From positions 1,743 through 55,592 of the forward strand of contig CBFHRY010000003.1 in the NCBI GenBank assembly GCA_965658385.1: a stretch of DNA of 53,850 bases, given 5' to 3'. Of this stretch, positions 1-53,850 are shown in pieces; within the stretch, counting starts at the first letter, position 1, and every line of letters begins with the position of its first letter. This DNA comes from Gammaproteobacteria bacterium (GTDB taxonomy: Bacteria; Pseudomonadota; Gammaproteobacteria; Magnimaribacterales; D2472). The notes beneath the pieces are model-generated. The model worked only from the letters and a program-made list of their open reading frames with translations. It made no database searches and was not told where the DNA came from. The position numbers were made by a program, and so were the translations under genes.

Positions 1-75
1 GCATTACAAGCATTTATTTTTATGGCGTTAACCATTGCTTATTTGGCAATGGCGCATGAAACCGAGGAACATTAG
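1..75 (+). CDS. atpB: F0F1 ATP synthase subunit a, C-terminal fragment (5' end lies outside the window)
   Basis: Frame 1 reads ALQAFIFMALTIAYLAMAHETEEH-stop. This is a hydrophobic C-terminus directly upstream of atpE in canonical operon order. Confidence 0.8.
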   Translation, partial: ALQAFIFMALTIAYLAMAHETEEH

Positions 76-89
76 TCCTCAAAATATAG

Positions 90-320
<231 letters not shown>

Positions 321-338
321 GAGAGTAGAAATTAGAAG

Positions 339-809
339 ATGAACATTAACGCAACCTTACTTGCACAAGCAGTAGTTTTTGTAATTTTTGTGGTTATATG
401 CATGAAATATGTCTATCCACAAATACTGGCTGTTATGCAAGAAAGAGAAAAGAGAATATCAGACGGTTTAGAGGCAGCCAAAAAAGCAGACGACTCACTT
501 GAAGAGGCTAAACTAGCCTCAGATAAAGAGTTAAACAAAGCCAAAGAAGAGGCGGCTGATATATTAAAGAAAGCAAATGCTCGAGCTTCTCAAATTGTTG
601 CCGATGCATCTAACAAAGCAGAGGCGGAAGCAGAAAAAATCATGACAGCAGCATCTGCAAGTGTTGAAAACGAAACCAACAGAGCTAAAGAAGAGTTAAG
701 ACAACAAATGTCAGACATTATTATTGATACTACAGAAAAAATTCTCGGGGATGAGATTTCATCTGAAAAACACAATGACATTCTGAAAAAGGCTGCACAG
801 GAGCTTTAA
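339..809 (+). CDS. atpF: F0F1 ATP synthase subunit b
   Basis: 156 aa with an N-terminal TM helix and a long charged coiled coil. Operon position fits. Confidence 0.9.
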   Translation: MNINATLLAQAVVFVIFVVICMKYVYPQILAVMQEREKRISDGLEAAKKADDSLEEAKLASDKELNKAKEEAADILKKANARASQIVADASNKAEAEAEKIMTAASASVENETNRAKEELRQQMSDIIIDTTEKILGDEISSEKHNDILKKAAQEL

Positions 810-1345
810 TGATTGAATTAACACCCTTAGCAAGACCATACGCAAAAGCAATATTTGCTGCTGCTTTGGATGACAACAGCCTGGAAGAAACATCTAATGA
901 ACTTCACACAATTACACTAGCAACCAGTTCTCCTGAGGTAACTAGTGCAATTGAAGACCCTAAAATGTCCAGAAAACAAGTTGTCGATTTGCTAATGGAG
1001 CTCTTCAGTAAAGAGGTATCTCAAAAATCTGAAAGGCTATTATTAATTCTTGCAGAGAACAAAAGATTAAATCTTCTTGAGACAATCCATCAACTATACG
1101 TTGAACTGGTGCAGGACCACAAAAGTCAAAAATCAATAGAGGTTTTTGTGGCCTCTGACCCAAGCGAAGACGCCAAAGAAAAAATAGAAACCAAGCTTTA
1201 TGCTTCTTATGGTGATGACGCTAAAATAACTTTTTTAAAAGACCCAAAAATGATGGGCGGCCTAACTATTAAGGTGGGCGACGAAACACTAGACCTTTCC
1301 ATAAAAGGAAAAGTCAACAAACTTGTAAACCAATTAAATTTTTAA
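809..1345 (+). CDS. atpH: F0F1 ATP synthase subunit delta
   Basis: 178 aa. ATGA start/stop overlap with atpF. OSCP/delta-like ARPYAKAIF N-terminus. Confidence 0.9.
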   Translation: MIELTPLARPYAKAIFAAALDDNSLEETSNELHTITLATSSPEVTSAIEDPKMSRKQVVDLLMELFSKEVSQKSERLLLILAENKRLNLLETIHQLYVELVQDHKSQKSIEVFVASDPSEDAKEKIETKLYASYGDDAKITFLKDPKMMGGLTIKVGDETLDLSIKGKVNKLVNQLNF

Positions 1346-1354
1346 GGTGAAAAT

Positions 1355-2899
1355 ATGAGTCAACTAAATCCATCAGAAATATCCAGCGTTTTAAAAGAAA
1401 AAATAGCTGGCTTGGATCTTTCAGCTGAAAGAAAAAACGAGGGCATTATTGTCAGCGTTTCAGACGGTATCGTAAGAATACATGGCATGGGCGATGTTAT
1501 GTATGGTGAGGTTATTGAATTTGAAAATGGCACAAAAGGCATGGCGTTAAACCTAGAACAAGATTCGGTTGGTGCTGTTGTGCTGGGTGATTACCTTGGT
1601 TTGGTTGAGGGACAGAAAGCCGTTTGTACAGGTAAGGTTTTAGAGGTTCCTGTTGGAGAGGGTCTATTAGGAAGGGTGGTAAATACACTTGGAACACCTA
1701 TTGATGGTAAGGGAGAAATTAAAGCACAAGGCACATCTCCTGTAGAAGTGGTTGCCCCTGGTGTTATCGCCAGACAGTCTGTTGATCAACCGGTTCAAAT
1801 TGGACTAAAAGCTGTTGATGCAATGGTGCCTATTGGTAGAGGCCAAAGGGAGTTAATCATCGGCGACAGACAAACAGGTAAAACAGCTGTTGCTATCGAC
1901 GCTATTATTAACCAAAAAGGAACAGGTATTAAATGTATCTATGTTGCTATTGGCCAAAAACAATCAACAGTTGCTAACGTTGTCAGGAAGCTTGAAGAGC
2001 ATGGAGCTATGGAGCACACAATTGTTGTTTCTGCTACTGCAGCCGATCCTGCGCCAATGCAATATTTGTCTGCTTATTCTGGTTGCGCAATGGGAGAATA
2101 TTTTAGAGACAGGGGAGAAGATGCTCTTATTGTTTACGATGATCTTTCAAAACAGGCTGTTGCATACAGACAGGTATCTTTACTATTAAAAAGGCCCCCT
2201 GGAAGGGAAGCATATCCTGGTGATGTGTTTTATCTACACTCAAGATTATTAGAGAGAGCTGCGCGGGTAAACGCAGAATATGTTGAACAAGTAACAGGTG
2301 GAGAGGTTAAAGGCAAAACAGGCTCCTTAACAGCACTGCCAATAATTGAAACCCTTGCCGGCGACGTTTCTGCTTTTGTTCCAACAAACGTAATTTCTAT
2401 TACTGACGGACAGATTTATTTAGAAACAGAGCTATTTAACTCAGGTGTTAGACCTGCGATTAACCCAGGCTTATCAGTATCAAGGGTTGGCGGATCTGCG
2501 CAAACAAAAATAATGAAAAAACTAGCTGGTGGCGTTAGAACAGCCTTAGCTCAATATAGAGAGTTAGCAGCATTCTCACAGTTTGCGTCTGATTTAGATG
2601 ACGCAACCAAACAGCAACTTGCAAACGGTAAGGCGTTTACAGAACTACTCAAACAAAAACAATATGCTCCAATGAGCGTTGCTCAACAAGCACTAAGTCT
2701 TTATGCAGCTGACAGAGGCTACATGGCAGATGTTGATGTTGAAAAAATATTAGATTTTGAGACAGCATTGCACGGATATTTAACCTCTGAGAAGGGTGAG
2801 CTTGAAGAGCAAATCAATACAACAGGTGATTGGAATGATGATATTGAGAATCAGTTTAAAGAACTTGTTGAAGACTTCAAAAAGACACAAACTTTTTAA
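1355..2899 (+). CDS. atpA: F0F1 ATP synthase subunit alpha
   Basis: 514 aa. Walker A GDRQTGKT and highly conserved alpha-subunit sequence throughout. Confidence 0.98.
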
Positions 2900-2906
2900 T
2901 TAGAAA

Positions 2907-3767
2907 ATGGCCAATACAAAAGAAGTAAGAAAACAGATTGCGAGTATAAAAAGCACGCAAAAAATCACTTCAGCTATGGAGATGGTTGCTGCTTCTAAAA
3001 TGAAAAAAACCCAGGACAGTATGTTCGAGGGAAGGCCGTACTCACAAAAAATAAAAGAAGTTATTTCACATATTGCTATGGCTAGCTCTGAATATAATCA
3101 TCCTTTTTATGAAGAGAGAAAGCCCAAGAAAGCTTGTTTTATAGTTATCTCATCAGACAAAGGTTTGTGCGGAGGCTTAAACATAAACCTATTCAAACAG
3201 GTTATTGCTAAATCTGCAGAATTGGATGCCCAAGGCATAGAATCTTGTTTTGCGCTTGTCGGCACAAAAGCATCTGGGTTCTTTAAGTCAGTTGGCGGCC
3301 AGGTTGTTGCTGTAACAGAAAAGCTTGGCGACAAACCAAACCCCGATGATCTGATTGGCTTCACAAAGGTTGTTTTAGATATGCATAAAAATGGAGACAT
3401 TGATGAGGCATACCTGTGCTCAAATAGTTTTGTAAACACAATGACACAACAACCAAAAGTAGAGCAATTAATTCCACTTTCACCAGAAGAAATAGATGGA
3501 CCAAAAACACACTGGGATTACATTTACGAACCTGAAGCAAAGGTTTTGTTAGATGGCTTACTAACAAGATACATAGAATCACTTGTCTATCAGGCTGTGG
3601 TTGAAAATAACGCATGCGAACAAGCGGCCAAAATGATTGCAATGAAAAATGCAACCGATAACGCGGGTGACTTAATCAAAGAATTAGAACTTTTATACAA
3701 CAACGTAAGACAAGCGGCTATCACTCAAGAGCTCTCAGAGATAGTCGGCGGCGCAGCTGCAGTTTAA
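2907..3767 (+). CDS. atpG: F0F1 ATP synthase subunit gamma
   Basis: 286 aa. [15 protein letters not shown]-terminus and [18 protein letters not shown]-terminus are typical of gamma. Confidence 0.97.
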
Positions 3768-5177
<1,410 letters not shown>

Positions 5178-5179
5178 AT

Positions 5180-5593
5180 ATGAGCACCATTAAGATCAAC
5201 ATAGTTTCTTCAAGTGAAGAGATTTATTCCGGAGAAGGAACTATGGTTTATGCCACTGGCTCACTTGGTGAGATTGGTATAGCTCCTGGTCATACGCCTC
5301 TACTAACAGGCCTAGCAGCAGGTCCGGTAAGGGTTGTTAATGGTGAAAAAGAAGAAGCATTTTTTTGCTCAGGAGGCTTCTTAGAAGTTCAACCAGATCT
5401 AGTAACTGTTTTATCAGACACAGCTGAGCGAGCTGAAAACTTAGATGAGGCAGAGGCAATTAAAGCAAAAGAGGCCGCTGAGAAAGATCTAGCAAATCAA
5501 GATGCCTCTTTAGACTACGCTAAAGCGTCTGCGCAGCTAGCCGAAGCAGTAGCAAGACTCAAAACAATTCAAAAACTTCGTAAAAAGCAGTAA
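5180..5593 (+). CDS. atpC: F0F1 ATP synthase subunit epsilon
   Basis: 137 aa. Operon position and a beta-sandwich plus helical hairpin pattern. Confidence 0.93.
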   Translation: MSTIKINIVSSSEEIYSGEGTMVYATGSLGEIGIAPGHTPLLTGLAAGPVRVVNGEKEEAFFCSGGFLEVQPDLVTVLSDTAERAENLDEAEAIKAKEAAEKDLANQDASLDYAKASAQLAEAVARLKTIQKLRKKQ

Positions 5594-5624
5594 TATAAGT
5601 ATTAATTTTAAACATTAAATTAAT

Positions 5625-6983
5625 GTGAATATACATACTATTATTCTTGCTGCTGGCGAAGGCACAAGAATGAACTCTAATCGTGCCAAGTCTCTACAAA
5701 CAGTAGGCGGCACTTCTATGTTAGAGAAAATATGCAGAACAGCAGGAAAAATTAGCAAAGACATAACCTTAATTGTTGGTTTTGACAAAGAATCAATTAT
5801 TAATGAGGCTAATACTTTTGCTGAATTAAATATCACAACCAGCCTTCAGCCCAAGCCAATAGGCACTGGCGATGCTGTAAAGTGTGGGTTGGACAAAGTC
5901 AACTCAGGCTCAAAAGTTTTGGTTCTATATGGCGACGTTCCATTAATCAAAAAAGCAACCCTAGACAATCTTATCGCAGAATCAAGCGAGGGCGCATCAA
6001 TCTTGACTACCACCCTAGAGGATCCTTTTGGCTATGGCAGAGTTAAAAAAACAGAGAACGGTTTTGCAACTGCTGTAATAGAAGAGAAAGATGCGGATAG
6101 CGATGAAAAGAAGATCAAAGAAGTATTTACCGGCGTTTTATGTGCTGAGAAAGAGCTCTTAGAAACAAGCCTTCAAGAAGTTACAAACAATAACGCAGCA
6201 AATGAATTTTACTTAACCGACATAGTTTCTATAATGAGTTCTAAGGGGGTAAATATTAATACCTACATTTCTTCAAATGAGGAAGTTCAAGGCGCTAATA
6301 ACAAAAAAGAGTTAGAAAAACTTGAGAGCATATATAGATCAATGAAAACAGAGGAATTATTTAACCAAGGCATAACTATTGTAGATGCCAAAAGACTTGA
6401 TGTTCGGGGCGAGGTTAAGGCTGGCAAAGACTGCTTGATAGATGTAAATGTAATTTTAGAGGGAGATATCACGCTTGGAAACAATGTGTCTATAGGCCCA
6501 AATACAATTTTGAAGGATGTAGAGGTTGGTGATGGCACCAAAATAGAAGCTTTCTCTCACATAGTAAATGCAAAAATTGGTGACAACTGCTCAATAGGAC
6601 CATATGCAAGACTAAGAGAGGGCAGCAGAATAGAAGATTCTGGAAAAGTAGGCAATTTTGTAGAAACAAAAAATAGCACACTTGGTAGTGGCTCAAAAGC
6701 TAACCATTTTACCTATTTAGGTGATACAACAGTTGGTACTAAAACAAATATTGGGGCCGGCACAATAACTTGCAACTATGACGGCAAAAACAAACATAAG
6801 ACCATAGTTGGTGATAATAGCTTCATAGGCAGCAACTCTTCTTTGGTGGCACCGGTGAAAATAGGAAATAACACCACCATTGCAGCCGGATCAACAATAA
6901 CCAAAGATGTTCCAAGCGATGCCCTTGGTGTTGGCAGGTCAAAACAAACAAATAAAGACAATTGGTCTAAGAAAAAAGGATAA
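5625..6983 (+). CDS. glmU: bifunctional UDP-N-acetylglucosamine pyrophosphorylase / glucosamine-1-phosphate N-acetyltransferase
   Basis: GTG start. ILAAGEGTRM nucleotidyltransferase motif and C-terminal left-handed beta-helix hexapeptide repeats. Sits upstream of glmS. Confidence 0.95.
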   Translation: MNIHTIILAAGEGTRMNSNRAKSLQTVGGTSMLEKICRTAGKISKDITLIVGFDKESIINEANTFAELNITTSLQPKPIGTGDAVKCGLDKVNSGSKVLVLYGDVPLIKKATLDNLIAESSEGASILTTTLEDPFGYGRVKKTENGFATAVIEEKDADSDEKKIKEVFTGVLCAEKELLETSLQEVTNNNAANEFYLTDIVSIMSSKGVNINTYISSNEEVQGANNKKELEKLESIYRSMKTEELFNQGITIVDAKRLDVRGEVKAGKDCLIDVNVILEGDITLGNNVSIGPNTILKDVEVGDGTKIEAFSHIVNAKIGDNCSIGPYARLREGSRIEDSGKVGNFVETKNSTLGSGSKANHFTYLGDTTVGTKTNIGAGTITCNYDGKNKHKTIVGDNSFIGSNSSLVAPVKIGNNTTIAAGSTITKDVPSDALGVGRSKQTNKDNWSKKKG

Positions 6984-6986
6984 AAA

Positions 6987-8813
6987 ATGTGCGGCATTAT
7001 TGCAGCTGCCTCTAACAGGCATGTAGGAAAATTATTAGTCCAAGGACTTCATAAAATGGAGTATCGAGGATATGACTCAGCAGGCATCGCTCTTCATCAA
7101 AATGAGAGCATAGCCCACCTTAGAGCCCTTGGAAAAGTTCAGCTTCTAGAAGAAAAAATGATTGCTGAAAAACCAAAAAGCAAATTAGGTATTGCTCATA
7201 CAAGATGGGCAACTCATGGGGAGCCATCAGAGACTAATGCTCATCCCCACAAATCTCAAGATTCTGTTTATATTGTTCATAACGGCATTATTGAAAATTA
7301 TGTTGAGCTTAAAGAAGACCTTAAGAAAGATGGCTATGAATTTATATCTCAAACAGATTCAGAGCTAATCGCCCATTTGCTTGATTTATATATTAACCAA
7401 GGCCAGTCAATGATAGACGCAATGTATTCAGCAAAAGAAAAACTCGAGGGCGCATATGCGATAGCAGCTATTGATATAAAAGATAGCACTAATTTGGTTA
7501 TAGCAAGAAACAAATCACCTCTATTAATAGGAGTTGGAACCGATGAAATGTTTGCAGCCTCAGATCCTCTTGCTATAGCACAACAAACCAATGATTTTAT
7601 TTTTTTAGAAGATGGTGATGTAGCAGAGATTTCTGCCAATAGTTACAAAATATTTGATGATTCTAAAAACGAAGCCAAAAGAGAAATCACACATATAGAT
7701 ATTTCAGCTCAAGCAACCTCAAAGGGTGATTACAGGCACTATATGGAAAAAGAAATATACGAACAACCTGAGGCTGTTTCAAAAACAATAGACGGAAGAA
7801 TAGGCGGCGAGGACGTTCTAGATAATATTTTTGGCTTGGGTTCTACCGAACTATTCTCAAAAGTAAAACGCATTCAAATGGTTGCTTGCGGAACAAGTCT
7901 TCATGCAGGAAGAGTTGCTGCAAATTGGTTTTCATCAATAGCCGATCTTCCATGCCAAGTTGATTATGCAAGTGAGTATAGATATAGAAATCCCCATGTA
8001 GATAAAAACTCATTATTAATTACCATTTCTCAATCAGGCGAAACAGCTGATACTTTGGCTGCCTTAAACTACGCAAAAGAAAAAGACTATCTTTCTACTC
8101 TTGCTATCTGCAATGTTCCCACGAGCTCTTTAGCTAGAGAGTCAGACTTTTCACTGTTTACCAACGCAGGCCCGGAAATAGGCGTTGCTTCAACCAAAGC
8201 TTTTACAACCCAGCTTGCAGGATTAATGTTGCTTGCATTATCACTGGCAAAAAGCAGAGGGCTAAACCCAAAACTCAGGGGAAGAATAGTCCAGGCGTTA
8301 AGATCGCTCCCAGTGACTATCGAAGAAGCCCTTAACCTAAAAGAACAAATGGTTGAAATAGCACCAAATATTGCTAACAAAGATAATGCTTTATTTTTAG
8401 GTAGAGGTATTTTTTATCCTATCGCCAAAGAAGGAGCATTAAAGCTTAAAGAGATTTCTTACATCCATGCAGAAGCTTACCCTGCTGGCGAGCTAAAACA
8501 TGGCCCACTTGCATTAATAGATGAAAATATGCCGGTTATAGCATTAGCGCCTGAAAGCGAAATTGCAGAAAAACTAATTTCTAATTTAGAAGAAGTGAAG
8601 GCAAGAGGTGGAACCCTTTATGTCTGCGCCGATCCTTCGGTAAACATGGATGTTAAGTCTGGCAAATTAGTTCACATGCCTGATTGTGATTTCTTTATGA
8701 CACCAATTGTTTATAACATTCCATTGCAAATTCTTTCATACGAAGTTGCACTTCTAAGAGGAACAGACATTGATCAGCCAAGGAACTTAGCCAAGTCAGT
8801 GACGGTGGAATAG
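6987..8813 (+). CDS. glmS: glutamine--fructose-6-phosphate aminotransferase (isomerizing)
   Basis: MCGI N-terminal nucleophile Cys, two SIS domains, and the canonical C-terminus LAKSVTVE-stop. Confidence 0.98.
   Translation: MCGIIAAASNRHVGKLLVQGLHKMEYRGYDSAGIALHQNESIAHLRALGKVQLLEEKMIAEKPKSKLGIAHTRWATHGEPSETNAHPHKSQDSVYIVHNGIIENYVELKEDLKKDGYEFISQTDSELIAHLLDLYINQGQSMIDAMYSAKEKLEGAYAIAAIDIKDSTNLVIARNKSPLLIGVGTDEMFAASDPLAIAQQTNDFIFLEDGDVAEISANSYKIFDDSKNEAKREITHIDISAQATSKGDYRHYMEKEIYEQPEAVSKTIDGRIGGEDVLDNIFGLGSTELFSKVKRIQMVACGTSLHAGRVAANWFSSIADLPCQVDYASEYRYRNPHVDKNSLLITISQSGETADTLAALNYAKEKDYLSTLAICNVPTSSLARESDFSLFTNAGPEIGVASTKAFTTQLAGLMLLALSLAKSRGLNPKLRGRIVQALRSLPVTIEEALNLKEQMVEIAPNIANKDNALFLGRGIFYPIAKEGALKLKEISYIHAEAYPAGELKHGPLALIDENMPVIALAPESEIAEKLISNLEEVKARGGTLYVCADPSVNMDVKSGKLVHMPDCDFFMTPIVYNIPLQILSYEVALLRGTDIDQPRNLAKSVTVE
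8795..8813 (+). repeat. core repeat R0 (gtcagtgacggtggaatag), the authentic glmS 3' end
   Basis: First of four direct copies of a 19-nt core. The others are at 9617, 10411 and 10675. Encodes S-V-T-V-E-stop. Confidence 0.9.
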
Positions 8814-8827
8814 TTTCGTTTGCAGAA

Positions 8828-9046
8828 TTAAGTCTTAGGCAGTTTAAATAAATCTTCAACTTTACAATTAAAAATCTTTGATATTTTTAATGCTAGAACG
8901 GTTGAGGGTACATAAATCCCATTTTCAATAGCATTGATACTTTTTCTTGAAACATCTGTTTTATTTGAAAGTTCTTGTTGAGTTAGACCTGCATTTTTTC
9001 TGTATTGCTCAAGATTGTTTAGGAGTTTGTGATGATTTTTACCCAT
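8828..9046 (-). CDS. small XRE-family helix-turn-helix transcriptional regulator (copy A)
   Basis: 72 aa from the ATG at 9046 (the ORF track extends to 9067). HTH_3-like LTQQELSNKTDVSRKSINAIENG. 59/72 residues identical to copy B by hand alignment. Overlaps the upstream gene by 8 nt (ATGGGTAA). Confidence 0.85.
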   Translation of the reverse strand: MGKNHHKLLNNLEQYRKNAGLTQQELSNKTDVSRKSINAIENGIYVPSTVLALKISKIFNCKVEDLFKLPKT

Positions 9047-9464
9047 GTTGGGATTCTCGATAATCACCTATTGCAAACCATATTAAAAGCACTCCAAAAA
9101 TTAACCAAGCATAAGCAGCAATTTGTAAAATCATATTTGATGCGATTTGGATATCCCAGTTTTGGTAATCTTGAATGCTAAATATTATAAATAAACCTAT
9201 GCCGTTAAGTGCGTACCCTAAATTGCCTAATCTATAAAATCTATCTGCTGCATATTCGTCATAAAGTTTATTATTTATTCCTTCTTTACCATAGTAATAA
9301 GATATTACTAAAACAATAGACGTTAAAATTATAAGTATTCCAGGTATGAACATTAGATTAGATGGAAGTTGTAATATACCTAAATCAAATAAAAGATGAA
9401 TTGCAAAAAAGACTTGTACGACTCCACATAAAAATAACATTAAAAAACGTGTATAAAAATTCAT
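9039..9464 (-). CDS. multi-pass membrane protein of unknown function, partner of the HTH regulator
   Basis: 141 aa with about 4 predicted TM helices and a charged central loop (LYDEYAADRFYR). Translationally coupled to the HTH gene. Confidence 0.7.
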   Translation of the reverse strand: MNFYTRFLMLFLCGVVQVFFAIHLLFDLGILQLPSNLMFIPGILIILTSIVLVISYYYGKEGINNKLYDEYAADRFYRLGNLGYALNGIGLFIIFSIQDYQNWDIQIASNMILQIAAYAWLIFGVLLIWFAIGDYRESQHG

Positions 9465-9492
9465 GGTTAGTTTATTTCCTTAATTAATTAAA

Positions 9493-9537
9493 TGTAACGT
9501 AAACTTATCACTATCTTAATGAGAAGTAAAGGTTACA
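9493..9537. promoter_or_regulatory. 45-nt imperfect palindrome (tgtaacgtaaactt N17 aagtaaaggttaca), candidate operator of the cassette A HTH regulator
   Basis: 14-nt arms matching 11/14, located 29-73 nt upstream of the membrane-gene start codon. Conserved with identical spacing in cassette B. Confidence 0.5.
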
Positions 9538-9616
9538 AGATAAATTATTGTATAATTCTTACGTGGACAAAAAATACATAAATTTCTACAAGAAATTTAT
9601 TCTGCAAACGAAAACA

Positions 9617-9635
9617 GTCAGTAACGGTGGAGTAG
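9617..9635 (+). repeat. core repeat R1 (gtcagtaacggtggagtag)
   Basis: 17/19 identical to R0. Both differences are third-codon-position changes in the frame S-V-T-V-E-stop. Sits in the loop of the 9597-9652 inverted repeat. Confidence 0.85.
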
Positions 9636-9649
9636 TTTCGTTTGCAGAA

Positions 9650-9868
9650 TTAATTATTTGGCAATCTAAATAAATCCTCTACCTTACATCCAAGAGTTTT
9701 AGAAATTTTTAAAGCAAGAACAGTAGAAGGGACATATATTCCGTTCTCAATTGCATTAATGCTTTTTCTAGAAACATCAGCACTCTCAGATAATTCCTGT
9801 TGAGTTAACCCTGCATTCTTACGAAGTTCCTCAAGATTGTTTAGAAGTTTTTTATGATCTTTGCCCAA
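9650..9868 (-). CDS. small XRE-family helix-turn-helix transcriptional regulator (copy B)
   Basis: 72 aa. Paralog of copy A (59/72 identical). Confidence 0.85.
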   Translation of the reverse strand: MGKDHKKLLNNLEELRKNAGLTQQELSESADVSRKSINAIENGIYVPSTVLALKISKTLGCKVEDLFRLPNN

Positions 9869-9870
9869 AA

Positions 9871-10266
9871 TTATTTCTTTTCGAAGTCTTCAACTGCATT
9901 TGTTAATTCTTCACTTGTGTTTGGGTAAAGATAACCAGCAATTATTTGTCCTAAACCAATAGCAGCAACTAATGCTCCAACACCTTTAAGCACTGAACCT
10001 AGAAAAAATACACCAAACAGAAAAAGACCCACACCAGTAAATAATGTAACAACCCCAGTTCTTCTATAATCAATTGGTTCTTTTTTTCTTTCATCAAGCA
10101 TGCCTATTAAGTCTTCGACTTTTGAAGGATCATCAATGTTTTTCGATATCTCCAATATTGTTCTATTCTTATCCTTGCTTTCAAAATATAACCAAACAAA
10201 GACAGATACAGGCACTATTATTCCTGTCATTATTCCTAATACCGGTATTAATATTTCAAGACCCAT
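9871..10266 (-). CDS. membrane protein of unknown function (3 predicted TM helices), partner of HTH copy B
   Basis: I place the start at the ATG at 10266 (MGLEILIPVLG...), which is preceded by GAGGAGAGGAAA. The ORF-track extension to 10401 would run through the conserved operator region. Confidence 0.7.
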   Translation of the reverse strand: MGLEILIPVLGIMTGIIVPVSVFVWLYFESKDKNRTILEISKNIDDPSKVEDLIGMLDERKKEPIDYRRTGVVTLFTGVGLFLFGVFFLGSVLKGVGALVAAIGLGQIIAGYLYPNTSEELTNAVEDFEKK

Positions 10267-10285
10267 TTTCCTCTCCTCACTAAAA

Positions 10286-10330
10286 TGTAACGCAAACTTA
10301 TCATTAATTATATGAGAAGTAAAGGTTACA
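10286..10330. promoter_or_regulatory. 45-nt imperfect palindrome (tgtaacgcaaactt N17 aagtaaaggttaca), candidate operator in cassette B
   Basis: Same arms and same 17-nt spacer length as the cassette A palindrome. Confidence 0.5.
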
Positions 10331-10410
10331 ATTAAAATCATTGTATAATTTTTTATATGGATAAAAAATATATAAATTTCTACAACAAATTTATTCTGCA
10401 AACGAAAACA

Positions 10411-10429
10411 CTCAATGACGGTGGAGTAG
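10411..10429 (+). repeat. core repeat R2 (ctcaatgacggtggagtag)
   Basis: In frame it reads S-M-T-V-E-stop. Immediately follows the right TIR of cassette B. Confidence 0.8.
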
Positions 10430-10674
10430 ATAAAGGTGTCTACATAATATGAGTAAAAAATTTAAAAATTCTGATAATGGCGGTAACTGGATTGGTGTTG
10501 GTACTGCGATAGGCGTAGCAGTTTTTGCCGCAACCAATGAACCAGTGTGGATAGCTGTAGGTGTTGCAATTGGAGCAGCGCTGGGTTGGCGAAAACCAAA
10601 AAATAAAGATGAAAAAGAAGCATCTTGATTTCTTGATTAAATTTTATAATCTAAAAAGTAGACAGTTAAATCTA
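10427..10674 (+). mobile_element. mini-cassette C: segment of about 245 bp with its own 17-nt imperfect TIRs and one 59-aa ORF
   Basis: tagataaaggtgtctac (10427-10443) versus gtagacagttaaatcta (10658-10674), 13/17 complementary including a perfect 7-mer tgtctac/gtagaca. Flanked by cores R2 and R3. Confidence 0.4.
10449..10628 (+). CDS. small glycine/alanine-rich membrane protein (59 aa), not in the supplied ORF track
   Basis: Hand translation: MSKKFKNSDNGGNWIGVGTAIGVAVFAATNEPVWIAVGVAIGAALGWRKPKNKDEKEAS-stop. Two short hydrophobic G/A-zipper segments and an AAAGG about 11 nt upstream of the ATG. Confidence 0.5.
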   Translation: MSKKFKNSDNGGNWIGVGTAIGVAVFAATNEPVWIAVGVAIGAALGWRKPKNKDEKEAS

Positions 10675-10693
10675 CTCAATGACAGTGGAATAA
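10675..10693 (+). repeat. core repeat R3 (ctcaatgacagtggaataa)
   Basis: In frame it reads S-M-T-V-E-stop (TAA). This is the most distal copy. Confidence 0.75.
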
Positions 10694-10717
10694 TTACGAT
10701 TAATGATATAGAAACGA

Positions 10718-11110
10718 ATGAATGAACTAAATAAACAAAACAAGATAATTACTTATATTTTTGAATTGGGACTCATTAAAAGCGTAAATGAGACTAGATG
10801 GTTTATGAGGGAAAATTCTTCTCCCTATGTTTTTAATTGCTCAGAACCCAAAACCATAAGATTTGAATGGTTTCTATCCGAAGATGAGAAGTCAGCAACA
10901 TTAATAGAAATGTTTGAAGATAGCGATGCTGCCAAACTAAGATTAGAAAATCACTCTGAAAGCCATCTTGTTAAAGAGTTTCCAGAATATTTTGAAATTA
11001 AGAACTTTATTGTTTTGGGCGATATTAAACCTGATATGAAGGATAAGTTAGCGGATTGGAATGCAGACTTAAGAGGAAATGTGGGTGGTTTTTTTAAAGG
11101 GCTAGATTAG
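10718..11110 (+). CDS. hypothetical protein, possibly ABM/Dabb-like ferredoxin fold
   Basis: 130-aa ORF. Only a weak resemblance to ABM-domain proteins (FEWFLSEDEKSATLIEMFEDSDAAKLRLENH), so the function is not supported beyond that. Confidence 0.55.
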   Translation: MNELNKQNKIITYIFELGLIKSVNETRWFMRENSSPYVFNCSEPKTIRFEWFLSEDEKSATLIEMFEDSDAAKLRLENHSESHLVKEFPEYFEIKNFIVLGDIKPDMKDKLADWNADLRGNVGGFFKGLD

Positions 11111-11184
11111 TAAAGGTTACACCAAATTTTTTTGCATACTCTGCAAAGTGAATTATGATATAGCCATATCAACTACATAAATCA

Positions 11185-12972
11185 ATGAACCGATTATTAT
11201 CTAGTTTTGTTCTGTTTATTCTTATTACAGCCTGCGGGGGTGGCTCAGGCTCGTCTTCAGAGCCAGCCCCAGTTCAGCCGCCAACCAACCCTTCAATACC
11301 CACTTTTAATTCATCGTCAAACTCTATATTTACAAATGAATCTATTGCAATAACTTGGAGTAGCAATAATGCAAGCACATGTATGGCTAGTGGCGACTGG
11401 GATGGCCAAAAAGCTTCTACTGGTAGTGAAAGCTTGCAGTTACAAGAAGCAAAAACTTATACATTTATACTAACCTGCTCTGGTGAAGTGGGCACACAAC
11501 CTGCCACAGCAAGCCTTGATGTTATTGTTATGGAGCCACCAGCACCAGCCCCAAAACTATCAAGTGTTTCATTTCTGTTAGAAGATAATAATCAGTTAGA
11601 AAATGATATTGCTCTTGAAGAACAGTCTGAGAGCGCTTTTTTTGGCAGAGTTCCTTTCAACATATCGCTAGATGGGCTTGCAGCAACCTATGAATTTATA
11701 GGCAGCAGCATTCAGATTAACGATGTTGAGCAAGAAAGTGGAATAACCAGAAACAATTTTACAGATATAGTAAATGTAAAAGTTTTGAACAAAGATGGCG
11801 ATAGCGAGACTTATCAAATTAACTTAACCAAATTTACCGGCTTGCCTATTGTGTACATAGAAACAGATGGATCAATGCAAATAGATTCAAAAGATGATTA
11901 TGTGCTTGGGGATACTAATATAGATGGCGGCAGGAATTATGAAAATTTTCCAAGCGCTTCCATGAAGATTAGAGGCAGGGGTAATTCCACTTGGGAGTTT
12001 CCGAAAAAACCCTTCCAAATGAAGCTGGACGATAAAGCAGAGTTTCTAGGAATGCCAAATGATAAGAAATGGCTCTTTCTAGCAGAATATACCGATAAAA
12101 CAATGCTTAGAAATACAATTGCTTTTGAGATGGGCTACATAAGCCATTTGGATTGGACTCCTGAGGCAGAATTTGCAGAGGTTTATATCAACGGTGATTA
12201 CAATGGTACTTACAACATAACTCAAAAAGTTGAAGAAGGTGATAACAGAGTTGCCATTGGTGACACCGGATATTTACTTGAGCTCGACCAATTAGAGAAT
12301 CTTGATTCAGACGATGTGTATTTTGAAAGCGCTGTAACAGAAAGGTTTATTATCAATATTAAAGAACCAAACCTAGATGCTGGATCAGATGAATTTGTAT
12401 ACATAGAAAATCTTATTACTAATTTTGAAAATAACTTGTTTAGCCAAAATTTTGCAGATGAGGCAACGGGATATAGGCAATATATAGATATGGAAAGTTT
12501 CATTGATTGGTTTTTGATTAGTGAGATAACAAAAAATGTTGATTCAATGTTTTTCTCAAGTATTTTTCTAAACGTTATGCCTGGAGAGAAAATAAAAATG
12601 GGGCCTTTATGGGATTTTGATTTATCTTTTGGCAATGTTGATTATGCAGATAGTCGATATCCTGAGGGATGGTGGGTTAAATACAACCCTTGGTACGAGC
12701 GCTTATTTGAAGACCCTGCGTTCGTTGAAGCAGTAAGAAATAGATTTGAATATTTTAATAACAACAGGGACTATATTCTAAATAAAATTGATACATATGC
12801 AGAAAAATTAAAATGGGCACAGGAAGAAAATGATGACAAATGGCAAACCATTGGTGTTTATGTTTGGCCTAACCCAGTTATATTTGATACTTATCAAGAA
12901 GAGGTTGATCATATGAAGGCATGGTATGAGACTAGGATGGATTGGCTAGAATCAGCTCTCGGTGATTTATAA
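11185..12972 (+). CDS. CotH kinase-family lipoprotein with an N-terminal Ig-like domain
   Basis: Lipobox LITAC followed by a G/S linker. Ig-like ITWSSNNASTCMASGDWDG motif. CotH-type motifs RGRGNSTWEFPKKPFQMKLD and PLWDFDLSFGN. Confidence 0.8.
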   Translation: MNRLLSSFVLFILITACGGGSGSSSEPAPVQPPTNPSIPTFNSSSNSIFTNESIAITWSSNNASTCMASGDWDGQKASTGSESLQLQEAKTYTFILTCSGEVGTQPATASLDVIVMEPPAPAPKLSSVSFLLEDNNQLENDIALEEQSESAFFGRVPFNISLDGLAATYEFIGSSIQINDVEQESGITRNNFTDIVNVKVLNKDGDSETYQINLTKFTGLPIVYIETDGSMQIDSKDDYVLGDTNIDGGRNYENFPSASMKIRGRGNSTWEFPKKPFQMKLDDKAEFLGMPNDKKWLFLAEYTDKTMLRNTIAFEMGYISHLDWTPEAEFAEVYINGDYNGTYNITQKVEEGDNRVAIGDTGYLLELDQLENLDSDDVYFESAVTERFIINIKEPNLDAGSDEFVYIENLITNFENNLFSQNFADEATGYRQYIDMESFIDWFLISEITKNVDSMFFSSIFLNVMPGEKIKMGPLWDFDLSFGNVDYADSRYPEGWWVKYNPWYERLFEDPAFVEAVRNRFEYFNNNRDYILNKIDTYAEKLKWAQEENDDKWQTIGVYVWPNPVIFDTYQEEVDHMKAWYETRMDWLESALGDL

Positions 12973-13012
12973 TTTAGAATCAATTTAAGCATAACAATTT
13001 GAGGTTATATAC

Positions 13013-13375
13013 ATGGTTACATTTATTTCATTAGCATTACTTTTATATCTTATTCAACTAATTTTGCCGAATGCATTAAAGGCTGGAACGGGTTATGCAA
13101 AAAGGGCGGGTAAAGCGCTTAAAAATTTAAGCGAATCTTTGCCTGTTTATCTGACTTTAGCAATCCTATCAATTGTTTTAAGTGTTGATGAAAATACAAT
13201 GCTTGCCCTTTACTGGTTAATAGCCAGATTAATATTTGCAGTTATATACGTCTTAGGGCTTGGTCTTGATAATAAGTCTAAAGAGTCACAGGGCCCTGAC
13301 AGACAACCACTCCGATCTTTTGTCTGGGCTGGATCAATAGTTATATTGATTGCAATGACCTCAAATCTATTTTAG
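13013..13375 (+). CDS. MAPEG-family-like small membrane protein
   Basis: 120 aa with 3-4 TM helices. Size and layout resemble MAPEG; the assignment is tentative. Confidence 0.55.
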   Translation: MVTFISLALLLYLIQLILPNALKAGTGYAKRAGKALKNLSESLPVYLTLAILSIVLSVDENTMLALYWLIARLIFAVIYVLGLGLDNKSKESQGPDRQPLRSFVWAGSIVILIAMTSNLF

Positions 13376-13408
13376 GTAGAAAAACATAAAAAACCACAGG
13401 CTTATATT

Positions 13409-14251
13409 ATGATAAAAACTTTAGATCATTTAATAATCGCCGTAGAGGATCTAGATAAAGCCGAAACTGATTATGCAAAAGTTTTTGGAGTCGATCCCGT
13501 TTGGAGAGGGGAGCATAAAGAACTCGGAACCACCAACTCTTTATTTAATTTCAACAACACTTATTTTGAACTACTTTCAGCAAGCGGAGATGGTCTCGGA
13601 GCTATGCTGGTTAACCATGCTTTAGAAGAAAATGGAGAAGGATTAATTGGAATGGTTCTTGGCACAGACGATATATCAAAGACTGCAAATGATCTCAAAA
13701 ATAAGTCATTTTTAATTAATGAGCCTTCCGAGGGTGTTGGCACAAACTTTAATAGCGACCAAGTTAGAAAATGGAAAAACCTTTTTTTACCACCCGATTT
13801 AACAAGAGGTATATTTTCTTTCATCATAGAGCATATACATGGAGAATTGCCTAAACCAGATCTCTCTAATTCGTCTGTGGTATCAAAATTAGATCATCTG
13901 GTTATTAACACAAACGATGCAGATGGCTTTATAAAAATTTACAAAGATGTTTTTAATATCAAACTTGCGCTAGATAAGCACATAGATCATTGGGACAAAA
14001 GAATGCTTTTCTTTAGATTAAACAAAACAACCATTGAGGTTGTTGAATCAAAAGATGATAAAGAGCCAAACGATTCATTGTGGGGTCTTGCTTGGGAGGT
14101 TGATGATATAGATGAGGCCCACAAAAGACTTTTTGCCGACGGCATTGAAGCAACATCGGTTAAAAAAGGAGTAAAGGAAAACTCGAAGGTCATTACAGTT
14201 AAATCACATTGCCATGGAGTGCCAACACTACTTATTGAGCATTTGAACTAA
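13409..14251 (+). CDS. two-domain VOC (glyoxalase/bleomycin-resistance/dioxygenase) family protein
   Basis: Duplicated LDHLxIxV/N modules (TLDHLIIAVEDLDKA and KLDHLVINTNDADG). Confidence 0.75.
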   Translation: MIKTLDHLIIAVEDLDKAETDYAKVFGVDPVWRGEHKELGTTNSLFNFNNTYFELLSASGDGLGAMLVNHALEENGEGLIGMVLGTDDISKTANDLKNKSFLINEPSEGVGTNFNSDQVRKWKNLFLPPDLTRGIFSFIIEHIHGELPKPDLSNSSVVSKLDHLVINTNDADGFIKIYKDVFNIKLALDKHIDHWDKRMLFFRLNKTTIEVVESKDDKEPNDSLWGLAWEVDDIDEAHKRLFADGIEATSVKKGVKENSKVITVKSHCHGVPTLLIEHLN

Positions 14252-14299
14252 TTATCTAACTTTGTATATTTTGCTCAGACTTCTCTTATAATAAATTTA

Positions 14300-15586
14300 A
14301 TGAAAAAAGTTGCAGTCATAGGGGCGGGGCCATCTGGAATCACCGCCATTAAAAATTTTGCAGAGGCTGGGTTCTCAGTTACAGCTTTTGAAAGATGTAG
14401 TGGAGTAGGAGGAAACTGGAGGTTCAACGACCCCTCTGGGCACTCAAGTGTATTTGAAACAACTCATATTATTAGTTCAAAATATACATCTTTTTATGAA
14501 GATTATCCGCTTCCAGAATCAGCATCTGATTATCCATCACATACAGAACTTCTTAATTATTTTAATAGCTATGCAGATCATTTTGATATTAAAAAATTAA
14601 TTAAATTTGGGACAGAGGTAAGTCATTGCAGTCAAAATAAAGATGGCTCTTGGCAAATCACTTGGAAAAATCTAAATAATGATGAAATACATGAGGACCA
14701 TTATGATGGGTTGGTTGTTTGCAATGGCCATCACCATGAACCGAGATACCCTGAATACCCAGGTAATTTTGCAGGTGAATATATTCATTCACATGATTTT
14801 AAATCTGCTAAACCATTTACTGATAAAAAGGTTCTTGTTATTGGAGGAGGCAATTCAGCATGCGATGTTGCTGTAGAGACCGCCAGAGTATCGAAGGAAA
14901 CTCATATCAGTTGGAGAAGAGGCTATTACCTGATACCAAAATTTATGTATGGATTACCCGTTGATATGTATGCGCTTAAAAATAGATGGATGCCATCATT
15001 TTTGAGAGAACCATTTACCAAGCTTATGCTACAGATTTTTCAGGGTAAAAATAAAGATATAGGCCTTCAAGAGCCGTCACAAAATTTATTTGGAACTCAT
15101 CCAACTGTAAACTCAGAGCTTTATTATGCTGTAAGGCATGGAAAGGTATCACCCCATAAAGACATAGAGAGATTTGATGGTAATACAGTTCACTTTATTG
15201 ATGGAACAAAAGACGACTTCGATGTTGTCATAGCTTGCACCGGCTTTAAAATTAAACATAAATTTTTTGATAAAGAATTTTTATCATTTGAAGAGGGCAA
15301 GGTTCCTTTATTGCATAAAATGATTCCAGCAAATATTAAAAATCTTTATTTCATTGGTCTATTTCAGCCACTGGGCTGCATTTGGCCGGGCGCTGAGCTT
15401 CAATCCAAGCTTGCTGCGAAACATCTTAAGGGTTCTTGGAGGCCAAAAAAACCAATAGATATTCTTATTAAAAAAGAATTAGACAACCCAGATGTTAATC
15501 AAATAGATACACCAAGGCATACAATTACTGTTGATGACTTTCCTTTTCGCCAAAGATTAAAAAAGGAATTAGCAAGAGCAAATTAA
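14300..15586 (+). CDS. flavin-containing monooxygenase (FMO family)
   Basis: GAGPSG FAD motif, the FMO-identifying motif FxGxxxHxxxF (FAGEYIHSHDF), and a second dinucleotide motif GGGNSACD. Confidence 0.85.
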   Translation: MKKVAVIGAGPSGITAIKNFAEAGFSVTAFERCSGVGGNWRFNDPSGHSSVFETTHIISSKYTSFYEDYPLPESASDYPSHTELLNYFNSYADHFDIKKLIKFGTEVSHCSQNKDGSWQITWKNLNNDEIHEDHYDGLVVCNGHHHEPRYPEYPGNFAGEYIHSHDFKSAKPFTDKKVLVIGGGNSACDVAVETARVSKETHISWRRGYYLIPKFMYGLPVDMYALKNRWMPSFLREPFTKLMLQIFQGKNKDIGLQEPSQNLFGTHPTVNSELYYAVRHGKVSPHKDIERFDGNTVHFIDGTKDDFDVVIACTGFKIKHKFFDKEFLSFEEGKVPLLHKMIPANIKNLYFIGLFQPLGCIWPGAELQSKLAAKHLKGSWRPKKPIDILIKKELDNPDVNQIDTPRHTITVDDFPFRQRLKKELARAN

Positions 15587-16021
15587 ATGAAAAAATCAAT
15601 AGTAGCTTTTTTAGCAATAGTTTCTTTTGGCGCAAATACCTCATCCATTGAGCAAGATGGATGCTCAACAAAACTTAAACAAGTTATGAGACCAGAGTAT
15701 CCAGCTGTAAAAATTAGTGGTTATGCCATAGTAAATTTCGATATTAAGACTGATGGTGGGGTTGAAAATATTAAGTCTCACAAATCAATGTGTCTTAGAC
15801 ATAACAGAAAAGATAATACATATAATTTTAAAAGCTGTGGCGTCTTTATTTCAAAAGCAATTGCTGCAACGCCTTACATAGAATTTAGGCCGCCTATAGA
15901 TATAAATGGAAATGCATGCACCATTAAAAATAAAAAACATCTTTATAGATTTATGGCAAACAAAAATGAAAAAGTTAGGGCTGCTTTTGCAGAAGAACTA
16001 GATAAAATTGAAGAAAGCTAA
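15587..16021 (+). CDS. secreted protein with a TonB C-terminal-like domain
   Basis: Signal peptide. RPEYPAVKISGYAIVNFDIKTDGGVENIKS resembles the TonB_C consensus. ATG overlaps the FMO stop codon. Confidence 0.5.
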   Translation: MKKSIVAFLAIVSFGANTSSIEQDGCSTKLKQVMRPEYPAVKISGYAIVNFDIKTDGGVENIKSHKSMCLRHNRKDNTYNFKSCGVFISKAIAATPYIEFRPPIDINGNACTIKNKKHLYRFMANKNEKVRAAFAEELDKIEES

Positions 16022-17322
16022 AACGAATTTTTGTGAAAATCAATTATTGCTGAATCAACAAGTGCATCGGTCTTTTTAAGTTCCTGATACAAATTAACCG
16101 AGCCAAGAGTTTTGCATCTACTCAACGCTACATATGTTTGGCCAGTTGCAAAAGCCCCTTGGCCTAAGTCGATTGAGCAACTTTCTAAGGTAAGCCCTTG
16201 GGCCTTATGAATAGTTACAGCCCAACCTAGTTTTATTGGAAATTGGCGATATGAAGAAACTATCTCTTCTTCCATCTCATCATCATAATCATCATAAATA
16301 TATCTGATCTTATTCCATTCTTCTCTCTTAACATTTAATGTTTTTCCATCAACTTCAACCTTTATGGTTTTTCTCTTTTTATCTTTGCAATCAATAACCT
16401 TACCAACCGTTCCATTTACCCATCTACCCTCGCTATCATTTTTAATAAACATTACTTTTGCACCTTCTTTAATCCTTAAGTTTCTTGGTGCAGGAAGCTC
16501 ACTTTCTTTTAGCTCTCCAAGCTCCTCCGCTTTTGCTGAGGTTGCAGGCCCATCAATTGTGTTGAGCATTTCTTCATTTATTTGATCTGCTCTATAGCGC
16601 CTTGATGTTACTATCAAAGCAGATTCTTCGTAATTAGAAGGGTTAAAGCAGGCCCCATTAATTTTATTAATTGTTTTTTCTAAATCATTTCCAAGACGAA
16701 TATTGTTGAGCAGCTCATAAAAGTCACTGTCATCACTTTGTCTAAATGAATAGGTAAGTTCATAAAAAGACGGACTCTTAATCTCTTTAAAGCTCTTTGA
16801 GCTAAAAAAGTATATTGATTCGTACTTTTCGTATATTGCTTGTTCTTCATCTTCTTTTACCACAGGCGGCAGTTGAAACAAGTCCCCACATGCAAGAATA
16901 TGGATTCCACCAAATGGTTCATCAGAATTTCTATGCAATTTTAGAGTTTCAGATATTGCATCAAGCATAGGCGCTCTTACCATTGATATTTCGTCAATGA
17001 TCAATAGCTCAAGATTTCTTAACAGTTTTTTAAAGCGCGGATCATTTGACTCTGTAATCACAGGAAAAGTATCAAAGCCAATTCTAAACGCTGAATTAAT
17101 AGTAGCTCCTCCAATGTTTAAAGCTGCTATACCGGTAGGAGCAACAACAATTTTTTTAAGATCATTCTCTTCTATTATTTTTTTAACTAAGGTAGTTTTT
17201 CCAGTGCCAGCAGCTCCAGTAAGATAAACAAATTTTTGTGCAGCATCAGGCTGAAACATTTGATTTATTTCCTCAAAATAGTCATCAAAATTTGTTTTAT
17301 CTGAGTTATGAATTTTTGCCAT
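16018..17322 (-). CDS. PIF1/RecD-like superfamily 1 DNA helicase
   Basis: Walker A GAAGTGKT, Walker B LLIIDEISMV, CGDLFQLPPV, and C-terminal TIHKAQGLT / YVALSRC motifs. Confidence 0.85.
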   Translation of the reverse strand: MAKIHNSDKTNFDDYFEEINQMFQPDAAQKFVYLTGAAGTGKTTLVKKIIEENDLKKIVVAPTGIAALNIGGATINSAFRIGFDTFPVITESNDPRFKKLLRNLELLIIDEISMVRAPMLDAISETLKLHRNSDEPFGGIHILACGDLFQLPPVVKEDEEQAIYEKYESIYFFSSKSFKEIKSPSFYELTYSFRQSDDSDFYELLNNIRLGNDLEKTINKINGACFNPSNYEESALIVTSRRYRADQINEEMLNTIDGPATSAKAEELGELKESELPAPRNLRIKEGAKVMFIKNDSEGRWVNGTVGKVIDCKDKKRKTIKVEVDGKTLNVKREEWNKIRYIYDDYDDEMEEEIVSSYRQFPIKLGWAVTIHKAQGLTLESCSIDLGQGAFATGQTYVALSRCKTLGSVNLYQELKKTDALVDSAIIDFHKNSF

Positions 17323-17569
17323 GGGCTTGATGTAATATATTTGAAATCTATTCTATCTGCATTGAAAAGATATATAAATCTCTTTTAGGCTCAAGTGACC
17401 AACACCTCTCCAGAACTTAAAACCTATCAACTCTTCCGCCAATACAACAAAACCCTTCTCCAGCACAAACACCACCTTACGGTTTTTAAGTCAACAGCAA
17501 AAGACCTCTTTTATCATTTTTTAATTTCATCGTGAATGCCTAAATTGTGAAAAATGATAAGATGAGACT

Positions 17570-17959
17570 ATGAAAACCCTCAAAGAAGTAAATATATTTA
17601 ATTGCTCAGCGGAAGCGCTCTGGAATATTTTGTCTGATGTTACCAGATCAGACTGGGTTCCTTCTGTTAACTCAATATCTCTTAAAGGCAATATAAGATC
17701 TTTTAGCATGGATGGCATAGGAGAGGTGGCAGAAGAGATTCTATTAAAGGATGATGAGAATATGATATTGAAGTACTCAGCAGTAAAATCACCAGCTAAA
17801 ATCAATCATCATTTAGCGACCATGCAAATCAATCATCTTGAAAAAGATAAATCCCAACTGACCTGGACTACTGAAATTGATCCTCCCGAGTTTTCAGCAG
17901 GCATTCATCATGGGATGCTAATATCAATTGAAGGCATTAAAAAAGTTATAGAAGATTAA
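17570..17959 (+). CDS. SRPBCC (START/polyketide-cyclase-like) family protein
   Basis: 129 aa. AEALWNILSD...W N-terminal pattern typical of SRPBCC. Confidence 0.65.
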   Translation: MKTLKEVNIFNCSAEALWNILSDVTRSDWVPSVNSISLKGNIRSFSMDGIGEVAEEILLKDDENMILKYSAVKSPAKINHHLATMQINHLEKDKSQLTWTTEIDPPEFSAGIHHGMLISIEGIKKVIED

Positions 17960-17968
17960 GTTTTAAAA

Positions 17969-18610
17969 ATGGATTGCAAGGTTTGTCGCAGTGAAGATAC
18001 TAATTATTTTGTAACCAAAAAAGACCCAAAGAAATATTGGAGGTGTAACAATTGCTGCGCGGTATTTACTGACCCCAGTCACCACATTGATTCAAAGCAG
18101 GAGAAAGAAAGGTATCTCGAGCACAATAACTCAATAGATGATCCTGACTATAGATCCTTTTTATCAAGAGTTACTGACCCACTTAAAAAAAATATAGATA
18201 AAGCCAGCAAAGGTCTTGATTTTGGATGTGGACATGGCCCAGCTCTTGCAGATATTTTAAACAAAGATGGTTACTTGGTTGATCTTTATGACCCTTTCTT
18301 TTATCCAAACAAATCTATTTTTAACAATAAATATAATTTCATAACTTGCACCGAAGCAGCTGAACATTTTTTCAATCCACACAAAGAATTTGAATCAATG
18401 GAATCTATGCTTGAAGAAAATGGAATACTGGTAATCATGACTTCATTTCTTTCAAATATAAAAGATTTTGAAAATTGGTACTACAGAAGAGATCCAACAC
18501 ATGTTGTATTCTATTCTCAAGAAACATTTAAAGTTATAGCAAAGCAAAAAAACTGGAAATATTGGATAGAGGATAAGAATATTGTTTTTTTTAAAAAGGT
18601 TCCGCAATAA
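17969..18610 (+). CDS. class I SAM-dependent methyltransferase with an N-terminal zinc ribbon
   Basis: CKVC...CNNC pairs, then the SAM motif I LDFGCGHG. Confidence 0.75.
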   Translation: MDCKVCRSEDTNYFVTKKDPKKYWRCNNCCAVFTDPSHHIDSKQEKERYLEHNNSIDDPDYRSFLSRVTDPLKKNIDKASKGLDFGCGHGPALADILNKDGYLVDLYDPFFYPNKSIFNNKYNFITCTEAAEHFFNPHKEFESMESMLEENGILVIMTSFLSNIKDFENWYYRRDPTHVVFYSQETFKVIAKQKNWKYWIEDKNIVFFKKVPQ

Positions 18611-18678
18611 TTTTAATTAGAATATAGTAGAAAGATAAAAGTAAAAGAATTACATGATTTATAAAATATAGGGGGGAA

Positions 18679-19080
18679 ATGATGTTTAATCACATAATGT
18701 TGGGAGCGACCAACATAGAAGAGTCTAGAAAATTTTATGATGCTACTCTTGGAGTATTAGGAGTTAAGCCTGGTCTAAAGCATGTAGGACATGGCGGAGT
18801 GGTTAGATATATGTACTTCCTTGGAGGGGTTACTTTTTTAATATCTGAACCTTTAGATGGCAATCCAGCCTCACATGGAAATGGAGCAACGATTGGGTTT
18901 AAAGCAGAAGATGGCGATACCATTAACGAATGGCATAAAGTTGGCCAAGAAAATGGAGGCACACCTTGTGAAGACCCTCCTGGAGTAAGAGAGGGCGGAG
19001 GGATTAAGGCATATTTAGGATATTTGCGTGACCCATCAAATAACAAAATCTGTGCCATGTGCAATCTTCCAAAATCTTAA
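18679..19080 (+). CDS. VOC family protein (glyoxalase-like)
   Basis: 133 aa. FNHIMLGATNIEESRKFYDATLGVLG. Confidence 0.75.
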   Translation: MMFNHIMLGATNIEESRKFYDATLGVLGVKPGLKHVGHGGVVRYMYFLGGVTFLISEPLDGNPASHGNGATIGFKAEDGDTINEWHKVGQENGGTPCEDPPGVREGGGIKAYLGYLRDPSNNKICAMCNLPKS

Positions 19081-20276
19081 TGAAGCGTTATTTCTTAGTC
19101 TTAGGATTAATAGTTCTTTGTCTTGGGATTTTTTATGGGCCAAATATAATCCGATTAAATAATGTAATGAATTTATATAATGAAGATAGGATTGCTCATA
19201 ACTTTATAAATATGAAAGATCTATTTCATCACACAGATAACATCAAGGCTTCTGATAGTCCGTATATATTTCAAAAAGCTATGTATGAGCTTCCTGAGAC
19301 CTATAACAATAATGGACAAGAATACAATTTAGTAGACGCATTAGCCCATTACAAGACAGATGGACTAATTGTTCTAAAAGATGGCGTTATGCTTTATGAG
19401 AATTATTGGAACGGTAATGATGTTTCTAGCCAGCACATTTCATGGTCAGTTGCAAAATCATTTTTATCTGCGCTTGTTGGTATCGCTATAGAGGACGGTC
19501 TTATAGAAAGCATCGATGATCCGATAACAAAGTACTTGGAAGACTTTAAAGGTACTGGCTATGATGGGGTATCGATTAAAAATCTTTTACAAATGTCTTC
19601 TGGGATTAAGTTTGATGAAGACTATGGGGACCCTGAATCAGACATCAATAAGTTTGGAGAAGCCGTAGCCCTTGGAAAGCCCTTTAGAGATTTCGCTAAA
19701 ACTCTCGAGAATGAAAGGAGGCCAGGAACATATAATCAGTATGTAAGCATAGACTCACAAATGCTAGGGATGCTCTTAATGGAAGTAACAAATAAACCTC
19801 TTGAAGAATATTTGTATGAAGAAATTTGGAGCCAGATAGGCATGGAGGGTGAGGCTTATTATCTTACAGATTCTGTTGGTGATGCTATGGCTCTGGGAGG
19901 CTTAAATGCCACTCTAAGAGACTACGCAAAGTTTGGGCAACTATATTTAAATAAAGGCTTATGGGAAGGACAGCAGATAGTTCCAACCAAGTGGGTCAAA
20001 GCATCACATAGTCCGGATGCTCCTCATCTCCAACCGATGGCTGGTGAATTGTCATCTGACACTTGGGGGTATGGATATCAATGGTGGGTGCCTGGATTTC
20101 CCAGCACAGACTATACAGCTGCTGGAGTTTATAACCAGTATATTTATATTGATCCAGTTACCAATGTTGTAATAGCTAAAACTTCGTCTAATCATAGATT
20201 TACATCTGAAAGACCCGAATCAAAAGATGCTCACATTGCTATGTTTAGAGCAATTGCACAATCAACCGTCAATTAA
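19080..20276 (+). CDS. serine hydrolase of the beta-lactamase/transpeptidase fold
   Basis: SxxK motif (SVAK). I prefer the ATG at 19080 (MKRYFLVLGLIVLCLG signal/anchor), which overlaps the upstream stop by 1 nt. The ORF track starts at 19059. Confidence 0.8.
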   Translation: MKRYFLVLGLIVLCLGIFYGPNIIRLNNVMNLYNEDRIAHNFINMKDLFHHTDNIKASDSPYIFQKAMYELPETYNNNGQEYNLVDALAHYKTDGLIVLKDGVMLYENYWNGNDVSSQHISWSVAKSFLSALVGIAIEDGLIESIDDPITKYLEDFKGTGYDGVSIKNLLQMSSGIKFDEDYGDPESDINKFGEAVALGKPFRDFAKTLENERRPGTYNQYVSIDSQMLGMLLMEVTNKPLEEYLYEEIWSQIGMEGEAYYLTDSVGDAMALGGLNATLRDYAKFGQLYLNKGLWEGQQIVPTKWVKASHSPDAPHLQPMAGELSSDTWGYGYQWWVPGFPSTDYTAAGVYNQYIYIDPVTNVVIAKTSSNHRFTSERPESKDAHIAMFRAIAQSTVN

Positions 20277-20291
20277 ATTAAGGAGACTAAA

Positions 20292-20600
20292 ATGGAAAAA
20301 AGGTACACAAATTTTAAAGATTTTTATCCATACTACTTATCTGAGCATAGCCACAAAACCACAAAACTTCTTCATTTTATTGGCACTTCAATATCGTTAT
20401 ATTTCTTGTTTAATTTTTTTAGAACATTTGATTTTGTATATATTATATTAAGTCTCTTGAGCGGTTATGGGCTTGCATGGATAAGCCATTTTTTTATTGA
20501 AAAAAACAAACCTGCAACCTTTAAATACCCTTTTTATAGCTTTATTGGTGACCATTTGATGTTTATAGAAATTATCATGGGAAAACATAAGATTCTTTAG
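20292..20600 (+). CDS. DUF962 (Mpo1-like) membrane protein
   Basis: FKDFYPYYLSEHSHKTTKLLHFIGT and WISHFFIEKNKPATFKYP are characteristic of DUF962. Confidence 0.75.
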   Translation: MEKRYTNFKDFYPYYLSEHSHKTTKLLHFIGTSISLYFLFNFFRTFDFVYIILSLLSGYGLAWISHFFIEKNKPATFKYPFYSFIGDHLMFIEIIMGKHKIL

Positions 20601-20602
20601 GT

Positions 20603-21421
20603 ATGGAAACCTATCAAATAATCGTTTTGATAATATTTTTTTCCATTGTTTGTTTGGAAATGGTTTTTACTAATTTTTTTAATAAAGAAAATCAGAGAGC
20701 GAAAGATGGTGTTGTTGAGTTTTTTAGCTTTTTCCAAGTTCTATTTTTTGCTCAACCCCTTGCTTTTTTATTGGCCTATGGTTTAGCTGACACTCTAGCT
20801 CCAGAGACCAAAGGGATAATTGCTGACTGGAGTGTATTTGCAATCTTCGGTCTATTGCTAATATTTGACGATCTAACTCAATATGCGTGGCACAGGCTCT
20901 GTCACTCTGTTCCAATTCTCTACAATCTTCACAGGCCGCACCATGATCCAGAATATTTATCTATAAGAGTAGTTTATAGAAATGGATTGTTCTACTACCT
21001 CTTAATGCCAGGCCTATGGTTTGCAGGTATTTTATTTTATATGGGATCAGGTTGGGTATATGCTTTTTACATTGTGCTTAAGCAAGTTGTTATCTTTGGG
21101 GCGCATACTGATCTTAGGTGGGATAAAAAGCTATATGAGATTAGATGGATGCATCCAATAATGTGGGTGCTTGAGAGAACAATTTCAACCCCATCAACAC
21201 ATTGGGCTCATCATGGAAAGTATGCCTCAGATGAAAATACTCATTACAAAGGAAACTATGGAAATTTATTATTTATTTGGGATATGATTTTTGGTACCGC
21301 AAAGATAACTAGAAAATATCCTAAACAAATCGGCGTAGAAAATCTTTTTGATGCGCCTATAAGCTATCAATTGTTATGGCCTATATTTAAGGCGCCTGGT
21401 TCAAACAAGCAAAACAAGTAG
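20603..21421 (+). CDS. fatty acid hydroxylase / sterol desaturase superfamily membrane di-iron enzyme
   Basis: Histidine boxes HRLCH, HRPHH and HWAHHG. Only a 2-nt gap from DUF962. Confidence 0.8.
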   Translation: METYQIIVLIIFFSIVCLEMVFTNFFNKENQRAKDGVVEFFSFFQVLFFAQPLAFLLAYGLADTLAPETKGIIADWSVFAIFGLLLIFDDLTQYAWHRLCHSVPILYNLHRPHHDPEYLSIRVVYRNGLFYYLLMPGLWFAGILFYMGSGWVYAFYIVLKQVVIFGAHTDLRWDKKLYEIRWMHPIMWVLERTISTPSTHWAHHGKYASDENTHYKGNYGNLLFIWDMIFGTAKITRKYPKQIGVENLFDAPISYQLLWPIFKAPGSNKQNK

Positions 21422-21422
21422 A

Positions 21423-22214
21423 GTGACACAAACGATTGACCCCTTTTTTTGGCAAGACCCACCATGGTATGAGGGTAAGCCAAAATACAGATTGGGACTT
21501 CAACCAATTCCACGTTCAGAATGGCTGGATAATAAAATAAATCCAAGCCTTCATGAACACAAGAAAAATTTATTAGAGGCCTCATATAATACAGTTGTTG
21601 CAACTATAGATGGTTCTGAAGAAGCCCAAGACATTCTCAATAACTTTATAAAAGCAAATACTAAAAACTACCCTGATCTAATAGCTGATATGAGTCTTAT
21701 GATTCAAGATGATTTATGCATAGTAAGATCCGATGGCGATCAAGAGCTTATTGCCGCATGCGTTTGTTCCCCAAGTTATTGGAATGTTCAGTCCAAGATT
21801 GGCAAATCTCTTCATAATATCCATGATCCAGTTTCAACATTAAATGAAAAGATCGGAGAGAGAATATCTAAATTCATTAGACAGTCCCCACCCATGAAGC
21901 CATTTAAAAGACAAAATTGGCTTGTTCACGGAGATACAGATCGGTTTCATTTAAGAGAAGAGGGCGAACTTAATCCCAATCCTGAAACTTGGTTTATTAG
22001 GTCAGAAAAAGAAACCTTGTGCAGGTTTCATGAGAAATACTCTCTGTTTACCATTAATCTAATGTTTCAGCCCTTGCATGCCATTTTCAAATTTCCCAAA
22101 GCTAGAAATGACTTGATAGAAAGCATAAAAACCTTTGATGATGATGAAATAGAATACTTTGGCGGCAAGAAAAAGATAAGAATTTTACAAAATTACCTAT
22201 CAGGTAAATTATAG
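21423..22214 (+). CDS. DUF3445 family protein (heme-dependent oxidative N-demethylase-like)
   Basis: GTG start 1 nt after the upstream stop. Core LIAACVCSPSYWNVQSKIGKSLHNIHDPV matches the DUF3445 signature. Confidence 0.7.
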   Translation: MTQTIDPFFWQDPPWYEGKPKYRLGLQPIPRSEWLDNKINPSLHEHKKNLLEASYNTVVATIDGSEEAQDILNNFIKANTKNYPDLIADMSLMIQDDLCIVRSDGDQELIAACVCSPSYWNVQSKIGKSLHNIHDPVSTLNEKIGERISKFIRQSPPMKPFKRQNWLVHGDTDRFHLREEGELNPNPETWFIRSEKETLCRFHEKYSLFTINLMFQPLHAIFKFPKARNDLIESIKTFDDDEIEYFGGKKKIRILQNYLSGKL

Positions 22215-22248
22215 TAAGATAGAAAAACACTATGTAAATAGGGGGCAT

Positions 22249-22749
22249 ATGTTTGGTGGAATTTCTTTAATTGGATGGTTTCATACTATTCTTGGAACGG
22301 CAGCAATAGTTGTAGGCCTTTATCTTCTTATAAGATATAAGTTTATCTATATAGACAACAAGCTTGCATATTTTTATTTAATCAGCACGTTGCTAACATG
22401 TGGGTCTTCATTTCTTTTATATGGGGCAACGGGTTCTTTTAATACTGCGCATTGGCTCTCTGTGATCACAATTCTTGCAGTGCTCTTTGCATGGGTATTA
22501 GAGAGATTCAATATCTTTGGTTTTTTAAATATTTACTTAAAACAATTAGCCTTAACTGGAACGGTATTCTTTAGCATGCTCCCTACAACTGCAGAGGTAT
22601 TGCAAAGGCTGCCACTAAGCGATCCCTTTGTTGATTCGATTGAAGACCCCTTGGTTATTAATTTCTATATGGCATACGTTATAATCTTTGGTCTATTTGG
22701 TCTTTATCAAATATTTAGAATATCTAAAGGTAGAATTAATGGATCATGA
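22249..22749 (+). CDS. membrane protein of unknown function
   Basis: 166 aa with about 5 TM helices. GGGGG Shine-Dalgarno-like tract upstream. Confidence 0.65.
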   Translation: MFGGISLIGWFHTILGTAAIVVGLYLLIRYKFIYIDNKLAYFYLISTLLTCGSSFLLYGATGSFNTAHWLSVITILAVLFAWVLERFNIFGFLNIYLKQLALTGTVFFSMLPTTAEVLQRLPLSDPFVDSIEDPLVINFYMAYVIIFGLFGLYQIFRISKGRINGS

Positions 22750-24112
22750 TGCCTATAAGAAAATAGTTCAGAAATCTAAGGATATTTCGTTTGAGTGGAG
22801 GAAGGTTCCAGCACCTCAAAGAGGCGAAATAATTAGACAGTTCGGTGATGAGCTTAGAGTTAGAAAAAAAGTTCTTGCTGAAATCATAACTATTGAAGCA
22901 AGAAAAATAGCTTCTGAAGCCGAGGGCGAAGTTCAAGAAGCCATAGATATGTGCGATTTTGCAACCGGCCTTAGCAGACAGCTTTATGGTTTGACTATGC
23001 CAAGCGAAAGACCCGAGCATAGACTTCAAGAGATTTGGCAGCCCATAGGAGTGGTCGGGTGCATAACTGCTTTCAATTTTCCAATGGCTGTATTCGCATG
23101 GAATTTTTGTTTAGCAGCAGTATGCGGCAACAGCATCATTTGGAAACCAAGCCCTCACTCAAATCAATGTGCTTTTGCCATAAAAGAGGCCTGGGATAAA
23201 GTTGCGCGAGAATATAAAGATTTAGTTCAAATATTAACTGGAGGCAATGAAGAGGCCATTGCTTTATGTAAAGATAACAACCTTCCGTTAATCTCTGCAA
23301 CAGGGAGCACTCAAATGGGCAAGGAGCTTGCACCTTTAGTTGCAGCAAGACTTGGAAGAACTTTACTTGAGCTGGGCGGAAATAATGCAGCTATAGTTTG
23401 TCCGACCGCTGATCTTGACCTGACTGTAAAAGGAGTAACTTTTTCGGCTTGTGGCACAACTGGCCAAAGGTGCACTAGCTTGCGACGTTTATTTGTTCAT
23501 GAAAACATATATGAAACATTTATGGAAAAGCTATTTGCTTATTACCAAACTTTAACAATTGGCGATCCCTCAAATGCTTCCTCTCAGCTTGGCCCATTAA
23601 TTTCAGAAGAGAGCTTTAGATCAATGCAAGCAATAATTGCGTCGCTTCAAGAAAGGGGCATAAAAGTTATTGGGGGATCTAGACTTGATATTGAAGACCC
23701 TAAAGAATTTTATGTTGAGCCAGCAATTGTTGAGGTGGACAGTATTATTGATGAAATGATGAATGAAACGTTTGCCCCAATTTTGTATGTTAAAAAATTC
23801 AATAAACTAACAGATGCAATCAATATGCAAAATGATGTGGCGCAGGGACTAAGTAGTTCTATTTTCACAAACGATCTAAGAGAGTCAGAGTTATTTTTAA
23901 GTTCCGAGGGGAGTGACTGTGGAATTGCAAACGTAAATATAGGCACCAGCGGAGCTGAAATAGGTGGAGCCTTTGGTGGTGAAAAAGATACAGGTGGCGG
24001 AAGAGAGTCTGGATCAGATGCCTGGAAAACTTACATGAGGAGAGTTACAGCTACAGTAAATCATGGTTCTGAATTACCACTTGCTCAAGGAGTAGAGTTT
24101 GATGAAAAATAA
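22739..24112 (+). CDS. ALDH7-family aldehyde dehydrogenase (alpha-aminoadipic semialdehyde / piperideine-6-carboxylate dehydrogenase-like)
   Basis: Strong ALDH7 signatures: PAPQRGEIIRQ, ELGGNNA, GTTGQRCTSLRRL (catalytic Cys), and GAEIGGAFGGEKDTGGGRESGSDAWKTYMRR. I prefer the ATG at 22739; the ORF track starts at 22688. Confidence 0.88.
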   Translation: MDHDAYKKIVQKSKDISFEWRKVPAPQRGEIIRQFGDELRVRKKVLAEIITIEARKIASEAEGEVQEAIDMCDFATGLSRQLYGLTMPSERPEHRLQEIWQPIGVVGCITAFNFPMAVFAWNFCLAAVCGNSIIWKPSPHSNQCAFAIKEAWDKVAREYKDLVQILTGGNEEAIALCKDNNLPLISATGSTQMGKELAPLVAARLGRTLLELGGNNAAIVCPTADLDLTVKGVTFSACGTTGQRCTSLRRLFVHENIYETFMEKLFAYYQTLTIGDPSNASSQLGPLISEESFRSMQAIIASLQERGIKVIGGSRLDIEDPKEFYVEPAIVEVDSIIDEMMNETFAPILYVKKFNKLTDAINMQNDVAQGLSSSIFTNDLRESELFLSSEGSDCGIANVNIGTSGAEIGGAFGGEKDTGGGRESGSDAWKTYMRRVTATVNHGSELPLAQGVEFDEK

Positions 24113-25109
24113 GGTCGCAATAATTGGGAAGGGGAACATTGGGTGGGCCATTAAAGAGCTCTTAAAGGACACATACGAAATTAAACAAGGAGATATAACA
24201 GAAGGTTTTGATGCAAGAGACATCAATCAAGTTAAAGATTTTTTAAAAGATATAGATGCTGTTATCTCAGCCGGCCCCTTTGCAATAAATAAAAACATAG
24301 GGACTGTTGCAGCAGAACTCAACATAGGATATTTTGACCTAACCGAAGATGTTGAGACAACTGATTTTATTAGAGGCATACAATCACAAAATGTGATGAT
24401 GCCACAATGCGGATTAGCTCCAGGTGCTATAAATATATGTGCTGCATCTTTAATGAAAGACTTTGATCATGTTTCAGAGGTTATGATGAGAGTGGGAGCA
24501 TTACCTAGATTCACCACAAATGAAATGAGCTATTATTTAAGTTGGTCCACAAATGGATTAATCAATGAGTACTGTAATGAGGCGGATGCTATTTATGAAG
24601 GGAAGTGTATCAAGGTTATGCCTTTAGAGGGCGCTGAAAAAATGATAATAGAAGGAGAGAGCTACGAAGCCTTTAATACTAGTGGAGGTTGCGCCACAAT
24701 GTGTGAAACGTATGAGAACAAAGTTGACAACCTGAGCTATAAAACAATCCGATACCCCGGCCATTTAAACCACATGAAATTTTTATTTAATGACCTGCAT
24801 CTTAAAAAAAACAAAGATGTGCTAGAAAAATTATTTGACAAAGAGGTCCCAAGAACAACAAACGATGTAATTATATTTTTCGTTAAAGTTATTGGAGAAA
24901 TAGATGGAATCCTTCAAGAAAAAACCTATTTAAGAAAAATCTATGGCGATGAAAGATTTAGTGCCATTCAGAGAACCACAGCATCCGGTGTTTGTAGCTG
25001 TTTAGAAATGTATTTCAAAAATCAAATACCCAAAAGAGGATTCACAAAGCAGGAATCTATATTATGGGAGGACTTTACTTCAAACCAGTTTGGTAAAGTT
25101 TATTTGTAA
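24099..25109 (+). CDS. saccharopine dehydrogenase-family NAD(P)-binding protein (possible lysine dehydrogenase)
   Basis: N-terminal Rossmann motif VAIIGKGNIG. Family-level resemblance only. Overlaps the ALDH7 stop by 14 nt. Confidence 0.65.
   Translation: MMKNKVAIIGKGNIGWAIKELLKDTYEIKQGDITEGFDARDINQVKDFLKDIDAVISAGPFAINKNIGTVAAELNIGYFDLTEDVETTDFIRGIQSQNVMMPQCGLAPGAINICAASLMKDFDHVSEVMMRVGALPRFTTNEMSYYLSWSTNGLINEYCNEADAIYEGKCIKVMPLEGAEKMIIEGESYEAFNTSGGCATMCETYENKVDNLSYKTIRYPGHLNHMKFLFNDLHLKKNKDVLEKLFDKEVPRTTNDVIIFFVKVIGEIDGILQEKTYLRKIYGDERFSAIQRTTASGVCSCLEMYFKNQIPKRGFTKQESILWEDFTSNQFGKVYL
25093..25106 (+). repeat. left arm of a perfect 14-bp inverted repeat (gtaaagtttatttg)
   Basis: Exact reverse complement of 25805-25818. 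Encodes the last codons (K-V-Y-L) of the 24099-25109 gene. Confidence 0.85.
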
Positions 25110-25110
25110 T

Positions 25111-25305
25111 CTAATCTTTAAATATAAATATCTCTTCAAGAGAGACTTTAAAAAATCTAGTCAGCCCAATAGTTAATGAGAGGGAGGGATCAAACTTTCC
25201 ATTTTCAATTGAATTAATGGTTTGTCTGCTAACATTTAGCTGGTGCGCCAAGTCGCCTTGACTAATGCCTCTAGCTTTTCTTAGCTTCTTAAGATTATTG
25301 TCCAT
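25111..25305 (-). CDS. small XRE-family helix-turn-helix transcriptional regulator (copy 3)
   Basis: 64 aa from the ATG at 25305 (MDNNLKKLRKARGISQGDLAHQLNVSRQTINSIENGKF...). Same architecture as copies A and B. The ORF track extends to 25344. Confidence 0.85.
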   Translation of the reverse strand: MDNNLKKLRKARGISQGDLAHQLNVSRQTINSIENGKFDPSLSLTIGLTRFFKVSLEEIFIFKD

Positions 25306-25306
25306 G

Positions 25307-25759
25307 TTAGGAAAGATATGTTTTATGAAAACGATAACCACCAATTAAAGATCCAATTACAAAAGCTAAAAAGAACTCATAAAAAGAAGGCTTAAAGGCA
25401 AAATATGGTGAAAGTAGTGAAATAACAAGACCTAGGGCTATGAAAGATAAAGCCCCCCAGCTTAGTGTATATTCTTGATACCTTTTAAATAGCTCATCCT
25501 GAGTTTTATAAAATTTCATGTAATATATAACAGCCACTATCCACAAAACAACTATAGAAATTCTAATGAGAGTAAAGGTGCCGGATGTATCATTTATGTT
25601 CCCGATTGCCAATAATCCAATATCAGTTCCGCTCAAATGAATGCCCCAGCATAACGCGCCCAAAAGAAAAAACAGCATAGATAGCTTATAATTTTTTTTA
25701 TCTTCTTTATTAAGAGATTTTAAATCTACCCAGCCACCGTAAAATGTAATTTTAGCCAT
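25307..25759 (-). CDS. multi-pass membrane protein of unknown function, partner of HTH copy 3
   Basis: 150 aa with about 4 TM helices and a central charged loop (QDELFKRYQEY), as in the cassette A partner. Its stop lies 1 nt before the HTH ATG. Confidence 0.7.
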   Translation of the reverse strand: MAKITFYGGWVDLKSLNKEDKKNYKLSMLFFLLGALCWGIHLSGTDIGLLAIGNINDTSGTFTLIRISIVVLWIVAVIYYMKFYKTQDELFKRYQEYTLSWGALSFIALGLVISLLSPYFAFKPSFYEFFLAFVIGSLIGGYRFHKTYLS

Positions 25760-25777
25760 AATTGATTCCTCAAGACG

Positions 25778-25807
25778 ATTATAGGATTATAAAAAATATA
25801 ATGTCAA
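25778..25807 (-). promoter_or_regulatory. sigma-70-type promoter for the membrane/HTH operon
   Basis: On the minus strand: TTGACA (25802-25807), an 18-nt spacer, TATAAT (25778-25783), then GAGGA and ATG. The -35 element overlaps the right arm of the 14-bp inverted repeat. Confidence 0.6.
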
Positions 25808-25818
25808 ATAAACTTTAC
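25805..25818 (+). repeat. right arm of the perfect 14-bp inverted repeat (caaataaactttac)
   Basis: Reverse complement of 25093-25106. Also resembles the cassette A/B operator half-site (13/16 with aagtttacgttacatt). Confidence 0.85.
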
Positions 25819-25881
25819 ATATTTTTATCTAAATCTTAAAAAAAAAGTGAATTCTTATAAAAAAAATGCAATACTTTTACA

Positions 25882-26373
25882 ATGAAAAATAAACTATACA
25901 TTCTTCCGCTTGTTTTTGTTCTATTTGCTTCTAGCTGCGCATTAGTCACTGACGAGTATCAAGCCAATCAAAGAAAAGTAATAGCATATTTGTTAGAGGA
26001 TTTGCCACTTCCTGAGGATGCTGAAATTATCAAGGAGCCTACTGTGTTGCTGGGAACCGGAGAGGCAATTTCAGGCAGGATTATTCTTACTTCAAATTAC
26101 AGTCCAGCTGAAAATTTAATTTTTTATGGTACAGAAACTCTTTCAACAGGATGGAGGCTTGTTTCATCAAAAGTTGGGGAAGAGGTAACGCTTGTTTATG
26201 CAAAAAATGGAAGGTTTGCAACAATATATCTAAGCCCAAAAGAAACTGTTCAGGGTTTTATAACCGGAGACTATGGAAGTGACATAGATATTTCTGTTGT
26301 TCACCCAGATGCCATAGGTGTTCAAAATCCATATGATCAACTTCAATACGAGGAATTACCTGACTCTCCATAA
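25882..26373 (+). CDS. lipoprotein of unknown function
   Basis: Signal peptide with lipobox FASSC. Confidence 0.65.
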   Translation: MKNKLYILPLVFVLFASSCALVTDEYQANQRKVIAYLLEDLPLPEDAEIIKEPTVLLGTGEAISGRIILTSNYSPAENLIFYGTETLSTGWRLVSSKVGEEVTLVYAKNGRFATIYLSPKETVQGFITGDYGSDIDISVVHPDAIGVQNPYDQLQYEELPDSP

Positions 26374-26397
26374 TTCATAAGGGGAAATCAGTCTTTT

Positions 26398-27087
26398 ATG
26401 CAGCCGCTTAGTTTATTAAGCACTTCTCATATAGTAATTGTTTTTCTATGCTTGCTAGGAATTATTTACATTCCAAAGCTCTTTATCAATTCTAGTGAAA
26501 AGGCAAAAAAGAACCTGGCGTATGGAATTATATTTTTTATTTTGATTAATCAAGGCATGGATCTTTATAGAGAAGGTTACCTATCTGGGAATTGGAAATT
26601 GGGGTTACCTCTTCATCTGTGTGATTTCTCATCTTTCTCAATTTTGATTTATTTGCTAACCAAAAAAAGAGAGTTCTTTTTGTTTGCTTTTTTCTTTGGA
26701 ATAGCTGGCGGAGGCATGTCTATACTTACACCAGATGTAGAATATGGATTTCCATATGTTCCATATATACAAAATCAGATAGGTCATATGATGATTATCC
26801 TAGGGGTGTCTTATGCAATGATTTTGGATAACCAAAGACCGCATCTAAAGGACGTCCATAGAGTATTAATTTTTGGGACATTCTTATTGGGTTTCATGTA
26901 TGTCATAAATAACTTATTAGGGGAGCCCGCCAACTACTGGTTCTTAATGGAAAAACCTATTGGAGATAACGTAACAGCATTTATGCGACCAGCACCATTT
27001 CATATGATAGATATATACCTATTGGCAGTAATAGTATGTTATCTGATATACATGCCATATTATTTAAAAGACCGAAAACCTAAATAA
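26398..27087 (+). CDS. TIGR02206/YwaF-like integral membrane protein
   Basis: 229 aa, multi-TM, with the LPLHLCD motif typical of this family. Confidence 0.6.
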   Translation: MQPLSLLSTSHIVIVFLCLLGIIYIPKLFINSSEKAKKNLAYGIIFFILINQGMDLYREGYLSGNWKLGLPLHLCDFSSFSILIYLLTKKREFFLFAFFFGIAGGGMSILTPDVEYGFPYVPYIQNQIGHMMIILGVSYAMILDNQRPHLKDVHRVLIFGTFLLGFMYVINNLLGEPANYWFLMEKPIGDNVTAFMRPAPFHMIDIYLLAVIVCYLIYMPYYLKDRKPK

Positions 27088-27707
27088 TGAAAAAAATCAG
27101 CTCAACTGTTTCTTCTAGTCAAATACCTCATGCTTTCAGAGCTTATAGGCCTAAAATCGTTCAATTTTTAGGAAAGTTATTATTAAAATTATTTGGATGG
27201 AAAGTTGAAGGCATGGTTCCTGAAATGGAAAAAAATGAAAACCTAGTTATTATTGCCGCTCCTCATACATCAAATTGGGATGGTATTTTTGGGTTTGCTG
27301 CAATAATAGGGCTTGACGCAAAAATATCTTACTTTGGCAAACACACTCTTTTTAAACAAATATTTTTAGGCCGCTTTTTAAAATATATGGGCGGAATACC
27401 CGTTGATAAAAATAATCCTGGCTCAGGATTGGTAAGAGAGGCTATTAATAATATGGAAAAATTAAAAGGCTCTCTTATAGCAATGGCTCCTGAAGGAACA
27501 AGATCAAAAACAGAGAAATGGAGAACGGGCTTCTTGAGAATAGCAGAAGCTGTTGATGCAAAAATTTTTGTAGCTGCTTTTGATTTTAAAACCAAAAGGA
27601 TAGTCTTAGATAAGTTCTTTCAGCCTAGTGATAATATGCAGAAAGACTTAGAAAGTTTAAAAACTTATTACAAACAATTCACTGCAAAAATACCAGAGAA
27701 TTTTTAG
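27087..27707 (+). CDS. lysophospholipid (1-acyl-sn-glycerol-3-phosphate) acyltransferase family protein
   Basis: HxxxxD motif (HTSNWD) and APEGTRS motif. ATGA overlap with the upstream gene. Confidence 0.8.
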   Translation: MKKISSTVSSSQIPHAFRAYRPKIVQFLGKLLLKLFGWKVEGMVPEMEKNENLVIIAAPHTSNWDGIFGFAAIIGLDAKISYFGKHTLFKQIFLGRFLKYMGGIPVDKNNPGSGLVREAINNMEKLKGSLIAMAPEGTRSKTEKWRTGFLRIAEAVDAKIFVAAFDFKTKRIVLDKFFQPSDNMQKDLESLKTYYKQFTAKIPENF

Positions 27708-29533
27708 GAATTTAGAGTCTCCTCAATCATCTCATCAACCTTTTGTTCAACAATAAATAGAGGCGGTATTCCATGATCCAAAACTGCTGAGTGGAAATCT
27801 TTGATATTAAATTTGTCACCAAGAGCATCCATAGCTTTTTTTCTAAGTTCTAAAATTTTGATCATTCCTACTTTATAGCTCAGGGCTTGGCCTGGCCAAA
27901 CTATATATCTTTCTATCTCAACCCTGCACTCAGTATCAGACATCCCTGTCTTTGTTTTCATATAATCTATTGCTTGCTCTCTTGTCCATTTTTTATAATG
28001 AATACCTGTATCAACCACTAATCTAACTGCCCTAAAAATCTCACTTTGTAATATACCTAGCTCATCATAAGGGTTTGGAGCCAGACCAGCTTCAAGCGCT
28101 AACTGCTCTGAGTAAAGAGCCCACCCCTCAGAAAAGGCTGAGGTTCTATAGCCAAAGTTTCTATATAAAGTAAGTTTTTCATTCTCCATAGAGTGGGCAA
28201 TTTGATGATGGTGTCCAGGAGTGGCCTCATGATAAGCGAGGGTTTTCATGCTGTATTTAGGAGTCTGTTTTATATCATAAAGATTTACATAGAATGCCCC
28301 TGGCCTACTTCCATCTAATGCAGGGGCCTGATAATAACCCCCTGGGGCTGTTTTTTCTGAATATTCAGGAACAGCTTTAACAACTACAGAAGCCTTCGGC
28401 ATAGTGTGAAAATAATCTTTTATACCTTCAGTAGCTTCATTAACCATATCCATATAGTCCTTAACAACAATATCTTTTCTGTCAGGAGTATCAGCATATA
28501 GGAAAGAGGGGTCTTCATTTAACTCATTCATTATTTCACCAGCTGATTTTTTAGGATCATAACCAAGGGAGTTCAGTATCTCTTTCATCCTAGAAGAAAT
28601 TCTAGCAACCTCACTTAAGCCAATGTTATGAATTTTTTCAGGACTATAGTCCGTAGTTGTGTATGACCTTATCATAAGCTTATAGTACTCATCACCATTT
28701 GGTTGCGACCAAATTCCATGATCAGGGTTTGCCTTATTTTTTGTTGCAACCATAAAATCTCTTAATAATACAAATCCAGGAGTCACACTATTTTCTATAG
28801 AATTTTTAAGAGCTGTATCAAGTTCAGCATAGTCACTATCAGAGATTTCAAGTAGAGTAATTTTTTTAATAAATTCTGTATACAGGGGATGTTCTTCGAA
28901 TGAATATGAAATAAATTCATTCAGCTGCTTTATCAAATGAGCATAAACAAAATCAGGAGCGTAAATTCCTTGAGCTGCCTGTCTTTCAAGCCAGTCAAGC
29001 TGGCCCTTGAAAACCTCATTAACCAGATCTGTTCTCTTCACAAAATCCCTGGCTTCATTAAGATTTCTTACAGGATGTTGATCGCTCATAAAGCTTATAA
29101 TGCTTTGATGTGCACCACGAACCTGATTCAAGGGGTAATCATGATAAGGAAATTCTTTTAATTCTTTAAGATTATTTTCAGTATCAAAAATAGCAATTTT
29201 CTTGGTAATTTTTTGTTCATCTGAAAGAGAAGCTGCTTTATATCTTCTTAAGATAGACAACCTGTTTTCCGTTTGTGAGATATCATTTTCAAGATCTTCT
29301 GAGCTGAGTATGGTGAGCTTTGAGTTATGTTTAGTTATATGACTAAATCTATCAAAAACACCTAAATAAGTTAGCAGTTCAGGTGAATCAACCAAGCTCA
29401 CAACTATCTCTTTGCCCAAATAGTGGTCTATTGATACAGGTTTCATAAAGAATAAATTACCAAGATAAAGGCTTGTTAATCCTGTAAAGAATGTTAGAAA
29501 TACCGCACAAATTTTTAATAATCTTTTAATCAT
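27704..29533 (-). CDS. DUF885 family protein (putative metallopeptidase fold)
   Basis: 609 aa with an N-terminal anchor. HEATPGHHHQ motif characteristic of DUF885. Confidence 0.8.
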   Translation of the reverse strand: MIKRLLKICAVFLTFFTGLTSLYLGNLFFMKPVSIDHYLGKEIVVSLVDSPELLTYLGVFDRFSHITKHNSKLTILSSEDLENDISQTENRLSILRRYKAASLSDEQKITKKIAIFDTENNLKELKEFPYHDYPLNQVRGAHQSIISFMSDQHPVRNLNEARDFVKRTDLVNEVFKGQLDWLERQAAQGIYAPDFVYAHLIKQLNEFISYSFEEHPLYTEFIKKITLLEISDSDYAELDTALKNSIENSVTPGFVLLRDFMVATKNKANPDHGIWSQPNGDEYYKLMIRSYTTTDYSPEKIHNIGLSEVARISSRMKEILNSLGYDPKKSAGEIMNELNEDPSFLYADTPDRKDIVVKDYMDMVNEATEGIKDYFHTMPKASVVVKAVPEYSEKTAPGGYYQAPALDGSRPGAFYVNLYDIKQTPKYSMKTLAYHEATPGHHHQIAHSMENEKLTLYRNFGYRTSAFSEGWALYSEQLALEAGLAPNPYDELGILQSEIFRAVRLVVDTGIHYKKWTREQAIDYMKTKTGMSDTECRVEIERYIVWPGQALSYKVGMIKILELRKKAMDALGDKFNIKDFHSAVLDHGIPPLFIVEQKVDEMIEETLNS

Positions 29534-29547
29534 ATAAATACTCCAAT

Positions 29548-29600
29548 ATGCAGATTATATTACATGCTTGAGCATATATACGTATCGACATAATCTGCAT
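29548..29600. promoter_or_regulatory. nested inverted repeats in a divergent promoter region
   Basis: Perfect 11-nt arms atgcagattat (29548-29558) and ataatctgcat (29590-29600), with an inner atgct-tg-agcat palindrome. Lies between the DUF885 (-) and crotonase (+) genes. Confidence 0.45.
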
Positions 29601-29644
29601 TAGAAGATAAAGTTTAAGTATATTAATTTTTACAGGTATTTTTT

Positions 29645-30340
29645 ATGAATAGCCCTAAAGCAATTCTTACAAAAGAGGGAGAAGTATCAACCATTACACT
29701 TAATGATGGAAAAGCAAATGTTTTCTCGCCAGCAATGATTAAAGATGTTAATAGCTGCTTGGACAATGTGCCAAGTGATTCTGGCTGTTTGGTTATTAGG
29801 GGGTCGAAGGGAATGTTTTCAGCAGGCTTTGATTTAAAAATCATTGGTTCCGGGGATGTTGACGCTATTAAAAGCATGTCTAAGAGTGGTTTTGAAATGC
29901 TGTCGCGGATCCTTGATTTTCCAAGGCCGGTAATAGCAGCTTGCACAGGTCATGGGATAGCACTTGGAACTTTTTTATTATGTTGTTGTGATTATAGGAT
30001 TGGTCTTAAAGGAGACTACATGATCGGAGCCAATGAAATGAGAACAAACATGGTTATACCAATCCCAATACTTGAATTGATAAAATTTAGGGTCTCCCAA
30101 GCCCATAAATATAGAGCAATACTTGGAGGCACAATATATCCAATTAGTGAAGCAGTTGAAGCCGGCTTAATAGATGAAGTTGTTGATGAAGAGATCTTTG
30201 AAGAAAAACTCAGTGAAAAAGTAAAAGACTTAGCAACTATGGGGCACCCAAGTTACTCAATGACAAAAGAGCTTTTTATTGGTGAGGTTTCAGAAAAAAT
30301 TAAAAATGCATTAAAAGAAGCAACTATAGAAACTAACTAG
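29645..30340 (+). CDS. enoyl-CoA hydratase/isomerase (crotonase) family protein
   Basis: FSAGFDLK oxyanion-hole region and overall crotonase pattern. Confidence 0.8.
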   Translation: MNSPKAILTKEGEVSTITLNDGKANVFSPAMIKDVNSCLDNVPSDSGCLVIRGSKGMFSAGFDLKIIGSGDVDAIKSMSKSGFEMLSRILDFPRPVIAACTGHGIALGTFLLCCCDYRIGLKGDYMIGANEMRTNMVIPIPILELIKFRVSQAHKYRAILGGTIYPISEAVEAGLIDEVVDEEIFEEKLSEKVKDLATMGHPSYSMTKELFIGEVSEKIKNALKEATIETN

Positions 30341-30354
30341 CCATTCTAATCTTC

Positions 30355-30864
30355 ATGTCAGAATCTATTAAAATAGATGAGCTAAGCTTTCCTTACAATA
30401 ACAAGGATATTCTTTCAATTTACTCTATCAATCAAGCTAACACCCCAGAAGTCGGCAGCCTTAAATCTGTTGAAAAGTTAAAAGAGCTCTTAAATATGGC
30501 TTCCTTAATCTTAGCAGCCAGGATAAATAATGAGATTATTGGCTTTGTTGTATGCTTAGAAGCTGGAGCAGCTTATACATCCTTAAACTATAAATTCATA
30601 AGCAAGAAAGCAAAAAAATTTGTTTATATTGATAGGATTGCAATAAAAAATCAGCACAGAAGATCAGGGGTAGGCAAAAGTTTATATGAGATAATTTTTA
30701 ATTATTCTGAAAAATTTGAGCTGCCAATTTACTGCGAAGTTAACACAAAACCAAAAAACCAACCCTCCCTAGACTTCCATAAAAAAATTGGATTCAACAA
30801 AATAGGGAGCAAGGATTTCAATGATCACTCTGTCGCCTATTTTTCAAAAATATTTTGCGACTAA
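30355..30864 (+). CDS. GNAT family N-acetyltransferase
   Basis: Acetyl-CoA binding motif HRRSGVGKSL. Confidence 0.8.
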   Translation: MSESIKIDELSFPYNNKDILSIYSINQANTPEVGSLKSVEKLKELLNMASLILAARINNEIIGFVVCLEAGAAYTSLNYKFISKKAKKFVYIDRIAIKNQHRRSGVGKSLYEIIFNYSEKFELPIYCEVNTKPKNQPSLDFHKKIGFNKIGSKDFNDHSVAYFSKIFCD

Positions 30865-30927
30865 AAGTATATATTATTTACATACGATAAATACTAGATA
30901 TTAACTAACTAATATTAAGCTTTAGTT

Positions 30928-31773
30928 ATGGAAACAACACTATTTGCAAAAACAATGATAATTTTGTGCGGCCAATTACTAATCGTATTTGGTTTAGCTT
31001 TTTATGTATTAAGAGGCGCAAAATTAGCATATCAAAATAATACTAAATTCATGGGATTCTCTTACAGAGGAGCAATGAACCTAAAAAGAGAGCTAGATTT
31101 AATACCTTATATTGAACGAAAGGAAGATTATCCTAGAGAGATGTTTCATCCTGAAAATGAAAATAATGAAACCCCAAATGTTTATGTAGTCAATGAAGAA
31201 AAAAGAAATGAATTTTTAAAAAAGGGCTACAAAGACTGCGAGCCATCAAATAAATTTTTTAATGCCCTGTTTTTGCCATGGGTTATTCTCCTTTTTTCAA
31301 CAGTATTTGTGGGTGCTTTATCCGTTCAAATAGGAATGTTTGCTTTTACTGCACAAAGTATTTTATTTGGATTAATCCTTGGCATGCTTTTTCTAGACAT
31401 GGATGAGAATGATGGAATCAGAGCTCTTAAAATAACTCTTCTGGCAACAATTTTTTGTGGTTTCGTAGGATATAGTGATATTGGCCAGGCTTTAAACTCA
31501 TCAGGCTATGTCCATGCCTTCTTATTTTTTGGATTGTTGGGCTTAATAATATTTGAATTCTCAAGAACTACATTTAAGTTTTCAAGAAATACAATAAGAG
31601 CAAAGGCTTTCTTTGGTATCGGACTTTTTATTTTATTTCTTTTCGTTGATTTCGCTCGTTTAAAAGAGCTATCTGACTCTTCAAATGATTGGTCAACGGC
31701 TTTTGACATAGCACTTAATTTATATTTAGATATTATTAATCTTCTATTGGAAATTTTAGAAGCAATGGATTGA
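30928..31773 (+). CDS. membrane protein, distant Bax-inhibitor-1/YccA-like
   Basis: Multi-TM. C-terminal ALNLYLDIINLLLEIL resembles the BI-1 family C-terminus. An unusual soluble insert of about 60 aa follows TM1. Confidence 0.5.
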   Translation: METTLFAKTMIILCGQLLIVFGLAFYVLRGAKLAYQNNTKFMGFSYRGAMNLKRELDLIPYIERKEDYPREMFHPENENNETPNVYVVNEEKRNEFLKKGYKDCEPSNKFFNALFLPWVILLFSTVFVGALSVQIGMFAFTAQSILFGLILGMLFLDMDENDGIRALKITLLATIFCGFVGYSDIGQALNSSGYVHAFLFFGLLGLIIFEFSRTTFKFSRNTIRAKAFFGIGLFILFLFVDFARLKELSDSSNDWSTAFDIALNLYLDIINLLLEILEAMD

Positions 31774-31792
31774 TCTTAAAGGAGAAAAAATA

Positions 31793-31984
31793 ATGGCAAC
31801 ATATGAATGTAATAAATGCGGAATGTCTGTAAATGCAACATGTGGAAAGTGTGACATACCACTTCAAAATGGAATGTTGGACTTAGATGACGGAACCCAG
31901 GTGCAGATATCGGAATGCCCAAACGGCCACGGAAAAATTAAATCACCTCTTTGTTGCGGAAGTGATATGACTTGCGCTATTTAG
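31793..31984 (+). CDS. small cysteine-rich (zinc-ribbon-like) protein
   Basis: 63 aa with 8 Cys (CNKC, CGKC, C42, CC, C61). Strong AAAGGAG Shine-Dalgarno sequence. Confidence 0.65.
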   Translation: MATYECNKCGMSVNATCGKCDIPLQNGMLDLDDGTQVQISECPNGHGKIKSPLCCGSDMTCAI

Positions 31985-32682
31985 AAATTTAACTGATAGC
32001 CTATTTTAAAGATATTATCTGTTACCTTGCTCGTGCTTGTTTCTATAACCAATGCGCTTCTTTTGCTTACATTATAAGTAGCAACAAAGCCAAACTTTTG
32101 ATCAGTTTCATCGTCTAAAAGATAAGTTACTTGAGAGGTCTCAAAAGCAGTACAAACTAGATTTGGAGGACATTCTTGCTGAACAATTTCAGTTTCTTTT
32201 GAAAAATCTACATACATTTTTCCCTCCCAGCCATTACTGTCTCCAAATCTTAAACCAGCAATTACATTTGCTTGAGTATCGCTTTCAGAAAAACTTGTTT
32301 GGTTCTCAATATCTGTAGCTTTTATTCCAAGTTCTAAGAAAACATCCATAAAGTTTTCAATTTTAAGAGACACATTTCCAACGGAAACTGAGTTAAGCAC
32401 ATCACCTATGCCTACATGAGCTCCTATTCTTAAGGCCTTGGTAAATTTATCATATTCTTCAGTATCAACATCTACGCCGTCAGCTTTTGCTTCAGCAACC
32501 AGATATAAAGGACCAGGCAAAGCAAGGGATAGCTTTCCTTCTATACCTGAATCTTCTCCGTTGAATGCATGAAGTCCAAACGAGGTATATCTGTAATCAT
32601 TTGGATCTCGATCAAGCCTCCCATCCTCAGAAAAAAGATTTAGTGTAAATAAGGCCAAGAAAAAGATTTTGTAAGTTTTCAT
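31981..32682 (-). CDS. outer-membrane beta-barrel protein (porin-family-like)
   Basis: Signal peptide, alternating beta-strand pattern, and a C-terminal aromatic ending YQLNF. Confidence 0.65.
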   Translation of the reverse strand: MKTYKIFFLALFTLNLFSEDGRLDRDPNDYRYTSFGLHAFNGEDSGIEGKLSLALPGPLYLVAEAKADGVDVDTEEYDKFTKALRIGAHVGIGDVLNSVSVGNVSLKIENFMDVFLELGIKATDIENQTSFSESDTQANVIAGLRFGDSNGWEGKMYVDFSKETEIVQQECPPNLVCTAFETSQVTYLLDDETDQKFGFVATYNVSKRSALVIETSTSKVTDNIFKIGYQLNF

Positions 32683-32740
32683 AAAATTATATTATCAGAG
32701 GAGGAGATGCATGAACATGTATTAATTTCAAAAGCTATTG

Positions 32741-34531
32741 CTATGTTCGAACTCTTCCTTTTTTCCTTAGTCTAATTGATTCGGGAGTAACCTCAACAAG
32801 CTCATCATCTTCAATGAATTCTAATGCTTGCTCTAGAGTATGATTGATATGTGGTACTAAAATTAAGTTCTCATCAGTTCCAGCTGCTCTGATGTTGGTA
32901 AGTTGTTTTGCTTTAGTTGGATTGACTGGAAGATCATTGTCTCTTGAATGTAAACCAACAATTTGACCAACATAGACTTCTTTGCCATGCCCTAAGAACA
33001 ATTTACCTCTATTCTGTAAATTAAATAATGCATATGACAACGTTTTGCCAGCCATCATTGAATACATAACGCCATTTATTCTTTTTGCAATTTCTCCATT
33101 TTTAACCGGCCCATAATGATCAAAAACGCTTGTCATGATACCTGTTCCACTTGTAATGGTTAAGAAATGTGACCTAAAACCTATTATTCCTCTTGAAGGA
33201 GCAATAAATTCTAATTTTACTCTTCCCTTTCCATCAGGCTCCATGCTTTGCAGCTCAGCTTTTCTGGGCCCAAGCTCTTCCATAATTGCACCTTGATGAA
33301 TTTCTTCTACATCAATTACTATTTGCTCATACGGCTCATGAATCTCACCGTCAATCTCTCTTTGAACAACTTGAGGTTTAGATATAGCAAGCTCAAATCC
33401 TTCTCTTCTCATAGTTTCAATAAGCACTGAAAGATGGAGCTCGCCTCTGCCTGAAACTATGAATTTATCTGGGCTATCACCGGCAACAACTTTCAAAGCA
33501 ACATTAGATATAAGCTCTTTATCAAGTCTTTCTTTAATATTCCTAGATGTTACATATTTGCCCTCTCTTCCAGCAAAAGGAGAGTCATTAACTTGAAAAG
33601 TCATACTAACAGTAGGCTCATCTACAGATAAAGCAGGCAATGCATCAACTGCAGATGGGTCGCATAAGGTATCTGAAATATTTAACTTATCTATACCGGT
33701 AATGCATACAATAGAACCTGCATCTGCCCTAGAAACTTCAATTCTATCTAGACCTTCATACCCCATAACTTGAAGCACTTTGCCCTTTCTAGTTTCTCCG
33801 TGTCTACTAACAATAACAACTTGATCATTTGGTTTTACTGAACCTTGTTTAATCCTTCCAATGCCAATAACTCCAACATAGCTATTGCTATCTAATGCAC
33901 TGATTTGAAGTTGAAGTGGCCCATTCGCATTAACCTCAGGGGCAGGAACTTTTTCAAGTATCATTTGCATTAAGGGCTTCATATTTTTTGTCATTTCTTC
34001 TGGTTCTAGACCGGCAATGCCCTCTATTGCAGACGCATAAACTACAGGAAAATCTAATTGCTCATCAGTTGCTCCAAGCCTATCAAACAAATCAAATACT
34101 TGATCTAATACCCAGTGCGGCCTAGCATCTGGCCTATCGATCTTATTAATAACAACTATTGGTTTCAAACCTTTCTCAAAAGCTTTTTGAGTTACAAATC
34201 TAGTTTGTGGCATAGGCCCATCAACGGCATCAACCAAAAGAAGGACGGAGTCCACCATTGATAGCGCTCTTTCAACCTCACCACCAAAATCCGCATGTCC
34301 AGGGGTATCAACAATATTAATTAAATGGTCATCCCACTTAATAGACGTATTTTTTGCAGTTATTGTTATGCCTCTTTCTTTCTCTTGATCATTTGAATCC
34401 ATGATTCTTTCTGAATCCATATTTTTTCTATCAAGGGTTCCAGACTGTTGAAGCAGCTTATCAACAAGTGTTGTTTTGCCATGATCAACATGAGCAATAA
34501 TTGCAATATTTCTAATTTTGTTAATGTCCAT
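32741..34531 (-). CDS. typA: translational GTPase TypA/BipA
   Basis: [26 protein letters not shown] and NKIDR motifs. Full-length conservation. Confidence 0.97.
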
Positions 34532-34571
34532 GTGATTTGTATGTTGAAAAGGTGATGATTATAATCTTAAA

Positions 34572-35849
34572 ATGAAAAAATTATCTGTTTTCTTGCTTCT
34601 TCTCTCATCTTTTGTGGTTGCTGATCTAAAGGTAGAGCTAGATAGTGAACTCAATCCTCTAATGAAAAAGGTTATATCATGGAGACATAACCTGCATCAA
34701 TATCCAGAGCTTAGCAATCGAGAATATAAAACATCAAAAAAAGTTGCTACACACCTTCAGTCTTTAGGTATAGAAGTAGAGACCGGTATCGCTTACACGG
34801 GTGTTGTCGGTTTAATTAAAGGGGGTTTGCCAGGGCCAACAATTGCACTTAGGGCTGATATGGATGCTTTGCCCGTTGAAGAAAAAACAGGGCTACCTTT
34901 TGCTTCAAAAGAGAGAGCAAAATATCTAGGCCAGAACGTTGGTGTGATGCATGCATGCGGTCACGATGCTCATGTTGCAATATTAATGGGAGTGGCAGAG
35001 TTTTTAGCTAAAAATAAAGAAAACCTCGAAGGCAATATTATGCTTATATTTCAGCCTGCTGAAGAAGGGCCCCCAGAGGGTGAGAATGGTGGTGCTAAAA
35101 TGATGCTAGAGGAAGGGATATTTGATAGATATAATCCTGAGGTTATTTTTGGGTTGCATGTGGGAAATGGGCCACATGGATATGTTGGATTAACTCCCGG
35201 TCCCGCAATGGCGGCTGCATCAGCTTATAGGATTACCATAAAAGGTGTTCAAGCTCATGGATCAAGGCCATGGGACTCAATAGATCCTATCATGGCGACA
35301 TCTCAATTAATTGAAGGGCTTAATACTATTGTTAGCAGAAGAATAAATATAATTAACAACCCAGCAGTTGTTTCTGTTGGAACAGTTAAAGCAGGAACAA
35401 GAAACAATATTATCCCAGAAGAATCAGAGATAATGGGCACAATAAGAACCTTTGATCCAGAGCTAAGAGCTGAAATATATGATGAAATAAGACAAATAGC
35501 AGCGGGGGTTGCTTTGGGCACTAGCGCAGAAATAGATGTTGAATTTGATGTTGGAGGGTTTTACCCAGTCACATTTAATAATCTAGATCTTGTTGAAAAA
35601 TTATCACCCTCATTAAAAGAAGCAACCAATAATAAGTTTGCAATTAATAACTCTCCATCTACAGGCGCAGAAGATTTTTCTTACTTTTCGCAGGAAATAC
35701 CTGGATTATATTTTTGGCTAGGAGTAAATGCACCTGGTGTCATGGAGGCGCCTGGCAATCACTCTCCATACTTTGTAGTAGATGATGGGGCTTTAGACGA
35801 AGGTCTAAAATCTTTAGTATATCTGGTGCTAGACTACCCAAAACACTAA
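34572..35849 (+). CDS. M20D-family amidohydrolase (N-acyl-amino-acid / hippurate hydrolase-like), secreted
   Basis: Signal peptide. MHACGHDAH metal-binding motif. Confidence 0.85.
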   Translation: MKKLSVFLLLLSSFVVADLKVELDSELNPLMKKVISWRHNLHQYPELSNREYKTSKKVATHLQSLGIEVETGIAYTGVVGLIKGGLPGPTIALRADMDALPVEEKTGLPFASKERAKYLGQNVGVMHACGHDAHVAILMGVAEFLAKNKENLEGNIMLIFQPAEEGPPEGENGGAKMMLEEGIFDRYNPEVIFGLHVGNGPHGYVGLTPGPAMAAASAYRITIKGVQAHGSRPWDSIDPIMATSQLIEGLNTIVSRRINIINNPAVVSVGTVKAGTRNNIIPEESEIMGTIRTFDPELRAEIYDEIRQIAAGVALGTSAEIDVEFDVGGFYPVTFNNLDLVEKLSPSLKEATNNKFAINNSPSTGAEDFSYFSQEIPGLYFWLGVNAPGVMEAPGNHSPYFVVDDGALDEGLKSLVYLVLDYPKH

Positions 35850-35893
35850 ACAAACAATATACAATTAATTTAATTTTTTTTAAGGAGTAAATT

Positions 35894-36859
35894 TTGCCAA
35901 TTCCAAATCACATTAAAGACAACCTTTCTATCCCAGTAATTGGATCGCCGCTATTTTTAGTATCAGGACCAGAGTTAGTCATAGCTCAGTGTAAGGCAGG
36001 AATTATAGGTTCATTTCCAGCACTAAATGCTAGACCGCAGCATGTCCTTGAGGAATGGATTGTTCGAATTAAAACCGAGCTGGCTAAATATCAGGCAGAA
36101 AACCCTGATGCCAAAGTTGCGCCTTTTGCAGTTAATCAGATCTGCCATGGATCTAATGACAGGCTTGCAGATGATATGGCGACATGCGTTAAGCATGAGG
36201 TGCCTATAATTATTACTTCTTTAAGACCACCTGCAGAACTTGTTGAGGCTGCTCATAGCTATGGAGGACTTGTTTACCATGATGTTATTAATGTAAGGCA
36301 TGCAAAAAAAGCAGTGGAGCAAGGTGTCGATGGGTTAATTTTGGTTTGCGCTGGAGCAGGGGGTCATGCAGGAGCCTTATCTCCTTTTGCTCTGCTAAGA
36401 GAAGTTAAAGAGTGGTTTGATGGCACTGTAATACTTTCAGGCTCAATAGGGGATGGTTATTCTGTTGCCGCTTCGTTGGCGCTCGGGGCAGACTTTGCAT
36501 ATATGGGGACAAGATTTATTGCAACAAAAGAGGCGAATGCAGATCCTGAATACAAAAAAATGCTAGAAGAAAGCGTTGCTGACGACATTGTTTATTCATC
36601 ATTATTTACTGGCGTTCACGGCAATTATTTAAAGCCTTCTATATCAAATGCTGGCATGGATCCAGACAATCTTCCATCTGCTGACAAATCTTCCATGAAT
36701 TTTGGCTCAGGTGGTAATACAAAATCTAAAGCATGGAAAGATATTTGGGGCTCAGGCCAAGGTATTGGTAGAATATATGATTCTCCTCCTGTTTCAGAAC
36801 TGGTTGATAGAATTAAAGCCGAGTATGAACAAGCAAAAGAGGAGCTTAATAGTAAATAA
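35894..36859 (+). CDS. nitronate monooxygenase (NMO / 2-nitropropane dioxygenase family)
   Basis: TTG start 6 nt after AAGGAG. GAGGHAG and YMGTRF motifs. Confidence 0.85.
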   Translation: MPIPNHIKDNLSIPVIGSPLFLVSGPELVIAQCKAGIIGSFPALNARPQHVLEEWIVRIKTELAKYQAENPDAKVAPFAVNQICHGSNDRLADDMATCVKHEVPIIITSLRPPAELVEAAHSYGGLVYHDVINVRHAKKAVEQGVDGLILVCAGAGGHAGALSPFALLREVKEWFDGTVILSGSIGDGYSVAASLALGADFAYMGTRFIATKEANADPEYKKMLEESVADDIVYSSLFTGVHGNYLKPSISNAGMDPDNLPSADKSSMNFGSGGNTKSKAWKDIWGSGQGIGRIYDSPPVSELVDRIKAEYEQAKEELNSK

Positions 36860-36876
36860 AAATATTTTTAAAAATA

Positions 36877-37053
36877 ATGATTAATACATTTATTTTAGTA
36901 ACTTTAATAATTTCATCAGCGATATCGATAGTCGTTTTATTGAATATTTCAAAGAAAGGCAAAGAGGGCTCTAAAGGCATCACTGATGAATATACGTCAG
37001 AGGCCGGCGTTAAAAGAACAGCAAAAAGAGACAGATCCGATCATATTGTTTAG
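36877..37053 (+). CDS. possible 58-aa single-pass membrane protein (not in the ORF track)
   Basis: Hand translation: MINTFILVTLIISSAISIVVLLNISKKGKEGSKGITDEYTSEAGVKRTAKRDRSDHIV-stop. Fills an otherwise empty 200-nt gap. Confidence 0.35.
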   Translation: MINTFILVTLIISSAISIVVLLNISKKGKEGSKGITDEYTSEAGVKRTAKRDRSDHIV

Positions 37054-37058
37054 ACGAA

Positions 37059-37931
37059 ATGGATAAGGTTGGCTTTATTGGCCTCGGGGTCATGGGCTAT
37101 CCCATGAGCTCTCATATTTCTAAATCAGGCTTTCAAACACATATTTTTAATAGAACGTCTAATATTTCAAGTAAATGGAAGGATTCATTTCATGGATCAA
37201 TCTGCACATCGCCAAAGGAAGTAGCCAAATATGTAGACTTTCTCTGCCTTTGTGTAAGTAAAGATGAAGATGTTAAAGAAGTGCTTTGTGGAAAAGATGG
37301 AGCAATAGAGGGTATAAAGCCCGGAACAATTATTATTGATCACACTACCACCTCAGCATCTCTATCTAGAGAAATGCATAAAATTTTTGAGAAGACAAAC
37401 TGTCATTATCTTGATGCTCCTGTTTCAGGCGGACAAGCTGGAGCAGAAAACGGGTCGCTGACTATAATGGTTGGTGGGAACGAAGAGGCATACAAAAGAA
37501 GTAAAAAAATTTTAAGCACTTATTCTAAATTTTCAAAATACATGGGAGAGGCTGGTAATGGCCAATTAACCAAAATGGTTAATCAAATAGCTATCGCAAG
37601 TTTAATTCAGGGTTTGGCAGAATCTTTGAATTTTTCTGAGAAGTCAGGCCTTGATTCTAAAGATGTTTTGCAAGTTATCTCAAAAGGAGCTGCACAAAGC
37701 TGGCAAATGGATAATAGATGGGAAACCATGGCTAGAGATGAGTTTAATTTTGGTTTCGCAGTTGATTTGATGCGCAAAGATTTAGATATTGTGGAAAATG
37801 AAGCAAAAAAACTCAATGTAAATATTGATACAACAAAACTAATTAACAATTTTTATAGGGAACTCCAGGAAATGGGAGGGGGAGGTTGGGACACCTCAAG
37901 TCTTGTTAAAAGAATCAGAAAAAAAACCTAG
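37059..37931 (+). CDS. NAD(P)-dependent oxidoreductase, 3-hydroxyisobutyrate dehydrogenase family
   Basis: GFIGLGVMG Rossmann motif and a conserved DAPVSGG motif. Confidence 0.85.
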   Translation: MDKVGFIGLGVMGYPMSSHISKSGFQTHIFNRTSNISSKWKDSFHGSICTSPKEVAKYVDFLCLCVSKDEDVKEVLCGKDGAIEGIKPGTIIIDHTTTSASLSREMHKIFEKTNCHYLDAPVSGGQAGAENGSLTIMVGGNEEAYKRSKKILSTYSKFSKYMGEAGNGQLTKMVNQIAIASLIQGLAESLNFSEKSGLDSKDVLQVISKGAAQSWQMDNRWETMARDEFNFGFAVDLMRKDLDIVENEAKKLNVNIDTTKLINNFYRELQEMGGGGWDTSSLVKRIRKKT

Positions 37932-38283
37932 AAAACAAAACAAGTATTGCTGATATCAGCAACATAGCAACAACCGAAATTTCTGAGATGTTTTCATCCA
38001 TGGCAAAGGACTCTTCTAATATTTCATAAAAACCTTCAGGATTAGATATCAACCAGATAATTCCTGATGCATGAAGAAGCATCAAGATTGCAATTATCCA
38101 ATTTAGCGGCTGATTAGAAAATACGATATAAGAAGTGAGAATTAAAAAGACGATTTCAACAGACAAATAAACATTAATGTTTTTTCTTTTGAACATGTAT
38201 CGCAATAAACTATATCCAGCTTTATAGGAATAAAAATACGCAAAAGCCATTAGTGTATAAGCTAAAGATAAAACTAAAATCAT
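37915..38283 (-). CDS. membrane protein of unknown function
   Basis: 122 aa with 4 TM helices. Confidence 0.6.
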   Translation of the reverse strand: MILVLSLAYTLMAFAYFYSYKAGYSLLRYMFKRKNINVYLSVEIVFLILTSYIVFSNQPLNWIIAILMLLHASGIIWLISNPEGFYEILEESFAMDENISEISVVAMLLISAILVLFSRFFF

Positions 38284-38433
38284 TTAATGATGAGGCGGAA
38301 CCTCGTATTTAACTGGAGGAAATTTTGGTTTATTAGCACTTTCCTTAAACCTTTTATATCTTGACTTAACATCAGCACAATCTTCAACAGCTGATGGAGG
38401 ATCTTTCTTTTCTTTTCTATTTTCTTCACTCAT
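38284..38433 (-). CDS. possible 49-aa hydrophilic protein (not in the ORF track)
   Basis: Hand translation: MSEENRKEKKDPPSAVEDCADVKSRYKRFKESANKPKFPPVKYEVPPHH-stop. Its TAA abuts the ATG of the downstream membrane gene (TAAATG). Confidence 0.35.
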   Translation of the reverse strand: MSEENRKEKKDPPSAVEDCADVKSRYKRFKESANKPKFPPVKYEVPPHH

Positions 38434-38467
38434 AAATAAAAATTACAACTAGCAAAAAAGTTAATTC

Positions 38468-38884
38468 TTACAAATCCCCATCTTTTCTAATTTCACTTCT
38501 TTCAACCTCAAACTTTTCACCATATCTAGCCTCAAGTTTTTTTTGATTTTCACTAATAACCTCAAAAGGATCTAAGCCTAATGAAGCGCAGGCTGTTGTC
38601 CAGTACCACATAATATCTCCAAGCTCTCTTTTCATATGAAAAATATTATCTTCTGAAGGGGGTTTCCCTTGAAGAAACATCTTTTTTACAATTTCTACAA
38701 ATTCACCCGTTTCACTCCCAAGCCCAAGCGCAGCAGTCAATAATCTTGCTGATTTAATTTCAGAGCTGTTTTCCACATCATCAAAACTTTGCTTAAGCGC
38801 ATCTAGATCAATGCTTGGTTCACTTGTAACTTTTTCAACAAAGTCACCATATGTTGAAAAAAAATCTTTTACTTCTTGGCTCAC
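38468..38884 (-). CDS. MazG-like nucleotide pyrophosphohydrolase
   Basis: ETGEFVEIVKK and ELGDIMWYW EExxE/D-type motifs. Confidence 0.8.
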   Translation of the reverse strand: MSQEVKDFFSTYGDFVEKVTSEPSIDLDALKQSFDDVENSSEIKSARLLTAALGLGSETGEFVEIVKKMFLQGKPPSEDNIFHMKRELGDIMWYWTTACASLGLDPFEVISENQKKLEARYGEKFEVERSEIRKDGDL

Positions 38885-38939
38885 TAGGATCTCCTTTAAT
38901 GTTTTATAATTACTATAATATAAAGGGGGATATAAAAAA

Positions 38940-39911
38940 ATGATTTCGAAAAATCAGCAAAAACTTAACTCTGGATTTCATGCAAAATCGGAACCAAAAG
39001 AGATTCTAGAGGGCATTGACCTATCAGGAAAAACAGCAATAGTCACAGGTGGGTACTCTGGTATAGGCTTAGAAACTACAAGAGCACTTGCAGAGGCTGG
39101 AGCTAATGTTTTTGTCCCTGCCAGAAGAGTTGATGATGCAAAAAAAGCACTTGATGGAATTATAGATGAAGCAAATATTTCTAAAATGGATCTTGCAGAC
39201 ATTAGTTCTATAAAAGACTACACCCAAGAATTTATCAATGAGATTAAGTCTTTGAGCATCTTAATTAATAATGCTGGAATTATGGCATGCCCAGAATCAA
39301 AAACCTCAAACGGTTGGGATCTCCAGTTTGCAGTTAATCATATAGGACATTTTGTTTTCACAAACGAGCTTATCAGGGTCATGGATAAGCTCAATGGAAC
39401 AAGAGTAATTAATCTTTCCTCAACAGCAAATAATATTTCTGGTATTTGCTGGGATGATATCCACTTTAATCATGATTACGATAAATGGGTTGCTTATGGT
39501 CAATCTAAAACAGCCGCAAGTCTTTTTTCTATTGAATTAGACAAAAGGTATAAAGATAAAAATATTCGATCTTTCGCAGTTCATCCAGGAGGAATATTTA
39601 CACCTCTGCAAAGACATCTTCAGCAAGAAGAGATGGTTGCAATGGGGTGGATGAACGAAGATGGTTCTCTTTCAGATTTAGTAAAAGCTGGATTTAAATC
39701 TCCCACTCAAGGAGCGGGAACTTCTTTATGGGCAGCTACCAGTTCTAGCCTCGACGGTATTGGAGGAGTGTATTGTGAAAACTGTGATGTCGCTAATATT
39801 TCTGACGGTAGTCCTGAAGAACGATATTTTGGCGTTAGAGAATGGGCAGTTGATTCATCTGAGGCTGAAAAGTTATGGAGTGTAACCGAAGAGATGTTAA
39901 GTAAAATCTAG
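38940..39911 (+). CDS. short-chain dehydrogenase/reductase (SDR) family oxidoreductase
   Basis: TGGYSGIG cofactor motif, NNAG, and the catalytic YGQSK. Confidence 0.88.
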   Translation: MISKNQQKLNSGFHAKSEPKEILEGIDLSGKTAIVTGGYSGIGLETTRALAEAGANVFVPARRVDDAKKALDGIIDEANISKMDLADISSIKDYTQEFINEIKSLSILINNAGIMACPESKTSNGWDLQFAVNHIGHFVFTNELIRVMDKLNGTRVINLSSTANNISGICWDDIHFNHDYDKWVAYGQSKTAASLFSIELDKRYKDKNIRSFAVHPGGIFTPLQRHLQQEEMVAMGWMNEDGSLSDLVKAGFKSPTQGAGTSLWAATSSSLDGIGGVYCENCDVANISDGSPEERYFGVREWAVDSSEAEKLWSVTEEMLSKI

Positions 39912-40754
39912 CTACTTAACTCTCAACGACCTTTGGCTATCAACAATATTATATAAATGTTCTTGCGCCTCGGGTTTTAGCTGGGCAACTCCCATAGTCA
40001 TAACGTCTATAACAGCAGTATAAGCAATCCTAGATGTGTTTGGTTTTGAGAGGCGATTATTATCTCCAACATCAATAGTTAAAGGGTAATCACAAATATC
40101 TGCCAAAGGAGTTCTTCCTGGCATTATTCCAATTACTTTAACACCGGATTTTCTAACAATTCTTACACTATCAAGAAGAGCGGAAGTAGTTCCAGATTGT
40201 GAGATTGCAACCACAACATCCTTTTTACCAAGTGAATTTGCGGACATAAACTGAATATGAGGGTCTGATATATATGAAGAAGGGATTTTTAACCTGAAAA
40301 ACTTGTGTTGAGCATCCATAGCTACTGGAGCCGAGCCCCCAAATGCATAAAACTCAACCCGTCTTGCATTAGCCAAAGCCTCAATTGCCTCCTCTAAAAT
40401 ATTTTGATCAATTTGCGATCTTACATTCAGTATTTCACTTATTGTTGTATCAAATACTTTCTCACAAAGCTCATGTATTGAATCATCTTCATCAATTTCA
40501 TACATTACAAAATAATCATCTGCTGCTAACTGCTGAGATAAATTAATTTTAAAATCCTGATACCCAGAGAAGCCTAGAGCCTTACAAAACCTTATTAATG
40601 TCGGCTCACTTATACCGATTCTTTCTGATGCCTCGGCTGTTTTCATATTAATAATAGATTTTGGGTCTTCCAGCACAAACTCACCAACAGCTCTTTCTGA
40701 TTTTCTTAATTCAGGCAGACTATTTTTAATTTGTCTCAATAATTTTGTTGGCAT
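39912..40754 (-). CDS. MurR/RpiR (HexR-like) family transcriptional regulator
   Basis: N-terminal HTH_6 plus a C-terminal SIS domain (VAISQSGTT). I prefer the ATG at 40754, which removes the overlap with uvrD. The ORF track extends to 40811. Confidence 0.82.
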   Translation of the reverse strand: MPTKLLRQIKNSLPELRKSERAVGEFVLEDPKSIINMKTAEASERIGISEPTLIRFCKALGFSGYQDFKINLSQQLAADDYFVMYEIDEDDSIHELCEKVFDTTISEILNVRSQIDQNILEEAIEALANARRVEFYAFGGSAPVAMDAQHKFFRLKIPSSYISDPHIQFMSANSLGKKDVVVAISQSGTTSALLDSVRIVRKSGVKVIGIMPGRTPLADICDYPLTIDVGDNNRLSKPNTSRIAYTAVIDVMTMGVAQLKPEAQEHLYNIVDSQRSLRVK

Positions 40755-40796
40755 AAAGGTTAGAATATCTCTCTTGAGCAAAAAAATGAACCCCAA

Positions 40797-42971
40797 ATGG
40801 ATGTATCTCACATATTAGACAATCTTAATGATCAGCAAAGAAACGCTGTAACATCTGAAAAAAAGCATCTTATGGTTCTTGCTGGTGCGGGTTCGGGTAA
40901 AACTAGAGTCCTTGTGCATAAGATAGCTTGGGAGGTAGAGGCTCTTAATAAAAATCCAGCTTCAATAATGGCAGTAACTTTTACAAATAAGGCTGCTGCA
41001 GAGATGAGATCAAGAATCGAAGAATTACTTCAAGCGCCAATGTTTGATACATGGGTTGGAACATTCCATGGTTTAGCGCACAAATTACTCAAAAGATTTT
41101 ATAAAGAGGCTAATTTATCAAGCGGCTTCACAATCCTAGATGCTGACGATCAGCTAAGAATTATAAAAAGAATATCCAAGGAAGCAGGTCTCGATGAAGC
41201 GACTTGGCCTTCTAGACAGAGCCAGTGGCAGATAAACTCATGGAAAGACGACGGGCTTAGGCATGATGATGTGGATGACAAAGGTGATTATTTTAAAGAG
41301 ACAATAAATAAAATATACAAAGATTACCAAGAGCTATGCTCAAGAGATAATTTAGTCGACTTTGGAGAGCTTCTTTTAAAGGCATATGAGGTTGTAAAAA
41401 CCAACCAAGTAGTCAGAGATTTCTTTCACAATAGATTTCAATCTATACTGGTTGACGAATTTCAAGACACAAATACTATTCAATACAAATGGTTATTAGA
41501 GATAACTTCTGATACTGCTTCCATAACAGCTGTTGGTGATGATGACCAATCTATATATGGATGGAGAGGCGCAAAGGTTGAAAATGTTGATGCATTCACA
41601 AAAACATTTTCAGACACTGAAATAATAAGACTAGAGCAGAACTATAGGTCTACAAATATTATTTTAGGTGCGGCAAATGCACTTATTGAAAATAATACTG
41701 AGCGATTGGGAAAGAATCTATGGACTGAGCAGCTTGAGGGAGAGCCAATAATCCTATATCAGGCATACAACGAACAAGATGAAGCGCGTTTTGTAGCAGA
41801 TATTCTTAAGGATTGGATGTCTAAAGGAGAGCTATACTCAGACGCAGCTGTTCTTTACAGATCAAATGCCCAATCAAGAGCTATTGAAGAAGCTCTATTG
41901 CGAGTAAGTATTCCTTACAGAATATATGGCGGATTAAGATTCTATGAAAGAATGGAGATTAAGAATGCAATTGCTTATCTTAAAATTATTTTTAACAATT
42001 CAGACAATCCAGCATTTGAACGATCAATTTCAAATCCTACCAGAGGCGTTGGTGAAAAAACGCTAGCTAAAATTAGGGCCACAGCTCTTAAGTTTAATAT
42101 TTCATACATTAAGGCATCGGCAAGGCTTATTGATGAAGGAGCTATATCAGGTAGAGGAGGTGCAGGCTTAAGATCTTATTTAGAGTTTGTTGCGCGCTGT
42201 AAAGAGTTTATCGAAGAGAATGCATTATCAGATTTGATGGAAGAAATTATTAAAACCTCAGGACTCCACGCCTATCATGCTAAAGAGCCAGGTGAAAAGG
42301 GTAAAACCAGAATAGAAAATTTAGAGGAATTGGTAACAGCAACAAAAAACTTTGAGCAAAGCATCACTGAAAACAAAACTAACAAGGAAATCGCTGAAGA
42401 ATATCTAGATGTTATATCTCTTGATTCTGGAGATAGGCAAGCATCTGAAAGTGACGACGCCGCACAATTGATGACTTTGCATTCAGCAAAAGGTCTAGAG
42501 TTTAAATTAGTTTTAATGACAGGACTTGAGGAAAGTTTATTTCCACATGGGCGCTCCATGGAGAGCAACTCACAGTTAGAAGAAGAAAGAAGGCTGTGCT
42601 ATGTCGGGATTACTCGAGCTATGCAAAAATTATATATATCTTATGCGGAATCTAGGAGATTGCATGGTTCAGATACATTTAATCCTCCTTCAAGGTTTAT
42701 AAGAGAGATTCCAAAAGAATTGATAAATGAGATTAGGCCCCGAGCTCAAACAACAATCCCTTATAATAAAAAAAGTTTTAAAGAAACGAAGTTAGAATTT
42801 GAAGAAGAGATTGGCATAGCACTTGGCCAGAAAGTTCTCCACAAGACATTCGGCGAAGGAATAGTTTTAAATTATGAGGGCTCTGGAGATTCTGCTAGAG
42901 TTCAAATTAACTTTGATAGGGCTGGAACTAAATGGCTAGTTATGGCTTATGCAAAATTAGAAAAAATATGA
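40797..42971 (+). CDS. uvrD: DNA helicase II
   Basis: MDVSHILDNLNDQQRNAV...LAGAGSGKTRVLVHKIAW closely parallels the enterobacterial UvrD N-terminus. 724 aa with all SF1 motifs. Confidence 0.93.
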   Translation: MDVSHILDNLNDQQRNAVTSEKKHLMVLAGAGSGKTRVLVHKIAWEVEALNKNPASIMAVTFTNKAAAEMRSRIEELLQAPMFDTWVGTFHGLAHKLLKRFYKEANLSSGFTILDADDQLRIIKRISKEAGLDEATWPSRQSQWQINSWKDDGLRHDDVDDKGDYFKETINKIYKDYQELCSRDNLVDFGELLLKAYEVVKTNQVVRDFFHNRFQSILVDEFQDTNTIQYKWLLEITSDTASITAVGDDDQSIYGWRGAKVENVDAFTKTFSDTEIIRLEQNYRSTNIILGAANALIENNTERLGKNLWTEQLEGEPIILYQAYNEQDEARFVADILKDWMSKGELYSDAAVLYRSNAQSRAIEEALLRVSIPYRIYGGLRFYERMEIKNAIAYLKIIFNNSDNPAFERSISNPTRGVGEKTLAKIRATALKFNISYIKASARLIDEGAISGRGGAGLRSYLEFVARCKEFIEENALSDLMEEIIKTSGLHAYHAKEPGEKGKTRIENLEELVTATKNFEQSITENKTNKEIAEEYLDVISLDSGDRQASESDDAAQLMTLHSAKGLEFKLVLMTGLEESLFPHGRSMESNSQLEEERRLCYVGITRAMQKLYISYAESRRLHGSDTFNPPSRFIREIPKELINEIRPRAQTTIPYNKKSFKETKLEFEEEIGIALGQKVLHKTFGEGIVLNYEGSGDSARVQINFDRAGTKWLVMAYAKLEKI

Positions 42972-44059
42972 AAATAAATAAATATATTAGTTTGGCGGTC
43001 TTGGTATTACTTGTTGGGTGCGGACAAAGCAGCAACGAAGGCAATGCAAATGACTCGCTTGAGCAAGAGCAATACAACTGGAGACTTGTTACTGCATGGC
43101 CCAAGAATTATCCAGGACTGGGAATGGCTCCAGAAAGGATTGCTGATCTTGTTGAAGAAATGAGTAATGGCCAAATGAAAATTACAGTTTATGGAGCTGG
43201 AGAGCAAGTTCCTGCATTTGGAGTATTTGATGCAGTTTCAAGCGGATCGCACCAAATGGGCCATAGCGGTGGATATTTTTGGAAGGGGAAAGTTCCTGCT
43301 GCGCAATTTTTTACTGGAGTTCCATTTGGTCTTACTGCTGACGAAATAAATGCTTGGACCAATAGAGGTGGAGGATTAGAGCTTTGGAGAGAAATTTATG
43401 ATCCATTTAATATCTATCCAATACCTGCAGGAAATACAGGTACGCAGATGTTTGGCTGGTTCAATAAAGAAATTAATTCTTTAGAAGATATAAAAGGTTT
43501 AAAAATGAGGATGCCAGGCATTGGAGGCGAGGTACTTAAGAGAGCTGGCGGTATTCCAGTCACACTTCCCGGAGGAGAGCTTTTTACAGCACTGCAAACA
43601 GGAGTTATTGATGCTACTGAGTGGGTCGGCCCTTACAATGATTTAACTTTTGGTTTCCAGCAAACTGCAAAATATTATTACTATCCAGGCTGGCATGAAC
43701 CAGGCTCTATGTTAGAACTCTTAATTAACAAAGATGCCTGGAATTCTCTTCCAAAGCATTTACAAGTAATTATTGAGACAGCTTCCAAAGCAGTAAATCA
43801 AGACATTCTTGATGAATACACAGCAAGAAATAACAAAGCCTTAAGAGAGCTAGTTGATGTGCATGGTGTTGAGCTAAGAAGACTGCCAGATGATGTAATT
43901 ACTGAGTTTAAAATAATAGCTAATGATATATTAGAAGAGAACGCCGCTGAGGATGAGACAGTCAATAAAGTTTATCAATCATATCTTAAGTTTAAAAATG
44001 AGGTATCCGAATACCATAAAGTTTCTGAAGACGCTTTCGTTGAGGCCCGAAGCAATTAG
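42968..44059 (+). CDS. TRAP transporter substrate-binding protein (DctP superfamily), lipoprotein
   Basis: ATG at 42968 gives MKINKYISLAVLVLLVGC (lipobox) and an ATGA overlap with the uvrD stop. WRLVTAWPKNYPGLG is typical of this TRAP SBP family. Confidence 0.85.
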   Translation: MKINKYISLAVLVLLVGCGQSSNEGNANDSLEQEQYNWRLVTAWPKNYPGLGMAPERIADLVEEMSNGQMKITVYGAGEQVPAFGVFDAVSSGSHQMGHSGGYFWKGKVPAAQFFTGVPFGLTADEINAWTNRGGGLELWREIYDPFNIYPIPAGNTGTQMFGWFNKEINSLEDIKGLKMRMPGIGGEVLKRAGGIPVTLPGGELFTALQTGVIDATEWVGPYNDLTFGFQQTAKYYYYPGWHEPGSMLELLINKDAWNSLPKHLQVIIETASKAVNQDILDEYTARNNKALRELVDVHGVELRRLPDDVITEFKIIANDILEENAAEDETVNKVYQSYLKFKNEVSEYHKVSEDAFVEARSN

Positions 44060-44658
44060 TGTCTAAAGTAGCTTTTAAATCTCTTGGCATCACAAAATAT
44101 TCAGATGCCTTAGAAAAAATGAAAGTTAAGCTTGGGGAAAAAAACTTCAAAAATGAAATTTGGTTTCTTGAGCATTTTAAAATTTTTACACTTGGAACTG
44201 CGGCAAACAAGGCACATGTCCTAGATTCAAAAGATATACCAGTTTATCAATCGGATAGAGGCGGCGAGGTTACCTACCATGGCCCTGGTCAACTAGTTAT
44301 TTATTTTCTGCTAGATTTCAAAAAACTCAACATGGGACCAAAGACGCTAGTAGAAACCTTGCAAAAATTTGTGCAATCTATACTTGATGAATTTGACATA
44401 GAATCTAGCCTTATTGCAGGCGCTCCGGGAGTCTATGTTGATGATAAAAAAATTGCATCAATTGGCTTAAGGATTTCTAATGGAAAAACCTATCATGGCA
44501 TAAGCATGAATATAGATATGGATTTAGAACCATTTTCATTCATTAATCCTTGTGGTTATGAGGGGCTTAAAGTTGTTCAGCTTAAAGACTATGTAAATGA
44601 CATTACAATAAAAGATGTCGAAAAACTTGCAATTAAAAAATTAGAGAATATATTCTAG
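44059..44658 (+). CDS. lipB: lipoyl(octanoyl) transferase
   Basis: GTG start. [12 protein letters not shown] motif. Adjacent to lipA. Confidence 0.92.
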
Positions 44659-44660
44659 CC

Positions 44661-45623
44661 ATGGAAATCATTCCAACACAAAAGATTGTAAATAGGGATG
44701 GTATTAAGGCTGTTAAAAATGGCCAAAAAAGAAACGAATTTTCTCATATACCAAACCTAAAAAAACCCTCATGGCTCAGGGTAAAGGCAGAGTTTAATCC
44801 TAATTTTCATAAGGTTAAAAATCAGGTAAATACCAAAAGGCTTAATACGGTTTGTGAAGAGGCGCATTGCCCGAATATTAGCGAGTGCTGGTCTGCTGGA
44901 ACCGCAACGTTCATGTTAATGGGATCTGTATGTACAAGAGCATGCAAATTTTGCTCTGTAGATACTGGAAATCCCAAGGGATGGCTAGATACTGAAGAGC
45001 CATTAAATACTGCAAAAGCAGTTCAAACAATGGGATTAAAATATGTTGTCTTAACCTCAGTAAATAGAGATGACCTTGATGATGGTGGCGCAAAACACTT
45101 TGCTGATACGGTTAAGCTAATCAAGGATCTCAACCCTAAAACAGCAGTTGAGGCTTTAACACCTGACTTTAAAGGCCTTAAGTCTTCGATTGATACCTTG
45201 GTTAATTGTGGCCTTGAAGTATTCGCTCAAAATATTGAGACGGTAGAAAGATTGACCCATCAAGTTAGAGATATTAGAGCGGGTTATCAACAAACACTAG
45301 ATGTTTTAGCGGAATCAAAAAAGATAAATTCAGAAGTTCTTACAAAAACTAGCATAATTGTTGGACTTGGTGAGACCGATGATGAAATAGAGCAAACCAT
45401 GGATGATCTTATAAAGCATAAGGTAGATATTTTAACTATTGGCCAGTATCTAAGGCCTACGCTAAATCATCATCCAATAGAGAGATGGGTAACACCAGAA
45501 GAGTTTGAGAACTATAGACAGATTGGCCTTAAAAAGGGGTTTTTGGAGGTTGTTTCTGGTCCCATGGTTAGGTCAAGCTATAGAGCAGAAAGAGCGCTAG
45601 AAAAAAACAATGCTGGCTTATAA
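44661..45623 (+). CDS. lipA: lipoyl synthase
   Basis: Radical-SAM CxxxCxxC (CTRACKFC) plus the N-terminal cluster [12 protein letters not shown]. Confidence 0.97.
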
Positions 45624-45713
45624 AAAAATATCTAAATTAGATATACTTTAGATAATTCATATCATTTATTTTCTGTTAACTTTAAGTAAATAGATCCAAT
45701 TGAGGTGATTATC

Positions 45714-46097
45714 ATGAACATGAAAGAAGCAGTAATTTCAGTATTATCAAACTGGAATAATTTTAGTGGCAGAGCTTGTAGAAGTGAGTTTTGGTATTTT
45801 GTTTTGGCCTCAACTTTGCTTGGATTTGTTGTTGGAATAATTGAGGCAGCAACGGGCCTGATTGATTTTGAAGATCCAAGCTCAACTGGCCCCCTTTCAA
45901 TAATATTAAATATTTTGTTATTAGTGCCTAGTCTTGCCGTCACTTCAAGACGCTTACAAGATTATGGATTTTCTGGATGGTGGCAACTTTCCTATATTAC
46001 AGTGATTGGTTTTGTTGTTGTTCTTGTCTGGTGCATGCTTCCAGCAAAAGAAGATGAGAATCAATGGGGAAAAAACCCTTTGCTTGATCTTAAATAA
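45714..46097 (+). CDS. DUF805 family inner-membrane protein
   Basis: GRACRSEFWYF and RRLQDYGFSGWW motifs. The ATG at 45714 follows GAGG; the ORF track begins at the GTG at 45705. Confidence 0.8.
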   Translation: MNMKEAVISVLSNWNNFSGRACRSEFWYFVLASTLLGFVVGIIEAATGLIDFEDPSSTGPLSIILNILLLVPSLAVTSRRLQDYGFSGWWQLSYITVIGFVVVLVWCMLPAKEDENQWGKNPLLDLK

Positions 46098-47427
46098 TAA
46101 ACCAAGGAAAAATCAGCACCAGGCTCAGTACAAGCAATTGAATGACTATAAAGGGTATGACGCCTTTATATATTTCAGACGTTTTGATACTTTCATCTGC
46201 AACGCCTCTTAAATAAAAAAGAGAAAATCCAAACGGCGGAGTCAAAAAAGAAGTTTGGAGATTTATAGCCAATAGGATTGCTAGCCATACTGGATCAAAT
46301 CCCATCATGAGCAATGGCGGCGCCACCAGCGGAACAATCACGTAGCATATTTCTATAAAGTCTAAAATAAAGCCAAGTAAAAAAACCAAGAAAAGAACAA
46401 ACAACAAGGCTACATATGGTCCGCCCGGCAGAGATCCAAATATTAGATCTATTAGTTCATCACCGCCTATACCTCTAAAGATTAACGAAAATATCGATGC
46501 ACCAATTAGTATCGCAAATATCATAGTGGATACAATTGCAGTTCTTTGACTAGTTTCTTTAATAAAATTTATATCAATTTTTTTATTTAGCGAAGCAATT
46601 AAAAGTGCGCCAATAGCACCAAGTGCTGAAGCCTCAGTGGGGGTTGCAACGCCAGCAATAATTGAACCAAGAACTAAAAAAATTAAAGATAGCGGAAGCC
46701 CGAGCGTTTTAAAAATTTCTAATCTAGAAAGAGATACTTTTGAAGGATTAAAAAATATGTTTGAATTGTTAAAATTTTTATAGATTGTATATATAAGATA
46801 TCCCAAACAAATCATAATGCCCGGAATTATTGCCCCAACAAATAGATCCCCAACAGTAACAGTTTTTTGAGAGAAAATTCCCATATTATTTTGAGCTCTT
46901 TGATAAGCATTGGACATAACATCACCAAGTAAAACTAAGGCAATTGATGGAGGAATTATTTGACCCAAGGTTCCAGTAGATGCAACCAGTCCAGATGAGA
47001 AATCTTTCTGATAGCCCTGTTGTAATAAGACTGGCAACGACATTAAGCCCATGGTTACAACAGTTGCACCAACAATTCCGGTGCTAGCAGCAAGCAAAGC
47101 TCCAACCAAAATAATCGATATGCTCAATCCACCTCTTATGTTTTGAAAAGCTAGCGCCATGTTTTGAAGCATATTTGCAGCCACTCCAGACCTTTCAAGA
47201 ATGGTTCCCATGTAAATAAATAATGGGACAGCCAAGAGAGTAACATTATTCATTATTCCAAATATCCTAATCGGGATGCTTTTAAAAATAGATGGATCAA
47301 ATACACCAAAGGGAATGCAAATCAATGCAAAGATAAGAGAAACCCCACCAAGTGTAAAGGCGACTGGGTAACCCAATAAAAGAGACCCACAAATAATAAT
47401 TATTAGTACTAGAGGGATTATTTCCAT
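46090..47427 (-). CDS. TRAP transporter large permease (DctM family)
   Basis: 445 aa, about 12 TM helices. Overlaps the small-permease gene. Confidence 0.9.
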   Translation of the reverse strand: MEIIPLVLIIIICGSLLLGYPVAFTLGGVSLIFALICIPFGVFDPSIFKSIPIRIFGIMNNVTLLAVPLFIYMGTILERSGVAANMLQNMALAFQNIRGGLSISIILVGALLAASTGIVGATVVTMGLMSLPVLLQQGYQKDFSSGLVASTGTLGQIIPPSIALVLLGDVMSNAYQRAQNNMGIFSQKTVTVGDLFVGAIIPGIMICLGYLIYTIYKNFNNSNIFFNPSKVSLSRLEIFKTLGLPLSLIFLVLGSIIAGVATPTEASALGAIGALLIASLNKKIDINFIKETSQRTAIVSTMIFAILIGASIFSLIFRGIGGDELIDLIFGSLPGGPYVALLFVLFLVFLLGFILDFIEICYVIVPLVAPPLLMMGFDPVWLAILLAINLQTSFLTPPFGFSLFYLRGVADESIKTSEIYKGVIPFIVIQLLVLSLVLIFPWFII

Positions 47428-47891
47428 AAGAATTTACAAAGAAAGCCTATAAAAGCAAACAACAAGGTTAAAGGAAATAAAACTATTAAAGTTTTTTGTA
47501 TATAAACATATGGCATTCCTCCTGCCTCAGTAGATATCTCTTTAATCTTCCAAGACATACCAATTAAATCAAGTGAATAAAATAGAATAAACAAAGCTAT
47601 TGGAAGCAAAAAAATAAATCCTAAAGCCAAATTGATTGAATTTTTATATTTGCTTGATGCATTTCTATAAAAGATATCAACCCGTACATGCTCATCTTTA
47701 TTAAAAACATAACCTGCGCACCCAAGAAAAACTATTGCATGAAAATACATAATAAGCTCTTGAAGGTAGGTCATGCCAATCCCAAAAAAATATCTACTTA
47801 TGACTACCACGACCATTAACAGCGCCATCACAGGTATAAGGTAGGAAAACTTCTCTCCAATAAAATTTATATACTTTTCTATGGCTTTCAT
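47418..47891 (-). CDS. TRAP transporter small permease (DctQ family)
   Basis: 157 aa with 4 TM helices, immediately upstream of DctM. Confidence 0.85.
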   Translation of the reverse strand: MKAIEKYINFIGEKFSYLIPVMALLMVVVVISRYFFGIGMTYLQELIMYFHAIVFLGCAGYVFNKDEHVRVDIFYRNASSKYKNSINLALGFIFLLPIALFILFYSLDLIGMSWKIKEISTEAGGMPYVYIQKTLIVLFPLTLLFAFIGFLCKFLWK

Positions 47892-47928
47892 TAGATGTCT
47901 TTTATTAATTTAGTTAAAATAATTGAAT

Positions 47929-48696
47929 ATGATTATTTTACTTTCGCCCGCTAAAACACTTGATTATTCAGTTGACTCAAAACCTAATCATACTGCACCA
48001 CAGTTTTTAAACCAATCTGCAAAGCTAATAAAAATTTTAAAAGATAAAGAACCTAAAGACATAGCTAGTTTAATGGGCTTGAGTGACAAGCTGGCAGCTC
48101 TTAATTTTGACAGGTATCAGTCATGGAAAGCATCAAAAACCCAATCCGATGACTCAAAACCATCACTTATGGTTTTCAAAGGAGATGTTTATCAAGGTCT
48201 TGAAGCAGAGACCCTTAACACACAAGATATGAAGTTTGCCCAAAAACACTTAAGAATTCTATCTGGCCTATATGGCATATTAAAACCTTTGGATGTTATA
48301 AGACCATATAGATTAGAGATGGGGACAAAACTTGAGACATCCAATGGCAAAAACTTGTATGAGTTTTGGGGAGAAAGAGTAAGAAATAATGTTTTAGAAG
48401 ACCTGACCTCACAAAAATCAGATTTAATAATTAACCTAGCATCCAAAGAGTACTTTAACGTCATGGGTAAGCTTCCCGAGCATGCAAATGTTATCGCTCC
48501 AGCTTTTAAGGATTTCAAGAATGGTAAATATAAAATAATTAGCTTCTACGCAAAAAAGGCTAGAGGCCTTATGGCAAGATGGGTAATTCAGAATAAAGTA
48601 AAAGATTTTGAAAGACTTTCAGAGTTTAATCTTGACGGATATTATTATTCTGAAGAAGATTCATCAGCGACTGAACCAGTCTTTCTAAGAGATTAA
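47929..48696 (+). CDS. yaaA: peroxide stress protein YaaA (UPF0246/DUF328)
   Basis: MIILLSPAKTLDY from the ATG at 47929 matches the YaaA N-terminus. The ORF track starts at the TTG at 47923. Confidence 0.9.
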   Translation: MIILLSPAKTLDYSVDSKPNHTAPQFLNQSAKLIKILKDKEPKDIASLMGLSDKLAALNFDRYQSWKASKTQSDDSKPSLMVFKGDVYQGLEAETLNTQDMKFAQKHLRILSGLYGILKPLDVIRPYRLEMGTKLETSNGKNLYEFWGERVRNNVLEDLTSQKSDLIINLASKEYFNVMGKLPEHANVIAPAFKDFKNGKYKIISFYAKKARGLMARWVIQNKVKDFERLSEFNLDGYYYSEEDSSATEPVFLRD

Positions 48697-49553
48697 ACCA
48701 ACTTTTCGTCTTTTTCCCAAAAAGATTTTTTAGGCTCTAGATCATCATAGTTGCCTTTAGTCTTGCTCATATAGGCTTTCATAGCTTCTTCCATATCATG
48801 ACCGCTTATTAAACTAGAGTTCCAAACCGCGTGATAGTCTAGAGCATCCTTTACGCTATGATCACGCGAGTAATTTATTTGTTTTTTTATAACTCTAGTA
48901 ACCAATGGTGACTTGCTTGCAATCTCTTTTGCAACTTTAAGCACTCCATCTTTAAGATCATCTCTAGATTCAAAAACCTTGTTAACCAGTCCAAGCTCTT
49001 TTGCTTCGTCAGCCTCAAATCTTCTTCCAGTGTAGGCAAGCTCTCTAACGACTGCCAATGGAATTAGAGACGGAAGTCTTTGTAAAGTTCCAACATCTGC
49101 AGCTATACCTATATCTACTTCAGCTATCTTAAAGAATGCATCTTCAGAACAGTACCTCATATCGCATGCAGCCACCATATCTATAGCTCCTCCAACGCAA
49201 GCTCCCTGAATTGCTGCAATTGTAGGCATCCTGCAATCTTCTAAAGCAGAGAAAGTATCTTGTAATTCTAAAACCTCGTGATAAAAAGTTTCCCTCATTC
49301 TAGCAGGGTCTTTTTTTGCCCCACCTCCTTCGCCAGACATGAAGTTTGCTAAGTCCATCCCTGCACTAAAATGCTTGCCCTGGCCAGACAAAACAATTAC
49401 TCGAGCCTTTGAATTTTTATCGATATCTCTAATAATTTCTGGTAACTCTTTCCAAAATATCCTATTCATTGCATTCAATTCATCAGGTCTAGACATTTCT
49501 AGATGAGCTATATGGTCTTTTATTTCAAGACTAAAACATTCAAAACTACTCAT
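48693..49553 (-). CDS. crotonase-family enzyme, dienoyl-CoA isomerase (ECH1)-like
   Basis: FSAGMDL motif and overall ECH1-like pattern. I prefer the ATG at 49553; the ORF track uses the TTG at 49559. Confidence 0.8.
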   Translation of the reverse strand: MSSFECFSLEIKDHIAHLEMSRPDELNAMNRIFWKELPEIIRDIDKNSKARVIVLSGQGKHFSAGMDLANFMSGEGGGAKKDPARMRETFYHEVLELQDTFSALEDCRMPTIAAIQGACVGGAIDMVAACDMRYCSEDAFFKIAEVDIGIAADVGTLQRLPSLIPLAVVRELAYTGRRFEADEAKELGLVNKVFESRDDLKDGVLKVAKEIASKSPLVTRVIKKQINYSRDHSVKDALDYHAVWNSSLISGHDMEEAMKAYMSKTKGNYDDLEPKKSFWEKDEKLV

Positions 49554-49707
49554 TTTCAATCAATTCAATAGAATTTTTGACAATCTCTCTCATTTTTTCT
49601 ACGTGTTCAAAAGTTTTATGATGAGACAAGACAACTTTTCTTTCTTCGCTTAATAAAACAAGATCTTTTTTTAATTGCTTGAGGTTATTTAATAATTCGG
49701 TGTTCAT
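49546..49707 (-). CDS. possible 53-aa coiled-coil protein (not in the ORF track)
   Basis: Hand translation: MNTELLNNLKQLKKDLVLLSEERKVVLSHHKTFEHVEKMREIVKNSIELIENE-stop. Overlaps the downstream ATG by 8 nt. Confidence 0.3.
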   Translation of the reverse strand: MNTELLNNLKQLKKDLVLLSEERKVVLSHHKTFEHVEKMREIVKNSIELIENE

Positions 49708-49752
49708 ATTTTTACTAAAAATTAATTATTAGCATTATAATGCTAGTACCTA

Positions 49753-50598
49753 ATGAAATCATTAAAGACCCATAAAATATTTACCTTTTGGTTTGCAGCA
49801 TTTTCTGTTTTATCAACATTAGCAGAAGAAGTTGATAGATCATTTCAAGAACAATCTATGCTAGGGGTCTTATTTGTTCAAACTTCCCCAGAGTTTGCAG
49901 CAAACAATATACAAACATATAAAATCGCAACTTCAAAAATAGACATTGCTTTAAATGATAAGAACTGGACAGCAGCGCTTGAGCAAGGCACTAATTTTTC
50001 AGACAAACCCACAGCGATTATTGTCGATGTTGATGAAACGGTTTTAGATAATTCAGCCCATCAAGCAAGAGCAATCTTGGGTGGTTTTTCATATCCCACT
50101 GGGTGGCTAGAATGGGGCAACGAAGCTTCCGCTCCAGCAGTTGCTGGCGTTAAAGACTTTTTGAACTATGCTGATTCAAAAGGGGTCACAATTTTCTATG
50201 TAACAAACAGAGTCTCAGAGCTAAGAAAAGCAACTATAGAGAATATTATTAAGCTAGGTCTACCATTTGATGAGAGTGCGAACCCTCTAATGATGAAAGG
50301 TGAAAATGGATGGGGTTCAGAGAAAACATCAAGAAGAACACTTATAGCAGATAATTACAGGATCATTTTAATGGTGGGAGATCAGATCACTGATTTTATT
50401 TCTTTAGAAGAATCCTCTGTTTCGATGGATGCAAGGCTCCAACTATCATCAAAATATGAAGAAATGTGGGGAGAAAAATGGTTCATGATCACAAATCCAA
50501 TGTATGGTAAGTGGGAAGGAGCAATATATAACAATATATTTCCAAGTACCAAGGAAAGAGAAAGGTTAAGACTCAAGTCACTCAATCCTAACAAATAA
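49753..50598 (+). CDS. class C acid phosphatase / 5'-nucleotidase, lipoprotein e(P4) family (HAD superfamily)
   Basis: DVDETVLDN motif, YVTNR, GDQITDF. Signal peptide present. Confidence 0.82.
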   Translation: MKSLKTHKIFTFWFAAFSVLSTLAEEVDRSFQEQSMLGVLFVQTSPEFAANNIQTYKIATSKIDIALNDKNWTAALEQGTNFSDKPTAIIVDVDETVLDNSAHQARAILGGFSYPTGWLEWGNEASAPAVAGVKDFLNYADSKGVTIFYVTNRVSELRKATIENIIKLGLPFDESANPLMMKGENGWGSEKTSRRTLIADNYRIILMVGDQITDFISLEESSVSMDARLQLSSKYEEMWGEKWFMITNPMYGKWEGAIYNNIFPSTKERERLRLKSLNPNK

Positions 50599-50603
50599 TA
50601 GAC

Positions 50604-51734
50604 ATGAGAAATAACCTTGCTGTTGTATTTATTTTCTCTTTAATGGCATGTGGTTCTTCTGTTGAGCAGATACCATATGGAAAAGAGGCCCTATCTAAAT
50701 TAGAAATAAAAGAATTTGAAGGTAGGCCAAAAAATATAATTCTGCTGATAGGGGATGGAACTGGATTAAATCAAATTACTCTTTCAAGGATGGCTATATC
50801 AGGAGCTAATTCAAGATTATATATAGATCAATTACCATATTCTGGAATTTCACTCACTCACTCAACAGACAATATTATTACCGATTCAGCTGCTGCTGCA
50901 ACCGCTTGGGCAACTGGCACTAAGACTAAAAATAAATTTATTTCTGTTACCCCTAATGAAAAAGTCCTCTCATCATTAACCGAAGTTCTCTTCACCAAGG
51001 GTTTTCTTTCTGGGGTTGTCGCAACATCATCTGTTACCCATGCTACACCAGCAGCATTTTATGCCCATGTAAATAACAGATACAAAGAAAAGGAGATTGC
51101 ATCTCAGCTTCAGAGCTCAAATATTAATATTGCTTTTGGGGGAGGGTTAAATTTTTTTGACTTAAATACAAACAATGAACAAATTAAATATATTTATGAG
51201 TTGGATGAGCTTAATAATATAAATAGTTCCTCTTCTAAGAGAATAATAGGCTTGTTTGATAATGATGGAATTCGAAGAGCATCATTCAGGCCATCCCAAC
51301 AACTCATGACAAAAAAAGCATTAGATATTCTTTCCAAAAGAACTGCTGAATGCTCTGGCTTTTTTTTAATGACTGAGGGAAGTCAAATTGACTGGGCAAG
51401 TCATGACAACGACGCAAGTAGGATGATTACTGAATTTAGAGATTTTGATTTGTCTATTAAGTCTGCAGTTGAATTTATTAACACAAAGGACGACACACTA
51501 TTAATAGTTACTGCAGACCATGAGACCGGAGGACTGCAAATTTTAAAAGAAGACAAAGATTCTGTTCACATTCAATGGGGTACTGGAAGCCATACCGGAA
51601 TACCAGTTGGTGTTTTTTCATATGGACCTGGCGCTGAGTTATTTACAGGCACGATGGATAACACGGAAATACATGCCAAAATTCTTGAGATTATCGACTT
51701 TGACTCTATCCCAGATTCTAGTTGTGAATATTAA
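50604..51734 (+). CDS. alkaline phosphatase (PhoA family), lipoprotein, short form
   Basis: Lipobox LMAC. GDGTG and TDSAAAATAWATG (active-site Ser) motifs. DHETGG. Confidence 0.88.
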   Translation: MRNNLAVVFIFSLMACGSSVEQIPYGKEALSKLEIKEFEGRPKNIILLIGDGTGLNQITLSRMAISGANSRLYIDQLPYSGISLTHSTDNIITDSAAAATAWATGTKTKNKFISVTPNEKVLSSLTEVLFTKGFLSGVVATSSVTHATPAAFYAHVNNRYKEKEIASQLQSSNINIAFGGGLNFFDLNTNNEQIKYIYELDELNNINSSSSKRIIGLFDNDGIRRASFRPSQQLMTKKALDILSKRTAECSGFFLMTEGSQIDWASHDNDASRMITEFRDFDLSIKSAVEFINTKDDTLLIVTADHETGGLQILKEDKDSVHIQWGTGSHTGIPVGVFSYGPGAELFTGTMDNTEIHAKILEIIDFDSIPDSSCEY

Positions 51735-52288
51735 ATAAGCTTAGTTATATTTTTCAGGCACGCGAGGTCATTGCTTTCATATATTACAGACTGATCAGAG
51801 GTAGGTTCAAGCACATGATATGCAGACTCTATCCCACAATTTTTTGCCATTCTAATAATACTCTTATTATCATCTAGAAATATTGACGTAGAGGGATCGA
51901 TCTTAAATTTTTTAAAAATTAGATTCCAATAGTCTTTATCTTCCTTTATAAAACCAAGATCAGTACTTGACTGACAAGCGTCAACGTATTGTAAAAAAGG
52001 AACAGAATCTGATTTAACATTCAGAAGCCTAGAATCACAATTTGTTAAAAGAATTAATTTAATATCTTTTTTGCTAAGTCTTTCTAATGTTTTTTCTACG
52101 CCAGGTAGAAAGTTGATAAGAGAAACATTTTCTAATGCAGGCTTGATCAAATCAATATTAAAAAATTTTTCCCAATAACTTAACTCATACCATGGCAAGG
52201 TGCCTTCTAAGGTCTTACCCATTGAAACTACCTCTGCTTTTGCATCATCAAATGTGACATTCTTAGCTTTTGCTACTTCAATGGGCAC
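51731..52288 (-). CDS. HAD-superfamily hydrolase (5' end uncertain)
   Basis: ORF-track coordinates (GTG at 52288). The same frame stays open upstream to 52414 and encodes the HAD motif I (KFILLDIDGVILD), so the true start is probably upstream at a non-canonical codon. Confidence 0.7.
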   Translation of the reverse strand: MPIEVAKAKNVTFDDAKAEVVSMGKTLEGTLPWYELSYWEKFFNIDLIKPALENVSLINFLPGVEKTLERLSKKDIKLILLTNCDSRLLNVKSDSVPFLQYVDACQSSTDLGFIKEDKDYWNLIFKKFKIDPSTSIFLDDNKSIIRMAKNCGIESAYHVLEPTSDQSVIYESNDLACLKNITKLI

Positions 52289-52381
52289 AAGATTTGACCA
52301 AAAGTGATTATCAAAGCACTGATCTAGGATTACTCCATCAATATCAAGTAAAATAAACTTATAGTTTTCTAGATTAATGAT

Positions 52382-53200
52382 ATGCAGGTCTCCAAAAAAT
52401 TTATTGATAGTATTTTATCCTCTTTAGAGGAAACTGTAATAAAGTCTTCATCAGCAATTATGGAAGTATATGCAAGCAATGAGCTAAATAAACTAGATAA
52501 AAAAGACGGATCTCCAGTTACTAAAGCAGATTTAGCAGCAAACAACATAATTTTAACTGATTTAAAAAAATTGACGCCTGATATACCAATCATTTCAGAA
52601 GAAACTTTTTCTAATGAAAATATTAGTCATGGTTATTCTTTATTTTGGATAGTAGATCCTCTTGATGGAACTCGCGAATTCATCAATAAATCTAATGAAT
52701 TTACAGTAAATATTGCTTTAATTGAAAACAAAACACCAATCTTTGGAATTGTTGGGGCACCAGCGCTGAATAAGCTTTGGCACGGCTCAATATTTGACAC
52801 TCAATCAATTAATAGTTTTGATGAAGATGCTCCTATTAGAGTGGTTATGAGTAAAAGTCATAAAACAGAAACTGATGAATTATTTCTTGATCATTTAAGG
52901 GATAAAAACTTCAATTTCGAACTTGTTGAGCGTGGTAGCTCTCTTAAAATATGCTCTCTTGCTGATGACCAGGCTGATTTTTATCCAAGGTTTGGCCCCA
53001 CCTCTGAATGGGATATAGCCGCAGCTGATGCTTTTCTAAGAAGCAGGGGTGGGGAAATATTAAAAGCATGCAACTTCACCTCTTTAGAGTATGGAAAACC
53101 TGATTCAATCTTAAATCCATTCTTCTTTTGTTTTAGAAATGAACTGGTCAAACAAAAAATTATGCCAATATTAGGTGAATTTAATAAAAAATTGCTATAA
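52382..53200 (+). CDS. cysQ: 3'(2'),5'-bisphosphate nucleotidase
   Basis: Inositol-monophosphatase fold motifs EE(T), WIVDPLDGTREF and WD.AA. Confidence 0.85.
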   Translation: MQVSKKFIDSILSSLEETVIKSSSAIMEVYASNELNKLDKKDGSPVTKADLAANNIILTDLKKLTPDIPIISEETFSNENISHGYSLFWIVDPLDGTREFINKSNEFTVNIALIENKTPIFGIVGAPALNKLWHGSIFDTQSINSFDEDAPIRVVMSKSHKTETDELFLDHLRDKNFNFELVERGSSLKICSLADDQADFYPRFGPTSEWDIAAADAFLRSRGGEILKACNFTSLEYGKPDSILNPFFFCFRNELVKQKIMPILGEFNKKLL

Positions 53201-53251
53201 TATTCAGTTCGATATAAATTATCGATATAATATAATATAAGTTTTAAATAT

Positions 53252-53850
53252 ATGGGAACTAGTTTACAGACAATTAATCTAACAACGCCAGGTAAGGATA
53301 TAGAATCTTATCTTGCCACTGTGCATTCAATTCCTATTTTGACTAAAGAGCAAGAACAAGATCTTGCATACAAGCTTTATGATGAAGATGACCTTGATGC
53401 TGCAAGACAGCTAGTGCTCCATCACCTTAGATTTGTTGTGCATATTGCTAGATCATATCAAGGTTACGGCCTGCCTCTAGCAGATATCATTCAGGAAGGT
53501 AACGTTGGTCTTATGAAGGCGGTTGATAAGTTTGATCCAAACAAGGGCGTTAAAGTGGTATCTTTTGCAGTGCATTGGATTAAAGCTGAAATCCATGAAT
53601 ACATATTAAGAAATTGGAGACTGGTCAAGATTGCAACAACCAAGGCGCAAAGAAAGTTATTTTTTAATCTAAGAAGCAAAAAAAAGTCACTAGAGTGGCT
53701 AACTAAAGATGAAGCAGAAAAAATTGCAAATGACTTAAATGTTGAAGTAAAAGATGTGCTTCACATGGAAAACAGGCTTTCTTCAACAGATGCTGCTTTT
53801 GATAGCCCATCCTCAACTAACGATGATGAGGAAATGATGTCTCCTGCTCA
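53252..53850 (+). CDS. rpoH: RNA polymerase sigma-32 factor, N-terminal 199 codons (runs off the window, so it is absent from the ORF track)
   Basis: Hand translation: [39 protein letters not shown]...[33 protein letters not shown]...QRKLFFNLR (RpoH box). No stop before 53850. Confidence 0.93.

Follow-up and report, generated by a model that had tools for sequence, protein, structure and literature searches.

An apparently undescribed array of small mobile gene cassettes at the end of glmS in the marine bacterium SAR86

The window analysed here, a stretch of 53,850 nt from a SAR86 gammaproteobacterium, an abundant marine bacterium, carries glmS followed by further copies of the end of that gene, which raises the question of how the last codons of an essential gene come to be repeated downstream and how the DNA between the copies arrived there. 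The original prediction listed four 19-nt copies, all on the + strand (8795-8813, 9617-9635, 10411-10429 and 10675-10693), and we recovered these four, against 0.03 expected from shuffles, and no further copy in the 53.8 kb. Read in the glmS frame, they encode S-V/M-T-V-E-stop and differ, as claimed, at third codon positions exclusively, except for a GTG to ATG change. The chromosomal attachment site consists of the last six glmS codons plus an A two bases upstream.

The segments between these cores (Table 1) were expected to be discrete cassettes with terminal inverted repeats, and this is what we found: TTTCGTTTGCAGAATTAA and TTTATTCTGCAAACGAAA bound cassettes 1 and 2, and cassette 3 has a pair of its own, which extends into the edges of cores R2 and R3. 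Cassettes 1 and 2 are paralogous, with 78-89% identity across their shared parts. The fourth unit has lost its distal core in the window; a degenerate core is kept in the closest relative, L001.

Table 1. Features of the glmS-end array in the window, in order of position.
Feature	Coordinates	Strand	Remarks
glmS (608 aa)	6987..8813	+	ORF and translation ending KSVTVE-stop
Core R0	8794..8813	+	Form A-n-TCNGTNACNGTNGARTAR; glmS/cassette 1 junction (attL-like), without left arm
Cassette 1	8804..9625	+	822 bp, crossover to crossover
Cassette 1 right arm	8814..8831	+	TTTCGTTTGCAGAATTAA; inverted repeat I10, 94% complementary to 9596-9613
Cassette 1 XRE-type HTH gene	8828-9067	-	
Cassette 1 membrane protein gene	9039-9464	-	141 aa
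Cassette 1 left arm	9596..9613	+	TTTATTCTGCAAACGAAA; inverted-repeat partner of 8814..8831
Core R1	9616..9635	+	Cassette 1/cassette 2 junction; resembles a complete palindromic attP
Cassette 2	9626..10419	+	794 bp; arms at 9636-9653 and 10390-10407
Cassette 2 XRE HTH gene	9650-9868	-	
Cassette 2 DUF6249 membrane protein gene	9871-10266	-	
Core R2	10410..10429	+	S-M-T-V-E-stop; cassette 2/cassette 3 junction; two arms unrelated
Cassette 3	10420..10683	+	264 bp; arms within inverted pair 10424-10443 / 10658-10677
Cassette 3 glycine-zipper membrane peptide gene	10449-10628	+	59 aa
Core R3	10674..10693	+	S-M-T-V-E, TAA; last recognisable core; L001 homology restarts exactly here
Fourth unit	10684..11120	+	130-aa ORF (10718-11110); common to L001; boundary approximate

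We took glmS orthologues from around 45 SAR86 genomes. Two to nine cores were present in 32 of the 35 species genomes with at least 1.5 kb of sequence past glmS, and the SAR86 cores were all downstream of glmS and, with one exception, on the + strand; at other glmS loci, 81 of 118 had exactly one core. The number of cores varies among relatives, from 1 to 9 copies, and so do the cassettes themselves, as anticipated. The array ORFs (166, of which 127 are on the + and 39 on the - strand) fall into 121 clusters, the cassettes being small (median 580 bp), mostly single-gene and mostly co-oriented, with diverse cargo. The cassette 3 family also occurs, with its arms, in L006, L018, L021, L022, L026, L029 and L030. 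Nearly all sampled SAR86 genomes thus have an array of small mobile gene cassettes behind an essential gene, an arrangement that is apparently undescribed.

What conserves the cores was examined by searching each locus with its own 18-nt glmS end, allowing up to four mismatches at any position. This gave 59 matches downstream on the + strand, compared with 1, 1 and 1 in three control compartments. Mismatches fell 160 times at wobble positions and 26 times elsewhere, nine of the 26 being TAA to TGA changes, so that the synonymous bias reported for the window persisted in the larger sample and was stronger at 100+ copies. Coding constraint had been offered as its cause; part of the conservation is at the DNA level. 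All of the 90 downstream copies have A at position -2, even where, as is often the case, the codon concerned is TAA instead of Lys. Replacement-type changes numbered 25 in left half-cores versus 4 in right half-cores (p = 1e-4), in line with the right half alone being the new glmS terminus. The idea that each incoming core supplies a replacement end for glmS holds for the right half only (positions 9-18, stop codon included).

For symmetry analysis, attachment sites were rebuilt as cassette circles. Within a cassette, the arm following core n is complementary to the one preceding core n+1 (12.2 of 22 positions on average), and the two arms on either side of one core reach just the random level (9.4 vs 9.5). 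The rebuilt sites have one dyad axis, at core position 7.5, between A7 and C8, with a complementarity of 0.61 compared with 0.33 at the next best axis, and 90-99% of sites have complementary bases at the pairs -2:16, 1:14 and 2:13. Within the window, junction R1 folds into a 15-20 bp stem closing a 22-nt loop (z = -6.3 on one strand, -6.9 on the other) and resembles a complete attP because cassettes 1 and 2 belong to the same arm family; junctions R0 and R2 showed no hairpin potential (z = 0.15 and 0.35, respectively).

The cores are hybrids. Wobble 1 is linked to the left flank (0.87, background 0.36) and wobbles 5 and 6 to the right flank (0.88 and 0.71, backgrounds 0.47 and 0.49), with weak linkage of the inner wobble positions 6, 9 and 12 to either flank. 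Likewise, a recombinase-bearing element occurs in identical form behind two different host glmS alleles, as TCAGTCAC followed by GGTGGAGTAG and as TCCGTTAC followed by GGTGGAGTAG. Judging from the sequences, the crossover is central, mapping between core positions 6 and 9, and the wobble linkage agrees with the dyad axis. Attachment sites of large serine recombinases have their dyad on a non-palindromic 2-bp crossover, to which the axis between A7 and C8 and a crossover between 6 and 9 can be compared; the inner wobbles are partly linked in SAR86.

It is very likely that conservative site-specific recombination at the last six glmS codons gave rise to the array. That its cassettes are moved in trans by a large serine recombinase is the fuller reading, which we favour as the probable one. 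A free cassette would be a circle with a single attP-like site, an imperfect palindrome of ~60 bp comprising the left arm, A-n-TC NGTNACNGTN GA-n-TAR and the right arm, whose centre copies the glmS end. Such a putative circle would recombine either with the terminus of glmS or with one of the existing array cores, its presumed points of entry, by strand exchange in mid-core, at or beside the invariant A7-C8. The two arms would thereby become terminal inverted repeats, the core would be duplicated, and the incoming right half-core (..C NGT NGA RTA R) would provide the new glmS end and stop codon. Since the cassettes encode no recombinase, they would be moved in trans, and the likeliest enzyme would belong to a marine family of large serine recombinases that targets the glmS end and is borne on 6.7-10 kb circular elements, our candidate for the helper in SAR86.

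The window had been said to lack integrase, transposase and tns genes. Pfam searches of the cassette ORFs and of those window ORFs whose identity was less obvious support this, and tblastn with serine-recombinase queries was negative; the remaining window ORFs were judged housekeeping from their translations by eye. Phage_integrase had no Pfam match in the array and flank ORFs of ~50 loci or in the less obvious window ORFs. No recombinase was found in any array examined, the Resolvase and Recombinase matches in SAR86 arrays being fragments and one small resolvase in L083, and an intact large serine recombinase was found neither in the SAR86 glmS loci nor in the window. The C-terminal domain of the candidate helper recombinase lies beside cores in L020, in L083 and in a common TetR-desaturase cassette, and homologues of this SAR86-type fragment are short proteins throughout. 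Resolvase, Recombinase and zinc-ribbon domains occurred together in the related elements L341, L323, L347, L404, L408 and L409, and in no protein of the window cassettes.

Viral contigs contained ~180 core matches, of which three alone had arms on the dyad axis (16, 15 and 13 of 18; background ≤9), and all three fall inside large serine recombinase genes. Marine circular elements of 6.7-10 kb have the same core and axis within a large serine recombinase gene, with full-length recombinases (~700-730 aa) on circles or concatemers and truncated ones (~565-616 aa) adjoining glmS. These elements integrate into glmS, and their attP lies inside the recombinase gene, so that integration splits the gene. 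The attP arms of the 6.7-kb L409 element match the SAR86 arm profile (left arm 10.4 vs 6.4, the 99.9th percentile of random sequence); no integrated form of an L409-type element was seen. The same gene-splitting attP is found in the 'suicidal' integrases of the SSV type, which are tyrosine recombinases and have been called exclusive to archaea in a review (PMC8371274). The candidate helpers are instead large serine recombinases, on elements integrated in bacterial genomes and, if this is true, suicidal integration extends beyond archaeal tyrosine integrases, the sole cases reported so far.

The same architecture could be produced by a tyrosine recombinase, integron-integrase-like or Xer-like, whose gene lies elsewhere on the chromosome, perhaps reading a hairpin or cruciform and not the arm sequence. 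Arms belong to several sequence families that vary by cassette family and keep their complementarity despite this variation, so that one enzyme serving them all would have to recognise them loosely or by shape, and the same-family junction folds strongly (z = -6.3). The weak linkage of wobble positions 6, 9 and 12 is not predicted by a clean 2-bp crossover and is predicted by a 6-8 bp tyrosine-type heteroduplex overlap, and serine recombinases are absent from SAR86 arrays. For typical large serine integrases, attL and attR are not recombination partners of attP. Array growth needs a reaction between such sites or a similar one, which counts against a typical large serine integrase, and growth would be easier if any core could recombine freely with any other, in the manner of integrons. 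However, the arrays and flanks examined yielded no tyrosine recombinase, the arms are unlike attC boxes or dif, and the conserved piece is central, not at the stem base. Moreover, serine recombinases are the enzymes of the elements that share this core and axis, and fragments of that gene sit in SAR86 arrays. We consider a tyrosine enzyme unlikely.

Integron arrays are alike in their small, mostly single-gene and co-oriented cassettes with largely function-unknown cargo, each with a palindromic recombination site and no recombinase of its own. In integrons, intI adjoins the array, whereas SAR86 arrays have none next to them, and the attC R''/L''-L'/R' boxes (RYYYAAC / GTTRRRY) are absent from the SAR86 position profile. 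An attC is whole at the cassette 3' end; the SAR86 site is split at the palindrome centre into two cassette ends and, unlike attC, has a central conserved part that copies coding sequence. On a wider reading, which we advance tentatively, SAR86 and apparently other marine plankton might possess an integron-like cassette system run by a large serine, not a tyrosine, recombinase, in which one- or two-gene mini-cassettes with a palindromic mimic of the glmS end would be captured behind glmS and shuffled in trans by a helper family whose attP lies inside its own gene.

Each cassette could also be a deletion remnant of a formerly autonomous 7-10 kb recombinase-bearing element, not individually moved. 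Some cassettes have recombinase C-terminal fragments at the expected end (L020, L398-L403), a degenerate element follows glmS in L083, and L408 has a full element and then shorter units. Yet many genomes have the same 264-bp and 800-bp cassettes, their paired arms intact, at varying array positions, with up to 97% identity versus 75% for glmS, their cargo (121 clusters) is unlike the gene set of the autonomous elements, and the arms abut single small genes; this makes deletion remnants quite improbable. Cassettes do turn over and pass between lineages. Cassette 2 is 97% identical to L030 6499-7311, in a host whose glmS is just 75% identical, and the XRE part of cassette 1 is 95% identical to L026 12744-12990 (glmS, 76%). 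L001 matches the window as far as 5 nt beyond the glmS stop codon and then again from R3, placing the breakpoints at cores, as predicted, and the two share no sequence and no cassette in between.

Terminal inverted repeats between direct repeats are a classic footprint of transposition, as would be left by TIR transposons or MITE-like elements at the glmS end with a target-site duplication of 18-20 bp. A target copy made in this way would stay behind when the element moves, yet core halves are linked to adjacent arms across genomes (left half to the upstream arm, right half to the downstream arm), which contradicts this model; in addition, the copies differ almost solely at wobble positions and no transposase was found, leaving it very improbable. 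Tn7 also takes advantage of the conserved 3' end of glmS, where insertion is safe, but inserts ~23 bp after the stop with a 5-bp duplication, carries tnsABCD and does not copy the glmS end; a Tn7-like element was rejected, with no tns genes found among the ORFs scanned, the junction inside the coding end and a repeat of 18-20 bp. Local tandem duplication, gene conversion or assembly artefact, suggested by the paralogy of cassettes 1 and 2, is the least credible explanation, being contradicted by the core breakpoints against L001 and by arrays with unrelated cargo in independent assemblies of ~45 genomes; that dozens of separately made assemblies, from single cells and from metagenomes, show the arrays excludes an assembly artefact.

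The claim that no described family shows this combination stands in that the array itself is apparently undescribed, and needs qualifying in that precedents exist: SCC composite islands (at rlmH) and additive islands (at tRNA genes) operate in a like manner. SCC and pseudo-SCC elements of staphylococci, moved by Ccr, also have the terminal codons of a conserved housekeeping gene as their target, the 3' end of rlmH (orfX), and share with SAR86 a frame-keeping short direct repeat at every junction and inverted-repeat ends. Their tandem arrays reach 6-8 copies of the site, with many units that carry no recombinase and rely on one in trans (PMC3900703). SCC units measure 10-60 kb, whereas those behind glmS in this marine gammaproteobacterium have a median of 0.58 kb and are often single-gene; ccr encodes a large serine recombinase, against fragments and the small L083 resolvase in SAR86 arrays.

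Additive flexible genomic islands similarly grow at a hotspot by repeated integration, marked by recurring 3' ends of the target gene. In Methylophilaceae, the last 20 bp of tRNA-Lys recur between units whose size ranges from 330 bp to 42 kb (PMC10872708), and tycheposon hosts are streamlined plankton without classical mobile elements (10.1101/2020.12.28.424599). Tycheposons have their own integrase, mostly of the tyrosine type, and a tRNA target; SAR86 units have no integrase and use glmS. In contrast to the additive islands at tRNA genes, the SAR86 target is protein-coding, so its repeats must also encode S-V-T-V-E-stop.

Besides atpD, atpC and glmU, the gene content of the window includes glmS (6987-8813), whose product ends in K-S-V-T-V-E-stop. 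A degenerate 19-mer built from the reported copies of the glmS end matched four places in the 53.8 kb, all on the plus strand (cores R0 to R3, see table), against a chance expectation of 0.03 matches in shuffled sequence. As originally noted, the copies differ almost only silently, by third-codon changes and a single GTG to ATG. Inverted ends of 18 nt (TTTCGTTTGCAGAATTAA and TTTATTCTGCAAACGAAA) bracket the first two segments between cores; the third segment has an inverted pair of its own. We refer to the segments R0/R1, R1/R2 and R2/R3 as cassettes 1, 2 and 3, and to their terminal inverted repeats as arms. Searches of positions 8600-11400 found no Rfam family, even at E = 1, and looking up the exact GlmS sequence of the window returned no record.

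Features of the window array, of SAR86 arrays and of recombinase-bearing elements
Feature	Locus and position	Strand	Remarks
Core R0	window 8795-8813	+	end of glmS
Core R1	window 9617-9635	+	
Core R2	window 10411-10429	+	
Core R3	window 10675-10693	+	
Two paralogous modules	window, cassettes 1 and 2	-	each an XRE-type HTH gene and a membrane protein gene
Membrane proteins of the XRE modules	window, cassettes 1 and 2		one of 141 aa without family, the other DUF6249
Inverted pair	window 10424-10443 and 10658-10677		cassette 3
59-aa glycine-zipper peptide gene	window, cassette 3	+	cargo
C5 DNA methylase	SAR86 arrays		cargo
Nucleases	SAR86 arrays		cargo: HNH-HIT, PD-(D/E)XK, EEP, T5orf172
TetR regulators; fatty-acid desaturases	SAR86 arrays		cargo
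Sulfotransferases; cadherin-like proteins	SAR86 arrays		cargo
ASCH, DUF805, CAAX proteases	SAR86 arrays		cargo
Recombinase C-terminal domain	L020, just left of core 14694	-	tblastn
Recombinase C-terminal domain	L083, right after glmS	+	tblastn; followed by a 196-aa small resolvase
Embedded site	L341 2725-2744	-	
Embedded site	L323 3976-3995	-	
Embedded site	L347 1490-1509	+	

A GlmS search recovered about 45 loci with flanks from SAR86 (one genome per species) and, because it retrieved SAR86 loci, we assign the window (36% G+C) to this group. Scanning these relatives with the codon pattern TCNGTNACNGTNGARTAR at up to one mismatch, a scan that imposes the codon pattern, revealed that they carry arrays as well, with two to nine cores in 32 of the 35 genomes having at least 1.5 kb downstream of glmS. 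All core copies in SAR86 loci lay downstream of glmS and, with one exception, on the same strand, at core-to-core intervals with a median of 580 bp (range 168-6,325 bp). In an unbiased rescan, which used the own 18-nt glmS end of each locus and allowed up to four mismatches anywhere, we obtained 59 matches downstream on the plus strand versus 1, 1 and 1 in three control compartments. The synonymous bias held in this larger sample, with 160 mismatches at the six wobble positions versus 26 at the twelve others, nine of these 26 being TAA to TGA. A metagenome scan with the C-terminal half of GlmS returned mostly distant glmS genes, which served as a negative control set and not as close relatives; exactly one core was present in 81 of 118 other glmS loci. 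Seven SAR86-like metagenome loci (L081-L086 and L089) contained further arrays, of two to five cores each, as did two gammaproteobacterial loci of 45-46% G+C (L050, and L136 with seven cores), where the arm families are the same. What the window shows is a single example of a cassette array that lacks an integrase and recurs at the end of glmS throughout the clade; the original finding proves real, and its model of repeated site-specific insertions there essentially right. Homologues of the XRE/DUF6249 cassette of the window also occur far past the last recognisable core, 2-9 kb downstream of glmS (L002, L003, L007, L011, L014, L025 and L034); the flexible region is therefore probably longer than the recognisable cores show, its outer cores having decayed.

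Breakpoints between relatives were expected at the cores, which is where they fall: the closest relative (L001, whose glmS DNA is 95% identical) aligns with the window to 8818, 5 nt beyond the stop, and again from 10674, at the start of R3. Between these breakpoints L001 contains three cassettes unrelated to those of the window, and past R3 both have a further unit with a 130-aa ORF, whose distal core survives in degenerate form in L001 but is lost in the window. A cassette of L030, where glmS is just 75% identical, matches cassette 2 at 97% identity, and the XRE part of cassette 1 has a 95% identical counterpart in L026 (glmS 76%). The XRE cassette leads the array in L028, occupies the first two places in the window and comes third in L026. 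The arrays contain 166 ORFs in 121 clusters, 127 on the glmS strand versus 39 on the opposite one, a strong co-orientation that suggests read-through expression from glmS, as in integrons. Some cassette ORFs end at the core stop codon, such as that at 3903-4658 of L034, which terminates in ...NSVTVE-stop.

The 22 nt after a core paired with the 22 nt before the next core at a mean of 12.2 matches, whereas the flanks of one same core were as complementary as random pairs (9.4 vs 9.5). Because arms pair within the unit and not across the core, the cassette unit consists of right arm, cargo and left arm. Rebuilding each unit as a circle, by joining the left arm, the left half of the following core, the right half of the preceding core and the right arm, gave a single, sharp axis of dyad symmetry at core position 7.5 (A7/C8), with a complementarity of 0.61 versus 0.33 for the next best axis. 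The arms of the rebuilt sites pair from -22..-5 with +18..+1, and the complementary pairs -2:16, 1:14 and 2:13 are present in 90-99% of these sites. All 90 of the 90 downstream copies have A at position -2, a base that the search pattern did not demand, and the 'codon' containing it is often TAA, not Lys, indicating that conservation is partly at the DNA level, in the form ANTC-N10-GANT. The R1 junction, between two cassettes of the same family, has the potential to form a long hairpin (z = -6.3), which the R0 and R2 junctions lack.

To locate the strand exchange, we analysed linkage in pairs of sites from different places that had one flank in common and the other different. Wobble 1 was linked to the left flank (identity 0.87 vs a background of 0.36) and wobbles 5 and 6 to the right flank (0.88 and 0.71 vs 0.47 and 0.49), with weak linkage of the middle wobbles to either, indicating that the cores are hybrids and that exchange is central, on the dyad axis. 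Hybrid cores rule out a target-site duplication, since a duplicated target would not travel with the element. Under central exchange, the right half alone of an incoming core would become part of glmS. In agreement with this prediction, replacement-type changes in 107 downstream cores numbered 25 in positions 1-8 versus 4 in positions 9-18 (p = 1e-4); these cores had 6 further, harmless TAA to TGA changes, and the 48 glmS copies of the core showed TGA variants alone. Direct evidence that exchange occurs between positions 6 and 9 comes from one identical recombinase element joined to two host alleles (TCAGTCAC/GGTGGAGTAG and TCCGTTAC/GGTGGAGTAG).

The reported lack of an integrase in the window extends to its less obvious ORFs, the others reading as housekeeping genes, and tblastn with serine recombinases gave no match there. 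Likewise, neither array ORFs of at least 140 aa nor large ORFs beyond the arrays contained an integrase, resolvase or transposase. We scanned viral contigs for ANTCNGTNACNGTNGANTAA and ANTCNGTNACNGTNGANTAG and scored each of about 180 matches by how well its flanks pair as arms on the SAR86 axis; patterns combining the core with arms of the main SAR86 family gave zero matches in viral contigs. Three matches were well above the others (at most 9), having 16, 15 and 13 complementary pairs out of 18, and in all three (L341, L323 and L347) the site lies within a gene whose product is a large serine recombinase made up of Resolvase, Recombinase and zinc-ribbon domains. This embedded site, the proposed attP of the free circular form, is about 120 codons before the gene end. 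In L341 and L323 it is antisense, at around residue 595-600, the reverse complement of S-V-T-V-E-stop being read as Y-S-T-V-T-E/D, with a conserved domain of about 120 residues beyond it; in L347, a closed circle of 10,265 bp with a 703-aa recombinase, it is sense but in another reading frame.

Database homologues of these recombinases fall into two length classes, of about 695-730 aa and about 565-616 aa. The full-length class is found on circles or concatemers; L404, for example, consists of three units of 9.87 kb, which carry a rolling-circle Rep, a small resolvase and an HTH_17 gene. The short class stops at the site, the point at which integrated copies are truncated, and, in two Bacteroidota contexts (L397 and L407), the gene converges on glmS, overlapping its 3' end. 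Length class is an imperfect guide, as the 567-aa recombinase of element L409 is short yet lies on a free circle, with the C-terminal domain as a separate ORF. A single-cell genome of 31% G+C (L408; GCA_902532475.1, contig CACAIE010000024.1, 311-16200), with best glmS matches among the loci in hand to Sphingomonadaceae (about 47% identity), has the order glmS, core, C-terminal fragment, intact 9.6-kb element, 580-aa recombinase, core, C-terminal fragment and two cassettes, indicating that the system is not confined to SAR86.

Within SAR86 arrays, tblastn located the recombinase C-terminal domain at the expected ends in L020 and L083. A common first cassette of SAR86, which recurs in long chromosome contigs, comprises a TetR gene, a fatty-acid desaturase or hydroxylase gene and the C-terminal fragment. 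No full-length recombinase matched this fragment, all 72 database homologues being short (58-180 aa). Short genes (about 120 aa) with homology to the C-terminal (Recombinase-domain-like) module occur widely in SAR86, in 72 clusters (including L398-L403, L014 and L020). Their reading frame stays open down to 57% identity, and they may encode a working DNA-binding protein rather than being dead fragments.

Element L409 (6.68 kb, 35% G+C) occurs as circular permutations or concatemers (units 1-6679 and 6680-13358; also L410-L420) and encodes the 567-aa serine recombinase, followed by a 131-aa ORF containing the site, and a small resolvase. The exact recombinase protein is present on 23 contigs, including TARA samples, and a search for integrated copies of this type returned free circular forms in 10 of 10 places. 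In its arms the 'CTGTT / AACAG' motif of SAR86 stands in the same register. Scored on the SAR86 arm profile, the left arm reaches 10.4 and the right arm 4.2, compared with means of 9.4 and 5.2 for SAR86 itself and 99.9th percentiles of 6.4 and 6.9 for random sequence. The C-terminal fragments in SAR86, together with this arm fit, point to a serine recombinase of this family as the best candidate for a helper acting in trans; no intact member was seen in a SAR86 genome.

The same logic operates in SCC composite islands, with rlmH-end repeats, inverted repeats, ccr-less units and up to 8 site copies (PMC3900703), and recurring tRNA ends mark the additive genomic islands of streamlined Methylophilaceae (PMC10872708). 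Integrons are alike in cassette size, co-orientation and diversity, but the SAR86 array lacks their defining adjacent intI, attC boxes and edge crossover; an integron attC is rejected because the crossover lies at the centre of the site and the arms do not match the consensus of the R/L boxes. Tn7 uses glmS differently, and both Tn7 and dif/Xer sites are unlike in sequence and layout, judging from sequence reading and established knowledge. An attP within the recombinase gene, which is split on integration, has been described for archaeal tyrosine 'suicidal' integrases alone, which a review calls exclusive to archaea (PMC8371274); the embedded attP would carry this 'self-splitting integrase' idea over to bacterial elements. 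A literature search of incomplete coverage turned up neither a glmS array described for SAR86 nor a serine recombinase that targets glmS.

The array constitutes a conserved hotspot of defined sequence in nearly every sampled SAR86 species. Its small genes, unrelated to one another, run into the hundreds, with DNA methylases, nucleases, regulators and many membrane peptides among their products. SAR86 is among the most abundant bacterial groups of the surface ocean, uncultured and genome-streamlined and, to our knowledge, its acquisition of flexible genes is poorly understood; the array offers a concrete mechanism, open to testing, by which this clade could gain and lose genes. Cassettes can be mined from metagenomes by a simple rule, A-n-TCNGTNACNGTNGARTAR plus paired arms, and a serine recombinase family with a short, highly conserved natural target could supply genome-engineering tools.

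An element of another kind occupies the same place in L077 (Candidatus Beckwithbacteria), where an IS200-like Y1 transposase gene (225 aa; 5060-5960) lies between two glmS-end copies of about 55 bp, 787 bp apart. In the window, a 'tgtaac...gtaaaggttaca' motif conserved upstream of the divergently placed genes of cassettes 1 and 2 (9488-9537 and 10286-10335) may be an operator of the XRE regulator. A third, partial copy (11108-11137) accompanies a degenerate left arm, ctctgcaaagtgaa (11139-11152), just before a CotH gene, and may be the remnant of a lost cassette. Additionally, a Pif1-like helicase gene (16018-17322, minus strand), also found in L006, lies 5 kb past the array, and a chromosomal DUF805 gene (45705-46097, plus strand) is similar to the cassette-borne DUF805 genes of L001 and L004.

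Follow-up and report, generated by a model that had tools for sequence, protein, structure and literature searches.

Cassettes A and B, two adjacent units directly 3' of glmS in a SAR86 gammaproteobacterium, are in our judgement likely to have been acquired independently and to belong, without a recombinase of their own, to a large family of small elements that dock at the glmS 3' end and are moved by large serine recombinases (LSRs). The sites at which such units join share one architecture, the point of exchange maps to an invariant AC dinucleotide at its centre, A and B recur at high identity in genomes with divergent glmS genes, and the same type of site is found beside LSR genes on autonomous elements. 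Searches of the literature on SAR86 glmS, gene cassettes, hypervariable regions, serine recombinases, and serine recombinases together with glmS returned no description of this system.

Organisation of the glmS array

The anchor gene of the array, glmS, has the atp operon and glmU on its upstream side and the cassettes on its downstream side. An 18-nt copy of the glmS 3' end, coding for SVTVE and a stop, follows every unit; the true glmS end is at 8796–8813, and further copies are found at 9618–9635, 10412–10429 and 10676–10693. The features, numbered within the window (the whole stretch of DNA analysed, 53.8 kb), are the following:

6987–8813, + strand: glmS, 608 aa, anchor gene of the array; an ORF whose homologues of identical length carry the GATase and SIS Pfam families
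8796–8813, + strand: core copy 0 (TCAGTGACGGTGGAATAG), attL equivalent, with the putative crossover AC at 8802–8803
8814–8830, + strand: cassette A left arm (terminal inverted repeat), putative P' half-site
8828–9046, − strand: cassette A XRE-family HTH regulator, 72 aa (Pfam HTH_3 at 1e-14; 84% identical to the cassette B HTH)
9039–9464, − strand: cassette A payload, a 141-aa hydrophobic protein without a Pfam family
9490–9596, − strand: conserved region upstream of the cassette A operon, 85–89% identical to 10283–10390, with a putative promoter/operator role
9597–9613, + strand: cassette A right arm, putative P half-site
9614–9635, + strand: 4-nt spacer and core copy 1 (TCAGTAACGGTGGAGTAG), AC at 9624–9625
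9636–9652, + strand: cassette B left arm
9650–9868, − strand: cassette B XRE-family HTH regulator, 72 aa
9871–10266, − strand: cassette B payload, a DUF6249 membrane protein of 131 aa (Pfam DUF6249 at 2.6e-12)
10391–10407, + strand: cassette B right arm
10408–10429, + strand: 4-nt spacer and core copy 2 (TCAATGACGGTGGAGTAG), AC at 10418–10419
10430–10675, + strand: cassette 3, 246 bp, with its own inverted arms ATAAAGGTGTCTAC / GTAGACAGTTAAAT
10676–10693, + strand: core copy 3 (TCAATGACAGTGGAATAA), the last recognisable core, AC at 10682–10683
10694–11160, + strand: distal unit with a 130-aa ORF (10718–11110)

A first-pass annotation of this DNA had described A and B as cassettes with 17-nt inverted ends, homologous flanks and unrelated central genes, and the description stands. 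The sequence TTTCGTTTGCAGAATTA begins both units, at 8814–8830 and 9636–9652, and a 16/17 complement ends them, at 9597–9613 and 10391–10407; five matches were reached in none of 100 shuffles. By alignment, the left flanks (core, inverted repeat and HTH gene) are 78% identical over 252 nt and the right flanks 85–89% identical over ~145 nt, with middles that do not align. The HTH proteins are near-alike (59/70 identical) and the membrane proteins unrelated (E = 0.31). The same annotation took the membrane gene to be a swapped payload. It is indeed the part that differs between the two relatives, but this is better read as an evolutionary difference between related cassettes than as a demonstration of exchange within one.

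Both units encode an HTH protein and a membrane protein only, and neither has a recombinase gene. Each carries an autonomous inverted operon that runs from a putative promoter through the small membrane protein to the XRE-type regulator. The conserved upstream region of cassette A contains TGTAAC...GTTACA as well as, at 9549–9556 on the + strand, TGTATAAT; a simple consensus scan of this region gave no sigma-70 match. PADLOC, NCBIfam and PHROGs assigned no specific function to the cargo proteins. Proteins identical to the 141-aa payload of A and to the HTH protein of B are indexed in 288 and 434 blocks, respectively, of a public collection.

Two features had been given too little weight in the first-pass annotation, namely the glmS-end copy after every unit and the third cassette at 10430–10675. 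The latter encodes a glycine-rich small protein of 59 aa (10449–10628, + strand), and copies of the cassette at 86–88% identity occur in two other loci (L040 and L220). The distal unit terminates in a decayed right end of an HTH cassette (11108–11156, from repeat comparison) and is 94% identical to positions 13133–13582 of locus L011, where it is also the final unit; it represents either what originally lay downstream or a cassette that has decayed. Across arrays, the conserved flanks are glmS on one side and a Glyoxalase_3 gene on the distal side.

Mobility and the point of exchange

Cassette A is 99.8–100% and cassette B 98–99% identical in genomes whose glmS genes are 68–87% identical. Cassette A occurs with seven different left neighbours and several right neighbours, with breakpoints always at the core AC. 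On this comparison of genomes, A and B have moved recently by horizontal transfer, in agreement with the earlier proposal that they are mobile cassettes; no circular form of a cassette was seen. The 17-nt ends are present at many other loci and also surround another payload, a 130-aa gene without an HTH gene, in locus L009. The adjacency and shared flanks of A and B might suggest an immobile pair, in which a single 0.8-kb unit was duplicated in tandem on the spot and the membrane gene was then replaced; the first-pass annotation had named this as what would overturn its view. It has next to no probability and was rejected, as each of the two is found by itself in other genomes, at 98–100% identity and at other array positions, and their shared parts are only ~78% identical.

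Arrays of this kind were found in 31 of 34 SAR86 species loci, with one to eight extra cores after glmS on the same strand and none on the other. Their units measure 168–2042 bp (median 521 bp), and most consist of one gene in the glmS orientation. Outside SAR86, nearly all glmS loci lack any core beyond the end of the gene; L060, with an array, and L087, with one extra copy, depart from this. Such arrays are a feature of SAR86 and a few further marine lineages only. All 185 junctions share one orientation, and the units show target-end direct repeats at both borders as well as terminal inverted repeats. Most core copies code for SVTVE and a stop, and some have substitutions among codons one to three; VE and a stop (TAA, TAG or TGA) are retained in the 3' half, the part joined to glmS, so that the glmS reading frame is preserved. 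Arms matching at 13 or more of 17 positions lie at a fixed offset from the core in 42 of 96 units. They differ between cassette families and co-vary within a cassette (mean match 11.9 observed, against 9.2 when starts and ends were mismatched). The inverted repeats of A and B are one among dozens of such co-varying arm families in the SAR86-wide array.

Linkage between cores and their neighbours gives the position of the crossover. Core positions −4 to 6 are linked to the cassette on the left (z of 10–22 at variable positions) and the variable positions 9 to 18 to the cassette on the right (z of 6–12), and from this linkage the crossover maps to the invariant A7C8, where the association switches. 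Cassette A displays the switch at AC directly, behind its seven different left neighbours: AC followed by GGTGGAATAG precedes it in 7/7 contexts, and the final ~10 nt of glmS in the window (GGTGGAATAG, stop included) come from cassette A. The first-pass annotation was right that the unit is mobile and that its 17-nt ends take part in recombination, and probably wrong about where it recombines: the recombining unit has the glmS-like core at its centre and is exchanged at the AC, not at the inverted repeats.

The region just downstream of glmS is the classical attachment region of Tn7, which carries tnsABCD and inserts ~25 bp downstream of the gene with a 5-bp duplication. Given this position and the terminal inverted repeats of the units, insertion of a Tn7-like element, or of another DDE transposon or MITE, at attTn7 was considered, with the core as the target-site duplication. 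It was rejected and is very improbable: the junction lies inside the last glmS codons, the repeat is 18–22 nt long with the glmS stop inside it, the two halves of the core move along with the cassettes and are not copied from the target, the arms differ between families, and no called gene in the loci with gene tables has a transposase Pfam family.

The dyad symmetry of the site covers positions 6–7, 9 and 12–27 from its centre (~54 bp), and the invariant AC is the exact centre. Reconstructed cassette junctions (43) and LSR-linked attP sites (21) have this profile in common. In the window, core copy 1 with both flanking arms (9597–9652) forms such an attP-like dyad. Two other candidates were set aside. 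Some arms resemble GGTGCATTA, as in a Xer/dif-like site, but the arms are spaced by 22 nt in place of a central region of 6–8 nt and vary freely; for HUH or rolling-circle hairpin nicking there was a single weak REP_ORF2-G2P match, in L138.

Serine recombinase genes beside sites of the same type

The architecture of the cassette sites is also found at the 3' end of LSR genes on circular elements of 6.7–10 kb. In L121, a circle of 10,265 bp, the site lies inside a 703-aa LSR gene, and in L128 the glmS end is followed by a 9.6-kb LSR element, then by a second core with arms that match, and then by further mini-cassettes. Altogether, an LSR gene with Resolvase and Recombinase domains stands beside the site in L121, L128, L129 and ~45 metagenome contigs; among 80 metagenome LSR contigs, ~25 had the attP form and ~20 the attR form. 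An LSR attP-type site is expected to be an imperfect duplex dyad of ~40–50 bp, to have its crossover at a central non-palindromic dinucleotide that sets polarity and, in autonomous elements, to lie beside an LSR gene. The first holds for the cassette junctions and the LSR-linked sites alike, the second follows from the sequence linkage given above, and the third is seen in the elements just listed. Several have arms the same as, or near-identical to, those of SAR86 mini-cassettes (L164/165/186, L169/171 and L167), and the arms of L170 agree with those of a cassette in L060, an array outside SAR86. The integrated elements examined, L128 and L167, come from hosts that are not demonstrably SAR86.

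Autonomous relatives with the same ends exist for other arm families and not for that of A and B. An LSR element with the exact A/B arms (TTTCGTTTGCAGAATTA) was not found in viral-contig scans or among the metagenome LSR contigs, the closest matching at 11/17. The viral contigs gave chance matches only when scanned with the 17-mer, 26 matches with the core pattern, of which one was genuine (L121), 120 chance matches with a loose arm palindrome, none of them with a core, and zero matches with two strict attP-form patterns. When SAR86-type LSR elements were followed through P0038 and P0043 towards a SAR86 glmS, only short contigs ending at the recombinase gene were obtained. Comparison of the LSR with PDB chains (phmmer) and NCBIfam gave no match; PADLOC, NCBIfam and PHROGs assigned no specific function to the genes of L121, among which no capsid or terminase gene was detected. 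No LSR gene was found in the window, nor within 10 kb downstream of glmS in ~40 SAR86 species loci.

The one trace of an LSR in SAR86 loci is a remnant of the C-terminal 'tail' in a cassette of L030. With the tail-only unit that directly follows the LSR element of L128, and with the conserved flanks of the arrays (glmS and the Glyoxalase_3 gene), it could suggest that the mini-cassettes are immobile, being in-situ deletion remnants of LSR elements that spread by homologous recombination through glmS and the distal flank. We consider this unlikely. Recombination anchored in the flanks would move blocks and not single units, whereas the breakpoints of cassette A are always at the core AC with varied neighbours; moreover, intact paired arms are kept on 42 units, and most cassettes carry ordinary cargo, with no remnants of LSR elements.

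The junction between A and B had also been described as a hairpin or cruciform that a circularised cassette would carry. The fold is real (9590–9660 as ssDNA: −17 kcal/mol, z = −7.5), as is its expected presence on a circle. As the functional form of the site it is probably incidental, because the architecture is that of an LSR attP and large serine recombinases act on duplex DNA; the A/B junction most likely works as duplex DNA, as an attP-like site. The alternative is an integron-like system, in which the junction folds as an ssDNA hairpin like attC, a tyrosine or other recombinase is encoded elsewhere in the SAR86 chromosome, and the LSRs merely share the target. Between families the arms change together, as they would if their pairing mattered, the A/B junction folds well, the cassettes are small, mostly promoterless, co-oriented and single-gene, and no LSR was seen in the SAR86 loci, all of which would suit it. 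Its probability is nevertheless low. In attC the crossover falls at the hairpin base, in R' (G|TT); here it falls at the centre, or apex, of the palindrome, and RYYYAAC/GTTRRRY boxes are not visible in the sequences. A switch confined to 2 bp agrees with the 2-nt stagger of serine recombinases, and a tyrosine-recombinase overlap of 6–8 bp would take in positions 6 and 9, which vary. The identical dyad profile, sometimes with the same arms, occurs beside LSR genes. Probes for XerD, lambda Int and gamma-delta resolvase (tblastn; approximate probes of limited sensitivity) detected nothing in the window or in 90 loci, so that no XerD-like or lambda-Int-like gene was found near any array, nor did the Pfam families of the called genes include one. 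A classical integron was rejected on the crossover position, the lack of R boxes and the lack of IntI beside the anchor.

Under the LSR reading, the circle junction of each element would be a ~54-bp dyad made up of the right arm, 4 nt, the 18-nt glmS-end mimic and the left arm; in A and B, the 17-nt inverted repeats would be the two half-site arms. Such a junction would recombine with the glmS end or with an existing array junction, DNA being exchanged at the central non-palindromic AC. Recombination at this point would give glmS a new end coding for VE and a stop from the incoming cassette, bound each unit by a core copy, and let arrays grow in one orientation. The enzyme is most likely an LSR that would be supplied in trans by the autonomous circles of 6.7–10 kb with the same site type. 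A further point counts against the reading: for arrays to build, a reaction with hybrid junctions is needed, and canonical LSRs are known to recombine only attP with attB, the hybrid-junction reaction being documented, among known enzymes, mainly for those of the Ccr type.

Relation to known systems and significance

A close parallel is with the SCC elements of staphylococci (SCCmec, pseudo-SCC). We conclude that A and B are non-autonomous cassettes, much like pseudo-SCC or CIME elements, and that LSRs probably move them in trans. It is well established that SCC elements integrate, by means of Ccr LSRs, in the last codons of a housekeeping gene (rlmH/orfX) and restore its end, and that they have direct repeats with the 3' end and stop, imperfect terminal inverted repeats, and composite arrays that include recombinase-less units. 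Insertion at the 3' end with the frame preserved, repeats of the target end, terminal inverted repeats, an association with large serine recombinases and tandem arrays with recombinase-less units are all seen here. The present system differs in its target (glmS) and hosts (SAR86 and other marine bacteria), in its mostly single-gene units of 0.2–2 kb against 20–60 kb, in its dozens of arm families, in its very divergent LSRs, and in a recombinase gene that spans the att site.

CIMEs and the accretion of ICESt1/ICESt3 at the fda 3' end in Streptococcus thermophilus similarly involve att-flanked, recombinase-less tandem units and a repeated gene end, and the ssrA-specific islands of Dehalococcoides, whose integrase is reportedly a serine recombinase, accumulate in tandem at a gene 3' end. 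The ICESt elements use tyrosine integrases, however, and the units of these systems range from kb to tens of kb with few per array, at other targets (fda, ssrA) and in other host phyla. Integron arrays (IntI, attI, attC) are alike in their long, one-directional series of small co-oriented cassettes beside a fixed anchor, in an imperfect palindromic site that varies in sequence and keeps its symmetry, and in the occurrence of identical cassettes in divergent genomes. Beyond the differences given above, the conserved part of the site is here a mimic of a host-gene end, and the associated enzymes are serine recombinases.

Marine integrative elements of 5–18 kb with serine recombinases have been described as virion-encapsidated integrative mobile elements (VEIMEs, module 3) and as an LSR-bearing minority of tycheposons (PMC9618062; bioRxiv 10.1101/2020.12.28.424599), and the LSR circles of 6.7–10 kb may belong to this population. 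By term search, neither glmS nor SAR86 is mentioned in the main text of these two papers, so that, as far as that text goes, they seem to give no account of a glmS att site or of arrays of recombinase-less mini-cassettes.

SAR86 is among the most abundant bacterial clades of the surface ocean, and streamlined ocean bacteria of this kind have large flexible gene pools and few recognised mechanisms of gene exchange. The glmS cassette array offers a concrete, testable mechanism for this flexibility, present in nearly every SAR86 species examined and holding cassettes that are identical across genomes ~15–30% divergent at glmS. A diverse LSR family whose defined target, the glmS end coding for SVTVE and a stop, is almost universal in bacteria would be of interest for genome engineering; the arrays supply natural minimal att-flanked cargo units, and the design is unusual in that integration truncates the recombinase gene. 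More tentatively, and with somewhat less than an even chance of being right, it could be speculated that SAR86 and some other marine lineages hold a serine-recombinase analogue of the integron: a glmS-anchored system of gene capture in which hundreds of single-gene cassette types with palindromic mimic sites are inserted, shuffled and passed between divergent genomes and expressed by read-through from glmS. The recombinase would come, and only for a time, from small circles, possibly borne by virions, in which integration splits the recombinase gene itself.

Cassette ends and the crossover point

The array lies directly 3' of glmS, upstream of which are the atp operon and glmU. Its elements in the window, where "core" denotes an 18-nt copy of the glmS 3' end, are as follows.

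6987-8813, + strand: glmS
8796: core, the real glmS end
8814-9616: cassette A
9618: core
9636-10410: cassette B
10412: core
10430-10675: third cassette, with inverted ends of its own
10676: core

All four cores encode S-V/M-T-V-E-stop, with much variation at third-codon positions. The 17-mer TTTCGTTTGCAGAATTA stands at 8814 and 9636, and its 16/17 reverse complement at 9597 and 10391, so that the terminal inverted repeats (arms) claimed in the first-pass annotation are present; a search with this sequence gave a weak fifth match elsewhere, and five matches were reached in 0 of 100 shuffles. The proposal of conserved flanks around a differing middle also held. The left sides of A and B (core, inverted repeat and HTH gene) are 78% identical over 252 nt and the right sides 85-89% over about 145 nt, while the central part gives no alignment. 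The HTH proteins are identical at 59 of 70 positions; the membrane proteins are unrelated, that of B being a DUF6249 protein and that of A having no family. The hairpin described at the A/B junction was recovered by ssDNA folding (-17 kcal/mol, z = -7.5). The earlier description is therefore correct for A and B, but it under-weights the copy of the glmS end that follows every unit.

The crossover point was located by linkage analysis over 185 distinct junctions. The variable positions of the core go with the left cassette as far as position 6 (z 10-22) and with the right cassette from position 9 to 18 (z 6-12), the switch falling at the invariant A7-C8. Cassette A is invariably preceded by ...AC-GGTGGAATAG and followed by acag-TCAGTA-AC..., and the complementary core halves beside it change with the neighbour. 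Given these fixed half-cores, cassette A must have supplied the final 10 nt of glmS in the window, stop codon included. The dyad is centred exactly on the AC, and its symmetry, which spans about 54 bp, covers positions 6-7, 9 and 12-27 to either side. Serine-recombinase att sites show this pattern of an imperfect palindrome of about 50 bp, a central dinucleotide that is not palindromic, and a sharp crossover (here within 2 bp or less). The 6-8 bp overlap of tyrosine recombinases would take in variable positions 6 and 9.

Beyond the last core, after a 130-aa ORF, there is a decayed right end of an HTH-type cassette at 11108-11156 (TAGTAAAGGTTACACC...TCTGCAAAGTGAA), followed by no recognisable core; this points to an older cassette boundary that has eroded at the array's distal end. 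The stretch 11185-13375, between the last core and a conserved Glyoxalase_3 gene (13409-14251), holds a gene of the CotH-kinase family (595 aa) and a MAPEG gene. Because only one of the compared loci, L040, matches any of this stretch, and then only from 12877 on, it is probably also part of the variable region, though without cores.

Arrays, mobility and cargo

The source organism was identified as SAR86 by a GlmS protein scan of species-representative genomes. The public collection lists the HTH protein of cassette B in 434 blocks and the membrane protein of cassette A in 288, and in marine metagenomes and single-cell genomes both were downstream of glmS wherever the contig was long enough. 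Of the 34 SAR86 species loci that extend 1.5 kb or more past glmS, 31 have 1-8 further same-strand cores after the glmS stop, and none has an opposite-strand copy. About 40 non-SAR86 loci have the glmS end alone, save L060 (an array) and L087 (one extra copy). The cores delimit 96 units, 42 of them with terminal inverted repeats of at least 13/17 at a constant offset, with the left arm abutting the core and the right arm stopping 4 nt short of the next. Arms vary among cassette families and co-vary within a cassette (match score 11.9, versus 9.2 for starts paired with the ends of random other cassettes). Repeat-bounded units measure 168-2042 bp (median 521 bp) and are about 70% coding, the longest ORF being co-oriented with glmS in 31 of 38.

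Over about 803 nt, copies of cassette A keep 99.8-100% identity where glmS is only 68-87% identical to that of the window; copies of cassette B are 98-99% identical where glmS is 75% identical. Cassette A comes first after glmS in the window and in loci L225 and L226, and elsewhere is the second to fifth unit; it has seven different left neighbours. In other genomes A is found without B and B without A; they are therefore independent acquisitions, and simple tandem duplication as their origin is ruled out. The same 17-nt arm type also bounds another payload, a 468-nt unit in locus L009 with a 130-aa gene and no HTH.

Both A and B are inverted two-gene operons, a small membrane protein gene followed by a 72-aa XRE-type HTH gene. 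They belong to the inverted minority of cassettes and probably have their own promoter in the conserved upstream region, where a TGTAAC...GTTACA repeat is a candidate operator; a simple scan of this region found no consensus promoter. A conserved extended -10-like TGTATAAT (+ strand, 9549-9556 and 10342-10349) points outward from the right end of both cassettes toward the next, and it could be speculated that it re-initiates transcription of downstream co-oriented cassettes. Searches of the cargo against PADLOC and NCBIfam gave generic HTH matches only; an autoregulated membrane-protein module, with the HTH protein as repressor, is a working guess held with low confidence.

Other cassettes and elements carry a NucS/MrcB-like nuclease (loci L002, 11568-12476, and L010, 908-1816), a TetR and RPE65 carotenoid-oxygenase pair on an LSR contig (L350, 484-2513), MORN-repeat proteins recognised by sequence pattern (L030, 13866-14351), and MerC, DoxX, SMR and glyoxalase-type genes. 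In many SAR86 genomes (L001, L003, L006, L010, L018, L031, L048) a very short type of about 177 bp (units of 168-177 bp), encoding a peptide of about 42 aa, stands first in the array or close to it.

Large serine recombinase elements with the same site

When viral contigs were scanned for the core, a single site had arms that were both perfect and correctly spaced; it is in L121, a 10,265-bp circle (123-bp terminal overlap). The site lies at about codon 576 of a gene for a 703-aa large serine recombinase (LSR) with Resolvase and Recombinase domains and the catalytic motif YYRVSTRGQ. The 78 homologues of this protein are either about 700 aa or about 570-590 aa long. The single-cell genome L128 holds an integrated element of 9.6 kb, bounded on one side by the glmS end and on the other by a second core, with matching arms (TTCGGAAGAGTGCTCAAA / TTTGAACACTCTTCCGAA); its 580-aa LSR gene ends in the second core. 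Directly behind glmS is a small ORF, the tail, with homology to the C-terminus of the LSR, and the element is followed by three or more further mini-cassettes that have arms of their own. Another LSR is carried on 6.7-kb circles (L129), with the site just after the gene.

An LSR alignment used to scan metagenomes matched 80 contigs; the site is in attP form (junction symmetry 14-17/17) in about 25 of them and in attR form in about 20. Where the LSR match reached about residue 683 or beyond and a core was found, the form was always attP. Several arms of LSR elements are the same as, or a few positions from, those of SAR86 cassettes lacking a recombinase.

Arms shared by LSR elements and cassettes
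TTTGAACAGAGAATTA: LSR L164, L165, L186; cassettes L001, L009, L013, L014, L034
TTTGGAACAGTGCAT: LSR L169, L171; cassettes L014, L018
TTTACAACAGTAAAT: LSR L167; cassette L033
GTTTAAACGCAGATTT: LSR L170; cassette L060 (non-SAR86 array)

The att site falls within the LSR reading frame or at its end (L121 circle compared with L128, 10001-11743 and 2275-2475). Free circles encode the LSR of about 700 aa; integration truncates it to about 570-590 aa and places a Recombinase-domain-like tail of 65-130 aa at the opposite end of the element, immediately behind glmS and in the same orientation. This could serve as an integration-state switch or directionality factor. All the autonomous LSR elements examined have, in addition, a gene for a second serine recombinase, a small one (Resolvase domain, 179-202 aa; L121 4741-5280, L128 8442-8981, L129 4117-4701, L138 2437-3036, L347 522-1130), with an HTH_7 domain listed for L121, L128 and L347; multimer resolution or a partnership with the LSR are possible roles. 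L129 (1-14016) is assembled as a head-to-tail tandem dimer with every gene present twice, as would fit a circular or concatemeric replicating form. In L197, L200, L203-205, L208 and L210, an LSR of a second, distant subfamily (27-31% identity) is convergent to glmS. Marine bacteria well outside SAR86 also have this core, arm architecture and type of LSR element; examples are L128 (GC 31%, glmS 46% identical), L060 (glmS 51% identical), L137 (GC 44%) and L138 (GC 28%).

Probable mobilisation in trans and known systems

We infer that A and B are mobilised in trans by an LSR, which is the best-supported reading and not a demonstrated one, because homologues of the LSR or its tail are missing from the window and, except for one tail remnant (L030), from the 10-kb glmS flanks of SAR86 species, no LSR element with A/B arms was found (best match 11/17, with the outer AGAATTA in common), and neither the host of L128 (glmS 46% identical to the window's) nor that of L167 could be shown to be SAR86. 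In addition, array building would require recombination with hybrid junctions, which canonical LSRs are not known to recombine without a directionality factor, and Ccr-type enzymes do.

Since arms are common to LSR elements and cassettes without a recombinase, mini-cassettes stand to LSR elements as pseudo-SCC to SCC, or as CIMEs to ICEs. The system works like SCC/Ccr at rlmH, CIME accretion at fda and the ssrA islands of Dehalococcoides. It resembles an integron in scale and layout, but not in the features that define integrons. The autonomous LSR circles may belong to VEIME module 3, a group of marine serine-recombinase satellites (PMC9618062). Neither a glmS att site nor such cassette arrays were found described in that paper, in the tycheposon preprint or in full-text literature searches. 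The class of mechanism is familiar; new are the target, the host clade, the integron-like miniaturisation, the diversity of arm families, and a recombinase gene that spans its own att site.

Follow-up and report, generated by a model that had tools for sequence, protein, structure and literature searches.

The window, i.e., the whole 53,850-nucleotide stretch of DNA analysed here, carries on its plus strand the gene order atpD-atpC-glmU-glmS (taken from the list of open reading frames), and its host is, by sequence, a SAR86 gammaproteobacterium, since the encoded GlmS shares 95% identity with its counterpart in a SAR86 single-cell genome (L014). The last 18 nucleotides of glmS, hereafter termed the core, are found again downstream of the gene: a search with the glmS-tail pattern TCARTRACRGTGGARTAR yielded four matches, all of them on the plus strand, starting at 8796, 9618, 10412 and 10676, where ~0.01 would be expected by chance. 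All four cores read S-V/M-T-V-E-stop in the glmS frame, so that insertion of a unit restores the 3' end of the gene, and the stretches between consecutive cores were designated cassettes A, B and C. The features of the region are as follows.

6987..8813, plus strand: glmS, 608 aa (ORF list), the last 18 nt of which are the docking core R0
8796-8813, plus strand: core R0, TCAGTGACGGTGGAATAG, S-V-T-V-E-stop (core pattern match)
8814..9617, minus strand: cassette A, an XRE HTH gene (79 aa) and a gene for a 141-aa membrane protein (ORF list, end comparison)
9618..9635, plus strand: core R1, TCAGTAACGGTGGAGTAG, S-V-T-V-E-stop (core pattern match)
9636..10411, minus strand: cassette B, an XRE HTH gene (72 aa) and a DUF6249 membrane protein gene (ORF list, end comparison)
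10412..10429, plus strand: core R2, TCAATGACGGTGGAGTAG, S-M-T-V-E-stop (pattern match), with the probable crossover AC at 10418-10419 (linkage and dyad analysis)
10420..10683, plus strand: putative recombination unit of cassette C, 264 bp, assuming strand exchange at the AC dinucleotide
10430..10443, plus strand: left arm of cassette C, type a, ATAAAGGTGTCTAC
10449..10628, plus strand: ORF59, 59 aa, a small two-helix glycine-zipper membrane protein (586 homologues, alignment, dN/dS, AlphaFold model)
10629..10657, plus strand: conserved 29-nt 3' untranslated stretch of cassette C, TTTCTTGATTAAATTTTATAAnCnAAAAA
10658..10675, plus strand: right arm of cassette C, type b', GTAGACAGTTAAATCTAC
10676..10693, plus strand: core R3, TCAATGACAGTGGAATAA, S-M-T-V-E-stop (pattern match), with its AC at 10682-10683

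Cassettes A and B are each ~0.8 kb long and share the same perfect 15-nt inverted ends (TTTCGTTTGCAGAAT), with the dyad centre of cassette A at core position 7.5. Cassette C, the third in the array, is a segment of ~245 bp (246 nt from core to core) between cores R2 (10412-10429) and R3 (10676-10693), whose ends tagataaaggtgtctac (10427-10443) and gtagacagttaaatcta (10658-10674) are complementary at 13 of 17 positions and include the perfect 7-mer TGTCTAC/GTAGACA. The first-pass annotation had described this segment as a miniature cassette with the layout of A and B (core, inverted end, cargo, inverted end, core), and both our pattern search and our end comparison placed the segment, its cores and its ends exactly where it had them; the layout holds and recurs in many genomes and array positions. 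The complementarity of the ends was likewise reproduced, at P ~1e-3 in a fixed register: among random window pairs with the register fixed to the cores, the probability of at least 10 of 14 matches was 9e-4 and that of an unbroken run of 7 or more was 7e-4. Within cassette C, prediction yielded neither a promoter nor a terminator nor an Rfam family.

The cargo of cassette C is the 59-aa frame first proposed from the letters alone, which we found at 10449-10628 with its two G/A-rich hydrophobic stretches, including a G38xxxG42xxxG46 zipper. Searches of marine metagenomes and genomes returned 586 homologues at E <= 0.01, an alignment of 23 sequences contained 22 invariant columns (GNWIGVGTAIGAAVFAATNEPVWIAVGVAIGAALGWRKPK), and dN/dS, calculated over the conserved 36 codons of 18 distinct canonical cassettes, was 0.17. 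As judged by these comparisons, ORF59 is a real gene encoding a real protein; the 29-nt stretch 3' of it diverges ~3 times more slowly than synonymous sites. An AlphaFold model of low confidence (pLDDT 56) consists of a helix at residues 17-28, a TNEP turn and a helix at residues 33-46, and because both tails of the protein are basic, ORF59 likely forms an inner-membrane hairpin with both termini in the cytoplasm. The glycine-zipper character attributed to it was thus borne out by the GxxxGxxxG motif and by the helical hairpin of this model, but not by profile searches, in which all matches lay below threshold: PF13488 scored 16.8 bits against a cut-off of 25, PF26273 was a precomputed match to homologues labelled 'weak', Pfam, NCBIfam and PADLOC gave no above-threshold match, and no defence-system model matched. 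Metatranscriptome contigs cross ORF59 and both flanking cores, but at shallow depth and with DNA carry-over possible, and they are compatible with read-through transcription.

As to what ORF59 may do, its homologues outside the glmS array offer one hint, and its place in Actinomarina between the peptidoglycan-precursor genes glmS and alr offers another. In several SAR86-type genomes (L107; also L017, L018, L021, L110 and L113) the homologue opens an operon whose next genes code for a relative of cassette A's 141-aa membrane protein, for an XRE regulator and for a glycine-rich lipoprotein. Because it stands first in an operon with cassette A-type membrane-protein and XRE genes, ORF59 probably works with membrane modules like that of cassette A. 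Of the roles suggested at first for such a small protein, a toxin- or holin-like one is neither favoured nor disfavoured by the profile searches, and a simple toxin would seem less likely in view of its wide retention under purifying selection.

Comparison of the ORF59 cassettes with one another revealed two arm types per side, a (ATAAAGGTGTCTAC) and b (ATAGAACTGTCTAC), with their complements a' and b', and all four combinations (a/a', a/b', b/a' and b/b') were found. In copies with a and a' (L066, L073 and L077) the inverted repeat is perfect over 13 nt. The window copy has a on the left and b' on the right, a hybrid that is 13/17 complementary because its arms are mixed; such a copy could be decaying, immobile or less mobile. 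In relatives, none of the three conditions that would have contradicted the first-pass annotation was found: the ORF and the inverted repeat are conserved, and a downstream core follows almost all canonical copies. The unit with its ends and flanking cores recurs in many genomes.

The surroundings of this unit vary widely. Across 141 loci, at least 21 different sequences precede the upstream core and at least 21 follow the downstream core of ORF59 cassettes, and cores are present on both sides in 21 loci. In L001-L006, L010, L074 and L117, ORF59 with the same kind of arms starts 19 nt past the glmS stop, in L065 and L092 the cassette lies upstream of an A/B-type cassette, and L074 contains two copies in tandem, while in other cells left arm a and the ATG lead into a different cassette, with a DUF3784 gene. 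Contigs of four marine metagenomes break or branch exactly at 8813 (the glmS stop), at 10682 (inside R3) and directly after 10693, with several alternative continuations, and population variants around R3 diverge immediately past 10693 and upstream of 10682. Logan contigs, which were heavily fragmented, yielded no clean empty-site or circle junction for cassette C. Compared in this way, the loci show cassette C behaving as a discrete, reshuffled mobile unit with one gene.

We then defined a cassette as the stretch between consecutive cores and collected 105 distinct cassettes, 40 of which had a strong terminal inverted repeat. The symmetry axis lay at position 7.5 of the 18-nt core (A7|C8 of TCAGTG-AC-NGT) in 37 of these 40, and the dyad centre of cassette C lies there as well. 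When left and right ends of different cassettes were mismatched, 233 of 3000 random pairs reached the same score, mostly owing to shared arm families. The arms, by comparison, share no consensus across about 70 families, and a TGT at arm offset 8-9 is modestly enriched and present in a minority of arms. The proposal that the structure and position of the ends count for more than any fixed sequence is therefore largely upheld by the lack of an arm consensus, but one element is constant, namely the dyad centre at A|C.

The cores flanking cassette C are not identical, their differences are mostly synonymous, and the two halves of a core segregate with different neighbours. This linkage was quantified at the variable core positions of 205-207 distinct junctions. 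Pairs of junctions sharing the upstream flank only agreed at positions 3 and 6 with frequencies of 0.67 and 0.59 (baseline 0.35 and 0.26), and pairs sharing the downstream flank only agreed at positions 12, 15, 17 and 18 with frequencies of 0.60, 0.91, 0.97 and 0.90 (baseline 0.35, 0.47, 0.77 and 0.50). Position 9 was weakly linked to the downstream unit (0.39 versus a baseline of 0.27), and the linkage of half-cores persisted when real glmS ends were excluded. Since positions 3 and 6 go with the upstream flank and positions 12, 15, 17 and 18 with the downstream flank, position 9 only weakly so, the apparent point of exchange is bracketed to core positions 7-11, a span that includes the invariant AC at the dyad centre; we infer that the cut itself falls at the AC. 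Tyrosine recombinases need an identical overlap of 6-8 bp, while those of the serine type use a short central crossover. The bracketed exchange is what a site of the latter kind would give, and the room it leaves appears too small for a tyrosine-recombinase overlap. The synonymous variety of the cores would follow from each half having once served in a working glmS end.

The window itself contains no recombinase gene, and a large serine recombinase (LSR) gene was found in 1 of 140 ORF59 loci. Our recombinase motif scans are a weak negative, as they missed the LSR itself and caught just its small partner. In that ORF59 locus (L089), a resolvase-type gene of 194-198 aa overlaps the start of a 552-aa protein, which is an LSR with Resolvase (PF00239), Recombinase (PF07508) and zinc-ribbon (PF13408) domains. 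In a 23,150-bp record of the same contig family (L148/L155), a glmS 3' end 91-97% identical to that of the window is followed by a core, TCAGTAACTGTTGAATAA, then by an arm, ATTTGGGTGTTACCCTTT, and by an element of ~22.5 kb with a helicase, two methylases, a GIY-YIG gene, the resolvase and, at its distal end, the LSR. Its distal boundary consists of an arm, AAAGAGTTACACCCAAA, then a core, TCCATCACAGTGGAGTAR, and past this core lies either a cassette for a 124-aa lipoprotein followed by the ORF59 cassette (L144) or the ORF59 cassette directly (L151 and L154). The arms of the 22.5-kb element are complementary at 15 of 18 positions about the same centre, and one of them (ATTTGGGTGTTACC) has GGTGT in common with arm a of cassette C at the same offset, as read by eye at the junctions.

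At least 208 proteins make up the family of this LSR; its members often occur together with a second, small serine recombinase, and a search of IMG/VR found no close relative of the LSR. Four further members, with 53-59% identity, were examined. One member, L161, is carried by an element inserted at the glmS 3' end, behind atpDC-glmU-glmS, with a 14/18 inverted repeat; two others are convergent with glmS and overlap its end, with inverted repeats of 16/16 (L164) and, in Ca. Thioglobus (L165), 19/19. All three repeats, as read from the junctions, are centred at 7.5. For the remaining member (L162/L163) a core follows the recombinase, and a match to glmS was not found on its contigs. Of the five members examined, four have loci that reach glmS, and in all four the LSR element sits at the 3' end of glmS with this geometry. 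In addition, an array with an ORF59 cassette (L078) holds a 51-aa fossil of an LSR C-terminus directly after glmS.

ORF59 is spread over several phyla. Of the ORF59 loci, 55 extend at least 4 kb upstream of the gene, and 37 of these have a glmS gene upstream on the same strand; several more ORF59 copies lie deeper in long arrays, and about a quarter to a third of the homologues with enough flank do not adjoin glmS. The hosts named in the records include SAR86, SAR92, Luminiphilus, Porticoccaceae, Neomarinimicrobiota, Flavobacteriaceae and Rhodobiaceae, together with over a dozen single-cell genomes and MAGs of Ca. Actinomarina, and the cassette is found just behind glmS in SAR86, SAR92, Halieaceae, Ca. 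Actinomarina, Marinimicrobia, Flavobacteria and Alphaproteobacteria. In loci from SAR92, Halieaceae, Ca. Actinomarina single-cell genomes, Marinimicrobia, Flavobacteria and Rhodobiaceae, ORF59 is 64-91% identical to the window copy, compared with 43-66% for GlmS. A maximum-likelihood tree of ORF59 was poorly resolved, with the copies of SAR86, Marinimicrobia and Alphaproteobacteria clustered no more than under shuffled labels, and one well-supported pair joins a Marinimicrobia copy with a SAR86 copy, making the gene tree incongruent with taxonomy. In most Actinomarina genomes ORF59 is fixed, without arms and with 2 nt to spare, between glmS and alr, two peptidoglycan-precursor genes. Some Actinomarina-type contigs (L131 and L124) have a second S-V-T-V-E-like core between ORF59 and alr, degenerate in L031/L127/L133, and this second core is a signature of insertion. 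ORF59 was not found in viral contigs of IMG/VR; three matches there to the DNA pattern of core plus arm were dismissed as chance matches with no glmS.

The reading that we favour, at a probability of roughly 60%, takes cassette C for a mobile but non-autonomous cassette of one gene, part of an accretion array that is anchored at glmS, and moved by an LSR of the glmS-targeting family; the action of an LSR on cassette C is itself deduced from the linked elements and their geometry. As a free circle, the cassette would present an attP-like site of ~50 bp composed of the right arm, the core and the left arm, with two-fold symmetry about the AC of the Thr codon (TCARTR-AC-NGTNGARTAR). A glmS-targeting LSR, encoded on bigger elements of the same arrays, would recombine this site with the glmS end, such that the bases 5' of the AC remain with the upstream unit, the bases 3' of it come with the incoming unit, and the old glmS tail is displaced downstream at each insertion. 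With the halves split at the AC between the upstream and incoming units, glmS would always retain an intact S-V/M-T-V-E-stop tail. Cassettes lacking a recombinase would be moved in trans, or would be taken along by an LSR element that excises using a more distal core. Against the LSR model speak the absence of a recombinase from the window and its rarity in ORF59 loci, the lack of a circle or empty-site junction for cassette C in the contigs seen, the weak linkage of position 9, the mixed arms of the window copy, and the homologues that do not adjoin glmS. Arm sequences, moreover, have no common consensus between families: with no such consensus and TGT in a minority of arms, one enzyme cannot obviously read them all, which implies either many specificities or relaxed reading.

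Other mechanisms were weighed against the LSR model. Homologous recombination or gene conversion between cores and arms of 18-40 nt, with no dedicated recombinase, would draw on the short homology that the cores and some arms provide, would account for recombinase genes being very rare in the arrays, and is suggested by the four arm combinations, which point to recombination inside or beside ORF59. Such exchange, however, neither needs nor yields inverted ends that are particular to each cassette and yet, in 37 of 40 cases, centred on one point to within half a base pair, nor would it confine the linkage switch to a few bases around the invariant AC; it would be hard across phyla whose glmS DNA is distantly similar, and LSR elements with the same geometry do exist, so that we consider it unlikely, if the strongest of the alternatives. 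Somewhat less probable still is a host tyrosine recombinase (XerC/XerD or another chromosomal enzyme) using the core as a dif- or att-like site, in the manner of Xer-dependent modules. Xer enzymes occur in every phylum that has the cassette, and the weak linkage of position 9 could fit a slightly wider overlap region, but positions 6 and 12 vary freely and yet are linked to opposite sides, so that an overlap region could span no more than 5 bp, whereas tyrosine enzymes require 6-8 identical bp. A dif-type site consists of 28 bp, i.e., two 11-bp arms bound by XerC/XerD and a 6-bp spacer; the core and arms, by inspection, do not resemble this 11-6-11 arrangement, their symmetric segments lying ~12-25 bp from the dyad centre, and while LSR genes are linked to arrays, no Xer gene is linked to any.

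Two further explanations seem to us very improbable. An integron-like process, in which the inverted ends fold as single-stranded hairpins read by their structure as attC sites are, would suit arms that vary by family with their symmetry kept, as well as the stacking of small, mostly single-gene cassettes at one site. Against it, no IntI-type gene was detected in the window or in 143 loci (by motif scan, a weak negative), the inverted ends flank the cargo in place of a single 3' attC, the arms around core R2, at the junction of B and C, are not complementary, and a hairpin would leave the core as an unpaired loop of 18-22 nt, yet it is inside this loop that the exchange maps. Just as remote is the view of ORF59 as an old, vertically inherited gene after glmS, beside which only A and B were inserted, with R3 and the weak inverted repeat as by-products. 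That ORF59 is the first gene past glmS in many relatives, and sits armless between glmS and alr in most Ca. Actinomarina genomes, is what this view would predict, but it is largely refuted by the 21 different neighbours on each side and the 21 loci with cores on both, by the varied places of the copies within arrays (some of them behind an LSR element, some as tandem pairs), by the pure copies with perfect 13-nt inverted repeats, and by a cross-phylum similarity far above that of glmS together with a tree incongruent with taxonomy.

Among known systems, the mechanics of the glmS arrays most resemble those of the staphylococcal cassette chromosome elements (SCC/SCCmec, pseudo-SCC and composite islands), which are moved by the LSRs CcrAB/CcrC at the 3' end of rlmH (orfX). 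In both, units insert into the final codons of a conserved housekeeping gene and restore its frame, each unit is bounded by short gene-end direct repeats with imperfect inverted repeats beside them, and units accrete in tandem, with many recombinase-less units beside LSR-carrying ones. An LSR gene in the same array, as in SCC-type islands, is absent from the window and present in related arrays (L144/L148/L155, L161, L164 and L165). The differences are that the target here is glmS and not rlmH, that the hosts are streamlined marine bacteria of several phyla, and that units reach down to 245 bp with a single 59-aa gene, the size of an integron cassette. The likeness between Ccr and the glmS LSR is one of domain architecture, and for the glmS arrays excision of units is a prediction.

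In scale, the arrays are closer to integrons: small cassettes, most of them promoterless and with a single gene, are stacked at one fixed site in open-ended fashion, the symmetry of the ends is kept more than their sequence, and several taxa draw on a common pool of cassettes. Unlike integrons, however, they have no IntI and no attC with a GTTRRRY core, the enzymes linked to them are serine recombinases, the inverted ends flank the cargo, and the exchange point lies within a shared coding core; upstream of the array, where IntI and attI would be expected in an integron, we found atpD, atpC, glmU and glmS. Tn7 likewise uses the universally conserved 3' end of glmS as a safe docking signal, but it inserts ~23 bp past the stop with a 5-bp duplication and tnsABCD, whereas here exchange occurs inside the last codons, the 18-nt repeat is no duplication, and the interval from glmS to the conserved right flank lacks tns genes. 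A MITE or IS-type transposon was also considered and rejected, as the flanking cores differ, their halves segregate separately and no transposase was found. Streamlined aquatic bacteria have additive flexible genomic islands and tycheposons, in which tRNA 3' ends are repeated (PMC10872708); of the published systems that we found, these come nearest. The likeness is that, in abundant planktonic bacteria, repeats of a conserved gene's 3' end are interspersed among the variable small genes of an island; there, however, the ends are those of tRNA or tmRNA genes and the recombinases are of the tyrosine type, whereas here the end is protein-coding and the recombinases are of the serine type, and the glmS-core repeats, unlike those of tycheposons, are kept translatable by synonymous variation.

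The cassette array would thus combine SCC-like mechanics with an integron-like scale. We found no account in the literature searched of serine-recombinase cassette arrays anchored at glmS, and what appears to be new is the cross-phylum range of the minimal cassette, the fixed dyad centre, the half-core linkage and the LSR family at the glmS 3' end. A broader and more tentative reading, to which we give slightly less than even odds, is that the glmS stop region constitutes a cross-phylum docking site for sub-kb cassettes driven by serine recombinases, a counterpart of the integron, with the 245-264-bp ORF59 unit as its smallest and widest cassette. On this reading, the ORF59 unit would hitchhike on glmS-targeting LSR elements among Gammaproteobacteria, Actinomarina, Marinimicrobia, Flavobacteria and Alphaproteobacteria, and would have become fixed between glmS and alr in Actinomarina.

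Few bacteria of the surface ocean are as abundant and as streamlined as SAR86, Ca. Actinomarina and Marinimicrobia, which are regarded as poor in mobile elements. If the docking-site reading is true, a glmS cassette platform would let such genomes sample accessory genes at almost no cost, since the cassettes reach down to 245 bp and are common to several phyla, and a serine-recombinase route would be added to those of integrons and tycheposons. It would also mean that there are natural recombinases targeting a sequence present in nearly every bacterium, which would be useful for genome engineering. ORF59 itself, a 59-aa membrane protein gene missed by annotation pipelines, appears to be among the genes that this system has transferred most widely.

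Directly behind the stop codon of ORF59, the 59-aa predicted glycine-zipper membrane protein gene that is the sole cargo of cassette C in the array behind glmS, lies a 29-nt stretch (window 10629-10657, TTTCTTGATTAAATTTTATAA.C.AAAAA) whose divergence is about one-third that of synonymous sites (p-distance 0.10 vs dS 0.30). This stretch falls outside the ~50-bp symmetric site made up of right arm, core and left arm, and we found no structure or promoter that would account for its conservation.

From core R3, the copy of the glmS tail to the right of this cassette, to a 280-aa glyoxalase-family gene (window 10694-13400), we located the following features:

10718-11110, 130-aa ORF
11109-11160, remnant behind the 130-aa ORF, similar to an A/B-type right cassette end (A/B-type cassettes are XRE and membrane protein units)
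11185-12972, CotH-domain lipoprotein gene
13013-13375, MAPEG protein gene

Relatives (L002; L-numbers denote loci fetched from other genomes and metagenome contigs) apparently share the glyoxalase-family gene as the island's conserved right flank, and the 130-aa ORF, CotH-domain lipoprotein and MAPEG genes may be older cassettes with decayed cores. Position 10335 was joined to 11127 in metagenome contigs (depth up to 222), and thus in other cells an A/B-type end is continuous with the remnant sequence.

Two genomes, one of them a Ca. Thioglobus, carry a large serine recombinase gene convergent with glmS (L164:10001-13531 and L165:10001-13573), the final 18-27 nt of which overlap the glmS end, so that excision would alter the C-terminus of the recombinase. 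Both elements also encode a short Phage_integrase-domain protein, and that of L165 a protein-primed-type DNA polymerase B (PF03175). At a further locus, glmS is immediately followed by a minus-strand fossil of the recombinase C-terminus (L078:2134-2283; 51 aa, 47% identity), and the same array contains an ORF59 cassette. A tycheposon published for Methylophilaceae (OM43, Ca. Methylopumilus) is said to terminate at glmS (PMC10872708).

In some Ca. Actinomarina genomes (L019, L034, L039 and L043, about 6150-6340), ORF59 is directly followed by a diverged paralogue of itself (47-54% identity). Three Marinimicrobia-type contigs (L053, L114 and L126) have a degenerate core-like sequence behind the ORF59 homologue and, beyond it, a tRNA gene instead of glmS-array units.

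ORF59 homologues were also observed as the first gene of operons with no glmS array around them (L107:6001-7327, and likewise L017, L018, L021, L110 and L113). Next in these operons come a gene for a 141-aa homologue of the cassette A membrane protein, one for an XRE regulator of 84 aa and one for a glycine-rich lipoprotein of 160 aa, which suggests that ORF59 and the XRE/membrane modules are functionally linked.
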